From a virus: 64,000 nt of DNA. Under the pieces are notes generated by a model. It did not search any database. It saw only the letters and a list, made by a program, of their open reading frames with translations, and was not told the DNA's origin. The DNA lies in IMG/VR virus record IMGVR_UViG_3300032797_000632, positions 62,142 through 126,141 of that record, one strand, 5' to 3'. Below are positions 1 through 64,000 of the stretch, piece after piece (the first letter of the stretch is position 1; the number at the start of each line of letters is the position of its first letter). The position numbers and the translations under genes were made by a program.

Positions 1-90
1 CACAAGCGAGGAATTGTCCTCCCTTATCAAGGCCGTGGCCCCACGGGCGTTTGATGCGGTACGAGAAGACATGGTGGAGGAGCTGGCATA

Positions 91-687
91 GTGTTTTACT
101 ACCGGCTGACAAAAAAGGCGTCCCTCGAGCTGATAAACTATTTCAAGAAGTGCTTTTTCGCCTGGGAAAAGGGGCGGATTCAATTTGCGGACGGGCAAAA
201 CAAGATCCCGTTATGCAAGATGCCGGAGGTCATGCGGGAGGAGAAGTGGGAGCTTCGGACATATCCGGCGGTCCTCGTGGGGTCCCCCCGGGGCGATCCT
301 TTTCCAATGTCCATCAACAAGGATTATATGGACACGGACGAGACATACGGGAAGCCGGTCTACGGGTCCTATGTGGAAATGACCCTGCCGGTTTCCACGA
401 TTGCGGAAACCCGGGAGGAGAGCAACGACCTGGCGGACTTCTGCCTGATGATGATCCTCCGCCCGGACGCCAAGGAATATCTTCTCGGGTTGGGGATCGA
501 GATACCGAAGCCCCCAAGCCTAGACGGAGACTCCTACCTCAAGGATCAAACATCGGAGTTTGGGCTCTACCGGACGGACATAGGAGTGTCCCTGAATTTT
601 CATTGGGCAGAGATATTCGATCCGCTTGAGACGGTGCTGGATATATTCACGGATCCGGAGTTTGTGTCAGCGTTTGAATTGATATAG
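91..687 (+). CDS. Virion protein, possible tail completion/terminator protein
   Basis: 198-aa ORF with phage-like codon usage, upstream of the sheath gene; function inferred from position only. Confidence 0.4.
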   Translation: MFYYRLTKKASLELINYFKKCFFAWEKGRIQFADGQNKIPLCKMPEVMREEKWELRTYPAVLVGSPRGDPFPMSINKDYMDTDETYGKPVYGSYVEMTLPVSTIAETREESNDLADFCLMMILRPDAKEYLLGLGIEIPKPPSLDGDSYLKDQTSEFGLYRTDIGVSLNFHWAEIFDPLETVLDIFTDPEFVSAFELI

Positions 688-771
688 AATATTATAAAAG
701 AGGGCCGGCCACCAAACTGGCCGGGGGTTGCCGGGGCCCCATCCCGGGGCATGGAGGAAACATGGGATACT

Positions 772-1968
772 TTGACACTCTCCCGATCAAGATGCCGGGG
801 GATTCTCGGGACTTGTGGTGCAAGGGTACCGAAGGGCCTGCCCGGCCCTTAAAATGTTAAGGGATGCGTTGAGATCACGATGGATGGTGAGACCACAGTG
901 AGGACAGCGATGGATGCGGATGCTCAGGTCTTTGGGCACGAGGATTCCGCACCGGGAGCACACCTGCGAGGTGTTCTTGGCCGGGACTTCGACGATCTGG
1001 CGGGCAACAGCTTCTTCCGCTTTTTGCCTGAGAATCGTGAAGAACCCGAACCACGCCACATCCCTCATGGATTTGTTAAGCGATCTCCAACTATTCCAAG
1101 ATTTCATTTGTTCGATATAAATAATGTCATAGCTTTTGAGCAGACTGTTGGCAGTCTTAAAATGGAAGTCCCGACGCTGATTAGCGATCTTGGCGTGGGT
1201 ACGGGCGACAAGAATTTGGGCCTTGTGCCTACGGCCAGAACCCTTCTGCCTCCCATCTTTCCGACGCTGGCGCATAGCAAGCTGGCTCTCGGATTGTTTG
1301 AAGAATCTGGGGTTGTCGACGATCTTTCCGTCGCTGGAGGTAAAGAACGATTCGCATCCCACATCGATGCTGGCCTCCCTGCCCGTTGGTGGCATGGGTC
1401 GGGTAGGAACATCATCGCAGGAAAAGGAAACAAACCATTGGCCAGCAGAGGTTCGGCGGATAGTTACGGTCTTTATTTTTCCTTCGATGGGGCGGGAGAG
1501 GCGGATTGTGAATCGGCCTACCTTCTTGATAATCAGATGTTTGCCGTTGAGCTTCCATCCTGCCTGTTCGAGGGTAAAGGAATCGTAGCGATCCCGGCCC
1601 CTAAACCGAGGCAATCCTGGCCTATTGTCTCCCAGTTTCCATTGCTTTATTCTTCGAAAGAAACCTTTGTAGGACGAATCCAATCGTTCAAGGACATCTT
1701 GGAGAACTTGCGAACCGACCTTACTGAACTCGGGGAATTCTGCCTTCAGAGCAGGAAGTTCTTTCATCTGGGCATATTTATTGATGGATATTCGGTTTTG
1801 CCTGTAGGCGGAGATCCGTTGCTCGAGAGCAGTGTTATACAATCGACGGCAAAGCTCAAGCCACTGTTCGGCTCGCCGAATAGTTTGAGAATTGCCCTTA
1901 ATAGAATATCGGAAGGACTTTTTCATGATCCTTGCACCAATCCAAAATTCGCATATTACCTAAGGAAA
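772..1968 (-). mobile_element. tnpB-only (IS1341-like) element; putative omegaRNA overlapping the tnpB 3' end
   Basis: On the - strand the sequence after the stop codon ends GGGAGAGTGTCAA (TCAA at 775-772, a typical right end); TTGAT at 1973-1969 is a candidate TAM at the left end; no tnpA. Confidence 0.55.
787..1926 (-). CDS. tnpB: IS200/IS605-family TnpB RNA-guided endonuclease
   Basis: N-terminal CRRLYNTAL helix, RuvC-I IDVG, RuvC-II YIEQ, zinc finger CSRCG...CPHCG, RuvC-III RDLNASLNIL. Confidence 0.93.
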   Translation of the reverse strand: MKKSFRYSIKGNSQTIRRAEQWLELCRRLYNTALEQRISAYRQNRISINKYAQMKELPALKAEFPEFSKVGSQVLQDVLERLDSSYKGFFRRIKQWKLGDNRPGLPRFRGRDRYDSFTLEQAGWKLNGKHLIIKKVGRFTIRLSRPIEGKIKTVTIRRTSAGQWFVSFSCDDVPTRPMPPTGREASIDVGCESFFTSSDGKIVDNPRFFKQSESQLAMRQRRKDGRQKGSGRRHKAQILVARTHAKIANQRRDFHFKTANSLLKSYDIIYIEQMKSWNSWRSLNKSMRDVAWFGFFTILRQKAEEAVARQIVEVPAKNTSQVCSRCGILVPKDLSIRIHRCPHCGLTIHRDLNASLNILRAGQALRYPCTTSPENPPAS

Positions 1969-2041
1969 ATCAAGTGTTTAATGGCTATTTAATTATCGGT
2001 AGAGGTAGGTAGTTGTTTGGTCGAAAGGAGGTAGTAGAAAA

Positions 2042-2344
2042 GTGAATTACTGCAAAATATGTGGAGAGCAAATCTCCGGGAAGACGGGTCTTAAGAAGCA
2101 CCTGGAGAAAGTGCACCCCGAGGTGTCGAAGAGAAAGTATGAAGCGATGGAGAGGCTGATACCCGATGCGGGAATGGCGGTCTGGCACCGGCGTCAGGAT
2201 CTGCAGAAGGCTTTTCCCGAGCCGCTGAACATGGAAAAGGGGATCGGGGCGAACAAGAACTACCTCGAATGGATGAAGAAGTGGGGCGTCAAAGAGGAGC
2301 CGGAGATCGCCGAGCACTTCAAACAGACGGAGGGAGGTAATTAA
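2042..2344 (+). CDS. Small C2H2 zinc-finger protein
   Basis: CKICG...LKKHLEKVH motif; AAGGAGG RBS upstream. Confidence 0.7.
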   Translation: MNYCKICGEQISGKTGLKKHLEKVHPEVSKRKYEAMERLIPDAGMAVWHRRQDLQKAFPEPLNMEKGIGANKNYLEWMKKWGVKEEPEIAEHFKQTEGGN

Positions 2345-2346
2345 CC

Positions 2347-3666
2347 ATGGCGGAGAGAGCACCTGGCGTAATCGTAACCGTCGTCCCGGATGTTGCGGCC
2401 GTGGCCCCGCCGCTGTTCGAGCGGTACCCATGCATCATCGGGGCTGGCGAGACTGAGCTTCCGTACTACGACGAGAATGTCGAGAGGGCGGCCTACGGGG
2501 ACATCGACCCGCTCGCCCACTCGGGCGTCAATCGGATCCTGCAGATCGGGGACATTCCCGGGCAGGACAAATACGAGGAGGGCGTGGACTTCGTCCTCAC
2601 CGGCGATTCCGTGGAGTGGCTCCCGGGTGGCTCGAGGCCGGTCACCGGGGTGACATACTATGTGAGCTACACCACCGACCTGCCCGCCTCGGCGTTTCTG
2701 CCGAAGCTGTACTTCGACGGGAACACAATCATCAGCGAGCACGGAAACAAGACCAAGGTGGCGGGGGGGATCAACCCTGCGGTGGTCGCCGCCATCATCG
2801 CCCTGGACAACGGATCGAAGGGCGTCTACATCATCCAGCTCGACCCGTCCAAGGGGAGCCTCGATAACCAGTATCTCGATGCCATCGAGAAGCTGGCCAC
2901 CATCCAGGATGTGAAGCTGTTCGTCGTCCCGCTGGATGTGGACTCGGATGTCACCGCCGCCCTCTTTAACCACTGCGTGATCTTCTCGACCCCGCAGAGG
3001 AAACAGGAGCGGACGCTGGTGGTTCCGGTGGCCAAGAACACGGACTACGCCACCTTCCGGAACATGCCGTCGCTTTTCCGGCATAAGAGGGCGCACATTC
3101 CCGCCTGCTACAACGGGGAAGTCACCCTCATCGGATTCTCGGGAACCTTTAACCAGGTCTACGCCGGGGTGGCGGACATCGCCAAGTGGTGCTCGGGGGA
3201 CGTGGGCCAGACCTACTCCGACGAGCCCCTGTCCGACTTCCAGTGCATCGCCGATTTCACCGGCCCGCAGATCGACAACCTGGTGGGAGTGGGCGTGTCG
3301 CCGATCAAATCGGGAAGCGGGATCCCGAGGCTGGTGATGGGCATCACCACCGATGTCAGCACGGCCATCAACGAGGACCTCGGTATCCAGGACATTGAGG
3401 ACTATGTGAAGAAATACTGGCGGGACGGCATGTGGGGCATCTACCGGAACGCGCGGATCGTCCCGGGCTTCGCCGACCAGCTGGTCAACTCCTCGATCGG
3501 GATGCTCGAGCGCCTGATCACCGACAAGATCGTCACCGCCTACCGGGACATCTCGGCCATCCCCGACCCGGTGGAGCCGAGGAAATTCCGGATGTTTGGC
3601 AGAATCCAGCCCACCTTCTCCCTGCAGTGGCTGGATGTCGAGTGGGTGTTCTCGGCCAGCGTTTAG
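2347..3666 (+). CDS. Contractile tail sheath protein
   Basis: N-terminal APGV motif, sheath-like C-terminus (DPVEPRKFRMFGRIQPTFSLQWLDVEW), size and synteny. Confidence 0.88.
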   Translation: MAERAPGVIVTVVPDVAAVAPPLFERYPCIIGAGETELPYYDENVERAAYGDIDPLAHSGVNRILQIGDIPGQDKYEEGVDFVLTGDSVEWLPGGSRPVTGVTYYVSYTTDLPASAFLPKLYFDGNTIISEHGNKTKVAGGINPAVVAAIIALDNGSKGVYIIQLDPSKGSLDNQYLDAIEKLATIQDVKLFVVPLDVDSDVTAALFNHCVIFSTPQRKQERTLVVPVAKNTDYATFRNMPSLFRHKRAHIPACYNGEVTLIGFSGTFNQVYAGVADIAKWCSGDVGQTYSDEPLSDFQCIADFTGPQIDNLVGVGVSPIKSGSGIPRLVMGITTDVSTAINEDLGIQDIEDYVKKYWRDGMWGIYRNARIVPGFADQLVNSSIGMLERLITDKIVTAYRDISAIPDPVEPRKFRMFGRIQPTFSLQWLDVEWVFSASV

Positions 3667-3698
3667 GTCAGCAGGGCTAAAAGAAGGAGGAAAGGCAG

Positions 3699-4160
3699 AT
3701 GCCAGACCAGATTGATGCATTGGCGGGAAAGATAAGCCACGCCGTATTTTACGCCTACCAGATCACGGTCAACGGGCAGGTGGTCGGGAGCCTCCAGAAT
3801 TTCGGGGCGACCTCGAGCCAGGACGCCGAGCGGGTCCGCGAGATCGACTTCGCCCAGGGCACCCGGGTGCTTGAGATCCTGGCGGGCGGCACGGACATCC
3901 GGCTGCGGGCCGAGCGGGTCCAGCTGTTTCTCAAGCCCCTTTTCAAGGCACTGGGGCTCCCCGACGGGGAGTCCCTCGAGGACTACAAGGGCCCCTTCGA
4001 CATCCTGGAGACCGAGAAGCGCCCCGATGGGTCCAAGCGCCTGAGGCGGTACCACGGGTGCGTGATCGCCAGCTACGAGCGGGCGATAACCGTCGGGACG
4101 ATCCACATCGCCGAGCGGTGCGACATCGAGTGTGCCTGGATGGATGGTGCCGACTCGTAG
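3699..4160 (+). CDS. Tail tube protein 1
   Basis: 153 aa after the sheath; ITVNGQVVG...ERVREI...EI...FDI...YHGCVIASY pattern. Confidence 0.8.
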   Translation: MPDQIDALAGKISHAVFYAYQITVNGQVVGSLQNFGATSSQDAERVREIDFAQGTRVLEILAGGTDIRLRAERVQLFLKPLFKALGLPDGESLEDYKGPFDILETEKRPDGSKRLRRYHGCVIASYERAITVGTIHIAERCDIECAWMDGADS

Positions 4161-4172
4161 CGGTTCGATGAG

Positions 4173-4646
4173 ATGCCCAATCTGCCGTGGACTAGACACG
4201 CCGTATGGTATGCCTACGACATCAGGGTCAACGGGCGGATTGTGGGCAGTCTGCAGAATGTCGGCTCCGAATTCAAGCAGGACCTCGAGCGGATAAGGGA
4301 GCTGTTTGAGAACACGGGGACCCGGGTTCGGGAGATGGTCCCCGGCAAGACGGACATAAGCCTGAGGGTGGAGCTTATCCAGCTCTACCGGACCCCGCTT
4401 TTCAGGGCCCTCGGGTATGAGGTTTACAGCCTCGAGCAGTTCAAGCACAAGTTCGATGTCGTCGAGCGGGAACACTGGCCCGACGGCACGGTCATTCAGA
4501 GGGTATACCACGACTGCATGATCGCATCCTACGGCAGGACGATAGCCACCGCCACGGCCCATGTGGCCGAGCGGGCGGACCTCGAGGTTGGGTGGGTGTC
4601 CGGCGGGAAGTCCCCCCTCGGGGACATAACCGGCGTGTTCGGGTAG
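4173..4646 (+). CDS. Tail tube protein 2 (paralogue of tube 1)
   Basis: Aligns along its length with 3699-4160 (HAVxYAY, VNGxxVGSLQN, YHxCxIASY, HxAER). Confidence 0.8.
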   Translation: MPNLPWTRHAVWYAYDIRVNGRIVGSLQNVGSEFKQDLERIRELFENTGTRVREMVPGKTDISLRVELIQLYRTPLFRALGYEVYSLEQFKHKFDVVEREHWPDGTVIQRVYHDCMIASYGRTIATATAHVAERADLEVGWVSGGKSPLGDITGVFG

Positions 4647-4665
4647 AGAACGAAGGGAGGATGAG

Positions 4666-5169
4666 ATGGCGGACATGATGGATCCAATCGCTCAAATGTT
4701 TTCGGTGGGCAGGGCCTTTTCGGAAAAGATTGAGGTCCTGCCCGGGGTCCGGATCATCTTCCGGGTCCTGAGCCCCCGCGAGCAAATCGAGGTGGGCGAG
4801 GCTATGCAGAGGCACTCAAACGGGGATTCCCGATTCCTGGAAATCATGCTTCAAACACTCGCCCGGGCGATTTATGTGCTGAACGATGGCATGGCCCTCA
4901 TCCTAGATCAAACGGCGTGCGATGATATGGCCAAGACGCTGGGGCGCCAGCCGAACAGGGTGGACCAGGCGTATCACATACTTTCCACGAAAGTGGAAAG
5001 GCCCGTTGTGGAGCTTATGTACACGGAGTACATGGCGTTTTACGCCAAGCTCTACGAGGGGATCGACGAGCTTAAAAAAAAATTGAAGCCAGTCCCGCCT
5101 GGCGAGCAGACATCGAAATCTGCAAGTACTTCCGGGTCCTCCCAACCGACCATCGATTCCAAGACCTGA
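4666..5169 (+). CDS. Tail assembly chaperone (gpG-like)
   Basis: Between tube and tape measure genes; A9 slippery run at 5074-5082 near its 3' end. Confidence 0.75.
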   Translation: MADMMDPIAQMFSVGRAFSEKIEVLPGVRIIFRVLSPREQIEVGEAMQRHSNGDSRFLEIMLQTLARAIYVLNDGMALILDQTACDDMAKTLGRQPNRVDQAYHILSTKVERPVVELMYTEYMAFYAKLYEGIDELKKKLKPVPPGEQTSKSASTSGSSQPTIDSKT

Positions 5170-5474
5170 ACGATATCCAGAAGTTGGCGATGATTCACGC
5201 CATCGTCGAGAGCAGGGAGGAGGATGCACAGAGGGCCCGTATGCTTCTGGAGGAGATCAAGCCGTGGATCAATCCCTTAATGTGGAAAAAGATGGAGGAA
5301 TCGAAGGAGGTTCGGAAAAACATCCTCGAGTCCGAGGACTTTAAGGATCTTGGAGGCTGGTATCTGGACGAGGAGGGAAACTTGAAGCATCCGTTGATTG
5401 ATGATGATGCCGGGAAGGAAAAGCGACCCACAGAGGAATACCATCCCTCTTTCGGTCCGGCACCGGAGGCATAG
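5082..5474 (+). CDS. Tail assembly chaperone -1 frameshift extension (gpGT-like)
   Basis: The -1 frame is open from the A9 run (IEASPAWRADIEICKYFRVLPTDHRFQDL...) into ORF 5184-5474. Confidence 0.75.
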   Translation: MEASPAWRADIEICKYFRVLPTDHRFQDLNDIQKLAMIHAIVESREEDAQRARMLLEEIKPWINPLMWKKMEESKEVRKNILESEDFKDLGGWYLDEEGNLKHPLIDDDAGKEKRPTEEYHPSFGPAPEA

Positions 5475-5477
5475 TCG

Positions 5478-7985
5478 ATGCCAGAGGTAAGAGCAGAGGA
5501 GCTTGTCGTTTTCAAGCCCGACAAGGCGGGGCTTGCTCAGACGCAAGCGGCGATCATCGCGCTTGAGGGTACGCGCAAGAAGTTCCTCGAGGACCAAAGA
5601 AAGATCATCGATGTGATGTCCAAGCAGGTGGGCGGGCAACTCAAGGGCCTCGAGGATCTCACTAAAAAAGAAAGGGAGCGGAGGGACAATGTCCGTGCCA
5701 TACACGGGATAATGGGGATGATCGCCCGGGATAATGCCGAGTTGGGCGGGCAGATAGGGGAGTATCTGGAGCGGGTGAAGGAATCCACGGCGGAGGGTAA
5801 GGAGGGAGCCGTGGAGGCGGCCCAGGCCGAGCGAGAGCGTGCACAGGCGATATTGAGCACATTGGACATGATCGATGGATTGATCGAAGGCGAGAAGGGG
5901 ATCAATCGGGAGCAGGAGGAGTATCTAAACAGGCAGAAGCAAGAGTTGATGGGGGCCAAAGATATATACGAGGTGCAGAGCAAGAAACGGGAGATCAGCA
6001 AAAAGCTCGGGGTGGAGCATAAGAGGGAAACGGATCTTCTGCTGAAGGATCTCGGGCTAGTCAAGCAAAAAACGGTGATTGACGAAAAGGATGCAAAGAT
6101 AATAAAGGAAAGAATTAAGGGTTTGAGTATAGAACAACAATGGGCGTTTAGGTCCGCCCAACTGCAGGCCCAAACAATGCGGATCACGGAGTTTCAGGGG
6201 ATGAGGCTTGAGACGGTGAATGGTCTGACGGGGGCTATCAACAAGAAGACGGGGGAATGGTACGGCACGATGGCCAAGATGGGAGTATGGGGGCTAGTGG
6301 CTGCGGCGGTGGCGGGTGTGGCGAGGCACATGCAGATGATGGCGGCGGGAGGTATGCAGGTGAGCGCCCACATGAGGCAGGGGGCGGTTGATGCTGAGCA
6401 AATGGTCAATTGGACGGGGAAGATGCAGCTGGACTTCGGCATGGGGAGGGATGAGGTTCTCGGGCTGACACAGTCGCTATCCGAGGCTGGCATGAACTTG
6501 ACAGAGATAGATGGCGAGATGGAAAAGATATATGCTCGCCAATTTTTATGGGGAGTGGAGACGGGAAAACAGGTAGAGATGATTCGCCATATTCAGTACA
6601 ACACCCGGACGACCGCCAGCGAGGCAAGCGGGTTGCTGGATATTGCGATAGCTACTGGCAGGGAGCTCGATGCTTGGTCGGTGGAAGAGGTCGTAACCCA
6701 GATGGGGATTTTCACAAAGGATCTTCGTGGTGGGAAGATGGATGCCCTAACCACGATGGCACTTTTCAAAACCATAGCTGCTACGGCGGAGACCGTCGGG
6801 GGCCACATGAATGTGTTCGCTGGCATGTCCAAGGATGCCCGGACGACGATAATGGGCATGGTAGGAAACATGGAGGAGATGAGTGCACAGCAGTTAGTGT
6901 TCATAGCACAGAACTACAAGTTTCCCGAGGGTATAAAGGGGGCGGCGGAGCAGGTCCAATACCTGCGGAAGGCGTTCCAGGGGCTGGCCATTGATGAGGC
7001 GACTGGAAAACCTATTGATGCCATGAGGGCCAAGGCCGAGGCTCTCGGATCAATATTAAAGACGACCATGGGAATGATGCCAAAGACGGCAGGTCCAATG
7101 CAGGTGGAGTTTCGCATGACGGAGCTGATGACCAGAATGTTTCCCGATTTGGCGAAGGTCGCCCCGGAGATGGCCTCGAAGCTAGTCCCGCTCATACCGC
7201 TCATGGAGAGCGGGAAAAACATTCAGGATGAGTTGCTGGCCGTTTACAAGGATGCGGAGGCCAAGGTTCCCAACCAGCAAAAGATAGCGCAAGATCAGCT
7301 TGATGAGGCGAAAAAAACCTCGTTTTACTCCATGGGGATAAAGGAGATGCTGGCGAGGCTTGTCGGGTTGGTTGCTTCGATAATATCCAAATTCCCGGGC
7401 CTAGGGGGGCTACAAGAGGAAATAGGCAAATTGCAAGAGCAATACCAGGAAACCGGAGAACCCATAATGCGCTACAGGTTGGGGGAAGAGTTGTATGAAA
7501 AAGTTGGGGATGAGATGAAGAAGGTGACTGCCAAAAGGGAGGATATTGTAAAGGCGTCCGGCGTGCCCGTGGCTGAGGTGCAGGTTGCATCGTTGGCTGC
7601 CGCCGTCGCCGCAGGGGGCAAAGGAAAGATAGGGGAACCAGCGAAGAGCGAGGCTACCGCCAAGGAGATGATAGCTGCACTCGAGAAAACATTAGAGGCA
7701 AAGGCAAGGGAATTAAGAATGCTAGCCGCTCCCAAACCCGGCGAAGGCTTTGGTGGTGAGGGAATACAACGATTGCCAGAAAAGGGCAAGCGGGAATTAG
7801 CGAACATAATTCAGGCGGTGGCCTTAGTGAAACACGAGACCCCGCTGGAGCTTCAAACCAGAATGAGGATAAATTTGGATCTGACCAGCTACTACGACCC
7901 ACGCAAGCAAGAGCATATAATCGAGCAGAAGGACACAAGGGGCAAACAGAGCAGGGTGGCAAAGGGAGGTAGCAGAAAACCATGA
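5478..7985 (+). CDS. Tape measure protein
   Basis: 835 aa, helical, Ala/Glu/Lys/Met-rich, directly after the chaperones. Confidence 0.8.
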   Translation: MPEVRAEELVVFKPDKAGLAQTQAAIIALEGTRKKFLEDQRKIIDVMSKQVGGQLKGLEDLTKKERERRDNVRAIHGIMGMIARDNAELGGQIGEYLERVKESTAEGKEGAVEAAQAERERAQAILSTLDMIDGLIEGEKGINREQEEYLNRQKQELMGAKDIYEVQSKKREISKKLGVEHKRETDLLLKDLGLVKQKTVIDEKDAKIIKERIKGLSIEQQWAFRSAQLQAQTMRITEFQGMRLETVNGLTGAINKKTGEWYGTMAKMGVWGLVAAAVAGVARHMQMMAAGGMQVSAHMRQGAVDAEQMVNWTGKMQLDFGMGRDEVLGLTQSLSEAGMNLTEIDGEMEKIYARQFLWGVETGKQVEMIRHIQYNTRTTASEASGLLDIAIATGRELDAWSVEEVVTQMGIFTKDLRGGKMDALTTMALFKTIAATAETVGGHMNVFAGMSKDARTTIMGMVGNMEEMSAQQLVFIAQNYKFPEGIKGAAEQVQYLRKAFQGLAIDEATGKPIDAMRAKAEALGSILKTTMGMMPKTAGPMQVEFRMTELMTRMFPDLAKVAPEMASKLVPLIPLMESGKNIQDELLAVYKDAEAKVPNQQKIAQDQLDEAKKTSFYSMGIKEMLARLVGLVASIISKFPGLGGLQEEIGKLQEQYQETGEPIMRYRLGEELYEKVGDEMKKVTAKREDIVKASGVPVAEVQVASLAAAVAAGGKGKIGEPAKSEATAKEMIAALEKTLEAKARELRMLAAPKPGEGFGGEGIQRLPEKGKRELANIIQAVALVKHETPLELQTRMRINLDLTSYYDPRKQEHIIEQKDTRGKQSRVAKGGSRKP

Positions 7986-8728
7986 GCCTTGTCGAAAGCC
8001 TCGAGTTCCGCATTTATACTGCCGACGCTGTGGTGGAGGCCAAGGGTAATATGGAGTTGGCCACACAGGTGAAGGGATCGCCTGTGGTGCTACTGGTTAA
8101 TCCCAAGGAGATCCGGTGGGAGAAGCCGAGGATCGTCGAGAAGACCACCACGCAAAAGCCGGGCCGTTTCATATACGCCGACTGGGGACTGGATGTGCCT
8201 AAGCTCGAGATATCTGGACAGACTGGAAACCTTCTGCTGGACGATACGGACAAAAACCAGAAGGACCAACTGGTTAGGGCGGTCATGCTACAAATAGGTG
8301 CGGTGACGGCCCGTATACCAACGGGGCAAACCGAGGGATCGTCCATGGTGTCGGGAGGATTGTCGTCGACACTAGAGAAGATGCCCGTGGGCGAGCTGAT
8401 AGAATATCTACCCTATTCGCAGATACTGGCACTAAGCCCCAAATACAATAAATTCAAGGATTTGGAGTCCCTTTATTCGATGCTGGATGCCAACCAGCAG
8501 ATTATGGTTTTGATCATCGGCCAGGAATACCACCGGGGGATAATAACCAACTTTGGCTTCACGCAGTCCGTCGACAGCCCGTGGAACTGGAACTATTCGA
8601 TAACCTTTGAAATCATAGAGCCCCGAATATGGAAGTCGTCCGGCGTATGGGCGGTGAGTATCGAGCGCACGGACAAGGGAGTCGTGGAGACGCACCGGGA
8701 GCAGTATGTCATCAAGGAGAAATTGTGA
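7982..8728 (+). CDS. Baseplate/tube initiator-like protein
   Basis: LLVNPKEI...LEISGQTG...GIITNFGFTQS..PWNWNYSITF pattern; position after the tape measure gene. Confidence 0.6.
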   Translation: MSLVESLEFRIYTADAVVEAKGNMELATQVKGSPVVLLVNPKEIRWEKPRIVEKTTTQKPGRFIYADWGLDVPKLEISGQTGNLLLDDTDKNQKDQLVRAVMLQIGAVTARIPTGQTEGSSMVSGGLSSTLEKMPVGELIEYLPYSQILALSPKYNKFKDLESLYSMLDANQQIMVLIIGQEYHRGIITNFGFTQSVDSPWNWNYSITFEIIEPRIWKSSGVWAVSIERTDKGVVETHREQYVIKEKL

Positions 8729-10572
8729 GGCAGGACAAGAACCTGATCGATGTGCTTTCTCCGTTGGAGATTGGGCCTAACTGGGCGATGAAGTCCTCCT
8801 ACACGATTCCAGACAACATGGTGTCGACCGACTTCTTTGTATACTTCGACTTCCTCCGGGGGGTGACCCGCAAATCCGGAAGCGGCGTGGTGGACAAGGA
8901 CAGCTCTAAAGAGCTGTTTTCCGAATGGATCAAGGGCTTCAAAAAATACCTGCAGGTGTTTGCCACGAACAAATGTTACAAATTAATGATGGCGGCTGGA
9001 GAGGCCGATAGCCTGACGGTGGATCAAATGCAGCATTTGATGAATATGGTCCTCAATGGGTTCGTTTCAGGGGTAACAGTGACGAGCCAGAGGAGCGGTC
9101 CATCGACGGCGTCCATTGATCTATCTCCCCATATGTTCCGGGGTTCCGCAACCATTCCGAAGACATACAACGATCCGATATTATTCAAGATGCTCGGGAG
9201 CAATCCAGATATATTCCTCCAGCTCTTGACCCCCCATACCTATGTCTATATCTACGCCGGGGGAAGGGTGTTCTCGAAGCGTTATTTCCCCATATTTCAT
9301 GGGCTGATCAATGAGGTCGAGCTCAAGAATGACAAGGGGATCGAGAGCGTAAGTGTAGAGTGCGAGGATGTCAGCAAGCTTCTCCGGCTGGCACACGCCA
9401 ACATCTCGCCGGCGATAGTGGATGTCAAAACACCGAAGGAGATGGCATCAAGAAACCCAAACTTCTGGGGCGAAGCATTTCGGGAAGAGGAAGCGGATCA
9501 AATCGTGGCGAAAATGATATGCGGAAGCAACCCGGTGGCCGTGTCGGACCGCGAATCCATTCAGGCTGATCGGGTGCAGATATACTTTAACGATGCCAAT
9601 GCTCAGGACGGGGTGGCCGGGATCGGGATTCTCGATTATATGCTATTCAAGAACAGTGCCAACATATACGACGAGCTATGGAGATCCACCATTCTAAAAA
9701 ACGACTGGAATGCGTTCCCTCTCGAGAAGATGCGGGGAAATAGGTTGTTCGTCCCGTGGGGGGTGAAATCATCCCCCTACCGCCAGATCAAAAGCCCGAA
9801 CCTGCCCATGTGGGATTCTGGATTAGAGCTCAAGCTGGATGTTTGCAGGGCGGTCAAGACGAAGATGTACGGGGAGTTTTACGCCGATCCGATGGGGAAT
9901 TTCTGGTTCCACCCCATGCGACTGGGAGCCGATTTTATCACCGCCCCCATAATCGAGAATCACATTAAACACCAGGATGTTATATCAAAAGCCGGAGTAT
10001 ATGTGATCGACCAGGACGAGATCATAACCACTTCCCGAAGCTTCAACGACGACGGGATATGCACCCATTTGGGATTCAGCGGGGTCTACAAGCTGTTCGG
10101 GCAGCAGGATGTGAATTTCGACCTTCAGCTGGGACTGGGAGCCCCGATCTCAATGAGGGAAAGATACGGGATGAGATACCAGACCCATACGGAGGAGCTG
10201 ATAAACGACAGGGACCTGCTCAAGATAGCCTCCTTCGCCCACATCCAACTCAAAAACGCCGACCTGTACAACTGCGGGGTGACCATCCCCCTGCGCCCGG
10301 AGCTTCAGATAGCGAGGCCAGTCCTGCTCCTTGACCGGGGGGAGATATTTTACATAAACAGCGTGAGCCACAACATCAGGGTCGGGTCGATTCCGACGAC
10401 CAATCTCGGACTGACATTCGGAAGATCGATCAAGGCACAGGAGTACGATTTCATATCGTGGTTGATCCAGACCGATCAATTCATTCCGATGGACATACAG
10501 GAGTATGTGAAAAAACTGGAGACTATGGCCGGGTGGGAGTTTGTGATGGCGGGCGAGCAAGGCAAGAAGTAG
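8725..10572 (+). CDS. Baseplate hub protein (late control D/gp27-like)
   Basis: GTG start after AAGGAG; EFYADPMGNFWFHP, RYGMR, TIPLRPELQIARPV, YINSVSHNI motifs. Confidence 0.7.
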   Translation: MRQDKNLIDVLSPLEIGPNWAMKSSYTIPDNMVSTDFFVYFDFLRGVTRKSGSGVVDKDSSKELFSEWIKGFKKYLQVFATNKCYKLMMAAGEADSLTVDQMQHLMNMVLNGFVSGVTVTSQRSGPSTASIDLSPHMFRGSATIPKTYNDPILFKMLGSNPDIFLQLLTPHTYVYIYAGGRVFSKRYFPIFHGLINEVELKNDKGIESVSVECEDVSKLLRLAHANISPAIVDVKTPKEMASRNPNFWGEAFREEEADQIVAKMICGSNPVAVSDRESIQADRVQIYFNDANAQDGVAGIGILDYMLFKNSANIYDELWRSTILKNDWNAFPLEKMRGNRLFVPWGVKSSPYRQIKSPNLPMWDSGLELKLDVCRAVKTKMYGEFYADPMGNFWFHPMRLGADFITAPIIENHIKHQDVISKAGVYVIDQDEIITTSRSFNDDGICTHLGFSGVYKLFGQQDVNFDLQLGLGAPISMRERYGMRYQTHTEELINDRDLLKIASFAHIQLKNADLYNCGVTIPLRPELQIARPVLLLDRGEIFYINSVSHNIRVGSIPTTNLGLTFGRSIKAQEYDFISWLIQTDQFIPMDIQEYVKKLETMAGWEFVMAGEQGKK

Positions 10573-10587
10573 GATCGGGGAAGGCGA

Positions 10588-11589
10588 ATGCCCAAATACG
10601 GAAGGGATCAATTTCCAGAGGAGAAGCCGCGGGCCGGCGATGTGATGCCCGAGTTTCCGCAACCGGAGATCGCCCGGATCATGAAGGTGGATCCGGACAA
10701 CTACATCATCACGGTGGCGATGCCGATAACGAGGGCGGGGGTTATCCAGAACGCCGTCATTCTGAAAAGGAGCCCCGGAGAGTACGAGCTTCCGCGGGAG
10801 AACGACTTCGGGCTTTTCATCTACGACAGCAAGAAGAACGCCATATGCATCGGATACCTGGAGATGGACTATCCGACAAAAGTTGCCTCCCCCAACTATC
10901 AAATTCCAAAAGTTAGGCCAGGGCAAAAATACAGCTTTAGCCGGGGCCAGGGGACGGACGGTAACCCCGAGAACATGTTCATGGTCTCGCAGTCCGAGGG
11001 CGAGTACAAGATAGCCGACACCCTCGGGAACGGGATGCTGATAAACGAGGGGGAGAGCCGGCACACAAACGACACGGAGATTCTGGACACGGCCGGCGGC
11101 GACCTGCGCATGGGCAATGTCAAGAGGCCCGCCGGCATAGGGCAGCCGGAGGTCCCGATCCCCGGGCCGACGGGCATTCTCAAGGAGTTTCTGGTCCGGC
11201 TCTACGACAAGGTGACCATGCTCAAAAAGGCCGATCTCCGGGCGGGGGACGTGGTGGACGACCTGGGCATTCCCGAGCCGGGCCCTCTCGGGGCGCTTCT
11301 CCGGCTGGCATTCAGGATTTTCAACGCCCTCGGCATCGAGGTGGCGTCGATCACGGTGGACGACACGGGGAACATGTTTCTGGTGTCCAAGACGCAGGCC
11401 GTGCTAAAATCAGCAAGGGTGGCATTGGGGTCGGAGATGGCTATCCAACCCTACCTGCTCAGCCTGGAGTGGATCACTTATTTTATGACGCACACCCACA
11501 CCTCTACGGCACCCGGAACACCGACGAGCCCCGTGATGGTTCCGCCCAACCCCACCCTGGTGCTTTCCAAGAAGGTGTTTGGGGAGTGA
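10588..11589 (+). CDS. Baseplate central spike (gpV/gp5-like)
   Basis: N-terminal OB-like region, beta-rich body, C-terminal HxH metal motif (THTHT). Confidence 0.7.
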   Translation: MPKYGRDQFPEEKPRAGDVMPEFPQPEIARIMKVDPDNYIITVAMPITRAGVIQNAVILKRSPGEYELPRENDFGLFIYDSKKNAICIGYLEMDYPTKVASPNYQIPKVRPGQKYSFSRGQGTDGNPENMFMVSQSEGEYKIADTLGNGMLINEGESRHTNDTEILDTAGGDLRMGNVKRPAGIGQPEVPIPGPTGILKEFLVRLYDKVTMLKKADLRAGDVVDDLGIPEPGPLGALLRLAFRIFNALGIEVASITVDDTGNMFLVSKTQAVLKSARVALGSEMAIQPYLLSLEWITYFMTHTHTSTAPGTPTSPVMVPPNPTLVLSKKVFGE

Positions 11590-11602
11590 TAGGAGGGATC
11601 GC

Positions 11603-11875
11603 ATGGCGTTAAGTGCACCGGCATTGAAGGCAGACATATTTGCGGCGATGCAGGCCAAGGGATGGAAGGTGACCGTGGCAACCCCGGACGGGGCCATGAC
11701 CGAGACGTCGCTCGAGGACCTCGCCGATGTGATAGCCACGGCGGTGGTGAACCACATAACGGCCAACGGGCAGGCCATCGTCCCGCCGACCACCTTCCTC
11801 GTGGGATGCACTGGGGGGCCGTCGCCCGTGGTTCCGGTTTTCAACCCGTCCCTGGTCCCGCTGGCGATAACATGA
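11603..11875 (+). CDS. Small baseplate/spike-associated protein
   Basis: AGGAGG RBS plus ATG; follows the spike gene. Confidence 0.5.
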   Translation: MALSAPALKADIFAAMQAKGWKVTVATPDGAMTETSLEDLADVIATAVVNHITANGQAIVPPTTFLVGCTGGPSPVVPVFNPSLVPLAIT

Positions 11876-11903
11876 GGGGATATCCCTTCGAAGGGAGCCG
11901 AAC

Positions 11904-12389
11904 ATGCCGATAAACTGCGAGCAATACCTGGCCGCCCTGCCCAACAGGCAATGCATGGAGGAGTTCCTTAAGGTGATCCCGAAGCAGGTTCAGCAGGCGA
12001 TTTCGGCGAGCATCGACATAATAAAAACGGCGTCCACGGCGCAGAAAATTCTCGACACCTACCTCTATTCGCAGTACCTCGTCGCCCTTGCTGCCTTGCA
12101 GTACCAAATCAATGTGCTTAAGGCCCAGTACGCCCCCTTCTTTGAAACGCTTGATCTGCTGCAGACATATGTCAAACGATATCGAAACTGACCCGGGGCA
12201 AATTACCTCTACGGTCAGGTGGAGGCACTGGTGAGGGACAAGGTGGAGGAGATCGAAAGGAGGAGCTACGACTATTACCGGCTCAAGAGCTTTATCAAGA
12301 GGCGATTTACGGATAGCGAGCTCGACAAAATCCTCGAGATGCTGGAGGGCGTCGAGGACTGTCTGAACGGGGCGATTTACAACCTGTAG
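11904..12389 (+). CDS. Hypothetical protein with in-frame TGA at 12189-12191 (possible selenocysteine readthrough, otherwise two ORFs)
   Basis: 95 codons, TGA, then 65 more open codons in the same frame to TAG 12387-12389. Confidence 0.5.
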
Positions 12390-12400
12390 CCGAGGGCGGA

Positions 12401-13084
12401 ATGAACATATGCGAAGACCTCAGGGTCGCATACGACAAGACGATAAATAAGTACGACCTCGATCTGGACCAGATAGGGAGGGCCCAGACCTACCAGGATT
12501 ACAGGAAGCTGATCGCCCAGATATACCTGCTTTTTGTGAACAAGAACATTCGGTCGGCGTTTTTAAACCGGAAGGACAAGGCCACCATAATATCCCTGGC
12601 CGAAAGGCAGATGTCAAACTTCAAGGACTCGCAGATCGCACTCGAGAACGAGAACATCGACGGGTTGGCGGGGTACAACCTGTTCATATATGAGAATGGC
12701 GTGTACCGGAAGATAAGCGATGTGCCGGTGGAAGAGTATTATGAGCATGTCGCCCCGAACGGGGTTTATCAGCAAATGGGGGTGGGGAGGGTGCTGGCCG
12801 GGGCGGTGAGCGCCGAGAATGTGGACTACACATTCCAAATTCGGGCGAGCCAATTGACGGCCAACCAGCTGTGGACCATATTCCCCGACTTCTGCGCTGT
12901 GCCCGCTGACCGGAAAATAAAGTTTTATTTCTTTTCGAACAGGATATTCTACGGCGGGTCTCTGCTCGAGAGCATCGAGGAAATCCAGTACCTGCCGGTC
13001 ACCGACCCGCGGAAGGTGTCGCTGAAAATAAAGGCCAAGTCATACGACGGCGGGACCGTCACATTGGGAATCCAGGGGGGATAG
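12401..13084 (+). CDS. Baseplate wedge protein (gp25/GPW-like C-terminus)
   Basis: Directly upstream of baseplate J; C-terminal LESIEEIQ...DPRKVSLKIKAKS. Confidence 0.5.
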   Translation: MNICEDLRVAYDKTINKYDLDLDQIGRAQTYQDYRKLIAQIYLLFVNKNIRSAFLNRKDKATIISLAERQMSNFKDSQIALENENIDGLAGYNLFIYENGVYRKISDVPVEEYYEHVAPNGVYQQMGVGRVLAGAVSAENVDYTFQIRASQLTANQLWTIFPDFCAVPADRKIKFYFFSNRIFYGGSLLESIEEIQYLPVTDPRKVSLKIKAKSYDGGTVTLGIQGG

Positions 13085-13085
13085 A

Positions 13086-14513
13086 ATGCCGACCATAAAG
13101 ACAAGCCAGCAGATATTGAGCGAGCAGAAGCAGTTCGTCAGGGCTAGGAATCCGGTGATCGATGTGAGCGACGGGTCCGTCGCATCGCAGTTTGCCCTCG
13201 TCCCCAACTCGGTGGGCGGGGAGATAATAGGGCAGGAGCTACTGAAGGCCGTCAACCTGCAGATACTCGCCAACCTCTCCGGAGCTGATCTCGACAACGA
13301 GGGGACAAATTACGGCATCTACCGCATGCCCGGATCGAAGGCCACGGGCAATGTCATATTCATAAGCAGGGTAGAGCCCACGGACAACATCGTGATCCCG
13401 GCCAACACGAGGGTGTCGACGGCGGGGACGACGCTTGCCCCCGGGGTGGTGTTCCTCACCTCGAGGACAGTTGTCATGCTATATTCGCAGCGGGCATCCT
13501 ACTACAACCCCGAGACGGGATGGTGGGAGATCGAGGTGGATGTGATCGCAGAAAGCTACGGATCCTCCGGTAATGTGGGGGTTGAGCGGATCACGATTAT
13601 GCTGACGCCCATAACGGGGGTAGATGCCGTGACCAACCGTGAGGCGACCACCGGCGGGGAGGATGCCGAGTCGGACGCCCGCCTGCGGAGTCGCATCCGG
13701 TCCAAGATGCTCGGCAGGGAAATCGGAGTCAAAAACGGCATCGAGGCTTTTATTCTGAGCAATATAAATTTCCCCGATGTAAAGGCGATTCTCCCCAGCT
13801 CGACGGATTCTGAGAGGGTGGACGGGACCGATGTGTTCGTGATAGACGAGTCGTCCCGGGAGGTGAGCGAGGAATTCGAGTTTTTTCCATCGCAGAGGGA
13901 TTATCAGCTGGCCTACACCCCCGTGATCGATATATCCACGGTCCAGGGGTCCTCGGCCGGGATCCTGGATCCTCTCACGGATTACGAGCTACATTCAGAC
14001 ATCACATCGACCAAGCGTTTCTCCCCGCTGGCTTACGAGTTCGTGCGACTCACGGCCACAGGGCTGGCCAAAATGACGAGCGGGGAGACCATGACCGTGG
14101 TCTACGCTTACCCGTCATCCTTGCACGACGCCTGGGACCTTATCCGCAACCCGGAGAACCTGATCATTTTTGCCGACCCGTATATCAAGAAGGCCATCAA
14201 GTGGACGGTGGACATCAAGGCGACGGTCACATTCTTCTCCAATGTCGACACCATCACGGAGAAGCAAAATATAGAGAACGCCCTGAACGAGTTCCTCGGC
14301 CAGTACCGGCTCGGGGATCCGATCCAGAGAAGCGACCTCGAGATCGCCATCCAGACGGGATACGGGGATTACCCGATATCGTCCGTGGACCAGGTGACGA
14401 TATCCGAGATCAAGGCGACCTCCTCGCTGGGCGAGGTCAGGTATGCGGTGGGCGATACGATAAACCTAGACGGCAAGGGATACGCCCGGTTAGGTTCCAT
14501 AACATTTTTGTGA
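13086..14513 (+). CDS. Baseplate J-like protein
   Basis: GADLD, KATGNVIF, IPANTRVST, GSSGNV, VTNREATTGGEDAESDARLRSR motifs. Confidence 0.9.
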   Translation: MPTIKTSQQILSEQKQFVRARNPVIDVSDGSVASQFALVPNSVGGEIIGQELLKAVNLQILANLSGADLDNEGTNYGIYRMPGSKATGNVIFISRVEPTDNIVIPANTRVSTAGTTLAPGVVFLTSRTVVMLYSQRASYYNPETGWWEIEVDVIAESYGSSGNVGVERITIMLTPITGVDAVTNREATTGGEDAESDARLRSRIRSKMLGREIGVKNGIEAFILSNINFPDVKAILPSSTDSERVDGTDVFVIDESSREVSEEFEFFPSQRDYQLAYTPVIDISTVQGSSAGILDPLTDYELHSDITSTKRFSPLAYEFVRLTATGLAKMTSGETMTVVYAYPSSLHDAWDLIRNPENLIIFADPYIKKAIKWTVDIKATVTFFSNVDTITEKQNIENALNEFLGQYRLGDPIQRSDLEIAIQTGYGDYPISSVDQVTISEIKATSSLGEVRYAVGDTINLDGKGYARLGSITFL

Positions 14514-14514
14514 T

Positions 14515-15621
14515 ATGGCAGATATTTACCTTGACCAGTTCAATGGCCGGGACTCCTGGCCGGGGACGCAGAGCCAGCCGATAAAGACCATCCAGAGGCT
14601 CCTGCAGATCACCGGCCCAGGGGACAGAATATACTTCGTCGGCACGCAGATAGGCCAGCCGGACTATATAAACGAGATAGCCGATTATGTGTACTGGAAC
14701 CTCGAGCCGGGGGGCAATGCGGAGTCCCTGTTCCGGGCCATCCAGTACATCGTGCTGGCACAGGCGGAGATGGCCACCCTCGAGACGCAGAAAAACTATT
14801 ATTTGACGATGGCCGAGAACCTCCAGAGGTTCTCCTCGCTTTTCCCGATCTACGCCCGGAACCTGACATTCGATGAATTTAGGAAAAGGCTACTCGCCCT
14901 GTGGTTTGCCTACCTCGAGCCGTCCACCATCCAGGGGCTCAACCGGATCGCCGGGGCCTACTCGGGAAACCCGCTGTTTGCTTATCGATTCATGGAGGAC
15001 CCGTGGGTGTGGATTTTAAACAGGTCCTACATCGACCAGACGCCGCCTGAAAACTACATCCCGGGCACGGCGGAGATAATGTACGGGGCGATATTCGAGG
15101 TGTTCGGATGGCATCGGGTGAGTGCGGAGGAGGACGCCGAGTTCGAGAAGATATTCACGGAGGACGCCTCTTTGTCCCCGTTCGGGATCATCAGGCATCA
15201 GGAGGACGAGCCGTCCGGCTACATACTGATCAGGGACGGGTTCAACGACTTCGACCTGATGACGCTCGACAACATGCACCTGAATGGGCGGGAGGTCCAT
15301 GTGACCGATCCATCCTTGCCGGCCTCGCTCGAGACCTATCCCGTGTCCGTGACGGATAAAATTCCCTACGGGTACACGACCTCGCTCTGGTTTTCGCTGT
15401 TCGAGAGGATCGACTCCTACACGATAAACAGGAGGATATCCTACTCTTGGGGGTCGTCCCCCGCCCCGGGGGATTTCGGTCCTTGGCAGGAGCTGAAATA
15501 TGTGTGGCCAATGGTCATCCCCGTCGAGGGAGAATGGCTCAGGATAAGGATCGATGTCGACAACCTGTCGGAGGCCGAAACCTATGTTTTTGTCTCGGCG
15601 ATGATGAGGGGCGCCCTTTGA
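14515..15621 (+). CDS. Baseplate wedge/fibre attachment protein
   Basis: Follows baseplate J; DEFRKRLL...STIQGL (gpI-like); N-terminal IYLDxxxGxDSWPGTQSQPIKTI motif. Confidence 0.5.
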   Translation: MADIYLDQFNGRDSWPGTQSQPIKTIQRLLQITGPGDRIYFVGTQIGQPDYINEIADYVYWNLEPGGNAESLFRAIQYIVLAQAEMATLETQKNYYLTMAENLQRFSSLFPIYARNLTFDEFRKRLLALWFAYLEPSTIQGLNRIAGAYSGNPLFAYRFMEDPWVWILNRSYIDQTPPENYIPGTAEIMYGAIFEVFGWHRVSAEEDAEFEKIFTEDASLSPFGIIRHQEDEPSGYILIRDGFNDFDLMTLDNMHLNGREVHVTDPSLPASLETYPVSVTDKIPYGYTTSLWFSLFERIDSYTINRRISYSWGSSPAPGDFGPWQELKYVWPMVIPVEGEWLRIRIDVDNLSEAETYVFVSAMMRGAL

Positions 15622-16337
15622 AGTCCATCGGAATCATATACATAACATGGAACAGGCTGGATTATGTCAGGCAGTCGCTCCCAGCATTGCTCAAGAGGAC
15701 GGGCATGGATTTCTCGCTTTTTATCGTGGACAACTCTTCCACCGACGGGACATTGGACTATGTGAGCCGGAGCCTTAGGGACAAGCGGATCAAGGCGGTG
15801 ATCAGGAACGGAAGCAATATGAGACAGAGGATCCCCACCAACTGGCTGTGGGAGAATTGCGGGGCGGACCTCCTGGGGAAATTCGACGATGATATCATGG
15901 TGCCCGATGGATGGCTGGAGGGGATCGCCGGAGTTTTCGATGGGGCGAGTAAGAGGCTCGGGGCCGTGGGCGGATGCCATTTTCATTCGGACGACATCAT
16001 GGCTTCCGACTACAACCACAATATCGTCCATATCGGGGGGGGCGTGAGGGTTGTCCGCCAGCCGTACATCGGTGGGTGTTGCTACCTGATTCCCCGGGAG
16101 GTCATCAAGGAAAACGGGCTGATCAACACCAACTGGACAAACTACCAGAACGCCCTGCACCGAAAGGGGTACATAAACGGATATGTTTACCCTTTCATCA
16201 AGATCATGAACATGGACGATCCGAGGACGGGCCTGAAAAACCCGGAATACAAATCAAGCACGCATCCGACGAGGCCGTTTAGCTACTGGATAAGGGACTC
16301 GAGAAGGTTACTGGAGGGCAGATGGATGTCTCCATAA
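15618..16337 (+). CDS. Glycosyltransferase family 2
   Basis: IIYITWNR, IVDNSSTDGT, KFDDD (DxD); TTG start overlapping the upstream stop. Confidence 0.88.
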   Translation: MKSIGIIYITWNRLDYVRQSLPALLKRTGMDFSLFIVDNSSTDGTLDYVSRSLRDKRIKAVIRNGSNMRQRIPTNWLWENCGADLLGKFDDDIMVPDGWLEGIAGVFDGASKRLGAVGGCHFHSDDIMASDYNHNIVHIGGGVRVVRQPYIGGCCYLIPREVIKENGLINTNWTNYQNALHRKGYINGYVYPFIKIMNMDDPRTGLKNPEYKSSTHPTRPFSYWIRDSRRLLEGRWMSP

Positions 16338-17104
16338 TCGTGGCCACCTGGCAGAATTCGGGAATAACCAAGAGATGCTACGAGTCGCTGTTTCGGGAGA
16401 TAAGCCCGGGCATGGAGCTGGTGTGGGTGGACAACGGGTCGGACGAGAGGCATTTCAGGGATGTGTACGATTTCATCGGGGGCCTGGGAAAAATGGGGCA
16501 GACGGTGGTGATAAGAAACCGCCAGAACCTTGGATTCGTCCGGGCCAACAACCAGGGGATCAAGGCGTCCGGCGGCGGGGTCGTCGTCCTGCTGAACAAC
16601 GACACCGAGCTTTACGAGGGGTCCCTGTCCCGGCTGCTGGCCCACCTTGGGCGATTCGACATGGTCTGCCCGGTATCCAACAACTCGGCCAGCACGAGAC
16701 CAGTGGTGCTCAAGAGGTCAATCCCCGACTTCCCGCAGATAGAGGCGCAAGAGTACAGGAAATACTACCGGCTTATCCAGAGCAAATACGCCGGGAAGGG
16801 GATGCGGATGAACTTCGTCCCGTTCTTCTGCGTGGCCATAAAGAGGGGGGTTTTCGGAAAGGTGGGGATGTTGGACGAGAGGTTTCTCTATGGGTACGCC
16901 GAGGACCGGGACTACTGCATGCGGGCCGAGGATGCTGGCGTGAAGATAGGGGCGGCCCTGGACACCTTCGTCTTCCATGAGATGGCCAAGACCTTCGCCA
17001 TCTTGCGGGTCAACATGAGGGACTACTGGACGCAGGTGCAGACCCTGCTCGAGCAGAAGTACCCGGAGCGGAAGGTCTACAGAAACCCGCGGAGGAAGCA
17101 ATGA
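16322..17104 (+). CDS. Glycosyltransferase family 2
   Basis: VSIIV, VDNGS, NLGFVRANNQG, LLNND, LDERF, AEDRDYC. Confidence 0.92.
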   Translation: MDVSIIVATWQNSGITKRCYESLFREISPGMELVWVDNGSDERHFRDVYDFIGGLGKMGQTVVIRNRQNLGFVRANNQGIKASGGGVVVLLNNDTELYEGSLSRLLAHLGRFDMVCPVSNNSASTRPVVLKRSIPDFPQIEAQEYRKYYRLIQSKYAGKGMRMNFVPFFCVAIKRGVFGKVGMLDERFLYGYAEDRDYCMRAEDAGVKIGAALDTFVFHEMAKTFAILRVNMRDYWTQVQTLLEQKYPERKVYRNPRRKQ

Positions 17105-17943
17105 CCCGGGTGAGCGTGGTGGTCACCTCCCACAACCGGCTGGATTTTCTCAAGCGGGCGGTGGGGTCGGTGCTGGACCAGGAGTATCCAGACATCGAGG
17201 TCATAGTAACCGATGACCATTCAACCGACGGTAGCTGGGAGTGGATCCGCAGGATGTCCGCAGAGAGGGGCATCGTCGGGATCCGCCAGAAGAATAACTT
17301 CGGCGCCCCGACCCGTCCGCGCAACGATGGCCTGTTCGCCAGCACCGGGGGGATCGTGAACTTTCTGGACGAGGACAACCTGTTCTGCCCGGGGCGCGTG
17401 ATAAGCATGGTCGGCGAGATCAGGGGAGGGGTGGACCTCGTCTACTGCCTCAGCCAGTGCTTCAACGATGGTCGCCCGGTCAACCCCCCGTGGGGATTTC
17501 CGCCGGAGGCATTCGACTCCTCGCTCCTGAAAAGGAAAAACTACATCGACACCGCCGAACCGGCGATCAGGCGGGAGGCCATCGGGCGGGTCGGGTTTTT
17601 CGACGAGCGACTGGAGTGGAATGAGGAATGGGACCTCTGGCGGAGGTTTGATGCGGCCAGATGCGGGATCATGTGCATTCCACAAATGTGGAATCACTAC
17701 ACCATCCACCGGCAAGAGTCGAGGTCCGGCAGGATGGAGATCCGGCGGGCGTCAAACGCTCGGATAGTGGCCAAGCACAGGGCCCTCCTAAAAAGATTCA
17801 GGGCCGAGGTGTCCTTCGGGGGCAGTACGATGTCGTTCGATACGCTGGGGCAGTTTGACGGCCCCGAGGTCAAGGAGCACGAGGTGATCGTTTGCAGGGG
17901 GGGGGAGGAAACCCCCGCCCGGGTGTCCGTGGCCGTGAAATAA
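17101..17943 (+). CDS. Glycosyltransferase family 2
   Basis: VSVVVTSHNR, DDHSTDGS, RNDG, FLDED, GFFDERL, EWDLWRR. Confidence 0.92.
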   Translation: MTRVSVVVTSHNRLDFLKRAVGSVLDQEYPDIEVIVTDDHSTDGSWEWIRRMSAERGIVGIRQKNNFGAPTRPRNDGLFASTGGIVNFLDEDNLFCPGRVISMVGEIRGGVDLVYCLSQCFNDGRPVNPPWGFPPEAFDSSLLKRKNYIDTAEPAIRREAIGRVGFFDERLEWNEEWDLWRRFDAARCGIMCIPQMWNHYTIHRQESRSGRMEIRRASNARIVAKHRALLKRFRAEVSFGGSTMSFDTLGQFDGPEVKEHEVIVCRGGEETPARVSVAVK

Positions 17944-17972
17944 TTGAACGGGAAGCATAATAGTGATATATT
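17944..17972 (+). promoter_or_regulatory. Sigma70-like promoter
   Basis: TTGAAC-N17-TATATT with extended TG; spacer resembles the 49702 promoter. Confidence 0.45.
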
Positions 17973-18005
17973 GTTAGGGGGGGTTAGGTAATGCATAGAT
18001 TTCTC

Positions 18006-19064
18006 TTACATCACCTTTTGAGGCCCCGGGGACTCCAGGCTCCCGAGGGTCAGCAGGGTGCGGGCGAGGATGTTCTGTGCTCCGACGGTGTCGGCGTCGT
18101 TTGCGTGGCCGCAGGCGACGCACAGAAAGTCCTCTCCCCTGCGATTCAGCCTCGACACCGTGCCACAGACGGGGCATGTGCGGGAGGAGTTGGCCGGATC
18201 ATTGGCCACAGGACGAACACGGTTCTCCTGGGCTTTGAGTTCGATCCGGTTGATTGCCTGCCGCACGGTCCACGGTGCGAGTGCCTTTCTAAACGCTTTA
18301 TTTCGGTTCCGTTGTTTGCCGGTTTTGATTCCCCGAAGGTTTTCGAAGCCGACGGCCCGGAGTTCGGGCCACGGCAGGAGGTTGACGGTGCGGTTGATGA
18401 AGTTCTCCCTCTCCCGGTGGGCCCGGAGCCTGCCCTTGGAGCCGGGCCGGCGTCGGCGGACCCGGTCCCTGATGCACTTGAAGTCGGTGCCGTAGTGGTG
18501 GCCATCGGAGTCGGAGATCAGCTTATTGACGCCGAGGTCGAGGCCGAGGATCCGGCCCTCTGTTTTGGGGGTTTGGTCGGGGATGTCGACCCAGAGGATG
18601 ATGCCGTCTTCGGACAGGGAGCATCCCTGAACGAGTTTTGCCCCCGGGCGGGCCAACCATTTATTGAGGACGGCGGTCTTTCGGGTGGGGATGGTGATCC
18701 GGTGTCCTTTATGGAGGGTGGAAAGACGGACGATAAGATCAAAGGAACCATGCCCGGCTTCGGTGGTGATTTCCGGTTTGTTGAGGGTGGCGTTTCCATT
18801 AAACATAGGGCAAGAAGCGTTTTTGTCTTTGTTCGCCCGCTTGGTGGCGACCACAATCTCGAGGGCTTGTTTAAGTGCCCTGCTTTTGTACCTTGCGGAG
18901 AGACGAGAGCTCTCGAGGATTTGGTAGGGGGGTATTCCGGGGGATTCCCAGAGTTGGCGGATGTAAAAATTGACCGCTACCCGGTAAGCTTGGAGGAGGG
19001 CGTTGATGGCCCGTCGTTTCCGGGCGGTGGCGAATTTGAGGGATACTTTGCAGGCCCGCTTCAT
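18006..19064 (-). CDS. tnpB: TnpB/Cas12f-like RNA-guided endonuclease (second, divergent copy)
   Basis: GLDLGV, FENL, CPVCG...CVACG, DADTVGAQNIL; no transposase next to it. Confidence 0.88.
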   Translation of the reverse strand: MKRACKVSLKFATARKRRAINALLQAYRVAVNFYIRQLWESPGIPPYQILESSRLSARYKSRALKQALEIVVATKRANKDKNASCPMFNGNATLNKPEITTEAGHGSFDLIVRLSTLHKGHRITIPTRKTAVLNKWLARPGAKLVQGCSLSEDGIILWVDIPDQTPKTEGRILGLDLGVNKLISDSDGHHYGTDFKCIRDRVRRRRPGSKGRLRAHRERENFINRTVNLLPWPELRAVGFENLRGIKTGKQRNRNKAFRKALAPWTVRQAINRIELKAQENRVRPVANDPANSSRTCPVCGTVSRLNRRGEDFLCVACGHANDADTVGAQNILARTLLTLGSLESPGPQKVM

Positions 19065-19122
19065 CGATGGTAATGGTTGAATACAAAAGGCAAACAGTCA
19101 AGTAAAATGATTCAAGACCAGA

Positions 19123-19153
19123 GTCAATTACCCCTCCCTGACGGAAGGAGTTT
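19123..19153. mobile_element. IS200/IS605-type terminal hairpin remnant
   Basis: GTCAATTACCCCTCCCTGACGGAAGGAGTTT resembles GTCAACTACCCC...hairpin ends of IS200/IS605 elements; beside the tnpB start. Confidence 0.4.
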
Positions 19154-19170
19154 CCGAGCCGGAGAATAAG

Positions 19171-22100
19171 ATGAAACGAACTAGATACTTCGCCGACACC
19201 GCTCCTGGCCAGGAACAATTGAACAACCATGTCGATGTGACGATAGAGGGGATCAAGGAGCGATTCCTCTCCGAGTCCTACATGGGGATCGTTTCGGGCT
19301 TGGTGGTCACCCCCGACACGATCCCGACCAATGTGGCCATCGCCCCGGGAACGGGGTTCGTACCTAACGGCGAGCGGATCAATGTCCCGTCGGCCATCAG
19401 GCCAGTGTCCCTCACCGACTATACCCTAGGGGCGAAAAACTACATCGTCCTCAAGTACACCGAGTCGGAGGACACCCCGCTCCCCGAGCGGTTCCACCCG
19501 ATCCAGCACAACACGATAGTCAGGGAGGGATACTCTGTTGAGGTGCTCACAGCCTCCCAATGGGCGTCCCTGACCACCACCCAGCACGAGGAGAGGCTCC
19601 TTGTGGCCATCGTCACGGCCAAGGGAGTAGGCCAGCCGATAACCACGACGGACATCCAGAATGCAGTGCTTCCGGGCCGGTTTCTCACCGCTAGCCAGCC
19701 TTTAAACATCACGGGGGTTTTGATCGTCGCCATTGACCAGACGACGCCGGTGGGCTTCGGAACCCTATCCTTCACCTACGCCGGCGGAGTTTTGACCATG
19801 ACCTGGGCGTCCCCCGGGGGGGCTGTGGGAGCGGCGGTGAATGTGTCCGTGGTCGGAGAGTACACGCTTACATCGGCGGCCCCGGACTCCAAGACGATCA
19901 AAGTGTCCGTCGATCCGACGGCGACCCCCACGGTCTCGACCTCCGACAGCATACAGACGATTCTGCTATATGACCGGGACATACCGATCCAATCGGCGCA
20001 GGACAATGTCCACCGGATGATGATAGGTACGGGATTCGCCAACCCGCGGAATCCGCACGGGCTGTCCCTAGGGGATCTCGGGGTGACGGAGACCGGACAA
20101 GTCAGGGAGCATCAAGACCGGATGCACTCCAACGGTATTTACAAAAGGAGCGATTCGGGCGTCCTGATGGTCACCGCCCAGCCGGCCTCCGGAAGCCACC
20201 TCAACGACTTCCTGTCGATCCAGATCCCGGCGGGAAACGACTCCTATTATGTCAAGGGATATAAGCACGCCACCGTCTCCCCGTCCGAAGTTGATTTCGA
20301 CGACGCCGGCACGCAGCTCGAGCTATACGAGGTTTACATCGACAAGGAAGGCGACATCGGCAAGAGCCTTCGTGCCTACATAGCGGCCCCGCGGAGCGTG
20401 GGGGACGGGATTGCCATCATCGCAATGGACGACGACATCCTGGCCGGGACATACGGGAACGGTCTCTGGTTCTACCGGGTAGGGTTAGCCGGGCAGATGA
20501 GGTGGAACGGCGGCCCCATCCAGAAATTTACGATAGTCTCCGGCGATCCGCTTGCCGAACACTGGCTGGTGTTGATCGGACAGGACGGCAAGAAGATAAC
20601 GGTGCACATCCATGACATCGAGCTTCCGGCGCCGGGTACATATCAGGACAATGTGGAGGTGCAGGCCGGGATTGACCAGGATGAGCTTTTCCTGATCCAC
20701 CAGGTGGCGTTTGACGGCGAGGAGGGAACGCCCGGGGAGATGCTCCTCCCTGAGTACATCACGGACAGAAGGGTTTTCGGGACCCTCGGCCCCGACGCCG
20801 AGGCGGACAGCCTTGACAGGCTGTACGAGGAGGAGGGGTGGGCCCAGCGCCTTTATACCAGCGGCGTGCTTTATGGGATGGACATCACCAACCCCAGCGG
20901 GGTTGTCGTCGCCTGGACGCCGGGGGAGGCTTACATTGCGGGGAAAAGGTTCAAGGTGACCAACGGGACCGTAAGCCTAGCGACGGACGGCACCAATTAT
21001 ATCTATGTCGATGAGGACGGGCAGGTGGTGGTGTCGCTGACGGATCCATCGCTTTTGATCTCCGAAAAATATCCCACGACGCAGAGGCCCTACGCTCTGC
21101 TCGCCACGGCGGTGAAGAGCGGGGGAAGCCTGTCGTCGCTTGTGATTTCCAGAAAGGCTCCGGACCTCGTGGTGGGCGATATTTATCAGCAGGGGACATC
21201 AAGATATATGCGAGCCACAAATATGTATCCACATGCCGGGGGGTGCGGATTGTGGCGGGATGGGGCGTGTGGAAATTATGTCATGCAACAGGCGACGGCT
21301 CCTGATTGGTCAACCTGTTATGACAAGTTCGGATCGATAAGGGACGGAGGGTTCTGGGGATGCCATCCGGGTGCGGGTTATGGTGTGACCGGATATGGGA
21401 CCGCCACGGGTGGCGGAGGGGTTCGGGGTATTGGTCAGTGCATGGGAATTTGTGGTTGCCAATGCGGTGCAGATGCCGGGGTCGGGGTTTATGGTTACGC
21501 CCGGAATACCGCCGGGAATTGTAGTGGATATGGAGTCATCGGTTATGCTCCTTATTGCGGTGGCCTTGGGGTGTATGGGTGTGGGGGAAATCGTGGTGGA
21601 GAATTCATAGCCACGAGGACGGATGCCCTTTTGTATGGCCTCGTCGGGTGCGCCTGTTCTTCTTGCGTTGGCTCGGCTGGCATTTCTGGCCAGTCAGGAT
21701 ATGCTGGCGTTTGCGGATATGCCCCGACAATCGGAGTTCAGGGATGCGCTTCGGGGGCAAGTGGTATAGGTATTATTGGATGTGCTCCTGGCAATGGTGG
21801 AATTGGTGGATGGTTCGCTGGCGATGTCCTTGGCGTTTGCGGGCGGGGATCAGGGACGGGTTCGACGGGAGTATTTGGTTGCGGAGCGTCTTATGGAGGA
21901 CGTTTTTGTTCTTATCAGGTCACCGGGGGATATGGGGTTTGGGCTTGTGCGCTCGGAACCGGTAGCGTAGGCGGTAATTTTGAGGGCGCAACTTACGGGG
22001 TGTATGCGTATGCAAAAGCAACGGGGGGCACAGGACTTTACGGATATGCTGATAATGGATATGGAGTTCAGGGAATTGTTCCCGTTGGCACTGGGGTTTA

Positions 22101-23232
22101 CGGATATTCGGCATATGGCTATGGTGGCCAGTTTTGCTCTGCCAACACTTGGGGTTTGGTGGGCCATGGAGTATATGGAGTTTGGGGGTGTTCGTCAGGG
22201 GCGGGATATGGTGTCCTAGGATGTGCCTTGGGTGGGGTAGGCGTTTATGGATGTGCCACTTCTGGCTGTGGAGTGGTGGGATATGCAACCGTTGGCCATG
22301 GCGTGATTGGCACTGCCCCATCCGGTTATGGAGTTGTGGGGACTAGTTATATTTCGTTTGGCGTGTATGGAATAACCTGTGGTGCCAGCGTCGGGGTTCG
22401 GGGAGACGCCATTGCCGTGCCTAATGGTTGCGGGGTTTTCGGATATGGCACCGGCATTGGCGTTAAGGGATACAGTTCGGCGAACTACTCCTATGGCGGG
22501 GTGTTTGAGGGGGCCATCGCCCAGACCGGCACTGTGGGAGTATGTGGCCTGGGCAATGCCTACGGAGTCGTTGGCGACGCCAAGGGCACTGGTAGCACCG
22601 GGGTGTATGGGGTAGCCAGCGGAACTGGTTGCGGAGTTTGCGGGTATAGCGCAAGCGGATATGGGGTGGTTGGGGCGGTGGCGACGGGTATTGGGGTTCG
22701 TGGGTATTCCCCGGACGCTCAAGGGGTGTATGGAATTTCAATCGCTAATGTCGGTGTTTATGGGTGCGGGCCTTACGGGGTTTGCGGGGCGGCCTGCGGT
22801 GGCGGATGGGGAGTCTTTGGCCAGGCTTCAACCGGATGCGGAGGATATTTTGCGGCCACTTCTGGCTGTGGCGTAGTCGGATATGCGACAACCGGAGTCG
22901 GTGTTTATGGAAGCTCTATAACTGGTGTTGGAATTTGTGGAGAAGGTTGCGGGTGTGGGATTATTGGGCGGGCAACCAAAGATAACGCCGCCACCTACGG
23001 TGTTACTGGTTATGGGATGAACTCTCCGGGAGGTAAAGGAGTGTATGGTGTGGGATGTTATTCTGGGGTGGAAGGGGTGTCGGATACTGGTTATGCAGGA
23101 TATTTCTGGGGATGTGTCTACGCCACCTCAATTTACTATTCTCAGGGTAGTGCCGGCGGAAACTGCAACTATACGGTGCCATTAGGAAAGCAACTGAGAT
23201 TCTGTGGCGGGCTATTCATATCTGCGGTATGA
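19171..23232 (+). CDS. Tail fibre / receptor-binding protein with Gly-Cys-rich GVxG repeat C-terminal half
   Basis: 1353 aa; N-terminal baseplate-anchor-like region; dozens of GVYG/GVCG/GVVG repeats after about residue 720. Confidence 0.8.
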   Translation: MKRTRYFADTAPGQEQLNNHVDVTIEGIKERFLSESYMGIVSGLVVTPDTIPTNVAIAPGTGFVPNGERINVPSAIRPVSLTDYTLGAKNYIVLKYTESEDTPLPERFHPIQHNTIVREGYSVEVLTASQWASLTTTQHEERLLVAIVTAKGVGQPITTTDIQNAVLPGRFLTASQPLNITGVLIVAIDQTTPVGFGTLSFTYAGGVLTMTWASPGGAVGAAVNVSVVGEYTLTSAAPDSKTIKVSVDPTATPTVSTSDSIQTILLYDRDIPIQSAQDNVHRMMIGTGFANPRNPHGLSLGDLGVTETGQVREHQDRMHSNGIYKRSDSGVLMVTAQPASGSHLNDFLSIQIPAGNDSYYVKGYKHATVSPSEVDFDDAGTQLELYEVYIDKEGDIGKSLRAYIAAPRSVGDGIAIIAMDDDILAGTYGNGLWFYRVGLAGQMRWNGGPIQKFTIVSGDPLAEHWLVLIGQDGKKITVHIHDIELPAPGTYQDNVEVQAGIDQDELFLIHQVAFDGEEGTPGEMLLPEYITDRRVFGTLGPDAEADSLDRLYEEEGWAQRLYTSGVLYGMDITNPSGVVVAWTPGEAYIAGKRFKVTNGTVSLATDGTNYIYVDEDGQVVVSLTDPSLLISEKYPTTQRPYALLATAVKSGGSLSSLVISRKAPDLVVGDIYQQGTSRYMRATNMYPHAGGCGLWRDGACGNYVMQQATAPDWSTCYDKFGSIRDGGFWGCHPGAGYGVTGYGTATGGGGVRGIGQCMGICGCQCGADAGVGVYGYARNTAGNCSGYGVIGYAPYCGGLGVYGCGGNRGGEFIATRTDALLYGLVGCACSSCVGSAGISGQSGYAGVCGYAPTIGVQGCASGASGIGIIGCAPGNGGIGGWFAGDVLGVCGRGSGTGSTGVFGCGASYGGRFCSYQVTGGYGVWACALGTGSVGGNFEGATYGVYAYAKATGGTGLYGYADNGYGVQGIVPVGTGVYGYSAYGYGGQFCSANTWGLVGHGVYGVWGCSSGAGYGVLGCALGGVGVYGCATSGCGVVGYATVGHGVIGTAPSGYGVVGTSYISFGVYGITCGASVGVRGDAIAVPNGCGVFGYGTGIGVKGYSSANYSYGGVFEGAIAQTGTVGVCGLGNAYGVVGDAKGTGSTGVYGVASGTGCGVCGYSASGYGVVGAVATGIGVRGYSPDAQGVYGISIANVGVYGCGPYGVCGAACGGGWGVFGQASTGCGGYFAATSGCGVVGYATTGVGVYGSSITGVGICGEGCGCGIIGRATKDNAATYGVTGYGMNSPGGKGVYGVGCYSGVEGVSDTGYAGYFWGCVYATSIYYSQGSAGGNCNYTVPLGKQLRFCGGLFISAV

Positions 23233-23285
23233 TCGATTCCGAGACGAGAAAAGGGAACGGATGGAAAAACCGAAAGGAGAACGAG

Positions 23286-24386
23286 ATGAGCAAGAAGGAG
23301 AGAGGAGAAAGGAAGAAAAAGCTCGTGGTGATTCAGGAAGGGGGCATCGGGCTTGCGATTGCGGCCACGGCCGCCATCAGGAAACTGAGGGAGTCCAATC
23401 CGAATGCGGAGATCACGGTGGTGTCCCCCTACACCGAGGTCTACTACAACAACCCCCGAATCGACTTCATCTACGCCCCCAACCTCCCGGGATACCTCTA
23501 TGAGAGGCACTGCAAGGACGCCGATGAGGTATTCCTTTTGAAGCCGGACAAGATATACACCCACACGCTTTACCGGCGGGAGAACATGCATGTCACGAAG
23601 GTGATGCTCGCTCTTCTTGGCCTGCCCCCGAGCAACAAGGACATGAAGCCGGAGGTTTTCTTCTACGAGCACGAGCAGGCGGAGGCGCAGAGTTTTCTGT
23701 CCCAGTTCAACAAGCCGGTGATTTTGATCCAGCAGACGGGGGCTACCGCCCCGATGGGCCCGATGGAGCCGTTCTCGTTGATACAGGATAAATCCTGGGA
23801 CATCATGTCGGCAAACCAGATGGTGGCCCAGCTGAAGGGCGGATTTCAGTTCATCCAGATCAGGCTTCCCAAGGAGCCTATAATCATGGACGTCGCACAG
23901 ATCACCGTCCCGACCAGAAGGATAATCGCACTCATGCCCTACATCACCACCTTCGTGGCGGTCGACAGCTTCCTGCAGCATGCGTCGGCGATATTCCAGA
24001 AGCCCGGGGTGGTGCTGTGGGGGCCCACCAATCCGGCCAACCTGGGATATCCGTTCAACATCAATATAAGGCATCCCGAGGCATGCCCCACGAAGGAGAT
24101 CCATTGCCGGAGGCCAGAGGTCCATTTGTTTGATTTCATGCCCGGGTCCGGCCAGACGATGAACCAGCCGATCGACCCCTGGCGGTGTCCGTCGAGGGCC
24201 TGCATGAAGACCATAACCCCGCAAGAAGTCATAGGCAAAATCTCCCAAGTATTGGGACAAAAACAAAAGAAGGAGGAACGAAATGGCAAAAATAACGCTC
24301 ACCAGCCCTGTCAGCCAGCCGACCCTAGACAAGGTGGATCTGGTGGAAATCCAGATACGGCGACATCAGGGGAACATGTCGGCTGA
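23286..24386 (+). CDS. Glycosyltransferase family 9-like (heptosyltransferase fold)
   Basis: GGIGxAI...IRKLRESNPNAEITVV; FVAVDSFLQHASA...PGVVLWGPTNP. Confidence 0.85.
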   Translation: MSKKERGERKKKLVVIQEGGIGLAIAATAAIRKLRESNPNAEITVVSPYTEVYYNNPRIDFIYAPNLPGYLYERHCKDADEVFLLKPDKIYTHTLYRRENMHVTKVMLALLGLPPSNKDMKPEVFFYEHEQAEAQSFLSQFNKPVILIQQTGATAPMGPMEPFSLIQDKSWDIMSANQMVAQLKGGFQFIQIRLPKEPIIMDVAQITVPTRRIIALMPYITTFVAVDSFLQHASAIFQKPGVVLWGPTNPANLGYPFNINIRHPEACPTKEIHCRRPEVHLFDFMPGSGQTMNQPIDPWRCPSRACMKTITPQEVIGKISQVLGQKQKKEERNGKNNAHQPCQPADPRQGGSGGNPDTATSGEHVG

Positions 24387-24585
24387 GGTGGTTTACGCCG
24401 AAGGCTATGTGGCCAACGGAAAGTTCGAGCCGAAAAACATCAAGAGGGAGATGATACGGTCCGAGGATCTCGCTCCGATTCTGCAGGCGATGGCCAATGG
24501 CCAGAAATCCATCGAGGACAACCTCGTGAATGCGATCCTGCAATGGCTGGTGGACCAGGGCAAGGTCGCCGGCACGGTGGCCTAA
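24283..24585 (+). CDS. Hypothetical protein
   Basis: AAGGAGG RBS, typical codon usage. Confidence 0.6.
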   Translation: MAKITLTSPVSQPTLDKVDLVEIQIRRHQGNMSAEVVYAEGYVANGKFEPKNIKREMIRSEDLAPILQAMANGQKSIEDNLVNAILQWLVDQGKVAGTVA

Positions 24586-24600
24586 CGGCAAGGAGGCCAA

Positions 24601-24906
24601 ATGTCCGAAGACATCAATGCGATAAAAAGCCGTGCGTTCTCCGTCCTGTCCACGGGGGCATCCCCGGTGTGGGGAGCCCCCCTCGAAACCGAGTTCGCCA
24701 TCACCAACATGATCATCTGGAACAAGGGTGGCGAGGACATCGAGTGGAGCTACGACGGGCAGGTGGTGGACGGGAAGCTGGCTAGCTCCGCCCCCCCCCT
24801 GACATTCGTTCAGATGCCGGATGGCGTGCGCAAAATACGGACCAGAAGCGTGACGGGCGGAAAGTCGGTCTGGGTCTGGGCGTGGCAGCGGGGTGCCATC
24901 GGTTAA
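24601..24906 (+). CDS. Hypothetical beta-rich protein
   Basis: AGGAGG RBS. Confidence 0.6.
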   Translation: MSEDINAIKSRAFSVLSTGASPVWGAPLETEFAITNMIIWNKGGEDIEWSYDGQVVDGKLASSAPPLTFVQMPDGVRKIRTRSVTGGKSVWVWAWQRGAIG

Positions 24907-24922
24907 ATAAGCGAGGTGCTTT

Positions 24923-25483
24923 ATGGCGGATCTTTATTCCTATTCCTACACCAAGTTGATCGTGGACATAGACGCCCTGTCCATCCAGATCAAACAGGAT
25001 CCCGTTATCACCAGTGCCCTGCATCATGTCGATTGGGGCAAGACCAAATCGCTGGTCGTTTATTTCAATACCGAGCTGTCGGCCAATGCGAAGACAAGGC
25101 TGGATGAGATAGTGGGAGACTATGCAGGGGATGCCGGGGGGTGCATGAATGTTTACTGCTCCGACTGCGACGCCTGGTCCGACGGGCAATTGTGGGTGAA
25201 GGACTCGCCCCAAAAGTGCCCCATCTGCAAGGGTAAGAAAATAACCTGCCAGAGCGCCCAGTATCTTTTGTCGCAAAGCGGGTCGGCGACCCTGAACGGC
25301 GTCAAATCGATAGCGGTGGATTACAAGGTGCCTTTTCTGAGGAGCCCGCGGGTGCGAGTCTTCATGCCGGTGCCGGGTGCGGTCACCCCGGTCATTAAAA
25401 ACCAGAGCCTTAAGGGCTTCGTCATCGATTTCCAGACCGAGGTCAAAGACACCACGGTTGAATGGGAGGCCGTCGTCGGCTAG
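24923..25483 (+). CDS. Hypothetical protein with zinc ribbon and beta-sandwich C-terminus
   Basis: CSDC...CPIC motif; GAGGTG RBS. Confidence 0.55.
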   Translation: MADLYSYSYTKLIVDIDALSIQIKQDPVITSALHHVDWGKTKSLVVYFNTELSANAKTRLDEIVGDYAGDAGGCMNVYCSDCDAWSDGQLWVKDSPQKCPICKGKKITCQSAQYLLSQSGSATLNGVKSIAVDYKVPFLRSPRVRVFMPVPGAVTPVIKNQSLKGFVIDFQTEVKDTTVEWEAVVG

Positions 25484-25491
25484 GAGGTGAA

Positions 25492-26205
25492 ATGGCAAGC
25501 CAGCAAGTTGTGTTGACGGGTAATCAGAACACGGTCAGGGCCAGCATCAAAAACTGCACATATGTCAAGGTCCTCGACTCAGACCAGAACGAGAAGGCGA
25601 GTGCGTCGCTCCCCTCCTCCGGGGACACCTATGTGATAGAGGCCCCCAACTTGGCCACGGGGACATACATGGTCGAGTGCAACGGCGAGATCATCGAAGC
25701 CGTAGGGGATTCGGTTTCTGTCATCAAGGTGGGGGACATCCAGACCGCCGAGGGGGTCAAGGCCACCAGCGCCACCAAGTACCACACCAAGAGGGAGCTT
25801 TACACGATCGGGAAGAAATACACCGCTACGCTCGGGGTGCTGAACATCTTCGACGAGGAGATCGTGGCGGACATGGTGGGGGCCGACGGGACGGTGATGC
25901 TCGGGGGCGGGAAGTACTGGGTCAACGACAGGGTGACGGATGGCGATTACATCGAGTTCTCCATCATGGACAAGAGCGATGTCCTGGGCCTGTTCCAGTC
26001 CCTCGGGCTGACGCTCGGGGTCGATGTGCTAGAGCTTGGGAAGTTCGTTCAAAAGGAGTACCTGAGCAACGGCCAGTCGGAGATGATGCCCTTCGACCAG
26101 GCGAAACGGCTGGTTCAGGGGCTGTTTCTGCGATCAATCTACAACAGCATCGGGACCACCGGGGACGCCCCGGTCGTGAGGGTCCGATTCGAGATGGCAA
26201 AGTAA
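25492..26205 (+). CDS. Hypothetical virion-associated protein
   Basis: AGGAGGTG RBS plus ATG at 25492. Confidence 0.55.
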   Translation: MASQQVVLTGNQNTVRASIKNCTYVKVLDSDQNEKASASLPSSGDTYVIEAPNLATGTYMVECNGEIIEAVGDSVSVIKVGDIQTAEGVKATSATKYHTKRELYTIGKKYTATLGVLNIFDEEIVADMVGADGTVMLGGGKYWVNDRVTDGDYIEFSIMDKSDVLGLFQSLGLTLGVDVLELGKFVQKEYLSNGQSEMMPFDQAKRLVQGLFLRSIYNSIGTTGDAPVVRVRFEMAK

Positions 26206-26338
26206 GGGGGAGGAGAAATGGCCGATGAGAAAATAACCAGCACGAACCAGCTCAGGATCAACGGGGACAAGCCGAAAAAGCTGGCCAAGGTTTACAAGAT
26301 GGACCGGGAGCAAAAGAAAAGCGTCAACGGGGTGGTAA

Positions 26339-26941
26339 GTGAGTATCTCTCCAAGAGAAAGAGTTAGGGAGCTGGTCCTCGCCGGCAAGCTCCGCCCCGG
26401 GGATGTCTGCTTCTCGGGGTACCGGCGGTCCTTTATCAGCCGGGCGATAATGTGGTTCACGCAGTCGTGGATCAGCCATTCCTTCTTGATCAAGGACATC
26501 AGCATCCACGAGGATGGGTCGGCGGACTGCTATGTGATCGAGGCCGGCGAGTTCGAGGTATGGATGACCACCTTCGACAAGTACCTCGGCCCCGATTATA
26601 AATTCGAGACCTACCGGCCCCGGGTAGATGTTTTCTCGGTGTTTCGGGCGTTGGAGAACAGCGAGCAGTATTTGGGGAAAATGTACGGATACCTCCAGCT
26701 GGTCGGGTTCATTCCCGTGCTGGCATGGAAATGGTTGACCGGAAAGAGAATACACAACCCGTTCGGGCAGGGCCAGATATGCTCGGAGCTGGTCCTGAGG
26801 TACATAAAAAAACTCCCGGTGAAGGGCTACGATTTCCTGTATGTCGACACGACAAGTCCGATGGACATCTGGAATCTGATGGCCAAGGACCACGAGCAGT
26901 TCATGTTTGAGTTAAAAAAGGACTACGACGAGGCCATTTAA
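26339..26941 (+). CDS. Permuted papain-like NlpC/P60 amidase (YiiX/YebB-like)
   Basis: LRPGDV, ISRAIxWFT...SH, VIEA, LGKMYG, ICSELV (His before Cys). Confidence 0.8.
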   Translation: MSISPRERVRELVLAGKLRPGDVCFSGYRRSFISRAIMWFTQSWISHSFLIKDISIHEDGSADCYVIEAGEFEVWMTTFDKYLGPDYKFETYRPRVDVFSVFRALENSEQYLGKMYGYLQLVGFIPVLAWKWLTGKRIHNPFGQGQICSELVLRYIKKLPVKGYDFLYVDTTSPMDIWNLMAKDHEQFMFELKKDYDEAI

Positions 26942-27056
26942 TGATAAAATGCGGAAAGCGGGGGAGGGCCTATGGGAACCAAAGTTCGTAGGGGATCCTG
27001 TCTGGACATGCTGATTCAAAGCCATCGGGAGCTGACGAAGGGAAGGGTGGTGTCCA

Positions 27057-27296
27057 ATGGCAAAAGAAAAAAATGTCGTGTGCGGGGTTTGCGGAAGAAA
27101 ATGGAGGCAGGGCGATGTGAAGCTGACCCCGTACAACCTCCCGATTCCGTTAGGGAGTTGCTACAAAGTAAGGCGGGATGAGGTCTGCGAAGAGTGCCGG
27201 GAGGATATAGAGAAAATAACCAAGCAGAAGATAATAGAGATCGGGGAGCACATCGACGAGAGGATAAAGAGGTTCAGGAAGGCCAAATTCGAATAA
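27057..27296 (+). CDS. Small zinc-binding protein
   Basis: CGVCG...CEEC. Confidence 0.55.
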   Translation: MAKEKNVVCGVCGRKWRQGDVKLTPYNLPIPLGSCYKVRRDEVCEECREDIEKITKQKIIEIGEHIDERIKRFRKAKFE

Positions 27297-27309
27297 GGGG
27301 GAGGGGAAG

Positions 27310-27807
27310 ATGGCGAATGGCCTGCCAGGCATAGGACCGGTCAGCGAACCGGAGGAAAAGCCCGAAGCGGGGCCCGGAGAGGGCAAAAGGCACCGGCTCC
27401 TCAACTTTGAGGACATTGATTGGAAGGCCTTCGCCAAGGGCCTGATCTTTATCGTCGCACTCCTTGGGGGCCTAGTCGGCGGGGGATACCAGTTGATTTC
27501 GGAGCGGAGTCCGGTTACCAACGAGTCGGCGTTGGCCGCCCAGATCGAGAAGGTCCAGGGCGAGGTCAACACAGCCCGGGCGGTCACGGACCAGATAGAC
27601 CGGCGCGTCACCGCCCTCGAGTCGGCGGTGAGCAACATCAGGGACGATGTCTCCAAGACCAAGGAGTCTGCGGCTGGCACCAAGGCCGATGCGGAAAACC
27701 TGAAAAGCCAGATGACCGAGGTCAAGGAGGCCGTGAAGAAGATAGACGAGAAACAGCAGACCATACAGGAAGGCATCGAGAAAATATTGAGGAAACTGCC
27801 GAAATGA
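27310..27807 (+). CDS. Membrane-anchored coiled-coil protein (possible lysis accessory)
   Basis: One TM helix (GLIFIVALLGGLVGG) followed by a long heptad region. Confidence 0.55.
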   Translation: MANGLPGIGPVSEPEEKPEAGPGEGKRHRLLNFEDIDWKAFAKGLIFIVALLGGLVGGGYQLISERSPVTNESALAAQIEKVQGEVNTARAVTDQIDRRVTALESAVSNIRDDVSKTKESAAGTKADAENLKSQMTEVKEAVKKIDEKQQTIQEGIEKILRKLPK

Positions 27808-28229
27808 AGATCCGAATCTGCGGAGAGGATGGCATCAGGACCGACCTGATCGGCGAGATAAGGCCAGACGGGTGCAAGGTCTACTTTGTCGACCATGATG
27901 CTGTCCGCCTCCAGATCGTGGAGTTTTCGCTTGGCGGACACCACTATGTCTACCCGGAGATCCCCGAGGACGAGATATGGGTCGAGGACACGGGGGACCG
28001 GCAGGACAACTCGGACAATGTGACCCACGAGATCGTGGAGCGCATAATGATGAAATATGTGGACCGGGAGATGTCTTACGATGAGGCCCATGATGTCGCC
28101 AGTAGCATAGAGGAGTTGCTCCGCAAGATTGAGCATTTCGGGGAGCCCTTGGCGGAGAAAGTGTCTTCGATCAGGGAGATGCTGATGGGAGGGGGACCAT
28201 GCCAGAAGGAATCCAAAAGCCGGTCCTGA
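27804..28229 (+). CDS. Hypothetical protein with HExxE motif
   Basis: THEIVER...YDEAH; ATG overlaps the upstream stop. Confidence 0.5.
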   Translation: MKIRICGEDGIRTDLIGEIRPDGCKVYFVDHDAVRLQIVEFSLGGHHYVYPEIPEDEIWVEDTGDRQDNSDNVTHEIVERIMMKYVDREMSYDEAHDVASSIEELLRKIEHFGEPLAEKVSSIREMLMGGGPCQKESKSRS

Positions 28230-28618
28230 AAAAAAAGCCGTGGTGGCTCAGGTTGCTGACCCCGGATGATTTCGCAGTCACGATATACCCGAACATCTAC
28301 CTGCCGGCGGGGAAGGCCGGACTCGACGAGGTGGCATACGGGCACGAGTTTGTCCATTGGGCACAGCAGGAGAAGGCCGGGTCGATTGTGTGGTGGATCG
28401 TCAAATACCTGATTATGAGGCCGTTCCGCAGGGAGATGGAGTTGGTCGCATTCAGGACCACCATCCGGATCCTGGTGGGCAGAAACCAATGGACCCAGAT
28501 ATACCGCACTTGGCTGATCAGGAAGCTTTCGGGCCTGACCTATTTTTACATGATGTCCTCCAAGGAGGCATCCAAGTGGGTAGATGAGGCGGTCAAGGAG
28601 GCAAGGAGGGGGAGATAG
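28199..28618 (+). CDS. Putative zinc metallopeptidase
   Basis: AVTIYPNIY...HEFVHxxQ...EMELVA (HExxH plus E). Confidence 0.65.
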   Translation: MPEGIQKPVLKKKPWWLRLLTPDDFAVTIYPNIYLPAGKAGLDEVAYGHEFVHWAQQEKAGSIVWWIVKYLIMRPFRREMELVAFRTTIRILVGRNQWTQIYRTWLIRKLSGLTYFYMMSSKEASKWVDEAVKEARRGR

Positions 28619-28628
28619 GATTGGGAAT

Positions 28629-29161
28629 ATGGCTCCTAAACCTTTAGGCATTGATTTGAATGAAATCATCAAATATTACAATGATGGTTTATCATCCATA
28701 GAAATAGGGAGGATGTTTAACTGTAGCGATGCCTACATAAGAAACAAATTGAAAAATGCGGGGACGGCATTGCGAGGCACGATGGAAAAAAGCATAGCAT
28801 GGAAACACGGAAAATATTGAGTGCGCATTATCAGGGAATTCCCGTCGAGGCATGGGATGGATTCAAAGATCCGAGAACAGGAAGGGATTATACAAGTAAA
28901 GACTATGCGGAATGGCGGGATAGGATTTACAGAATGGATAAGTACATTTGCCAAATGTGCTTTAAAAGGGGCGGAAAATTGGCTGCCCACCACATCAGAT
29001 CTTGGTCGAAATATCCAGAATTAAGGTACAACGAAGACAATGGAATTACCCTTTGCGATAAATGCCATAGGGCAATAAGGAGGCGGGAAGAAATATTTGA
29101 AACCTATTTTATGGAAAGACGGAAAGGAGGGGGCGATGGTGATCTTGTCGGACGGTCATGA
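28629..29161 (+). pseudogene. Frameshifted HNH homing endonuclease (HTH + NUMOD3-like + HNH)
   Basis: HTH ORF to 28820; the -1 frame carries GKKHSMETRKILS then CQMC...AHHI...NGITLCDKCH; AT-rich. Confidence 0.65.
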
Positions 29162-29730
29162 CCGCCTTTTGTTTCGGAGCTAAAAACAAGGTCAAGTACC
29201 CTTACCTGAGGGAGCACTCCGAGGTCGCAAGGATCGACAACCTCGTGGCCAACATGCTCAACACCGGGGGGATCGAGGTCGTGAGAATAAACGCCGACTG
29301 GATGCCGGCGGCGGACCTCGCCGGCAGGACCGGGGGGCTGCCAAACAGCCTCCTCTGGAAGGTGCGGGCCATCAACGCCATCTGCGACAAGGAGAGGGTG
29401 GAGGCCGCCTTCGAGATGCACCTGAACGCCATGCCCCAGGCGAACACGGCCAGCGGGCACGAGGTGCTCTACACCTCGGACGCCGGGAAGATGCTGGCCG
29501 CCGAGCTGGATAAGTTTCTCGACGCCCAATGGCCGAGCAAGGATCGGAACACAAGGGACGAGGATGGCCTTTATTTTCTGGACAAGGTTCGGGCACCTGC
29601 GGTGATCATCGAGCCGTTCTTTCTGGACAGCGACACGGACACGGACCTTTACCTGGCCCGCCCCGGGGACCTGGCTCGGGCCCTGGCGGACGGCATTGTG
29701 GCCGGGCTTAACAGGCTGGGAAAGCCATAA
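29136..29730 (+). CDS. Endolysin, N-acetylmuramoyl-L-alanine amidase (Amidase_3), needs a +1 shift near 29166
   Basis: RBS-ATG 29136 gives MVILSDGH; the +1 frame gives RE, FEMHLNA, GHEV, LYFL, PAVIIEPFFLDS. Confidence 0.8.
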
Positions 29731-29743
29731 ACGGGAGGCGGAT

Positions 29744-30079
29744 ATGCCCGATTTCAAAAAAGCCCTGAAGGAAGTATGGGATTTCCTAGCTAATTTATTC
29801 TGCGAATGGGATAAGGAATACAGCCGATGGTATCCATCGATGGGGAAGATCTCTTTCTGGATCACATTTTATATTTGCAGTAATTATTACTGGATGAAAG
29901 AAAAGGATGTTCCGACCTACCTGCTTTATGTGTTCTGGTCCCTGCTCGGGTACGCCGTTTTCAAGATGGGCAAGGAAACATTCGAAAGGATAAAGTTGGG
30001 CGGGATTTTCGGTGGCGGGAACGGCGGGCAGGGGAATGGACAGCCAGCCCCGGATCCGGCGAAACCGAGGGAGCAGTAA
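29744..30079 (+). CDS. Putative holin
   Basis: Small, two hydrophobic segments, directly after the endolysin. Confidence 0.6.
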   Translation: MPDFKKALKEVWDFLANLFCEWDKEYSRWYPSMGKISFWITFYICSNYYWMKEKDVPTYLLYVFWSLLGYAVFKMGKETFERIKLGGIFGGGNGGQGNGQPAPDPAKPREQ

Positions 30080-30083
30080 GGGC

Positions 30084-30890
30084 GTGATTCTGACGATCCT
30101 AAAAGTGCTCAACAGGTTCAAGTTCTGGATTCTGCTGGCGGTTTTCGCTGGCACGATATTCCTCTACCAGCACCATCACCGCAACGAGGTGATAGGGCTC
30201 GAGGGGGTGATCTCGTCCGCCGGGGTCGACATCATGACCTGCAAGGGGAACCTCGCCCTGTGCGAGACTAACTTCAAGGAGCTAGCCGATAAATGCCGGA
30301 AGGCGTGTCCGGCCATGTCGGGCGACATAGACGAGATCCAGAGAAAGTATGCGAAGAGCAAGGAGGAGCTGATCGCAAAGCAGAAAGAGATAGACAAGCT
30401 TCTCGGAGACATCAACGCCATCAAAAAGAAGAAAATCGAGGCCGGGGATGTGATCTGGCCAGAGAGTGCTACCGATGTCGTGGACCAGCTCAAAAAAGCC
30501 CTCGGAAAGCAATGGACGGGGGTGATGGACAAGATCAAAAAGGATAGCGGGATGGGGCCGATTCAGGAGTTTGCGAAAAGGTGGAACTGGTACCCCAAGC
30601 TGAAAATGGGGGTCGGATACGACATGAACCAGGCGCAGGCCCAAGTCGGGGTCAGCCTGTTTTCCTATGGAAAAATAAAGGCCGTGGACCAGACCTATCT
30701 GGACTTCGTCGAGCCCTATGTCGCCGTGGGACTGAACGGTGCCAATGTGGCCATCGGGATCGCCCCGGTGAGCCTGAACCTCGGCGGGTTCCTGCCGGTA
30801 ATTAAGGATCTGGACATCACGGGCGGGGTTCAATTCAATTTGGACGGGATGAAAGTGGTCCCCATAGTCGGGGTGACATCGACATTTTGA
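30084..30890 (+). CDS. Putative spanin-like protein
   Basis: N-terminal TM, coiled coil, amphipathic beta strands ending in Phe; last gene of the lysis cassette. Confidence 0.5.
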   Translation: MILTILKVLNRFKFWILLAVFAGTIFLYQHHHRNEVIGLEGVISSAGVDIMTCKGNLALCETNFKELADKCRKACPAMSGDIDEIQRKYAKSKEELIAKQKEIDKLLGDINAIKKKKIEAGDVIWPESATDVVDQLKKALGKQWTGVMDKIKKDSGMGPIQEFAKRWNWYPKLKMGVGYDMNQAQAQVGVSLFSYGKIKAVDQTYLDFVEPYVAVGLNGANVAIGIAPVSLNLGGFLPVIKDLDITGGVQFNLDGMKVVPIVGVTSTF

Positions 30891-30900
30891 GGAAAGCGTA

Positions 30901-31272
30901 ATGCAAATAATTAAAAAGAACGAGAGCACCGCCGATATCCGCAGAGCTTATTTATATTGCATTGATGGGTCGGGAGTTCCCGTTTCCGGAGAAGATTACG
31001 GGCAACCTTATATGTCTGTGAATGGTGGAGACTGGGTAGCCACCACCAATACGTTAATTGCCATAGTAGATGATGTGGACGTTAATTACGGAGATTATTA
31101 TGTTGAGCTGACCCAGGAAGAAGTGAACGTAGACGATATGTCGATTATTCTCATTCGATATAAATCAGTAAATACGATAGAGATAAAAGCAAATCCGATC
31201 CAGATTCAGGAATATCCGTTGAAAGTTGCATTCAAGTCTTTATTGGATGCTATAGGAATAGGAGCATTGTAA
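30901..31272 (+). CDS. Hypothetical protein (AT-rich island)
   Basis: ORF with few shadow ORFs; beta-rich. Confidence 0.6.
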   Translation: MQIIKKNESTADIRRAYLYCIDGSGVPVSGEDYGQPYMSVNGGDWVATTNTLIAIVDDVDVNYGDYYVELTQEEVNVDDMSIILIRYKSVNTIEIKANPIQIQEYPLKVAFKSLLDAIGIGAL

Positions 31273-32279
31273 TGTATAAACATTGGTGGATAAATGCCAA
31301 TGCCCCCGACAATAGCGGTTCGGGACAAAATATTTATGAACCGAAAAAAGACTGGCAGGACGTTGGCGGATTGCTGTCCGTGATCGATACTGATGAGATT
31401 AATGTTATTCATCACGCTATGGGAGACTATATATTGTCGGATGAATTGGATTTGAGTGCCTACCGGGTGATCCTCCTCGGAGAACATAGCCTTATGCATC
31501 TATTGGCTCCTGGGGTTAAATATTGGAGAGGTCTCGGGCAAGGCAGGATTATATCTTTTGAGTATCCGGCTGAAATCAGTGGAATAAATATTTTAGCGAG
31601 TAGTGATTGTGTTGGATTAACCTTGAGAGGACCTGTCCGTTTCCGAAATACATTTATTTATGTTAATTCTGAAAGATCAATTGGGATTGATATTGCTGGA
31701 CCCGCACTCCTTGAAATCGAATCTTTATTGTTGGCTCCGGTTTTAAGCTCGGGCACAGATGGAAGTTATCTATTAAGATACTCCGATACAAGTAATTCCA
31801 TTCAAAAAACTATTAAGAATACGATATTTTTATGGGATTCAGAACATCCTGATTGGCCTTTCCCTGAGAGCAGAATTTGGCAGGAGGTTGGCGGGTCCGA
31901 CGGAATGATTTACACACAAAATAATGTTTATGGCGATTTTAAGATATTTCACGGTGTTCAAAGCGTTTTCCATCTGGACAAAAATACTTACCCAACTCAG
32001 GCAACTCACAAAGACCCCTGGCCCGTGATGTGGCCGGATTTAAGCATGATTCCTCCTGCAGCTCAGAGTTTTGATACAGATAATCAATTTGTAAAATGTA
32101 CTAGTGTTCCTCCAATAAATCCAAGAAAACTATTTATAGGGGCAATCGATTTCATCTTGGAGAAATGGTATCAAAAAGGTCATCTGGGTGATCCCGCTTA
32201 TTTATTAAGGACAAATCAAAATAGCTTTTGGTATGACGATGATCATAATCTTATTAAGATTCAGTCAGAGGAACTTTAA
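31272..32279 (+). CDS. Hypothetical beta-helix-like protein
   Basis: WWINANAPDNSGSG...EPKKDW start resembles pectin-lyase-like N-termini; AT-rich. Confidence 0.5.
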   Translation: MYKHWWINANAPDNSGSGQNIYEPKKDWQDVGGLLSVIDTDEINVIHHAMGDYILSDELDLSAYRVILLGEHSLMHLLAPGVKYWRGLGQGRIISFEYPAEISGINILASSDCVGLTLRGPVRFRNTFIYVNSERSIGIDIAGPALLEIESLLLAPVLSSGTDGSYLLRYSDTSNSIQKTIKNTIFLWDSEHPDWPFPESRIWQEVGGSDGMIYTQNNVYGDFKIFHGVQSVFHLDKNTYPTQATHKDPWPVMWPDLSMIPPAAQSFDTDNQFVKCTSVPPINPRKLFIGAIDFILEKWYQKGHLGDPAYLLRTNQNSFWYDDDHNLIKIQSEEL

Positions 32280-33956
32280 ATGGATCCGATAGCTGTAGGC
32301 GTAGCTTTATCTGCGGTTCAAAAGACTGATCCGGATTGGATTGATCTTACTGACGGTGGATATACCGGTTTGCATAAGCATATCGTAGCCAAGAGCGATG
32401 TTCGTAACCCCCGGACATTCATCCAGCAGATCGGGCATCCTGGCGGCCCGTGGTCGAGTGCGAGTCCATTCTTTTGCAATTCGCTTGCCACCTGCCCGTT
32501 CAATCCCGACACCTACCCGACGATAGAAGTTTGGGGATATACGTTCCGGTCGAGCGATCTCGATCAGATCAAGCTGTCTTATTTGGCTGTCGATCATATC
32601 GGAACTCTTGCTTCCCCCGGAGATTTCACTTTTACCCCGACGACCCACGATTTCGGAGATGGCGACGGACCTGTGCCGGTGACAAGATGGGCAATTACCT
32701 TGACTACCGATCCGACGGAAGGATCGGATGATGTCGATGTCGAGGCGAAGTCTCTCGACGGGATAACAGAGACCGATTCTCGGGCGGTGGTGGTGGATAA
32801 TACCCAGCCATTGATATCGGGGGGGTGGGTGGAGGATTCGCCAACCCATCGGGACTATGCGACACAGGGAAATCTTTACAAGGGAGAATATGTCAAGTGC
32901 CAATATGTGGCCTCGGACACCAATTACGATTACACTCGGATTTATTCCGGGGCGATGACGACAACCGTGGATTTCAACCGGCCCGAGACCTCCTACATTA
33001 CTGCTTGGCTTCGATCAAAGAATGTGACCGGGAGCCAAACAATAAATCTTAGGGCGGTGGATAAGGCGGGCAATTATAATCAGATTTCATTAACGCCCCT
33101 CACGGTTCAAAATGGGCCAGCACTCCCCGCCCTTGTGGGTTTCGATTATGTGGATGCGGGGACACCAATTCCCCCGCAGACCATGTATTACCAGAATCTT
33201 GCCGGATCGTCCTATGCCGACAATGTGGCGCGGTTCGCCGCCCAGATCGCCTCTGCCTTGATCGGGTGTCGAAATTCGGGCAATAGTGATCGAGTCGCCA
33301 GATTTCAAAGCGGGACCCTCTCTTTAACCACGATGGTCGCCACCACGGCCGACTGGACAAACTTTGTGGCCACCGGCGTCCCGATATCGACCCAGGCTTC
33401 GAGGAACGATGGCAAGGCGGTGTTTCACATCGAGGATCAGTTCTGGTCGACCCAGGATTGGAGCACCACGAGAAACGCTTGGTATAACAACCACAAGGCC
33501 CTGGATTACAGCTCCGATCCGAATATCGTGACGGCCTACATCGGATTCCCATTTAATAAGGCGGGATTCGATGCTTTTGCCGACGGGGTTAATGTTGCGA
33601 GCCTAGCCGGATGCCGAGTGTTTGACGGAACTATAAACAACCAGGCTTCTACCGGGTCGGTGGAGGTGACGATTGACATTGGGGAGAACACCCACAAGAC
33701 TCACCAGATCAGACTTTCCCGCCGGGATACCCAATCGGAGGTAGATTGGGCGGGATGGGGATCGAAGCTGAAGGCGAAGTGGTGGAACGGTTCGGCCTGG
33801 GTATATTGCAATAATGACCAATTGCCGGCCACGCCGTCGTTTGGTTCGGGAAGTCAATTCAGCATTCCGACGGTGCAGACATCTATCCGAATCAAACTTG
33901 AATGGTCGGCCACGATTCCTGACATCGAGGTCCTGGCCTGTCTCTACATTAAATAA
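32280..33956 (+). CDS. Ig-like/beta-sandwich virion accessory protein
   Basis: VVVDNTQP and LRAVDKAGN Ig-like motifs; Thr/Asp-rich. Confidence 0.55.
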   Translation: MDPIAVGVALSAVQKTDPDWIDLTDGGYTGLHKHIVAKSDVRNPRTFIQQIGHPGGPWSSASPFFCNSLATCPFNPDTYPTIEVWGYTFRSSDLDQIKLSYLAVDHIGTLASPGDFTFTPTTHDFGDGDGPVPVTRWAITLTTDPTEGSDDVDVEAKSLDGITETDSRAVVVDNTQPLISGGWVEDSPTHRDYATQGNLYKGEYVKCQYVASDTNYDYTRIYSGAMTTTVDFNRPETSYITAWLRSKNVTGSQTINLRAVDKAGNYNQISLTPLTVQNGPALPALVGFDYVDAGTPIPPQTMYYQNLAGSSYADNVARFAAQIASALIGCRNSGNSDRVARFQSGTLSLTTMVATTADWTNFVATGVPISTQASRNDGKAVFHIEDQFWSTQDWSTTRNAWYNNHKALDYSSDPNIVTAYIGFPFNKAGFDAFADGVNVASLAGCRVFDGTINNQASTGSVEVTIDIGENTHKTHQIRLSRRDTQSEVDWAGWGSKLKAKWWNGSAWVYCNNDQLPATPSFGSGSQFSIPTVQTSIRIKLEWSATIPDIEVLACLYIK

Positions 33957-33958
33957 AA

Positions 33959-35026
33959 ATGGGATTCTGGGGAGACGGAGTTTACCGATACGACGAGGCC
34001 GAGATCCGAGACCAGACGGACCGGAGCTGGGCCGTGGCCTTCATCGTAACCCCGGCGATTCCGCCGGACTCGATTATCAATATTTTTATGCTCGTGAGGT
34101 TCGCCGACGATCTGGCCGACATCGATGATCTGTCGAGATATCCAAATGCCGTGATCGGAGAAAGCTACCTGCGGATTTACAAAAACGAGAACAGGACCCC
34201 GGAGATCGAATTGGCTATGGATGATGCGAATGTGGAAAATGTGGATGTCGGGATATACAAGTATGCCTGGACAGTTCCCCTGTTCGACATGGATGCTTTT
34301 AGTATTGAGGTCACCCTTCAAAACACATTCACCAATCCGGCGACCTTGAATTATCCCGAGGAGGTTATAACCGTCGACAGGACATTCTCTATCCCGGTCG
34401 GCGGAAAGAGCGGAGGTGTGACGCCAGTGGGATCAGAAGCGGTATCGATATTGGTCAGGGACCGGATTTCGCACAGCCCGATCCCGGATGTTCGTGCCTC
34501 GATTTATAATCCCGCCGGTGACCGGTTGATTGGATATGGCGTAACGAACGCCAGCGGTCTGGTCGTGCTTCTTGGGAACACCGAGCCGGGCCTCCCTCTC
34601 GACCCTGGGGTTTACTTAGTGCGTCTTGCCAAATCGCTCGTGAGCTTTGACCCGACATACTCGATAACCGTGGAGAGCGGGGAGGAGAACGATTTTATCC
34701 TTAAGGGCACGGAGATCCCGGTGCCTGTCCCGCCGCATCCGGATCTGTGCCTAATCCATGGGTGGCTCTATGAGATCAATGCCAACCCCTACGCCAACCA
34801 GAAATTCCATGTCAACATCTACCAGCCCCCCCGGGGAAGCAAGTCGGGCGTTCTGCTGGGGTCCGGGGCGATCAAGGTGGAGACCGACGAGGAGGGGTAT
34901 TTCAGCTTTTACGCCGTCCGCGGATATATGATAAGAATCGATGTGCCACAGGCTTCGCTCGAGGCCGCAGTCTTGGTGCCCGACCAGGAATCGGTGTGGA
35001 TCACGGATCTGGTGAAGGTCGGTTGA
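33959..35026 (+). CDS. Protein with carboxypeptidase-regulatory-like (Ig) domains
   Basis: PIPDVRASIY...TNASG...LDPGVYLV; TDEEGYFSF. Confidence 0.55.
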   Translation: MGFWGDGVYRYDEAEIRDQTDRSWAVAFIVTPAIPPDSIINIFMLVRFADDLADIDDLSRYPNAVIGESYLRIYKNENRTPEIELAMDDANVENVDVGIYKYAWTVPLFDMDAFSIEVTLQNTFTNPATLNYPEEVITVDRTFSIPVGGKSGGVTPVGSEAVSILVRDRISHSPIPDVRASIYNPAGDRLIGYGVTNASGLVVLLGNTEPGLPLDPGVYLVRLAKSLVSFDPTYSITVESGEENDFILKGTEIPVPVPPHPDLCLIHGWLYEINANPYANQKFHVNIYQPPRGSKSGVLLGSGAIKVETDEEGYFSFYAVRGYMIRIDVPQASLEAAVLVPDQESVWITDLVKVG

Positions 35027-35703
35027 AGATAACGGTGGCGATAAGTAACCTCGACTGCGAGGGGCATCTCCGCCGGTGCCTGCGTTCTGTGCTCGCCCAG
35101 GCTAGGAGGCCAGATGAGTGGATCCTGATCGACGACGGATCCTCGGACGGGAGTCGTCGGATCATGGCCGAGGAGGTGGGGCCAGAGGTAAACGCCACGA
35201 TGATATTCTCCCCGCACTCCGGGGTGCAGAGGCAGAGGAACATCGCCCTCGGCATGGCGACGGGCGACGCCGTCGCCTTTCTCGACTCGGACGCCCACTA
35301 CTTCCCCCACTATCTGGCACGCCTCGAGGAGGTGCTCGAGGCCGACCCCCGGGCGGGCCTGGCATACTGCAGGTGGTACTGGATCCGGGAGCCGGACAAT
35401 TTCCGGTTCGTCCAGACCTCCCCCCCGGACTTCGACCGGGCTAGGCTACTGAGGTCTAACTACATATCGATGTGCTCGCTGTTCCGGCGGGAGGCGCTCG
35501 AGGCATACGGCTTCGACGAGTCCCTCCCCCATTTCCAGGATTGGGATGTCGCCCTTGGCATCACGGGCAAGGGCTGGGCGGCGAAATTCGCGGGCGAGAT
35601 ACTGTTTGAGGCCGCCCTCCGCAGAAACGGGATAACCATGCGGAGGCGGTCCGGCGAGGCGGAAAGAATAAGGGAAAGGCATCGAGACGGAGGTGCACAA
35701 TGA
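35023..35703 (+). CDS. Glycosyltransferase family 2
   Basis: LIDDGSSDGS, QRNIAL, AFLDSD, FDESL, QDWD. Confidence 0.9.
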   Translation: MKITVAISNLDCEGHLRRCLRSVLAQARRPDEWILIDDGSSDGSRRIMAEEVGPEVNATMIFSPHSGVQRQRNIALGMATGDAVAFLDSDAHYFPHYLARLEEVLEADPRAGLAYCRWYWIREPDNFRFVQTSPPDFDRARLLRSNYISMCSLFRREALEAYGFDESLPHFQDWDVALGITGKGWAAKFAGEILFEAALRRNGITMRRRSGEAERIRERHRDGGAQ

Positions 35704-37112
35704 ACGAGATGGTAACGATTGTCGTGCTGACGGCGGGATCGGCGGTCGAGGAGATGTCTGGTTTCCTGGCCCATGCCCGGGCGATAGAGTATAAGCCCAT
35801 CGAGCTGGTGGCGATGGAGGACGGGGCATCCCCGGAGATGTCGAACCTGCTGAGGGAGGTCGCCCTGCGGAGCGGGCCGATACGGATCATAAGGACGCCG
35901 TTCATGCAGGAGATGGAGTCCGTGCGTCACGCCATAAACAAATCGCGCGGGGACTACCAGCTGGTCTGCAGGCCGCAGATGCGGATCGCCCCCGGGGCGA
36001 TAAGCAGGATTCTGCTGGCGATGAAATCCGACAAGTCCGGGTGGGTGGACGGCATGTGCGTGACCGGAGACTCCACGGCCAGTATGTCGGCCCAGCCCGA
36101 GGAGCTAGTCTCGGGCGTGAGGATCCCCCCCCTGGTCGTCGTGCGCAGGCAGATGATATATGAGCCGTGGCTCCCCGGAACGGGCCCATTTCCCAACCAG
36201 CTGGTCTGGCACTTCCTCTCGATGAGGGTCAAGGCGAGTCTTATGGCCGACCCCTTGGCCTCGATGAGTCAAGAGGCGTGGGAGGCACTGGCGAAAGCGG
36301 GGGTCAACCCCGACTCGTCAAGCCCGGCAAGGCCAAGGATAGAGCCGGGGGTCGCCGACAGGGGCCGTGTAGTCGAGCCGGCACCCGCCCCGGTGATGAG
36401 GCCGAGGCCGATGATCTCCTCGTCGAGAAACCGCCGGGAAAGGCCAGCGGAAAAGCCGGCGGGGAAAAGGGCCGACGAGATATCAATTAAGCATCCCGAT
36501 ATCCTGGCGGTGGTTCCTCTGGGCGACGGGGACCGGCAGACCGTAGCCTCCATCCTGGCCGGTGCCAACGGCATCGATCTCGAGGCGATGGTCGTCGGAA
36601 GCCGGCCCGACGCCGGAACCGTCAAGTGGATTGTGGACTCCTCGCTCCGCGCCATAATGTATCCGGAGAAGCGGTCCGAGTGGGAGGGCGTGTCCCTCGC
36701 CGCAAAGATATCGGACAAATCAGCCATTCTGTTCGTCCGCCCGGGGCTGTTGCTCGCCCCCGGGTGTGTCGCCTCCCTTGCGGAAGGGATCCGCAAGCAT
36801 TCTCTGGTCGTCCCGCAACTCCACAAGGGCGGGGACGATCCGATCACGGAGGCCAGCAGGCTTGTGTCGCAGTCTGCGGGCAAGACCGAGGAGGCGAAAT
36901 CCCTGTCCGATGAGTGCTTTGCCATCTCCCCGGCCCTGGCCATAAAGGCGGGGTTCACATCGTTCGAGGACATAGTTGCAAAGGCGAGATTGATTTCCGC
37001 TCCGGCGATCCGCCTGGATGCGCTGGTTTACTATCCCCCATCCCCCAAAGGCTCCGCCCCGGACCTGTCCAAGGAATCCGGGGCGGAGCCATCTCCACCT
37101 CCTGCGGGATGA
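35700..37112 (+). CDS. Degenerate tandem GT2-like protein
   Basis: Two halves with GT-A-like layout (VTIVV...ELVAMEDG) lacking DxD, joined by a Pro/Arg linker. Confidence 0.45.
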   Translation: MNEMVTIVVLTAGSAVEEMSGFLAHARAIEYKPIELVAMEDGASPEMSNLLREVALRSGPIRIIRTPFMQEMESVRHAINKSRGDYQLVCRPQMRIAPGAISRILLAMKSDKSGWVDGMCVTGDSTASMSAQPEELVSGVRIPPLVVVRRQMIYEPWLPGTGPFPNQLVWHFLSMRVKASLMADPLASMSQEAWEALAKAGVNPDSSSPARPRIEPGVADRGRVVEPAPAPVMRPRPMISSSRNRRERPAEKPAGKRADEISIKHPDILAVVPLGDGDRQTVASILAGANGIDLEAMVVGSRPDAGTVKWIVDSSLRAIMYPEKRSEWEGVSLAAKISDKSAILFVRPGLLLAPGCVASLAEGIRKHSLVVPQLHKGGDDPITEASRLVSQSAGKTEEAKSLSDECFAISPALAIKAGFTSFEDIVAKARLISAPAIRLDALVYYPPSPKGSAPDLSKESGAEPSPPPAG

Positions 37113-37236
37113 CGGGGCGGGGAAAGCCCGCATTAATATAAGGTAGTCAACCCCCCTCAAGGGGGATCAATGGGGTTTTATACTTGACTTCCCCCTTTGG
37201 CTATGGATAAATGATAGCAGGAAAGGGGGTGGTCGA

Positions 37237-37644
37237 ATGGATGACATTTCCAAAATAAAGGAGGTCGGGGACCGGCTTATCCGCCAGGTGATCGAGGACA
37301 GCCCCGCCCTCCGCAGCATTTTCATGACCCGCATGCCCCGGTACCGCTATTGGGAAACCAAGGGGCGGATCCGGTGGATGTTCGGTTGGACCGTCGAGCG
37401 CAACACCGACGGTAAGTTCGAGGCTTTCATCTACAAATTCGAAAAGGCGAAAAACCAGTATCGGCTGGCCAAAAGGATGCCGTTCTCCCGCCGGCACAAG
37501 GCGAAGGAGAGGGCAAAAAAGTGGTACGAAAAAAAGGCGACGGCCTCCCGGGGGGAGCCCGCCCCGTGGAGGGTCAACCTCCTCTCGACCAAATATGCGA
37601 TCCGTTATCTGGATTTGTTTTTCCCGTGGATGATAGGTGAGTGA
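37237..37644 (+). CDS. Hypothetical basic protein
   Basis: ORF after an intergenic region with TTGACT. Confidence 0.55.
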   Translation: MDDISKIKEVGDRLIRQVIEDSPALRSIFMTRMPRYRYWETKGRIRWMFGWTVERNTDGKFEAFIYKFEKAKNQYRLAKRMPFSRRHKAKERAKKWYEKKATASRGEPAPWRVNLLSTKYAIRYLDLFFPWMIGE

Positions 37645-37724
37645 ACCATTCATCGCTTGACTATCGGGGAATGGTGGTGCATGCTACCATTAAGATTATT
37701 CGCCCAACCTGAAAGGAGGTGTCT

Positions 37725-39176
37725 ATGGCGAATCTGGTAAGAGACCACATCCAGGCGGGCTTCGGCCTGCTGTGGGTGCACACCTCGGAGCCCGACAGGG
37801 CTATCCGCGATCTCGGCAAGGAAATCAAATCCTTGGCCGCTGACAAGAAGCAAAATATCGAGATTGCGGAATGGGACTGCGTCAGCGGATTCAGGGACGA
37901 AAGCGGGGTCAAGCCGATGGAGGATCCCCTGATGCCCCTCAAGCGGTTCGACTCCATGCCGGACCGCTCCGTTCTTTTCCTCCACAATTATCACCGGTGC
38001 CTCGGAAGCCTCGATGCCGTCCAGACCTTCGCAAACCGGCTGGACGCCTGGCGGGGCAAGGGCAAGACGGTGATCGTCATCTCGCCGGTGATCAACCTGC
38101 CGGTGGAGATCGAGAAGCTCTGGACGATCATCGATTTCAAGCTCCCCGACAGGGAGAAGGTTCGGGAGGTCGTCGAGTACATCGCCGAGTCGGCGAAGCT
38201 CAAAAGCCCCCCGAAGGATCCGGAGCTCTCCACGATCGTGGAAAACGGCCTCGGGCTCACGCAGTGCGAGCTCGAGAACGCCCTCGCCTACTCCCTGATC
38301 CGGGCGGGGAAGTTCGACCCCAAAATCATCTCCGAAATGAAAAGCCAGATGGTCAAGAAATCCGGCATCCTCGAGTACGCCAAGTTCAACGAGAAGTTCG
38401 ACTCCCTCGCCGGGATGGACGCCATCAAAAAGTTCGCCCTCGCCACGGCCCTCCACGCCCTCTCGAGGGGGATTCTGATCGTCGGGGTGCCCGGGTGCGG
38501 GAAGTCGCACTTCGCCAAGGCCCTCGGCAACGAGATCGGCCTCCCGGTCCTGACCCTCGACTTCGGGCGGATCTTCGGGAGCTTCATCGGGGAGTCCGAG
38601 GGCAAGATGCGGGCGACCACCGACATGCTGGATGCGATGGCCCCCTGCGTCTGCTTCATCGACGAGATCGAGAAGGGCCTCGCCGGGTCGGAGAGCTCGG
38701 GGCGCCTCGACTCGGGGGTCACCTCCCGGGTCACCGGGGGCTTCCTCACCTGGCTCAACGACCACACGAGCCGGGTCTACATGGTGGCCTCCTGCAACGA
38801 CCTCGACTCCCTCCCCCCCCCGTTCCAGCGGGCGGAGCGGTGGGACGCCATCTTCTTCGTCGATCTGCCCTCGGAAAATGAGCGGATCGCCATCCTTGAA
38901 ATTTACCGGAAGCACTTCGAGATCAAGGACAAGAGCGTCCCGGACATGACCGACTTCTCCGGGGCGGAGATCAAAACCATGTGCCGGATCAGCAAGATGA
39001 TCGGAATCCCGCTCACCGAGGCGAGGCAGTATGTAATTCCCCTCTCCAGATCGATGGGCGAGAAGATAACCAAGCTTCGGAATTGGGCGGTGGACCGGGC
39101 CCTCATGGCCTCGACCGACGCCACGGTCCGCACGAGGGAGAAGAGGCGGATCGACATGAACCCCACCGCCAATTAG
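37725..39176 (+). CDS. Ycf46-like AAA+ ATPase
   Basis: Walker A GVPGCGKS, Walker B CFIDEIEKG, RWDAIFFVDLP; inactive N-terminal AAA half. Confidence 0.88.
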   Translation: MANLVRDHIQAGFGLLWVHTSEPDRAIRDLGKEIKSLAADKKQNIEIAEWDCVSGFRDESGVKPMEDPLMPLKRFDSMPDRSVLFLHNYHRCLGSLDAVQTFANRLDAWRGKGKTVIVISPVINLPVEIEKLWTIIDFKLPDREKVREVVEYIAESAKLKSPPKDPELSTIVENGLGLTQCELENALAYSLIRAGKFDPKIISEMKSQMVKKSGILEYAKFNEKFDSLAGMDAIKKFALATALHALSRGILIVGVPGCGKSHFAKALGNEIGLPVLTLDFGRIFGSFIGESEGKMRATTDMLDAMAPCVCFIDEIEKGLAGSESSGRLDSGVTSRVTGGFLTWLNDHTSRVYMVASCNDLDSLPPPFQRAERWDAIFFVDLPSENERIAILEIYRKHFEIKDKSVPDMTDFSGAEIKTMCRISKMIGIPLTEARQYVIPLSRSMGEKITKLRNWAVDRALMASTDATVRTREKRRIDMNPTAN

Positions 39177-39202
39177 GCGGAGGGTCGGAAAGGAGGAACG
39201 GC

Positions 39203-39598
39203 ATGTCGCATATGTCCAAGATTGGTGAAATCAAGGTGCGGAACATCGAGGCCCTGAAATCCGCCTGCAGAAAGATGGGGCTTGAGTTCTGCGAGGGGCA
39301 AAAGAACGCCCGGTACCACGGGAGCGAGTCCCAGTGTAGTCACGCCATCCGGGTCCCGGGATGCTCCAACGAGATCGGCGTGGTGGAGGGCCAGAAGGGC
39401 GAGTTCCATTTCGAATGCGACTTCTGGGGAGAGGGCAGGAAGCTGGCCGAGAAATGCGGGAAGGACCTTGGGCTTTTGAGCCAGCAATACAACATGGAAG
39501 TTGCCCGGGCGACCCTGCGGATGAAAGGCATGAACCAGCCGGTGGAGAGCCAGGTGGAGGGCGGGATCCGGCGGTTCAAAATCAATGTCGAGGCATAA
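39203..39598 (+). CDS. DUF1257-like protein
   Basis: MSHMSKI..VRNIEALKSAC...IGV...DFW...QQY; follows the Ycf46-like ATPase. Confidence 0.7.
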   Translation: MSHMSKIGEIKVRNIEALKSACRKMGLEFCEGQKNARYHGSESQCSHAIRVPGCSNEIGVVEGQKGEFHFECDFWGEGRKLAEKCGKDLGLLSQQYNMEVARATLRMKGMNQPVESQVEGGIRRFKINVEA

Positions 39599-39613
39599 GA
39601 AAGGAGAACGCCA

Positions 39614-39811
39614 ATGGCGGAGATAATAATGGATTTTATGCCCGACGGGACCGTGCAGGTTAAGACGCAGGGTTTCAAGGGCAAAAAGTGCCTCGAGGCC
39701 ACCAAGGCCCTCGAGGAGGCCCTCGGGGGCGAGGTCGAGCGGAAGGCGACGGCAGAGATGCACCTGCCGGATGTCCCCCGGGAAAAGGTGAGTGCCCGGA
39801 CCGATGGTTGA
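39614..39811 (+). CDS. DUF2997-like protein
   Basis: PDGTV.VKTQGFKGKKCLEATKALEEALG. Confidence 0.75.
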   Translation: MAEIIMDFMPDGTVQVKTQGFKGKKCLEATKALEEALGGEVERKATAEMHLPDVPREKVSARTDG

Positions 39812-40001
39812 GCCCCGGGAGGAAACGCCCGTCCAGGTGCGGGAGATCGAGATTCGGTTCCTGCCGGACGGAACGGTTGAAACGGACTGGTGGACCCCCG
39901 AGGCCGGCGACATCCTCTGCGGGATCTGCGGTGGGTGCCCCGGGCACCGGTCGCCAGATGTGGATAGGCGGTGCCCGGCGGGAAACCCGTGGTGCGGTTG
40001 A
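39804..40001 (+). CDS. Small Cys-rich protein
   Basis: CGICGGC...C...WCG; N-terminus resembles the DUF2997 start. Confidence 0.45.
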   Translation: MVEPREETPVQVREIEIRFLPDGTVETDWWTPEAGDILCGICGGCPGHRSPDVDRRCPAGNPWCG

Positions 40002-40030
40002 GAACGAGACAAGAAAGGAGCTGACATAAC

Positions 40031-40933
40031 ATGGCGAATTTGAAGATCAAGGATGGAGTGGTGATCAGCTTGCACATCGGATATTGGCAGGGCCGGAAGG
40101 CTCTCAGGGCCGGGGACCTTGGTCTGACCGAGGATCAGGTCCCCGACATCTACCAGCTCGGGCAAAAGATGCTGATCCCCATCGAGGAGCGGAACGCATT
40201 CCGGGCGATCGAGACCCGGGCCCGGATGAAGCTGGAAAATTATTCTTTCAAGTTCTTTGTCGGGTCGGCGTCGAGGTTCGTCCCGATCAAAAGCCTCGGC
40301 AGGGTGCTCGACGAGCTGAAGGGCCACGAGGCGGAGTTCAACGAGGCGGTGGAGGACATCCTCTCCCGCTACGACCAGATCCGCCGGGAGATGCTCGAGA
40401 AATATTCCGACCTTCGGGACAAGCTCGAGCCGTTCTACCCCTCCCCGCAAACCCTGCGGAGGAAATACTACTTCCGGTGGTCCACCTTTCAGGTGACGAC
40501 CCCCAACGGCGAGGAGGCGGTGCCCGAGGCCCTGGCCGAGGAGTACGCCCGGTTCCGGGATTCCCTTCGGAAGGAGATGGAGGGGTTCCTCGACGAGGCC
40601 GTGGCCGAGCTGCGGGGCCAGGTGGTGGAGAAGGTCGAGCCCCTGCTCAAGCGGATCGAGTCCGGGGATATCATCCGGGACCAGACCCTCCAGTCCATCC
40701 GCGGGGTCTGCGATAAATTCGAGATGCTCAACTTCGCCGGGGACAAAACCGTCGAGCAGGCCCTTGCCCGGCTGCGGGGTGCGATCAACGGGGCGAAGGG
40801 CGAGGACACGAAGTCCGACGACCTCAAGGGCAGGATAGGTGCCGCCGCCGAGGCGGTGCTCAAGGCGGCGTCCACGGATTCGGACATCTCCAAGGTGACC
40901 GGGCGGTACAAACGGGCCATCTGGATGGATTAG
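40031..40933 (+). CDS. DUF3150-like protein
   Basis: LHIGYWQGRKAL...LGQKMLI...RFVP...YPSP pattern. Confidence 0.65.
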   Translation: MANLKIKDGVVISLHIGYWQGRKALRAGDLGLTEDQVPDIYQLGQKMLIPIEERNAFRAIETRARMKLENYSFKFFVGSASRFVPIKSLGRVLDELKGHEAEFNEAVEDILSRYDQIRREMLEKYSDLRDKLEPFYPSPQTLRRKYYFRWSTFQVTTPNGEEAVPEALAEEYARFRDSLRKEMEGFLDEAVAELRGQVVEKVEPLLKRIESGDIIRDQTLQSIRGVCDKFEMLNFAGDKTVEQALARLRGAINGAKGEDTKSDDLKGRIGAAAEAVLKAASTDSDISKVTGRYKRAIWMD

Positions 40934-40944
40934 GAGGGCGAGCC

Positions 40945-41814
40945 ATGTCGTTCAAAGATGCGGCGGAGAAAATATTGAGGAGGGCGAAAAAGGCCCTGCA
41001 TTACGAGGAGATCACGAGGCTTGCCATCAAGGGAAGGCTGATCGACAGCTCCGGGAGAACCCCGGGAGCGACGATGATCGCCCGCCTGGGGGTCGATGTG
41101 AATACCCTCAAGGGGCGGTCAAGGTTCGTCAAGGTGGCGCCCGGGGTTTTCGGGATCAACCCCCACCCATCCCCCTTGCCATCCCGTCCGAGGAAGGGAT
41201 CGGCCATCGGGAAGCCCGGGAGGATAGGGTTTGACGACAAGCCGGTGGACTGGAACGAGGTGATCGAATATCTGCAAAGGGCTTGCAAAAAGGAGGCGGA
41301 GAAAAACGGAAGGGACGATGAATTGCGGGAGGAGCTTTTCTCCGAGCTTCTAGAGGTTGCGGGCAAGGTGCATAACAACCACCGGGAAATGGCCACGAAG
41401 GACCCCCAGCGATTCTGGAGGATTATCAAATCGGCGGTTTATTATCACGGTTTGAGATTCATAAGGAAGCGTCGCCGAATGCGGTCAATGGAGATCATCC
41501 CGAGGGGCGGGGATGCCACGCTCGTGCTCGACTGCAACTTGTTCGCCACCGATGTGCCGGAGGTGCAGGCCATGCTCGAGGCCCGGGAGGCGCGGGAGGA
41601 GGCGAATGCGAGGCTGCGGAAGGTGCCGAGGGTGATCGTCCGCCGGAAAAGCAAGTATCATCGGCTGGCCGACGAGGAATGCCTAAAGAACAATAAAAGA
41701 TTGAAGGCCATCAGGATTCCCGAGGATTCCCCGGTTTTTCATCCGGTAAAGTATCCATCCGGGATGAGCGCCCTTTGGGGAAGCGTCGCCGATGCGGTTC
41801 CGGCTGCACCATAG
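40945..41814 (+). CDS. HARE-HTH protein with sigma region-2-like segment
   Basis: MSFKDAAEKIL...LHY.EI...GRTPGATM...RFVKVAPGVFG; later REELFSEL...FWRIIKSAV...FIRKRRR. Confidence 0.6.
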   Translation: MSFKDAAEKILRRAKKALHYEEITRLAIKGRLIDSSGRTPGATMIARLGVDVNTLKGRSRFVKVAPGVFGINPHPSPLPSRPRKGSAIGKPGRIGFDDKPVDWNEVIEYLQRACKKEAEKNGRDDELREELFSELLEVAGKVHNNHREMATKDPQRFWRIIKSAVYYHGLRFIRKRRRMRSMEIIPRGGDATLVLDCNLFATDVPEVQAMLEAREAREEANARLRKVPRVIVRRKSKYHRLADEECLKNNKRLKAIRIPEDSPVFHPVKYPSGMSALWGSVADAVPAAP

Positions 41815-41866
41815 GGAGGGAAGATACGGTTTTGAAAAAACCCGAGAGGGAAGGAGGCAAGAGACG

Positions 41867-43012
41867 ATGGAAGACAAGAACAAGCAGAAGGACGATGGGC
41901 CGGGGGAGGCGATCGAGCTGGCGAAGCTGTATCCGCCGAGCAAGTACAACCTGCTTCTGCCGACCCGGACGATCCAGGAGCAGCTCTCCCCGCTCCACAA
42001 GCCGAAGCTGGAGATCGTCCAGCTGACGGAGGCGGAGATCTACGAGGTGAGCCCTGGGTCGGGGGCGTATGCGGTTCACAAGAACGGCCTGCAGAAGTTC
42101 GGGGCGGCGGTCGGGGTCAACTGGCCGGGGGACAAGAACAAGCTGATCAGCGACGACAGCATCCGGGTCGTGTTCCAGGCCACCGGGGAATGCCGGCGGA
42201 ACGACGGGACTTGGCAGGAGTACAGCCGGACCTACTGCCTCGACCTCCAGCAGGTCGAGGACGAGACCCGGAAGAAGTACACCGAAAAGGCGGCCAAGGC
42301 CCTCGCCAAGAAGGGTGGCGATCTCCCCGCCGGGCTGACCGAGGACACCCGGGAGATCTGGATCGAAAAGCAGACGGCGAGGGATGTCGCACAGAAGCGG
42401 AAGTTCCGGGTCCAGCTCGCCGAGAGCGGGGCCATGAACCGGGTCATCCTCGACATCCTCACCATGAAGGGCGGGTACAAGAAGGACCAGATTCTCAAGC
42501 CGTTCGTCCTGCCCCGGATCATTTTCAGCCCGGACTTCGCCGCCAACCCCGAGGCGAGGCAGATTCTGATCTCCGAGGCCGTCAAGGCCGGCGGGGCCCT
42601 CTACGGGGGGCGCACGGAGACCCACCGGGCCCTCCCGGTATCCTCGGCGATCACCATCCCGGCGGAGGCCACGCAGCCCGGGGAAAACGGGGATGGCAAC
42701 GGTGCCCCGCCCGCCGATGCGGGGGAGGCGAAGACCGCCCCGGCTCCGGCACCGGCACCCGCACCCGCAAAGGAGACTGCCCCGGCCCCGGATCCCGCAC
42801 CGGACCCGAAGCCGGCGGAGCCGACCCTCGAGGAGCGGTTCCCGAAGATGAACGCCAAGGACCAGGCGGACGCCATCAGGAAGCTGGTCAAGGAGGTCGA
42901 CTGGATGAAGCCTTTCAAGCCGGACATCGAGAAATGGAAACCCGAGCACCGGACGGAGTTCTTCGGGGTGCTCATGGATCTGAAGAAAAAGCGGGACGAG
43001 AAACCGTATTAG
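41867..43012 (+). CDS. Putative recombination/strand-annealing protein with Pro-Ala linker
   Basis: Upstream of sbcD; QLAESGAMNRVI motif; APAPAP linker. Confidence 0.45.
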   Translation: MEDKNKQKDDGPGEAIELAKLYPPSKYNLLLPTRTIQEQLSPLHKPKLEIVQLTEAEIYEVSPGSGAYAVHKNGLQKFGAAVGVNWPGDKNKLISDDSIRVVFQATGECRRNDGTWQEYSRTYCLDLQQVEDETRKKYTEKAAKALAKKGGDLPAGLTEDTREIWIEKQTARDVAQKRKFRVQLAESGAMNRVILDILTMKGGYKKDQILKPFVLPRIIFSPDFAANPEARQILISEAVKAGGALYGGRTETHRALPVSSAITIPAEATQPGENGDGNGAPPADAGEAKTAPAPAPAPAPAKETAPAPDPAPDPKPAEPTLEERFPKMNAKDQADAIRKLVKEVDWMKPFKPDIEKWKPEHRTEFFGVLMDLKKKRDEKPY

Positions 43013-43018
43013 GAGGCC

Positions 43019-43091
43019 GGACCCGTAGCTCAATTGGCGGAGCCACCGGCTCATAACCGGACGGGTGGAGGTTCGAATCCTCCCGGGTCCA
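43019..43091 (+). tRNA. tRNA with CAT anticodon (Ile2-like, otherwise elongator Met); CCA not encoded
   Basis: Acceptor GGACCCG/CGGGTCC, D arm GCTC/GAGC, loop CTCATAA, T loop TTCGAAT. Confidence 0.88.
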
Positions 43092-43111
43092 TCATCTGCG
43101 AGGAGGGGTGA

Positions 43112-44362
43112 ATGATCACTATTCTGCATACGGGAGATTGGCATTACCGCGCCAAGTGGCTGGAGGAGATCCACAAGAACGCCTCGTTTGTGGCCGGGCA
43201 CGCCGGGGAGGCGGACATCGCCATCCTAGACGGGGACCTCTACGATGGCCCCATGCCCCACGACTCTGGGCCGGTGGCCCTGGCGATCGAGGCCGTCCAA
43301 GCGATGGCCAACCTAGCCCCGGTGCTGGCCATCAGGGGCACTTATACCCATGACCGGGGGCAAATGCACCTCCTGGGCAAGATCAGGGCAAACTGGCCGA
43401 TCCTGGTCGTGGACAAGCCCATTCTGGTCGCCCTTATTGATGGCGACCTGGTTCCGCTCCCCTTGGGGGCGGAAATACCCCGGGGTGCCTCGCTGGTGGT
43501 GGGATGCCTGCCGGAGCCCCCGCGCCTGCTGGAGAGGGAGCACGCAGACGGAATGGTGCAGGCCATCTGCTCCGGATTCCGGGCTGCGTCGCAGGGGTTT
43601 CCGTTCGTGGTGGCCGGCCACCTGGGGGTGACGGGCTCGACCCTCTCGAACCAGAGCCCGCTCGGGCAGTGGGTGTCCCGGGCGTGCCTCGAGTCGGCGG
43701 AGGCCCCGGTCCTGCTGGGGCACATCCACCACCCGCAGAAAATGGCGAATAGCCAGATCATTTATTGCGGGTCTCCGTCCATCCTGGATTTCGGGGAGGT
43801 CCACGAGCACGGGTTTTATATGCACACGATGGAGCACGGGGGAAATGGAGACGCCCCGGCCAAATGGTTCTCGTCCACATTTGTGGAAACCCCGCACCGG
43901 AGGGTCGTCGAGATCGGGTGGGAAACAAGGCCCAAGGAGAAGCCGGGCATCGGACCGCCGTACTATGTGAAAGGCGCCAAGGTGCAGAGCTCGTCTCCGA
44001 AGGCATGCACGAAGGAGGGGGAGCTGTTTTCCGCGGACCCGTCCGACATCGTCGATCTGATCTCCCGGGTCGACTGCCGGGACATGCTGGCCCGGGTCCG
44101 GGTCGGGATCGCCAGCCCGGATCCCGACCTTCGCCCGCGGATCGAGCGGGCCTTGCGGGAGGTCGGTGCCTACGACATCAAGGTGGACATCCTGCGGGAC
44201 GAGGAGGTCCATGTCCGGTTCGAGGATGTGGCCAAGGCCCGGAGTTTGCGGGACAAGATCGTGGCCGTCCGCCCGGAGACGGTTCCGGCGATTTTGGGAA
44301 AGGCCGAGCAACTCGAGACGATCCCGGAGGAAAAGCTGATGGAGGAGGTGGCAAATTTATAA
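43112..44362 (+). CDS. sbcD: SbcD/Mre11-like metallophosphoesterase nuclease
   Basis: ILHTGDWH, GDLYD, GTxTHD, GH, LGHIH, YCGSP...FGE. Confidence 0.88.
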   Translation: MITILHTGDWHYRAKWLEEIHKNASFVAGHAGEADIAILDGDLYDGPMPHDSGPVALAIEAVQAMANLAPVLAIRGTYTHDRGQMHLLGKIRANWPILVVDKPILVALIDGDLVPLPLGAEIPRGASLVVGCLPEPPRLLEREHADGMVQAICSGFRAASQGFPFVVAGHLGVTGSTLSNQSPLGQWVSRACLESAEAPVLLGHIHHPQKMANSQIIYCGSPSILDFGEVHEHGFYMHTMEHGGNGDAPAKWFSSTFVETPHRRVVEIGWETRPKEKPGIGPPYYVKGAKVQSSSPKACTKEGELFSADPSDIVDLISRVDCRDMLARVRVGIASPDPDLRPRIERALREVGAYDIKVDILRDEEVHVRFEDVAKARSLRDKIVAVRPETVPAILGKAEQLETIPEEKLMEEVANL

Positions 44363-44368
44363 AAATAT

Positions 44369-44432
44369 GGTGAGTTCAGGTGAGGTTCGGCGTGTTAGGG
44401 TCAAGTGAAGTTTGTTTTGGTCTGGTTTTTTG
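44369..44432 (+). ncRNA. Solo GGY-NN pentamer unit (degenerate) upstream of RAMP gene 1
   Basis: 12 in-phase pentamers, 7 of them canonical GGY-NN, ending GGTCT GGTTT TTT. Confidence 0.6.
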
Positions 44433-44474
44433 AATATGCACCATAGGTGGAGAGGAAAAAGAAAGGAGGAGAGA

Positions 44475-45053
44475 ATGGAATATTTGGCAAGATTGAGGTC
44501 GAGAGGACCATCGTCATTCTTGTTTGATGGCTGGAGAAAAGAGCTCCACAAAGAGATGAAAGATTTGAGGGGGGTCCGACTCGTTAAATGGCAGGAAGCC
44601 AACTGGCGGAGGTGGGCGATACTGAACGAGAAGGGAAAAGTCATCCTGCCGGCGAATATGTTCAAGCTCGCTTTTCATGAGGCATGCAGGCATTTACGGC
44701 GGGATCTGTCTTTTGTCAAGGGGAAAAAACAAGCAATTCGTATTATTGACCCCAAATATACCTCGACGATGGATTTCCGCGACTCCACCTTCTCCTGCGA
44801 TGTAAAACAACTGAAAATGTGGAATATGTGCATGTGCTGTATCTCGATGATAGACGGGGAAATTCCTGCCGGAAAACTGAGGCCGATACTCGAAAGATGG
44901 AAAACAGACATAAAAATATCCGATCCGCTCGGGAAACTGAAGACGCAGGAGATTGCGGACATGCTTAATTTCGCCGGAAGATTTGTCGGAGTGGGCAGTG
45001 GTCGGTGGCAGGGCATGGGTAGTTTCGAATTAGAGTTTATTAAAAGAATTTAA
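44475..45053 (+). CDS. Single-domain RAMP/Cas7-like protein 1 (Vipr-like)
   Basis: N-terminal strand YLARLRS, GKVILPANMFK, LRPILERW, Gly-rich loop AGRFVGVGSGRWQGMGSF; AGGAGG RBS. Confidence 0.75.
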   Translation: MEYLARLRSRGPSSFLFDGWRKELHKEMKDLRGVRLVKWQEANWRRWAILNEKGKVILPANMFKLAFHEACRHLRRDLSFVKGKKQAIRIIDPKYTSTMDFRDSTFSCDVKQLKMWNMCMCCISMIDGEIPAGKLRPILERWKTDIKISDPLGKLKTQEIADMLNFAGRFVGVGSGRWQGMGSFELEFIKRI

Positions 45054-45065
45054 CAGACCTTCTGT

Positions 45066-45125
45066 GGTTAGGTAAGGTACGGTATGGTAGTGCCTGATGA
45101 GGTGAGGTAAGTTTCGGTTTTGTTA
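45066..45125 (+). ncRNA. Solo GGY-NN pentamer unit upstream of RAMP gene 2
   Basis: 11 in-phase pentamers, 8 canonical, ending GGTTT TGTTAA. Confidence 0.65.
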
Positions 45126-45145
45126 ACCAAGAGAGGAGAACGAGC

Positions 45146-45715
45146 ATGAAAAAGTATCTGGTGAAATTGAAGTCGGTGACCGAGCTGGTGGCGAACACGC
45201 CCCAAAAGGAGATATTTGACGAGCTTAAGGCGTTGCCCAAGGACCAGCTCAACGAGTGGGAGGAGAATGAGAAGAACTGGCGGAGAAAGGCGGAGCGGGA
45301 TAAAAAGGGCAATGTCATATTGCCCCCGAGGTGGTTCAAGACCTCCTTTACCGACGCCTGCAAATACACGAGGATGGTTCCCCATTTCGCCACCAGCAAG
45401 AAGGAGACATACACGAGGTACTCCGATTCCTTGATCTTCTCGGACACTACCTTCCTCTGCAGCATGGAAAGCACGAAATACTACGGGGCGTTCGTCGGTG
45501 CCCAGGGCAAGAATAGCAAGACCAAGAGGTGGTGCGTGAGGCCGATGGTTGAGAAGTGGGAGACGGACCTGACCATCATCGATCCCTTCGGCAGAATGAA
45601 GATTGAGGAGCTTCAGGAGCTTCTCGAATACTCCGGGATGTTGCTCGGGGTGGGAGACGCCAGAAAGCTGAATTACGGAAGGTTCAAGGTGGTGTCCATC
45701 AAGGAGATCAAATAG
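45146..45715 (+). CDS. Single-domain RAMP/Cas7-like protein 2 (Vipr-like)
   Basis: YLVKLKSVTEL, GNVILPPRWFK, VRPMVEKW, Gly-rich loop SGMLLGVGDARKLNYGRF; paralogue of 44475. Confidence 0.8.
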   Translation: MKKYLVKLKSVTELVANTPQKEIFDELKALPKDQLNEWEENEKNWRRKAERDKKGNVILPPRWFKTSFTDACKYTRMVPHFATSKKETYTRYSDSLIFSDTTFLCSMESTKYYGAFVGAQGKNSKTKRWCVRPMVEKWETDLTIIDPFGRMKIEELQELLEYSGMLLGVGDARKLNYGRFKVVSIKEIK

Positions 45716-45729
45716 GGATTTGCAATTAA

Positions 45730-45774
45730 ATGGCCCGGGGGTGGGGTTTAATCCCATCCCCATCCCTGGGCCAT
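45730..45774 (+). other. 17-bp RNA hairpin between RAMP gene 2 and the accessory ORF
   Basis: ATGGCCCGGGGGTGGGG pairs with CCCCATCCCTGGGCCAT (2 G-U pairs), 11-nt loop, no U tract. Confidence 0.6.
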
Positions 45775-45799
45775 GCTCTAAAAAGAAGGAGGGGGAAAG

Positions 45800-46084
45800 A
45801 TGCCAGAGAAGAAAATCGCAACGACGAACAAAGAGGAGATCCAGCAACTTGGATTGAGGGCGATCGCAGAGTTCTTTCAGATTGACATCTCAAAGCTGTC
45901 GAACGAGGACCGCAAGTTCCTGCACGAGAAGGCCAAAATCGGAATGCAGTTCGAGCGGGAAATGAACCTTACCAAGCGGGCGGTTGAGATGAATTACCTG
46001 CGGGTCTTCAAGCTGTATGCGGCGGACAAAAAGGAGCTGAGGTCGTTAATAAAAAAGTCCTTGTCGCAATACCTGCCGAAGTGA
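45800..46084 (+). CDS. 94-aa helical accessory protein of the repeat cassette
   Basis: AAGGAGG RBS; stop codon abuts the array. Confidence 0.7.
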   Translation: MPEKKIATTNKEEIQQLGLRAIAEFFQIDISKLSNEDRKFLHEKAKIGMQFEREMNLTKRAVEMNYLRVFKLYAADKKELRSLIKKSLSQYLPK

Positions 46085-46086
46085 TC

Positions 46087-47011
46087 GGCGAGGTGAAGTA
46101 ATTGGGTTGGGTACGGCAAGGTTCGGTCAGGTCGGGTTTGGTTCGGCCAGGTCAGGTTTGGTCCGGCAAGGTTCGGTTTGGTTTTTATTTTAATGGGGGC
46201 CTGGCGAATTAGAATTTGATACTTGGGCGAGGTCAGGCGAGGTTGGGTTGGGTAAGGTCTGATAAGGTAAGGTTGGGTCAGGTAAGTTCTGGTTTGGTTT
46301 TTATTTAAACGGGGAGGGAGAACACAGGATTTGAATGTTTTAGGTGAGGTGATGTGTGGCGAGGCATCGTCAGGTCTGGTCAGGTATGGTAAGGTCTGGT
46401 TTTTATTATGATGGGGGAGGGACAAAAAATATAATTGCGGTGTTGAATTTCGGTGAGGTACGGTCCCGTCTGGTTCGGTACCGTTCGGTCCGGTATGGCA
46501 AGTTTTGGTTAGGTTGGGTAGGGTTTGGTGCGGCAAGGTTTGGTTTTTATTTAAACGGGAGCAGGGCTGGGAATGAAATTATATTTTCGGTGAGGTGCGG
46601 TATGGTTTGGTAGGGTGCGGTCTGGTCCGGCATAGTTTGGTAAGGCATGGTTTGGTTTTTATTTAAACGGGGGGAGGAAAATAGAATTTTAATATGCGGA
46701 AAAATCTGGCCTGGCCGGGTGGGGTACGGCATGGTTCGGTGCGGTTTGGTCGGGTTCGGCAAGGTTAGGTCGGGTGAGGTCTGGTCTGGTTTTATTTTAA
46801 GCGGGGGATAGAGAGGAAAGAAATTGCATTAAATAAGATCCGGTATGGTACGGTCTGGTCGGATCAGGTTGTCTTTTGGTTAGGTCAGGTTTGGTGTGGT
46901 ACGGTTTGATTTTTTATTTGAATGGGGATGAAAAAAAGTGTCGTTGCTATGCGGTAAGGCAGGGCAAGGTCAGGTTTGGTCCGGTGCGGTAAGGTTTGGT
47001 TTTTATTTAAA
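46087..47011 (+). repeat. Array of eight GGY-NN pentamer units (putative guide-RNA array)
   Basis: Units at 46105, 46226, 46343, 46452, 46589, 46708, 46842 and 46953 with 16, 15, 12, 19, 14, 17, about 14 and 10 pentamers; each ends in a GGTTTTTATTTAA-like tail, usually followed by a G run and an AT-rich linker. Confidence 0.92.
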
Positions 47012-47044
47012 GATGCACCATAGAGAACGAGGAGGAGAACGAGA

Positions 47045-49684
47045 ATGCTACCACTTGAATTGAGGGCAAAGGGATGGAAGGGCCTGCGGAACCTTGTGGG
47101 ATCCGGGGAGCTGGCGGTAGACCTCCGGGGGCTCGCCGGCATGATCGGCATCCAGGGGGACAACGGAATGGGCAAGACCACCTTTCTCGAGCTGATCCAG
47201 CCCCACCGGATGATGGTCTCCCGCGGGTCGGAGAGCCTGAAAAGCCAGATATTCATGGATGCTCACAAGGACCTGACCTTCCAGATCAAGGATAGGATTT
47301 ACCGATCCCTCACGCGGATCAAGGAGCGGACAGGCAAAACCGAGGCGTTCATTTGGGAGGATGGAACCCTGATGAACGAAAACGGGAACTGCGACATCCA
47401 CGACGAGATCGTTTCCCGGCTCCAGGGGACGCCCGAGATGTTTTTCGCCTCGGTGTTCTGCGCCCAAAAAGGGAACCGCTCCCGCCGGATCACGGAGCTG
47501 ACCAAGGGGGAGCGCAAGGGGCTGATCATCCAGTTTATGAACCTGGCCCAGCTCGAGGAGTGGCAGGCCACGGCCAAGGCCCTGCGGGATGTGATTGCCA
47601 CCAAGCGCCAGGAGGCGCAGAGGGAGGTCGAAGGCCTTCGTGCGAGGCTCCTGCCCGATCCCGGGGCGTTTGAAAAGGAGATGGAGAAGGTCAAATTCCA
47701 GATTCAGGACCTCCTGCTGCGGAAGGGGGAGATCGAGAGCTGGCTCGAGGTGGCTCAGGTGGCGGAGAAGGAGGCACTGGCCCGGGTGCGGGAAGAGGGG
47801 GAGAAGGACTCCCGCAAGCGGGCGAAGGGGGAGGAGATCGAGCGGATCGAGTCGAGGGTCGAAAAGGCCCGGGTGCGGATCAAGGATCTCGGCCTTGAGC
47901 AATCCCGGATCCGGGTGCAGGACTTGGCATCCGACCCGGAGGCGATCCGGAAGAAAATAAAGCAGGCCGAGATGGCGATCCAGGATGCGGAGCGTGCACA
48001 AGCCTTCGACGCCGGGGAGCTGAAGAAATACGAGGAAGCCCTCGAGGTGGCGAATGATCGGGCGAAGAAGGAACTGGAGATCGCCGGGGAGGAAAAGGGC
48101 ATCCGGGGAAGGATCGACTCCCAAAAGAAGTACCGCACCGAGATTCAGCAGACCTTGGGGATCGTGGACGGCCAGAAGGGGCTGGCAGAGAAGCTGGCGG
48201 ACCTAGCCCGGCAATCCGGGGAGGTGGAGGTCGATCTGGACGATGTCGATGGGAGGATCGTAGACCACGAGGGGTTGGTGAATGGCCTCGAGGAAAAGGC
48301 CCGGGAGGAGGCGAGGGTCGATCTGGAGAGGGAGTCCTTGACCGGCAGGGCCAAGGCCCTGTCCAAGCAGGCGGATATCCTCGGCCAACGGCCGGCGGAA
48401 TGCCGGATTGACGGGTGCGCCTTTATCAAGGGGGCACTGGATGCCTCGAAGGAAATATCCGAAATCAAAAAGCAGATCGAAGCCCTCCCGCAGGTGAGGG
48501 ACCGTGAATCAAGGCAGAGGGATGTCGAAACGGCTAAGGACATCGAGAAGAAAATCCGGGCGGAGCGGGACAGTCTGAAAAGCCGGCTCGTCGAGCTGGA
48601 GGCGGAATCGACCCGGGTGTCGGAGTCGATCAAACTGGCCGAACAGGCCACGGAGAGGATCAAGCAGATCGACGGGGATATCGCCCGGCTCGAAGAGGAG
48701 CTTCGGAACCTTCCCACCCCGGATTCGCAGCAGACGCAGAAGATGATCAACGAGGCGAAGGCGGGGGTGCAGCGGGAAAAGGAAAATCTTGATCGGGCCC
48801 GGGAACATGTCAAAAAGAACAATGACCGGAGGATCGAGGAGACGGAGCGCCTGCGGGTGGCGGAGCTGGCGCAGGAGCGGATCCGGTCCATCAGCGACAA
48901 AATCGCCTCGGAGGAGTCCGGCCTGTCCGCGGAGGAGGGGCTGCTCAAGGATCGCCGGGGCGAGTGGGAGGCGATCATCGTCGATCTGTCTTGGGCGAAA
49001 AAGCTGCAGGACGCCCAGGCCGACCTGAAAAAATGGCGGGACGGGCTCTCCACAAACCAGAGGGATGCGGAGGGGAAAAGGGTCTCGCTGGTGTCGATGG
49101 AAGGCCAACTCAAAGCTGACCGGGAGGTTCGGGCGGGGATCGAGTCCACGGACTCGAGGATCGCCATGCTGGGCCGGGAGGCCGGGGAGTGGGACCTACT
49201 CCAGACCCTGTGCGGGCGGGATCACCTGCAGGCTTATGAGATTGACGCCTCGGCGCCGATCATCACCGGGCTGGCCAACGACCTGCTCAAGACCACCTTC
49301 GGGGACCGTTTCGCCATCCGGTTCCAGACGCTCAAGGACGGCAAGGAGGTGTTTGATGTGCTGGTCTACGACCAGGAGATCGGGGAGGAGAAGGACATCC
49401 GGGACATCTCCGGGGGCGAGGAGGTGTGGATCCTCAAGGCCCTGCGCCTGGCGATGACCCTTTTGACAAAGGAGAGGAGCGGGAAAACCTACCACACGAT
49501 TTTCGGGGACGAGGAGGACGGCAAGCTGTCGATCCAGAACCGCATGGCCTACCTGCAGATGTACCGGAAAATGCTGGCCATCGGGGGGTTCACCTGCTGC
49601 TACCTCGTCAGCCATACCCCGGAGCTGACCGAAGCCTGCGACCACCGCCTGCGGTTCAGGGCGGGGGGAATTGATGTGGATTGA
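47045..49684 (+). CDS. sbcC: SbcC/Rad50-like SMC ATPase
   Basis: Walker A GDNGMGKT, Q loop, long coiled coil, Cys hook CRIDGC, ISGGE, IFGDEEDG, VSH. Confidence 0.9.
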   Translation: MLPLELRAKGWKGLRNLVGSGELAVDLRGLAGMIGIQGDNGMGKTTFLELIQPHRMMVSRGSESLKSQIFMDAHKDLTFQIKDRIYRSLTRIKERTGKTEAFIWEDGTLMNENGNCDIHDEIVSRLQGTPEMFFASVFCAQKGNRSRRITELTKGERKGLIIQFMNLAQLEEWQATAKALRDVIATKRQEAQREVEGLRARLLPDPGAFEKEMEKVKFQIQDLLLRKGEIESWLEVAQVAEKEALARVREEGEKDSRKRAKGEEIERIESRVEKARVRIKDLGLEQSRIRVQDLASDPEAIRKKIKQAEMAIQDAERAQAFDAGELKKYEEALEVANDRAKKELEIAGEEKGIRGRIDSQKKYRTEIQQTLGIVDGQKGLAEKLADLARQSGEVEVDLDDVDGRIVDHEGLVNGLEEKAREEARVDLERESLTGRAKALSKQADILGQRPAECRIDGCAFIKGALDASKEISEIKKQIEALPQVRDRESRQRDVETAKDIEKKIRAERDSLKSRLVELEAESTRVSESIKLAEQATERIKQIDGDIARLEEELRNLPTPDSQQTQKMINEAKAGVQREKENLDRAREHVKKNNDRRIEETERLRVAELAQERIRSISDKIASEESGLSAEEGLLKDRRGEWEAIIVDLSWAKKLQDAQADLKKWRDGLSTNQRDAEGKRVSLVSMEGQLKADREVRAGIESTDSRIAMLGREAGEWDLLQTLCGRDHLQAYEIDASAPIITGLANDLLKTTFGDRFAIRFQTLKDGKEVFDVLVYDQEIGEEKDIRDISGGEEVWILKALRLAMTLLTKERSGKTYHTIFGDEEDGKLSIQNRMAYLQMYRKMLAIGGFTCCYLVSHTPELTEACDHRLRFRAGGIDVD

Positions 49685-49701
49685 ACCCGGCATGATGGGG
49701 A

Positions 49702-49730
49702 TTGACCGGGAAGCAGGCATTTGATATGCT
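49702..49730 (+). promoter_or_regulatory. Sigma70-like promoter
   Basis: TTGACC-N17-TATGCT with extended TG, upstream of the MerR-like gene. Confidence 0.6.
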
Positions 49731-49765
49731 TCGGAAGGGAATGAGAACGAAAGGAGGAGGTTGAT

Positions 49766-49993
49766 ATGGTATTCAAGAGGCCGACGAACGGGATATTCTA
49801 TGTCCAGGATGTCTGTCGGGAGGCCGGCATCAAGGAGGCAACCCTGCTCCGGCTTGAGAAGCGCGGAAAGATACCCAAGGCATCGAGGGACCGGAATAAA
49901 TGGAGGGTTTACACCCGGGAGCAGGTCGACCTGATCGTGGCCTTTGCGAAGGCGGTCTATCCCCCGGAGGAAAAAAACGAGCCAGAGGAATAG
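49766..49993 (+). CDS. MerR-family HTH protein
   Basis: DVCREAGIKEATLLRLEKRGKIP...RDRNKWRVYT. Confidence 0.85.
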   Translation: MVFKRPTNGIFYVQDVCREAGIKEATLLRLEKRGKIPKASRDRNKWRVYTREQVDLIVAFAKAVYPPEEKNEPEE

Positions 49994-50016
49994 GCCCGAG
50001 TCCACGATTGTGGAAA

Positions 50017-50592
50017 ATGTTCGGCGAGCCCCACATCGGAATACCCGTAAGCCTGCTCAACAGGCTTCGGGAGTTCAACCTGACCGAGTTATGGATCCTG
50101 CTCTATTGCTTCAAGGTTCGGGTCGAGGGGGCGGACAGAATAACCAACGAGGAGGTGGAGTCCGAGTTTGGAATGGGCAAGGAGCAAACGGAGGTGGCCC
50201 TCGCCCGCCTAGAGACCGCCGGGTGGCTGGCACGGAACGAGTCGGGGGAGTGGATCATGGGAGTGGACGGGAGGAGGCAGGAGCAGACGAGCCTCCTGCC
50301 GGTGGTCCACGCATCGGACGAGGAGGCGGAGGCCCTGAGGATTTTGCGGGCGATCCCCGGATTCCCGAAGAACGACACCCGCACCATCGAGGTGATTCGA
50401 AACGCCATGAGGGCGCACCCGGAGATCGACCTGCTACCCTTGGTGAGGGATTGGGCGGCGTACAAGCGGGATGTGCCGCTCGAGAGGAAAAGCAACCCGT
50501 ACTCCCAGATGACCAACCAGTTCGTGATGGCAGAGAAGAGGGGAAGGTACAAGCGGGGGGACGGGCAGGTCAAGAAGGCCGCATGGAAATGA
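50017..50592 (+). CDS. Putative replication initiator (winged HTH)
   Basis: LTELWILLY...ALARLETAGWL; directly upstream of the DnaC-like gene; start uncertain. Confidence 0.55.
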   Translation: MFGEPHIGIPVSLLNRLREFNLTELWILLYCFKVRVEGADRITNEEVESEFGMGKEQTEVALARLETAGWLARNESGEWIMGVDGRRQEQTSLLPVVHASDEEAEALRILRAIPGFPKNDTRTIEVIRNAMRAHPEIDLLPLVRDWAAYKRDVPLERKSNPYSQMTNQFVMAEKRGRYKRGDGQVKKAAWK

Positions 50593-51371
50593 ACGACGAG
50601 ACCAGCAAGCTCGACATAGATGTCCAGAAGATAATCGGCAACATCACCGCCGGCGACGGAGTCGTTTCGGCCCCGGTCCCGGACTGCCCGGACTGCAGGG
50701 ACATCGGGTTTGTGGACCGGGTCTGCGATGGGAAGAGGGTGGTGGTCGAGTGCACCTGTCGCCGGGAGAAGATGATCAAGGCGGTGGTCGGGGAGCACTT
50801 CTACGAGAAGGCCAAGACCTTCGACTCCTACCACCCCATCAACCGCGGGCAGGCGGAAGCCCTCAACCGGATCAAGGAAAACCCCGACGGATCGTACTTC
50901 CTTTACGGGGATCACGGCGTGGGCAAGACCCACCTGCTGGCCTGCCAGTACTCGTGGATGGCGCGGAACAGGCCAGGGAGGCATCTGATATTTGTCAGCG
51001 ACTCCGACCTGTCGTCCTCGCTCATGGCCTCGATAAAGGACGAGGCCAAGGAGCCGGTCATCACTCCGGAGCGGATCAAAAAGGCCGCCGGGGGATTCCA
51101 TTTGTTTATAAAAGAGTTCGGCAAAACCATATGGAGGCCGATCATTCAGGAGCACTTGTTTACCATCATCGACACCATTTATTGCCGGTGGAGCGGAAAG
51201 GAAAGCGGGTTCGGGGTGTCCATCGCCTCCAACCTGTCCATCGAGGATACGGTGAAGGGGTTCGAGGAGCTGGAGAAGTTTCACGGATTCGGGGGCGGAA
51301 TCGCCCGGAGGGTGGAGGAAATGGCGGGGAGCATGTTGGAGATTCGCAAGCGAAAGGAGGACGGGAAATGA
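50589..51371 (+). CDS. DnaC/IstB-like helicase loader ATPase
   Basis: CPDC...CTC zinc motif, TFDSY, Walker A GDHGVGKTHL, IASNL. Confidence 0.85.
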   Translation: MNDETSKLDIDVQKIIGNITAGDGVVSAPVPDCPDCRDIGFVDRVCDGKRVVVECTCRREKMIKAVVGEHFYEKAKTFDSYHPINRGQAEALNRIKENPDGSYFLYGDHGVGKTHLLACQYSWMARNRPGRHLIFVSDSDLSSSLMASIKDEAKEPVITPERIKKAAGGFHLFIKEFGKTIWRPIIQEHLFTIIDTIYCRWSGKESGFGVSIASNLSIEDTVKGFEELEKFHGFGGGIARRVEEMAGSMLEIRKRKEDGK

Positions 51372-52294
51372 CGGAGAAGGAGAAGAGCAAGGAGAAGGGG
51401 TCCGAGAAAGCGAAGGAAAAAGCGGGGAGGAAATGCCCGAGCTGTGGCAGGGAGATAACCCCGAAGAACAACATCATTCATTTCAAGCGCCCCGGGGGGG
51501 AGGACGGCACCCGGTGCGACCATTGCTTTGTGGAGGAGTCCACGAGGCCGGCGAATGGCAAGGGGGCCAAGATGCCGAAAGAGACCCGGCAGATATGGGA
51601 GAGGGCGAAGGAGGGGCTGATCAAGCTCTGTCGGGACATTAACCGGAACTACTTCGAGATCGGGAAAAACCTGTTCGAGATAAACCGGGACAAGCTGTGG
51701 GCGGCGGAGTACGCCAGCCTCGAGGAGTTTGTGGAGAAGGTCCTCGAGTTCAGGAAGAGCAAGGCGTACCAGCTGATCCAGATATACGAGGTGTTCGGAA
51801 AGGACTTCGGCTACACGGCCGAGACCCTGCAGGAGAAGAACTGGACCAAGCTCCGGGGCCTCCTCCGGCTCCACAAGGACGGGCTCCTGACCAAGAAGAA
51901 CGTCAAGGAGTGGATGGACAAGATCGGGGACCTGAGGGGGGATGACTTCGACCGGACCATCGCCCTCGCCCTCGGCAAGACGGATCCGAAGGAGGTGGCG
52001 CAGACCCGGCTGATCTTCGTGGCCGAGAACCCCGAGCAGGCATCGGTGATAACCGGAGCCGTCGACCACATGATGAGGGTCATCGGGGGGGGGGTCGGAA
52101 GGACCGCCGCCCTCGAGTGCATATGCGCCGACTACATGGCGGGGGCCGATCCCGAGAATCCGCAGGCACCCGAGCGCATCCTAGCGATGGCGCAGAAAAT
52201 CCTCGAGAGCATGAAGCCGGAGGAGGGGGTGGCCGGTGCGACGGACGATTCCAAGAAGGCGGAAAAAGGGGCGGGAGCGGGAAAACCGTTTTAA
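51368..52294 (+). CDS. Hypothetical DNA-binding protein (zinc ribbon plus helical domain)
   Basis: CPSC...CDHC; FEIGKNLFEI...YASLEEFV...KSKAYQLI. Confidence 0.6.
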   Translation: MTEKEKSKEKGSEKAKEKAGRKCPSCGREITPKNNIIHFKRPGGEDGTRCDHCFVEESTRPANGKGAKMPKETRQIWERAKEGLIKLCRDINRNYFEIGKNLFEINRDKLWAAEYASLEEFVEKVLEFRKSKAYQLIQIYEVFGKDFGYTAETLQEKNWTKLRGLLRLHKDGLLTKKNVKEWMDKIGDLRGDDFDRTIALALGKTDPKEVAQTRLIFVAENPEQASVITGAVDHMMRVIGGGVGRTAALECICADYMAGADPENPQAPERILAMAQKILESMKPEEGVAGATDDSKKAEKGAGAGKPF

Positions 52295-52652
52295 TTCTTG
52301 GCGGGATCCCGCCGGGAAAAAACCTGAGCCCCCGAAAAAAGAATCATACATCGGGTTTCTGAGGAAGCTGTTTGACCGCGACGGTTGGGTGTGCAGGAAC
52401 CCGTTCTGCGGGTCCAAGAGAAACCAGACCTGCCACCACATCAAAAAGCGGAGCCTCGGCGGAAAGACCGAGATGTCCAACTGCGTGACCATCTGCTTCG
52501 ATTGTCACCGGGCCAACGAGGACGGGAAGCTCAAGATCGAGCAGTCCGGTGTCGACCCGATGATCGTCTCGTTCGAAGACCGCCGGTATGGAATGTCCAA
52601 GAGCATCGAGATCCGCAACGAGGCACCATATAAACAGGGAGGAAAAATATAA
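52236..52652 (+). CDS. HNH endonuclease (start uncertain)
   Basis: RDGWVC...CG...HHIKKRSLGG...NCVTICFDCH. Confidence 0.8.
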   Translation: MRRTIPRRRKKGRERENRFNSWRDPAGKKPEPPKKESYIGFLRKLFDRDGWVCRNPFCGSKRNQTCHHIKKRSLGGKTEMSNCVTICFDCHRANEDGKLKIEQSGVDPMIVSFEDRRYGMSKSIEIRNEAPYKQGGKI

Positions 52653-52665
52653 AGGAGAACCGCAA

Positions 52666-53643
52666 ATGATGTGGGATGAGATAGTGGAAGAAACCATAAA
52701 CAATGCGGGGCCATCTGATGGATGGATGGTCGAGGAATTCAAGGGATTGTCATCGCAAGTTCAATGCTTTGAGATAACCAATATTTTCGAATGGGTGGTG
52801 GATTACGAGGAGAATCATGACGAAAAGCCGGATGTCGGACATTGCAAGCCCCCCTGCCCATCGTGGTTTATGGATTTCAAGGCGGTAGATAAATCGAGGG
52901 TAGGAATTTGGGTTAGCACATTTCCAATGGTGAAAAGAATGAAAAGCATGATAGAGGGCTCCGTAACCAAGGCGATTCCAGATCCGGATGAATTCATGAC
53001 TTCGATGTTCGAGGAAACAAGAAAGGCGGGGGAGGAAAAGACATTCAAGCAAATATTGGACGATGAGGATTATTTCTACAAGATGGATTTGTATTTAAAA
53101 GGCGACACTAGGTCCATATTTAGGCAGGGATTTTTTATATTTTCGGATAGATGCATAAAAAAGATGTCGGTACTTTCCCCTATGGGCGAGGAAAATGTCG
53201 AAGGTGCAAAGCAAGTGGCGGCGCTGGCCATGAATATGCTTCTTTACTTTCTTTTGTTTGTAAATGCCAAAAACATCACTATTCAGACATTCAGGCGTCC
53301 CGATGATAAAATAAATAAAAAGAGGGGAAAAAACGGGAAACCCCCTCTCGCCATTTACAAGGTCCTCACCATCGACCCGAGCAAAGTCTCGAGGGAGTTC
53401 CTCCCGCGAATGACGGGCAGGGGCATGGAGGGGCTGCGATATCATTTCTGCAGGGGCCATATCAAAAGCTACACAGAGGATTCTCCGCTGTTCGGAAAAT
53501 TCTCCGGCACATGGTTCTGGTCCCCGACGATGCGGGGGAAGAAAAGTGCCGGGGAGGTTCATAAAACCTACAGAGTCGAGATCGACGGGAAAGGAGGAGG
53601 AGATGGCAGAGAGAAAGAAGGCAGGGATAGCTCCGACGGCTAG
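52666..53643 (+). CDS. Hypothetical phage protein
   Basis: AAGGAG RBS; C-terminal RYHFCRGH...WFWSP motif; AT-rich 5' part. Confidence 0.6.
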   Translation: MMWDEIVEETINNAGPSDGWMVEEFKGLSSQVQCFEITNIFEWVVDYEENHDEKPDVGHCKPPCPSWFMDFKAVDKSRVGIWVSTFPMVKRMKSMIEGSVTKAIPDPDEFMTSMFEETRKAGEEKTFKQILDDEDYFYKMDLYLKGDTRSIFRQGFFIFSDRCIKKMSVLSPMGEENVEGAKQVAALAMNMLLYFLLFVNAKNITIQTFRRPDDKINKKRGKNGKPPLAIYKVLTIDPSKVSREFLPRMTGRGMEGLRYHFCRGHIKSYTEDSPLFGKFSGTWFWSPTMRGKKSAGEVHKTYRVEIDGKGGGDGREKEGRDSSDG

Positions 53644-54337
53644 GGTAGAAGAACCCTTGAGGGCACTTACCAATCCGGACGGAACCATGTCGTTCAAGGA
53701 TGCGGCGGAGAGGGTGCTGAAAAAGGCTAGGCGTCCTCTCCATTACAAGCAGATTGTTGCAAATGCGATCAGGGACAGGTTGATATCGCTGGAGGGGAAA
53801 ACCCCCGAGGCGACGATGCTCGCACGCCTGGGGGGAGACATAAGCTCCCTCAAGGAGAGGTCGCGGTTCGTCAAGCTCGAGCCCGGGGTCTACGGACTGG
53901 CCTCTTGGAAAATTCAATCCGTCCCCAAGGCGGAGCCGACTCCGGCGAATAAAATGGTGACAAAGCCTGCTCCGGCCCGGGAGCCGAAGCCTGCCCCGGC
54001 ATCGCCTCCGGCCCCGCAGAAAACCCCCGAGCGAAAGCCAGCGGGAGAGTCCCTGTCCCTCGAGTTCGCCTTCGGGGCGGAAAAGGACCTGAAAGATGTG
54101 ACCGAGGCGCTGGCCCTCGCCGGAGCCATCTACCCGGACTTCGACTCGCAGGAGTCGCAGCTCTCCCTGATCTGCACCCACTTTTTAGCGAACCACCCGA
54201 CGGACGACGGAAACCTCAACCCGATGAAAAGACTTTTTAGGGCATGGGAGCAGGGGTACGATGTCCAGATTCTGATGATCCACAACGGCGATGTGGAGTT
54301 CGGGGCGGACCTGCTCAAGGAAATCCGCGGGGCTTAA
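53603..54337 (+). CDS. HARE-HTH protein 2
   Basis: MSFKDAAERVL...LHYKQI...GKTPEATMLARLG...RFVKLEPGVYGL, closely similar to the 40945 N-terminus. Confidence 0.7.
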   Translation: MAERKKAGIAPTARVEEPLRALTNPDGTMSFKDAAERVLKKARRPLHYKQIVANAIRDRLISLEGKTPEATMLARLGGDISSLKERSRFVKLEPGVYGLASWKIQSVPKAEPTPANKMVTKPAPAREPKPAPASPPAPQKTPERKPAGESLSLEFAFGAEKDLKDVTEALALAGAIYPDFDSQESQLSLICTHFLANHPTDDGNLNPMKRLFRAWEQGYDVQILMIHNGDVEFGADLLKEIRGA

Positions 54338-54467
54338 CCAAATGGGCCAGCTTGATAAAATAGTAAAGCACGGGCGATAATATAACCTCCAGTATTCTCT
54401 ATCTGATTCTCAGTCACCAGCGGGGCCGGACATGGTGTCCAGCCCCGCACCGTTCTTCGGATAAATT

Positions 54468-54543
54468 GCCGAAATAGCTCAGACGGGAGAGCGGGTGACC
54501 CGTATTCACCAGGCCGGGGGTTCGCCCCCCCCTTTCGGCTCCA
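54468..54543 (+). tRNA. tRNA-Thr(CGT), atypical loops, CCA encoded
   Basis: 76-nt cloverleaf: GCCGAAA/TTTCGGC, GCTC/GAGC, GGTGA/TCACC with loop CCCGTAT, GGGGG/CCCCC with loop TTCGCCC, then T-CCA. Confidence 0.8.
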
Positions 54544-54554
54544 ATAGGTTCTTA

Positions 54555-54582
54555 TTGACAGCAACGGCCAGATTAATATAAT
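54555..54582 (+). promoter_or_regulatory. Consensus sigma70 promoter
   Basis: TTGACA-N16-TATAAT. Confidence 0.7.
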
Positions 54583-54823
54583 ATATCTTTCATGGAGAGG
54601 TCGGGTTCCATCGGATACGATTCCCCATATGTAAAAAAGCTCGTCACGGGCGTCGGGAAGGTCCTCGAGACGCTCAGCATATTATCATTCGACATAAAAT
54701 TGTGGTTTTGGATCCACGGGCTTCGGAAGCATCTGGAGTCCAAGATCGCCGAGGCCGAGGCTAAAACTAAAGCTGAAAATAGATAGGTTTGTCAATTCCA
54801 CGAATGTGGAAAGGAGGAGTCAG

Positions 54824-55537
54824 ATGCAGGGGAATACAAGCGGCACGAGGATGGAGGGACTGATGAGGGGGCGGCTCGACCACAAAGCCATCGCCGGCAA
54901 GTACAAGGGTGAGATCGACAAACGGGGCCACCGCCCGGACATGGCCGTCGAGGCGTCGGCGGATCTCAACGGGAAAAGGAAGTCCGTGCGGGTGGCGTTC
55001 AATCGCCAGCTCGGGAGGCCGTCGGACGCGCAGTTTGACGGCTTCGTCGCCTCGGCCTTCCCCGGACACGAGATCAACTGGAAAACTGCCAAGATCGACG
55101 AGCACGGGATGCAGGCGGAGATCCGGGTGCGTGAGGAGAGGGTGCCGGTCCCGGACATCAAATCGATCCCCCAGGGGTTCGAGCGTGTGGCCTCGGCCAC
55201 CTATGTCAAGCGGGGCGACAAGTCGTTCTCCGTGTGGCGCCTCGAGAAGGACGCCGGCGGGCTGTGCCTCGTGCGGGAGCAGGACGAGACGACTTCCCCC
55301 GCCACCAACGAGTTCAAGGCCAACCAGCTGGTCCGCACCCCCGAGGGCGACGCCGTGGTGATCCTGATCACCGGTGACCGGGCCCGGGTGCGCATGCCCG
55401 ACGGGACGGAGCGGGAGCATGGCGTCAAGGTGCTGGCGGTCTACGAGTCCGAGGAGGAGAAGAAGAAGATGGTCGAGTACTACACCAAGGCGTATGGCGA
55501 CGCCGAGTACGCCCGGAAGCTCGTCTACGGGGAATAG
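54824..55537 (+). CDS. Hypothetical protein with SH3/KOW-like C-terminal region
   Basis: AGGAGG RBS; FKANQLVRTPEGDAVVI...ARVRMPDG. Confidence 0.55.
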   Translation: MQGNTSGTRMEGLMRGRLDHKAIAGKYKGEIDKRGHRPDMAVEASADLNGKRKSVRVAFNRQLGRPSDAQFDGFVASAFPGHEINWKTAKIDEHGMQAEIRVREERVPVPDIKSIPQGFERVASATYVKRGDKSFSVWRLEKDAGGLCLVREQDETTSPATNEFKANQLVRTPEGDAVVILITGDRARVRMPDGTEREHGVKVLAVYESEEEKKKMVEYYTKAYGDAEYARKLVYGE

Positions 55538-55573
55538 CCCCCGGCGGACCCGCAAACACGAGGGGGAATCGTA

Positions 55574-56680
55574 ATGGAAAAGATATCCTATCTCGACAAG
55601 AGGGGGCTTGACACGGCGGCCGGGCAGAGGTTCGCCCGCCGGTATCCGGGTAAAGGCGGGATCCCGCCCAATGCCCCGAGGACAAAGATGTGGAAACTCG
55701 AGGCGTCGTCCCGGGCCACGAGGAGGCCGGCGGAGGCCGAGCTTCTCACCAACGCCCAGCTGGAGGCCATCATTTGCCCGTTAGCCCGAACGGACCAATC
55801 GCTCGGGCGCCTGGCGCATTACGCCAGGGAGCAATCTAGGCAGTGGCCACAGGGCGGGATCTCCGAGCGCCAGCTCGAGGGTCTCCGGCGGGTATTCGGG
55901 GTGCGTAACCCCCGGGCGGCCAAGACGCTCAAGACCCTGCAGGACCTGGCGGTCACCGGAGAGCTCCGGGGCATATTCGCCGGGGGCAAGGGTAGTCCGT
56001 CTTATGATCGGGCGGTGAGTGCCAAGATCGAGTCCGCTTCCGGCATGCGCTTCAAGCGGGGCGAGCTGGTGATGACCGCTACCCGGCGCGAGGGCAAGAT
56101 CGAGGACATCAGCCCCGAGCGGAGGATGTACCTCGTCGACTACGGCGACTCCCAGGGCTGGGTCCGGGAGTCCGACCTTCAGAGGCCGGCCGGCAAGAAG
56201 TCCGCGGACAAGTTCGGCATCGCCTCCATCCGGGCGGCGATCCGGCCATTGGGCCAGAGGCCGATCATGCCCACGGCCAGAACGAACAAGGCGGTCGAGG
56301 ATCAGGTGCGCAGGCTCCTGTCGCAGTTTTCATTTCCCTCATATCCCCGTCTGCAGTTCGCCGGGCTCCGGGATGTGGAGTACGACCCGTCCGGATCCAT
56401 CCGGCGTGCGGTGGCGAACTTCATGGTCGGGTGCGGGACGCCCATCGGGCACTTCCTGCAGATCGAGGTGGCGGTTCCCATCACCGGGGACGGCCAGGCG
56501 TACATGCCGAGCCAGTTCAAGATGGGGAGCCAGGTGTACCCCCTGACGCAGGAGGCGCTCAACGGCCTTTTCAGGTCGATGGTCGTCGACAGGCCAGTGG
56601 CCGTCAACATCATGACCCCACGGTCCCAGGTGGTCGCCCGCCCGCAGTTCAAGGACCACATGTTTGGCCGGACGATGTAG
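55574..56680 (+). CDS. Hypothetical protein with SH3/Tudor-like segment
   Basis: FKRGELV...GKIEDI...YLVDYGD..WVRESDL. Confidence 0.55.
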   Translation: MEKISYLDKRGLDTAAGQRFARRYPGKGGIPPNAPRTKMWKLEASSRATRRPAEAELLTNAQLEAIICPLARTDQSLGRLAHYAREQSRQWPQGGISERQLEGLRRVFGVRNPRAAKTLKTLQDLAVTGELRGIFAGGKGSPSYDRAVSAKIESASGMRFKRGELVMTATRREGKIEDISPERRMYLVDYGDSQGWVRESDLQRPAGKKSADKFGIASIRAAIRPLGQRPIMPTARTNKAVEDQVRRLLSQFSFPSYPRLQFAGLRDVEYDPSGSIRRAVANFMVGCGTPIGHFLQIEVAVPITGDGQAYMPSQFKMGSQVYPLTQEALNGLFRSMVVDRPVAVNIMTPRSQVVARPQFKDHMFGRTM

Positions 56681-56749
56681 GGGCCGGCGGACAGGACCAT
56701 GTTTTCCACAATCGTGGAAAATGCACCATAGAGTTTGAAAGGGGGGGCA

Positions 56750-57136
56750 ATGCCCGAAGAGGGATATACATCATCGCAGATCGAAAAGGCCTTCAGCCGG
56801 CTGATGGACATCTACAACAAGATGCAGGAGGATATGGATCTGGTTGGCGAGATTTCTAGGCAGGCTGACAGCATGGCCAAGGACCTTCTGCGGGTGCAGG
56901 CTAGGATCGAGAAGCAAAGCTCCCGCCTGATTGATGAGATGAACAAACTTCCGGGCGGAAGCCACGAGGGAAATGAATTCTCGGGCGATCTAAACATCAT
57001 CGCCGCATTGCTGGACGATCCGATAAGCGTGCTGGAGGAGATGGCCGGGCTCTACGCCGAGATCGATGCGAAGGTGGGGGATGTCGAAATCATCATCGAT
57101 AATTTCATCAGGGGCCTGCCTAGTCGAGAGGAATAA
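56750..57136 (+). CDS. Small acidic helical protein
   Basis: ATG after a G-rich RBS. Confidence 0.55.
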   Translation: MPEEGYTSSQIEKAFSRLMDIYNKMQEDMDLVGEISRQADSMAKDLLRVQARIEKQSSRLIDEMNKLPGGSHEGNEFSGDLNIIAALLDDPISVLEEMAGLYAEIDAKVGDVEIIIDNFIRGLPSREE

Positions 57137-57150
57137 AAAGGAGAAAGACA

Positions 57151-57471
57151 ATGCCAAAGGAAGAACCGGAAACCTTCGACGACATAAGGGACGATCTGCG
57201 GGAGGAAGCCGAAGAGGATTCTCTGGCGATAGCCAAGAACTTCATCAAGGAAGCCAAGGCGTGGACCCGGGAATGGTGGGAAACTTTGGTCGATTCGAGC
57301 GCCGATCAGCTGTGGGACACGGGCGGGCTGATGCTCGGGCGGGATCTCAAGCGGGACGAGAAGGCCGAGTGCAAGGTCATAGCAAAGGAGGAGTTGGCGG
57401 CGGCCCTGAATGCGGTTAGGGGCCAATGGACGGACATCCTCGACGAGCTGATCGACAGGATCGAGGGATAG
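57151..57471 (+). CDS. Small acidic helical protein (paralogue family)
   Basis: LGRDLKRDE motif; AAGGAG RBS. Confidence 0.6.
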   Translation: MPKEEPETFDDIRDDLREEAEEDSLAIAKNFIKEAKAWTREWWETLVDSSADQLWDTGGLMLGRDLKRDEKAECKVIAKEELAAALNAVRGQWTDILDELIDRIEG

Positions 57472-57480
57472 GGAGGAGCC

Positions 57481-57825
57481 ATGCCGAGGGACGATAAATG
57501 GCCGGAGGATGTGGCGCCGGAGCTGTTCGAGGATAGGGTTCCCGACATCACGACAGAGGCGTGGGACGACCTCGTGGCGGTCCTGCTGGACGATGCGGAA
57601 AAACGCATAGGGCAGATGATGTCCAACCTAGCGCAGGAGATTGCCTCCACCCGGAAATGGGCACGCACGGCCCTTGACCGGGATCTGAAGCAGTCCGAGG
57701 ACCAGGAGCTGGTCAGGATGTTTCGGGAGCACATGAGCGAAAGCATGGAGGAGAAGGCGAACAATTTCCTAGACGGGCTCGAGCCCATGTTGCAAAAGGC
57801 GATCAAGGGAATCGGCAGGGAATAA
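57481..57825 (+). CDS. Small acidic helical protein (paralogue family)
   Basis: LDRDLKQSE motif; GGAGG RBS. Confidence 0.6.
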   Translation: MPRDDKWPEDVAPELFEDRVPDITTEAWDDLVAVLLDDAEKRIGQMMSNLAQEIASTRKWARTALDRDLKQSEDQELVRMFREHMSESMEEKANNFLDGLEPMLQKAIKGIGRE

Positions 57826-57840
57826 ACAGGAGGATTCGCA

Positions 57841-58164
57841 ATGTCAAGGGAATTAACAAGGCGGGCGGTGTCCGAAGAAGAGATGACGGTGCTCAACGAG
57901 CTCCGGAAAAGGTTCGACCTAGTGGGGTCGGTTTCCGATGCGGCTATCATCCTGTCCGAGGGCTTGCAAAACACGATGGATGAGGCCCGGGACTATGGCC
58001 TGATGCTGGCAGAGAAGATATGCGAGGACCGGGCCATCGATCCCGAGGTGGTTCGGAGCGAGGCGATCCAGGACTTCATTTGGGACTCCGCCATTCAAGA
58101 CATCCGGGAGCTGTTCGAAAACTGGATGAGGCTCGAGGGCGGGGTGCCGGTGGGGTATAAATAG
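57841..58164 (+). CDS. Small acidic helical protein
   Basis: AGGAGG RBS. Confidence 0.55.
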   Translation: MSRELTRRAVSEEEMTVLNELRKRFDLVGSVSDAAIILSEGLQNTMDEARDYGLMLAEKICEDRAIDPEVVRSEAIQDFIWDSAIQDIRELFENWMRLEGGVPVGYK

Positions 58165-58172
58165 GGGGCACC

Positions 58173-58424
58173 ATGCTGATAGTCGTCAAGGAGAGCGATT
58201 TTACTATTGAGCACAACCATTACTTTTCCGAAGCTTCGACCCTTGGCCTTCGCCCCGGGCAATGGCCCGATTTCCTGGTGATCGCAGATGAGTTGGGATA
58301 CGGGAAGCTCGTGCAGTTTCGGCACATGGGACAGAGCCAGGATCCGGCGGAGGATATGGAATGGGCCGACTATGAAAGCGTGGACAAAGACGGCCCGGAT
58401 TCGGTGACGATCTACAGCGATTGA
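58173..58424 (+). CDS. Hypothetical protein
   Basis: EASTLGLRPGQWP motif; fits the operon packing. Confidence 0.55.
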   Translation: MLIVVKESDFTIEHNHYFSEASTLGLRPGQWPDFLVIADELGYGKLVQFRHMGQSQDPAEDMEWADYESVDKDGPDSVTIYSD

Positions 58425-58426
58425 CA

Positions 58427-58498
58427 GGCTGGAAATGAAACCCCGGGGCTGGAAATTTCCGGGCTAAATGACCCCGGTTACAGGCTACGGCTGGAAAT
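58427..58498 (+). repeat. Three direct repeats of GGCTGGAAAT
   Basis: Copies at 58427, 58447 and 58489 in an intergenic gap. Confidence 0.7.
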
Positions 58499-58521
58499 TT
58501 TGAAGGGCATGTGAACGCAAA

Positions 58522-59265
58522 ATGGGAACCGGACAATGCGCCACCTGCAATATGCCCCCGGAGATACAGGAGGCGATTTATGACCTCCATGTCCGGCAGG
58601 ATTTAAACCCGCTACAGACCTACCAAAAGCTCTGCCAGTTAATCAAGGAGCGGGGGAACGGGATCAAGCCCCCGGCCAAGAGCGCCTTTTACAACCACAT
58701 AAAGAGGCACCTCGACCCGGAGCGGACCGCACTGATGCGGATCGCCAAGAGCCAGGAGCGGGCGGATACCCGGGGCGGGCTGAGGGGAGTCACCATCTCC
58801 TACCTGCTGGAGCAGTTCAAGCGGGAGCAGGAGAACCGCAAGACCCTCCAGAAGATCATCGACAAAATCGACAGGACGATAAAGGACGGGAAGGCCTGGG
58901 TGACCCTCAAGGACGGAACGAGCATCGAGGTGGACATGAGCCCCATAGACCTGTCCAGCCTGTCCAAGGCGCTGGGCTACTTGTGTAAAATCAGGTCGGA
59001 GGACCAGGGCTTGACCGAGATGGTCCAGGGTAAGGTCATGGAGGACATGATCGCCGGGATAATGAACCAATGCGGGCGGGTTATGGTGGTCCAAATGAAG
59101 GAGGGGCGGGAGCAGGTCCGGACCATCGTCAAGGGCCCGCAGAAGGAGGAGCTGGTAGCGGTCCTGGACCAGATCATGGCCAAGACGCTCGAGGGCATGG
59201 AAAAGATATACGGGGAGGCGGTGGGGGAGATCGCTACCTTGATCAAATCAAAAATCAAAGGATAA
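58522..59265 (+). CDS. Possible terminase small subunit / Zn-HTH DNA-binding protein
   Basis: CxxC...KSAFYNHIKRH N-terminal HTH-like region followed by a coiled coil. Confidence 0.45.
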   Translation: MGTGQCATCNMPPEIQEAIYDLHVRQDLNPLQTYQKLCQLIKERGNGIKPPAKSAFYNHIKRHLDPERTALMRIAKSQERADTRGGLRGVTISYLLEQFKREQENRKTLQKIIDKIDRTIKDGKAWVTLKDGTSIEVDMSPIDLSSLSKALGYLCKIRSEDQGLTEMVQGKVMEDMIAGIMNQCGRVMVVQMKEGREQVRTIVKGPQKEELVAVLDQIMAKTLEGMEKIYGEAVGEIATLIKSKIKG

Positions 59266-59278
59266 AAAAGGAGGGACA

Positions 59279-59653
59279 ATGCCGGATCAAGAATGGGACG
59301 ACATCGTTGACGATGTTTTGGACAAGGTGGGGGAGGGGCTCGATTCGCTGGCCGACAAGTTTTACGAGAAGGCGAAAAAGAGCATGGAGCGGGAGGCGGT
59401 CTCCTGGCGGGAGGCGGTCGAAAAGCTGATGGTGGGCCTGCGGGATTCCGCCGAGAAGAAGATCGGGAGGGCCCTGAAAAAGAGGGAGGAGTCCGAGATC
59501 GTCGAGACGGCGCTGGAGTTGGCGGATCTCCACACGGACGATGAATATTACAGGTTCACCGAGGACCTGCAGGTGTTGATCGCCGAGGAGATGCGGAAAA
59601 TCGCCTGGCCGAAGGGGGCCAGACAGGGAGGGGATAAAAATGGGGAAATTTGA
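59279..59653 (+). CDS. Small acidic helical protein (paralogue family)
   Basis: WDDIVDDV and IGRALKKRE motifs. Confidence 0.6.
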   Translation: MPDQEWDDIVDDVLDKVGEGLDSLADKFYEKAKKSMEREAVSWREAVEKLMVGLRDSAEKKIGRALKKREESEIVETALELADLHTDDEYYRFTEDLQVLIAEEMRKIAWPKGARQGGDKNGEI

Positions 59654-60197
59654 GCGGGAGCTGTTTAACGACATCGTCGACGACCTGATAAGGGTCGTCA
59701 TCACGGAAAAGATGGGGCTCGATGTACCCACCCGGGAGGAGGATATTGGCCAGATACTGCGCAACCTCGGCAAGGCCCGAGACAGGGAAGGCCGGGCCCT
59801 TATGGATGCCCTTGTCGAAATGGTGGAGGCGATCGAGGACGAGGCGGACCTCTATTACGCCGGTGCGGGCGCCGGCACCCCGGAAAGGGGGGCTAGGCGG
59901 GCCCTGGGGGCCACCGGGGGGCATGATGTGATGGCCCGGGTGCTGCTCGGCACGCGCGAGGCGGCGGGGAGTGCCCTCCAGCCGGTGTACGACATCCTTC
60001 GGGACTACATTGACCGGGCCCTTGGCCGGCTCAAGAGGGAGGGGCTGACCGTGGGGATCGAGGACTCGGAGCTGGACCTCGTGGTCTATGTGCACGGGGT
60101 GGAGGCCGACTCGCCCAGGCAGGCCGGGGAGCTGGTCTTCAACCAGCTGAAGAGGGACGGGGCCATGGTCGTGGCGGAGGTCCAGCCGCAGATATAG
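59640..60197 (+). CDS. Acidic hypothetical protein
   Basis: FNDIVDDL start resembles its neighbours. Confidence 0.55.
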   Translation: MGKFERELFNDIVDDLIRVVITEKMGLDVPTREEDIGQILRNLGKARDREGRALMDALVEMVEAIEDEADLYYAGAGAGTPERGARRALGATGGHDVMARVLLGTREAAGSALQPVYDILRDYIDRALGRLKREGLTVGIEDSELDLVVYVHGVEADSPRQAGELVFNQLKRDGAMVVAEVQPQI

Positions 60198-60200
60198 GCC

Positions 60201-60551
60201 ATGCCGACCAAAGAGAAACGGGAGCCCATGCCGGAGGCCCTGCGGGAGTTTCTGGACGACATCAAGCTCGGCGACTTCGAGTACCGGGTCCTGTCCGAGC
60301 GGGGGGCGGCCTACGAGCGGGAGATCGGCAAGGCGGCCACCGGGGTGCTGGCGGACATATGCATGCGGATATGGCACGAGAGCGTTGAGCGGGCCGAGGC
60401 CCTGGCGGGCGGCAGGCCCCTGACAGACGGGGAGAGGGAGATCATAGGCCGGGGGGTGGTATCCCTGGCCGAGTCGCTTTTCGGGGCCATCGACCCGGAC
60501 TCGCTGGTCGACTGGCAGGCGATAAGGAAAGTCTATGAGAGGGGGAGGTAG
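60201..60551 (+). CDS. Small acidic helical protein (paralogue family)
   Basis: GGRPLTDGE motif. Confidence 0.55.
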   Translation: MPTKEKREPMPEALREFLDDIKLGDFEYRVLSERGAAYEREIGKAATGVLADICMRIWHESVERAEALAGGRPLTDGEREIIGRGVVSLAESLFGAIDPDSLVDWQAIRKVYERGR

Positions 60552-60552
60552 C

Positions 60553-60813
60553 ATGCCGAAGGACATAGAGGTTGAGATCATAAGGCCGGGAAAGGACTGC
60601 CCGATCCGCGGGATGACGCCGGACGACCTGGGAATGAAGCCCGGGGACGAGAGTGTGATCCCGGACGAGGAGATGGGGGGGCACACCTACCTCTGCTCGA
60701 AGGGGTGGAGGATGTGCGAGTTCTTCGCCGGGTATAATTACGAGCACAACACGGTGGAGTGCGACGCCGAGGGGTGGTCGGGGTACAAAAAGAAAAGCCC
60801 GGGCCGGGGATAG
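60553..60813 (+). CDS. Small Cys-containing protein
   Basis: GGAGGT RBS; four Cys. Confidence 0.5.
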   Translation: MPKDIEVEIIRPGKDCPIRGMTPDDLGMKPGDESVIPDEEMGGHTYLCSKGWRMCEFFAGYNYEHNTVECDAEGWSGYKKKSPGRG

Positions 60814-60832
60814 GCCGGGGGGAGGAATCAAG

Positions 60833-61069
60833 ATGCCGAACATACCGATAGCGCATATGCAGGCATGGCGGAACGGGGACGCCGTTGTGATTCCAACCAA
60901 GAGGTGCCCGCTATTGTCCCTCTCGTATGAGGAGACGGTCAAGATCGAGAACGAGGAGGGGGATCTCCTTTGGGCAGATGATGGTCCGTGGTGCAAAGGA
61001 TATAAAGGCAAGGTGTGCCCGTTCTTCCGCGAGGCGACCTGCGGGGCCTCGATAGATTGCGGGTTTTGA
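60833..61069 (+). CDS. Small Cys-containing protein, probable paralogue of 60553
   Basis: CP...C...C.FF...C spacing shared with the upstream ORF. Confidence 0.5.
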   Translation: MPNIPIAHMQAWRNGDAVVIPTKRCPLLSLSYEETVKIENEEGDLLWADDGPWCKGYKGKVCPFFREATCGASIDCGF

Positions 61070-61085
61070 AAAAGGGGGGGAGAAG

Positions 61086-61634
61086 ATGCCAGATTTCAGA
61101 TATTACGATGTGTTCGTTCCGCGGGGGTACGGGCGGAAGGTCGAGAGGCTCTTGGAGAACCTGCGGGGCACCGATGTGGTGGCCGGGCCCGTCAAGGATG
61201 GGATCGCCGAGATGGTGAGAATAATGAGCGATCTGCTCGCCCCGGAGATTGAGAGGGTTCTTAACCGGGACCTCGGCAAGGACATGGCCACGGTGGCGGA
61301 ATCCGAGTACGTCGAGGAGGTCGAGGCCCGGCGGAGCCTTTCCGGGGCCGAGGCGATATCGAAGGACCTGCGGAAGGAGCTGGAGAGGATGGCCGACGGG
61401 ATGTCCGACATCAGCATCGGCTCGATAAATCTGGCCGGCATCGTCCAGAGGGGGATAGACGAGGCGAGCCGTTCGGACGAGGTGCAGTTCTGGCTCGGGG
61501 ACATGGCGAAATGGCTGAGGGAGTTCCAGGGCGAGCTGGAAAACCTAGGAAGGATGTTCTCGGACATCAGATGGGCTTACGAGCAGATAACGAATGCGGA
61601 GGAGGACGAAGCGGTTCGAAAGAGGTATAAATAG
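61086..61634 (+). CDS. Acidic helical protein (paralogue family)
   Basis: LNRDLGKD motif. Confidence 0.55.
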   Translation: MPDFRYYDVFVPRGYGRKVERLLENLRGTDVVAGPVKDGIAEMVRIMSDLLAPEIERVLNRDLGKDMATVAESEYVEEVEARRSLSGAEAISKDLRKELERMADGMSDISIGSINLAGIVQRGIDEASRSDEVQFWLGDMAKWLREFQGELENLGRMFSDIRWAYEQITNAEEDEAVRKRYK

Positions 61635-61641
61635 GCGGAGG

Positions 61642-62208
61642 ATGAGCATGCCATTCCAGAAGAAAAGACCCGCAGAGATTTGCCACGAATGTGGAAAGCC
61701 GATCCAGGGGGAGCCGGTATACCTGCCCGTCCATCGCACGGGTGACCCCTTTGAGCCCTTCTGTAAGGAGTGTGAGGGGAACGCCCGCGGGGTGATGGAC
61801 GATGATGGCCCTGGGGGACGGAGGAGGTTGTTGGAGGAGATCCGCCCGGAGTGGGAGCACTTGTCCTCCCGGAGAATGAGGGCGAAGCGGATCGTCTTTG
61901 GGGACGAGGGGGAGGAGCCCCGTGGGGTAGCCGGCAAGGCCCGGGAGGTTCGGGAGGCGTTGACAAAAAGGTCAACAGGAAAAAGCGGGGCGGAGATCCC
62001 GGCCAACCTCGAGTACGCCTTCTGCGACGACTGGTTCATCTACGCACAGGACCCGGACAGCGACGACCTGTACTTTGTGAGCACCGAGCTTTGGCCGGAG
62101 TGGGCGGACTATACCGAGGCGCAGATGGACGAGGAAAAGGCCGTCGAGAAGTACATGCTTCCGGTGGCCAAGAAGAAATGGGAAACGCTTCCCTGGGAGA
62201 AGGCCTGA
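61642..62208 (+). CDS. Zinc-ribbon hypothetical protein
   Basis: CHECG...CKEC; GGAGG RBS. Confidence 0.55.
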   Translation: MSMPFQKKRPAEICHECGKPIQGEPVYLPVHRTGDPFEPFCKECEGNARGVMDDDGPGGRRRLLEEIRPEWEHLSSRRMRAKRIVFGDEGEEPRGVAGKAREVREALTKRSTGKSGAEIPANLEYAFCDDWFIYAQDPDSDDLYFVSTELWPEWADYTEAQMDEEKAVEKYMLPVAKKKWETLPWEKA

Positions 62209-62227
62209 AACCAAAGGAGGGGTTCAA

Positions 62228-62509
62228 ATGGCGACGATACAAATGGACAATTACCGGGCGGCGATCAACGAGATGACCGGACTGCTCGAGGCGCTCAAGG
62301 AGGCTACGGTGATGGTCGAGAACAGGATCGCGGAGGCCGAGATCGCCGGAAACAAGGAGGTCGCAGGGATCGGCGTCGAGGCCGTGGTCGATACCTCCAA
62401 GGACAAGGTCAAGGCGGCCCTGGGCGGGATGATCGGCGACACCCACGACTGCATCTGGAACCTCAATGAGATCAGGGAGATCGTCCGGATGCTGAGGGAG
62501 GGGTTCTAG
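62228..62509 (+). CDS. Small helical protein
   Basis: AAGGAGG RBS. Confidence 0.55.
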   Translation: MATIQMDNYRAAINEMTGLLEALKEATVMVENRIAEAEIAGNKEVAGIGVEAVVDTSKDKVKAALGGMIGDTHDCIWNLNEIREIVRMLREGF

Positions 62510-62756
62510 GAATGGCGGTGGCCGAGAAAAAATGGGACTGGCTGCCTTGGGAAAAGGCGTAAAGCCAACCTCGGCAAGGCGGACAAGTTGGACGACATCT
62601 TCGAGCACACGGACGAGGTCGACACGGGCCGGGTACCTCTGGCTGGTGCAGTGTCCGATGCTTATTCCACGGGCGTCACCTTCGTCCAGATCGGGAATGC
62701 GATCAAGGAGCTGGCGACGGCCATGAAAAAGGGGTCGTAGGCACGCCCCCTCGCCC

Positions 62757-63854
62757 ATGAGCAAAACCGCAACAGCCTGCCCGCTCCGGACCACCTCGCA
62801 CGGGGGGATGCCGGACTTCGGCGGTTACGGGTCCGACACCGAGTACGAAGTGGGGGCGGGGATAATAGCCGAGTCCGCCCACTGCATCCTCGGGTCCCTT
62901 GGCCGGGCCTACCGCAGGCTGGAGGGCGAGTGGAACCCCGACTTGGAGTGGGGCCACATCCGGGAGGAGATCAGCCTGATCAAGGGTGCCATGTCGGAGT
63001 ACCCCCGCCCGGTCTACCTCGACCAGATAAACGACCCGGAAAGGCGCAAGCAGAGCGCCTACATCAAGTCGAGCATAAAGAGCATCAACGATGTCTCCCC
63101 GGGGCTCCAGGGCCAGGCGGAGGCGATGAGGGTGGCCCTCCGGTCCCAGTCGGATGTGCCGGCCTGGGCGATGGAGATCGGCACCCATAGCTATGATGTG
63201 ATCATCGCTCTGGCTCGGGCGATGAAGGCCAGCGTGGCCGGATGGCCAGGCGAGATCCCGCAGGCGATGTCAGCGTTCAGAAACCCGGGGCTGTCCACTG
63301 CGGTGGCAAACCTCGGGACGGCGATAAACAAATGGGAGGGGGTTATGGGGCGAGAGGTGGAGGGTGGTGCTGGTCTGGCCGGCAAGGCGGGGGCCATCCG
63401 GCTCCTGCTCCGGGGGGGCGGGCTGATCAGGAAAAAGGTGAAGAAGAATGATCTCCCCACGCTCTACCGGCCCTTCGTCGATGTGTTCTACCAATTCAAG
63501 GGGGCGGAGGACGATCCCGGATCCGAGCTTCGGGAGGAGCTGGCGGATCTGGCCCACGAGCAGTGGTCGGGCTGGATGCGGTACCTATTCGAAAACTGGA
63601 ACGATGATTCAGTCGCCCGGTGGAAGAGGCAGATGGAAACGCCCTACACCGAGCTGTCCGAGGAGGAGCAGGACAGTGACCGGAAGGAAGCGGACCGGGT
63701 GCTGGCTGTTTTGAAAAAGCATGGGGTGGAGGCCAGCCGGCGCCAAGAGGTGGTCGAGCTCCCCCGGGAGGTGACCGAGGCCCTAGCCCTGCTACCGGAG
63801 ACCGGGATGGGGTATCAGATGATCCTGAACGGGAAATGGCTGGTGGTTCGATGA
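62757..63854 (+). CDS. Hypothetical protein with RyR-like C-terminal motif
   Basis: LADLAHEQWSGWM...PYTELSEEEQDSDR. Confidence 0.5.
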   Translation: MSKTATACPLRTTSHGGMPDFGGYGSDTEYEVGAGIIAESAHCILGSLGRAYRRLEGEWNPDLEWGHIREEISLIKGAMSEYPRPVYLDQINDPERRKQSAYIKSSIKSINDVSPGLQGQAEAMRVALRSQSDVPAWAMEIGTHSYDVIIALARAMKASVAGWPGEIPQAMSAFRNPGLSTAVANLGTAINKWEGVMGREVEGGAGLAGKAGAIRLLLRGGGLIRKKVKKNDLPTLYRPFVDVFYQFKGAEDDPGSELREELADLAHEQWSGWMRYLFENWNDDSVARWKRQMETPYTELSEEEQDSDRKEADRVLAVLKKHGVEASRRQEVVELPREVTEALALLPETGMGYQMILNGKWLVVR

Positions 63855-64000
63855 TTAGTTGGTATTCAAGATGAGCAAGAACGGCGAAGATTTATTGAAG
63901 TGCAAGCATAAGATCGAGGAGGTGATTCCGGTTCTCGAAGATCTGCTGGCACGAACCAAATGCAAGTTTGTGAAAGAAGTTCTGCCGGGGCAAATATCCA

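Follow-up and report, generated by a model that had tools for sequence, protein, structure and literature searches.

A probable phage-carried VIPR system with ten vrRNA units and a second, very divergent Vipr protein

Systems named VIPR (Viral Interference Programmable Repeat) were first reported in 2026, and few have been studied. As described in the discovery preprint, they pair an ancestral RAMP protein of ~20 kDa (Vipr) with a vap accessory gene, occur mostly in phages and use vrRNAs made of 9–16 YNNGG repeats and a 3′ tail, which silence DNA through their NN positions with a one-base skip (10.64898/2026.04.26.720920). Small-RNA sequencing and pull-downs are published there for homologous systems, and its count is 667 systems spread over 664 loci, which means that some loci hold two VIPR systems (10.64898/2026.04.26.720920). 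For the system of Escherichia phage SUSP1, a companion preprint names R138, D177 and R179 as RNA-contact residues, and reports that an Ala substitution of the G-loop Asp abolishes silencing (10.64898/2026.04.26.720927). Csm3, Cmr4 and type VII Cas7 resemble Vipr in fold, in the G-rich loop and in a thumb that flips out bases with a regular period along the guide RNA. The period differs, however (5 nt with three bases sequestered in VIPR; 6 nt with one base flipped in Cas7), and, unlike Cas7, Vipr reads its guide discontinuously and lacks the Cas7 insertions.

Here we describe a locus in a 64,000-nt stretch of DNA (the window) from a 126-kb virus contig, IMG/VR record IMGVR_UViG_3300032797_000632. 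The locus is a further member of the known VIPR systems, and its one unusual feature is an additional, highly divergent Vipr. It very probably operates as a phage-carried VIPR system in which Vipr-B is the main effector and the guides may silence competing elements. An earlier note made from the letters alone had likened the locus to the VIPR architecture; that architecture is real (it is the subject of four 2026 bioRxiv preprints), and the locus fits it by profile, fold and adjacent pentamer tracts. The locus adds a well-defined member with ten guides and, beyond what the available text of the discovery preprint contains, an extra paralogue (Vipr-A), covariation of thumb and G-loop with the constant triplet and a candidate target for one guide (vr4). 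The elements occupy a low-GC cassette of 2.7 kb (44363–47044 of the window) and its borders:

43112–44362, + strand: SbcD-like nuclease subunit encoded by the phage; the cassette begins to the right of it.
44369–44446, + strand: vr1 with tail and motif (pentamers 44369–44428); 12 in-register pentamers, 7 GGY.
44475–45053, + strand: viprA, encoding the divergent paralogue Vipr-A of 192 aa with a RAMP fold and the G-loop GVGSGR; GC3 0.56.
45066–45120, + strand: vr2, just 5′ of viprB; 11 in-register pentamers, 8 GGY.
45146–45715, + strand: viprB, canonical Vipr, 189 aa, by profile match, fold and key-residue alignment.
45800–46084, + strand: vap-like accessory gene for a helical protein of 94 aa that belongs to no known family; relatives have it in synteny with vipr.
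46105–46199, + strand: vr3 with tail (pentamers 46105–46184); 16/16 GGY.
46226–46315, + strand: vr4 with tail (pentamers 46226–46300); 15 pentamers.
46343–46417, + strand: vr5 with tail (pentamers 46343–46402); 12 pentamers.
46452–46561, + strand: vr6 with tail (pentamers 46452–46546); 19 pentamers.
46589–46673, + strand: vr7 with tail (pentamers 46589–46658); 14 pentamers.
46708–46807, + strand: vr8 with tail (pentamers 46708–46792); 17/17 GGY.
46842–46925, + strand: vr9 with tail (pentamers 46842–46907); 6 + 6 pentamers.
46953–47023, + strand: vr10 with tail and ATGCACCATAG (pentamers 46953–47002); 10/10 GGY.
47045–49684, + strand: SbcC-like ATPase of the phage, right border of the cassette; its ribosome-binding site (RBS) and start repeat those of viprB.

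The two paralogous proteins of about 190 aa, the 94-aa open reading frame (ORF) and the ten + strand units of in-phase GGYNN pentamers all lie where the earlier note had placed them. Eight units (vr3–vr10) form an array after the 94-aa gene, and two more lie upstream of the vipr genes. The record is classed as a virus and encodes a baseplate wedge, SbcCD-like genes and tRNAs; the SbcD-like protein had no relative in viral_contigs, and this search thus yielded no example of an unbroken sbcD–sbcC junction. Unlike class 1 CRISPR–Cas loci, the window holds no CRISPR array, cas1, cas2, cas5, cas6, cas10 or large subunit. The absence of recognizable cas genes claimed earlier held in a PADLOC scan of 62 ORFs, apart from a TnpB/Cas12f-like ORF at 787–1926 (− strand), 43 kb from the cassette; likewise, Tandem Repeats Finder gave no CRISPR-like array and no nuclease is encoded inside the cassette. 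Pfam, NCBIfam and PADLOC returned nothing significant for the three cassette proteins, and phrog_4652 (function unknown) was the PHROGs match of both Vipr-A and Vipr-B. An Rfam search of the cassette gave no match even at E ≤ 1, and hence no processing element of the hammerhead type from any known family.

Homology and architecture place Vipr-B in the Vipr RAMP family. A profile built from 34 sequences, Vipr-B and homologues, had a single significant match in the PDB, 36pp_D 'SUSP1 Vipr protein' (E = 6.5e-10), which was also the top match of the Vipr-B sequence alone (E = 0.022); this sequence link is confined to the C-terminal half (profile positions 99–185). The AF2 model of Vipr-B is confident (pLDDT 93.2), and structure comparison bore out the proposal that both proteins are Cas7/Csm3-like RAMPs: VIA-align against Csm3 (6ae2_B) gave Z scores of 11.6 for Vipr-B and 10.9 for Vipr-A (rmsd 2.7–2.8 over 142–144 residues), the best 29 VIA-align rows were CRISPR RAMPs without exception, and Foldseek gave E values of about 5e-7 and 2e-6 to type VII Cas7 and Csm3. 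The thumb residues R132-P133 of Vipr-B align with SUSP1 R138-P139, and its G-loop (G168-V-G-D171-A-R173) aligns with SUSP1 G174...D177-W178-R179, the residue after the Asp being Ala in Vipr-B and Trp in SUSP1.

The ten units contain 10–19 pentamers each, 138 in register in total, and the in-phase GGY tracts are more than a chance occurrence: over all 126 kb of the genome, strict GGY tracts with at least five hits occur 11 times on the + strand, all within the cassette, and never on the − strand, and only three four-hit tracts lie outside the cassette. The description of the repeat as GGY fixed and NN free stood for the NN positions, which are near maximal entropy and include all 16 dinucleotides, but not strictly for the triplet, as 121 of the 138 pentamers carry GGY (per-position entropies of 0.41, 0.41, 0.58, 1.96 and 1.88 bits). 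Deviants are mostly GTT, NGT or GAT (vr1 has three GTT and two AGT). The first pentamer of a unit is often GGTGA, and in seven of the ten units the last two do not vary (GGTTT GGTTT) and form part of a conserved tail. This tail, short and A/T-rich, follows every unit; six tails folded alone, in a model without pseudoknots, gave z scores of −0.5 to −1.6, which are not significant. The ATGCACCATAG motif follows the tail of vr1, and a second copy follows vr10. Two units show irregular register: vr3 has a possible 5′ extension from ~46087 that is 3 nt out of register, and vr9 has a one-base slip at 46872–46877 between its two six-pentamer halves.

Pentamer tracts of this kind could in principle be DNA-level elements, such as iterons or curved DNA, with the RAMPs acting on another substrate; the cassette yielded no sigma-70-type promoter and no convincing terminator, which is in keeping with such a role. 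Comparison with related loci makes this reading highly improbable. Same-strand G[GTA]Y-NN tracts were found in 44 of 66 related loci and on the other strand in none, a strict strand asymmetry, and the adjacency of homologues and pentamer tracts that had been put forward as a check was seen in every locus with at least 600 nt of downstream sequence (32/32, all on the same strand). The division of each repeat into two variable and three fixed positions matches the published RNA structure, small-RNA sequencing and pull-downs exist for homologous systems (10.64898/2026.04.26.720920), and the fixed triplet changes in step with those protein residues that contact the RNA. Across the relatives, the second base of the triplet varies with two protein positions, the thumb residue preceding the invariant Pro and the G-loop residue that follows the Asp. 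At repeat position 2, G accompanies Arg in the thumb, T accompanies Tyr or Phe (with G-loop Asp-Phe), and A or T accompanies His; this pattern fits the published SUSP1 RNA contacts. If this code holds, it would provide independent comparative support for the published structural model and a rational route to orthogonal VIPR scaffolds. A genomic language model survey describes Vipr-like proteins beside GAC, CAC, WGT or TGH repeats (10.64898/2026.10.21.760802); the relatives of the cassette, which use GTT-NN or GWT-NN, resemble these non-canonical arrays, whereas the cassette itself has the canonical GGY. The available text of the survey mentions neither GTT nor the thumb residue (10.64898/2026.10.21.760802).

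The accessory gene is similarly recurrent, with a vap homologue in 42 of 47 related loci with at least 300 nt of downstream sequence; its protein had no sequence match in the PDB and weak helical look-alikes only in the ESM Atlas. The clade of the cassette was found in metagenomic phages only: tblastn against 50,697 GenBank phage records gave no match, and a search of genome_contigs, in which each prokaryote species has one genome, with the A1 profile turned up no locus.

We favour guide RNAs over DNA-level elements, and the SUSP1 work suggests how the system may function. Each vrRNA would be made as an RNA of ~70–120 nt, along which Vipr-B would polymerize with one protomer on each pentamer. 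The GGY bases would be held flipped out by the thumb Arg and by the Asp and Arg of the G-loop, leaving the NN dinucleotides to pair with double-stranded DNA, with one base skipped per repeat; such binding may silence transcription in a competitor, be it a phage, a satellite or a prophage. The idea that every GGY is bound by one subunit, which presents the NN, had been raised from the sequence and is what cryo-EM is reported to show for SUSP1 (10.64898/2026.04.26.720927). The VIPR systems of SUSP1 and of a Pseudomonas fulva prophage (type II) share with this locus a small RAMP with an RRM core, thumb and G-loop, GGY/NN pentamer RNAs of ~10–19 units with a constant 3′ tail, vrRNAs both upstream and in a downstream array, a small accessory gene, and a phage genome with neither cas genes nor a self-target. 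The present locus differs from SUSP1 in having ten rather than four vrRNAs, a tail with no significant fold in a pseudoknot-free model, as opposed to the pseudoknot tail of the SUSP1 clade, an accessory protein of 94 aa without detectable family, and the additional vipr gene.

We searched for targets of the guides under the one-base-skip rule. The 126-kb genome contained no self-target above shuffled-guide nulls, the same outcome as reported for other VIPR systems (10.64898/2026.04.26.720920). Nor did any guide match rise above these nulls in the related loci (42 kb, then 222 kb), and 118 guides from relatives, applied to this genome, did not exceed the levels that shuffled guides of similar length had reached in the own-genome and 42-kb scans. 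Six exact 9-unit seeds hit 3, 0, 2, 0, 16 and 3 loci in viral_contigs, with 0–2 independent matches each, and outside the seed the guide matches were at chance level, with the partial exception of vr4. Through an 18-position seed, vr4 was matched to an in-frame site that lies within the portal gene of a phage and agrees with the guide at 23 of 26 core positions, making this site an unproven candidate target; a 10-unit vr4 seed found nothing in genome_contigs. When the five whole phage records with the vr4 site were scanned with vr1–vr8 and vr10 (vr9 was omitted given its register slip), only vr4 scored, and the other eight guides did not converge there.

The second vipr gene sets this locus apart from its relatives. 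The link of Vipr-A to the family consists only of its paralogy with Vipr-B (33% identity, E = 2e-34) and its fold. Its composition suggests that it probably had a separate, lower-GC origin: GC3 is 0.56 in viprA, compared with 0.81 in viprB, 0.75 in vap and 0.83–0.90 in phage genes. One possible reading, which we consider tentative, is that two VIPR modules lie side by side, one (vr1 and viprA) from a lower-GC phage and the other (vr2, viprB, vap and vr3–vr10) long resident, forming separate filaments with Vipr-A as an orthogonal effector. Besides the GC3 values, this reading is favoured by the lack of any close relative of Vipr-A beyond its own cluster among 1.8 billion representatives, by the recurrence of a vrRNA upstream of vipr (8 of 43 related loci with at least 300 nt of upstream sequence) and by the reported existence of two-system loci (10.64898/2026.04.26.720920). 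The RNAs argue against it, as the GGY constant part and, in essence, the tail are common to all ten units, with no sign of a separate class of RNA for Vipr-A; the tail and flank of vr1 repeat those of vr10, and the first base is other than G in only 8 of 138 pentamers. A quick tree is also unfavourable, placing Vipr-A in no other clade; there, Vipr-A, Vipr-B and the nearest homologues of the latter form an unresolved polytomy.

The residues of Vipr-A bear on two further readings. Ser175 replaces the G-loop Asp, the residues that read repeat position 1 are gone along with much of the basic thumb, and 23 of 43 family-conserved positions are kept, compared with 33–43 in 30 of 32 other members; the terminal branch in the quick tree is 2.09, against a median of 0.54. 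The low number of conserved positions, the branch length and the loss of the Asp whose Ala substitution abolishes SUSP1 silencing (10.64898/2026.04.26.720927) would suit a functionless duplicate or acquisition in decay. We regard decay as conceivable but doubtful, since the frame is open over its full length, the AF2 model (pLDDT 88.6) is confident save for two loops, the Asp is also absent in other family members (G-loops GIGAGR and GTGNGR) and the same protein occurs on at least two further contigs. Alternatively, Vipr-A may be a specialized subunit that assembles together with Vipr-B on shared vrRNAs, for example a cap or nucleator that does not read the first G, much as Cas5 and Cas6 do with Cas7. 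The intact ORF with its strong RBS, the confident RAMP fold, the position of viprA directly upstream of viprB in the same orientation, and the retention of the scaffold, the G-loop glycines, R177 and thumb R136-P137 alongside the lost position-1 and basic thumb residues speak for such a heteromer. We nevertheless consider it unlikely: a second vipr gene is missing from all 66 related loci, and the clade thus works without such a subunit, while the foreign GC3 of viprA argues against long co-evolution in this genome. Were it true, the locus would be a natural two-RAMP VIPR effector.

Equivalence of Vipr-A and Vipr-B as working subunits is at present not supported. We provisionally take Vipr-B to be the main effector; Vipr-A would then be a copy in decay or else a second effector that recognizes repeat position 1 in an altered way. 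The divergent second Vipr provides a test case for how RAMP duplication might begin in VIPR systems.

The cassette is real and was rightly interpreted: it is a member of the published VIPR (Viral Interference Programmable Repeat) systems, an architecture that the earlier note had named and that does exist in four 2026 bioRxiv preprints. The discovery paper (10.64898/2026.04.26.720920) describes an ancestral RAMP protein of approximately 20 kDa (Vipr), a vap accessory gene and guide RNAs (vrRNAs) of 9–16 YNNGG repeats with an invariable tail as a cap. According to the same source, the carriers are mostly phages, double-stranded DNA is silenced through the NN positions with one base skipped per repeat, and the targets are competing phages and satellites, with no self-targets. 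Beyond the preprint text consulted, the present locus offers an extra divergent Vipr and an unproven portal-gene target, and its relatives offer a comparative recognition code.

The virus record is a single contig of 126,141 bp, of which the window is the second half. The cassette (2,682 bp; GC content of 0.49 versus 0.60–0.67 in the flanks) lies between SbcD-like and SbcC-like genes, and its components are all on the + strand in the order vr1, viprA, vr2, viprB, a 94-aa ORF (vap-like) and vr3 to vr10, where vr denotes a unit of in-phase pentamers:

43112–44362, SbcD-like gene (PHROGs)
44475–45053, + strand, viprA
45146–45715, + strand, viprB
45800–46084, + strand, 94-aa ORF
47045–49684, SbcC-like gene (PHROGs)

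The junctions are linked by short direct repeats, in two pairs: an 11-nt motif after vr1 returns after vr10 (repeat pair at 44426–44446 and 47003–47023), and the ribosome-binding site and start codon of viprB return at the SbcC-like gene (45133–45148 and 47032–47047). These repeats hint at recombination between vrRNA–leader junctions in the assembly or rearrangement of the cassette. A tRNA-Met (CAT; 43019–43091) is located directly upstream of the SbcD-like gene, and the same phage encodes a tRNA-Thr (CGT; 54468–54543).

The vr units comprise 10–19 in-register pentamers each. GGY accounts for 121 of the 138 in-register pentamers, and the last two positions are near random (1.96 and 1.88 bits; all 16 dinucleotides present). 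Across the whole genome, strict GGY tracts of at least five hits number 11 on the + strand, all inside the cassette, and none on the − strand. Seven of the ten units share one tail (GGTTTGGTTTTT, an A/T-rich stretch and a G run), the others carry close variants of it, and several units begin with the pentamer GGTGA. The predicted fold of the tails was without significance, an Rfam search returned no family match even at E ≤ 1, and a search for the sigma-70 promoter consensus found none.

Membership of Vipr-B was established by profile and structure. A family profile of 34 members matched the solved Vipr chain of Escherichia phage SUSP1 (36pp_D; E = 6.5e-10) as its sole significant hit, and the same chain again came out on top in a search with the single Vipr-B sequence (E = 0.022). 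Residues R132-P133 and G168-V-G-D171-A-R173 of Vipr-B align with R138-P139 and G174-V-G-D177-W178-R179 of SUSP1 Vipr, respectively. The RAMP/Cas7-like fold proposed for both proteins was borne out by confident structure predictions (pLDDT of 93.2 for Vipr-B and 88.6 for Vipr-A): the closest solved folds are Cas7-family subunits (Csm3 6ae2_B; Z = 11.6 and 10.9, respectively), the top 29 rows of the comparison are CRISPR RAMPs throughout, and Foldseek gave E values of 5e-7 and 2e-6. A few viral RAMP-like look-alikes were also found in BFVD. A collection of 5.8 billion proteins yielded 54 homologues of Vipr-B, none with a Pfam domain, and the searches made here found the clade of this cassette in metagenomic phage sequence only.

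The comparison set comprised 66 related loci (IMG/VR, 5; metagenomes, 61), among them four pairs with identical vipr DNA. Where 300 nt or more of downstream sequence was available (47 loci), vipr is followed by a homologue of the 94-aa ORF in 42 cases (54% identity in locus L001). Many loci looked tract-free under the strict GGY motif, and inspection revealed other constant triplets; the tract counts given here use G[GTA]Y-NN with at least seven hits. Tracts were found on the vipr strand in 44/66 loci and on the other strand in 0/66, with a median length of 12 pentamers (range, 7–41; n = 134); of the 43 loci that extend 300 nt or more upstream, 8 have a tract there. The check set beforehand, that homologues adjoin pentamer tracts, held in all 32 loci whose downstream sequence reaches 600 nt or more (32/32), so that the refuting case, homologues lacking neighbouring tracts, did not arise.

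The constant triplet co-varies with two Vipr residues (L001–L069; for example, L015 at 1110–1292, L023, L051 and L056 at 3060–3170). Counts were restricted to loci in which a tract occurs together with a recognizable thumb and G-loop motif (41 loci, duplicates included; the other 25 of 66 were left out). Repeat position 2 was G in 838 of 987 units (T in 90, A in 59) in the 27 loci with an Arg-Pro thumb, and T in 476 of 484 units in the 10 loci that combine a Tyr/Phe-Pro thumb with G-loop Asp-Phe; in the four loci with a His-Pro thumb and G-loop Asp-Gln it was A or T in 148 of 164 units (A 97, T 51, G 16). Each variant group is probably one clade, and the data thus amount to about two independent changes rather than 14. 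Cryo-EM of SUSP1 Vipr (10.64898/2026.04.26.720927) showed one protomer per repeat, with H17 and D177 reading G1, thumb R138 and G-loop W178 reading G2, and Y3 in a pocket that includes R179; changing the G-loop Asp to Ala abolishes silencing. The co-varying thumb and G-loop positions of the relatives are those that hold G2 in that structure, and the covariation lends comparative support to the published binding mode. Non-canonical repeats (GAC, CAC, WGT and TGH) were already known from 10.64898/2026.10.21.760802, the main text of which mentions neither GTT nor the thumb.

A second vipr gene was found in none of the 66 related loci. Vipr-A is 33% identical to Vipr-B, and 1.8 billion representatives, searched exhaustively, yielded only its own cluster, in which two or three contigs carry the same protein, and relatives of at most 31% identity over most of its length. 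It retains 23 of 43 family-conserved positions, compared with 33–43 in 30 of the 32 other sequences and 25 in the remaining one. The scaffold, the G-loop glycines, R177 and R136-P137 are kept. Ser replaces both the G-loop Asp (Ser175) and the Arg of the GRF motif (Ser183), and the PHFATSK motif is lost together with the basic residues of the thumb; the G-loop Asp is missing also from a few distant members of the family. A quick tree gave Vipr-A a branch of 2.09 (median, 0.54) and did not resolve its placement among Vipr-B and the closest homologues. The codon usage of viprA is foreign to this genome (GC3 of 0.56 versus 0.81 for viprB, 0.75 for vap and 0.83–0.90 for phage genes), and this low GC3 points either to weak selection or to an origin that was separate and more recent. 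Vipr-A has no visible RNA class of its own: only 8 of 138 pentamers carry a base other than G at position 1.

Targets were searched under the one-base-skip rule, with shuffled guides as nulls. No guide matched the phage's own genome above these nulls, and none matched the related loci. Six exact 9-unit seeds hit 3, 0, 2, 0, 16 and 3 loci in IMG/VR; with identical and homologous sites collapsed, 0–2 independent matches per seed were left, by rough estimate on the order of chance. All 16 matches of the vr4 seed (guide, 46226–46300; contigs L072–L087) coincide with a single conserved motif, QEWWKL[KN]NW, which lies close to the N-terminus of a portal protein (phrog_156; E = 7e-6). The match keeps the reading frame and skips the wobble base; the contigs carrying the site have 56–64% GC, with one exception at 41%. 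At the best site, 23 of the 26 core positions agree. It is a candidate vr4 target and may be a chance match; we treat it as a lead only, because an 18-position seed led to it and because, in the five phage genomes that have the site (G001–G005), no convergence was seen for the eight other guides scanned. A longer vr4 seed had no match among one genome per prokaryote species.

Elsewhere in the window, and with no relation to the cassette, the phage encodes a second relative of RNA-guided nucleases, a TnpB/Cas12f-like ORF (787–1926, − strand, 379 aa) that overlaps a 370-aa ORF on the opposite strand and matches the PADLOC Cas12f models (E = 3.5e-55) and, in Pfam, OrfB_IS605, the Cas12f1-like TNB domain and HTH_OrfB_IS605. 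An AAA ATPase (37719–39176, + strand) matches the PADLOC IetA models (E = 6.5e-17) and phrog_8638 (E = 5e-84).
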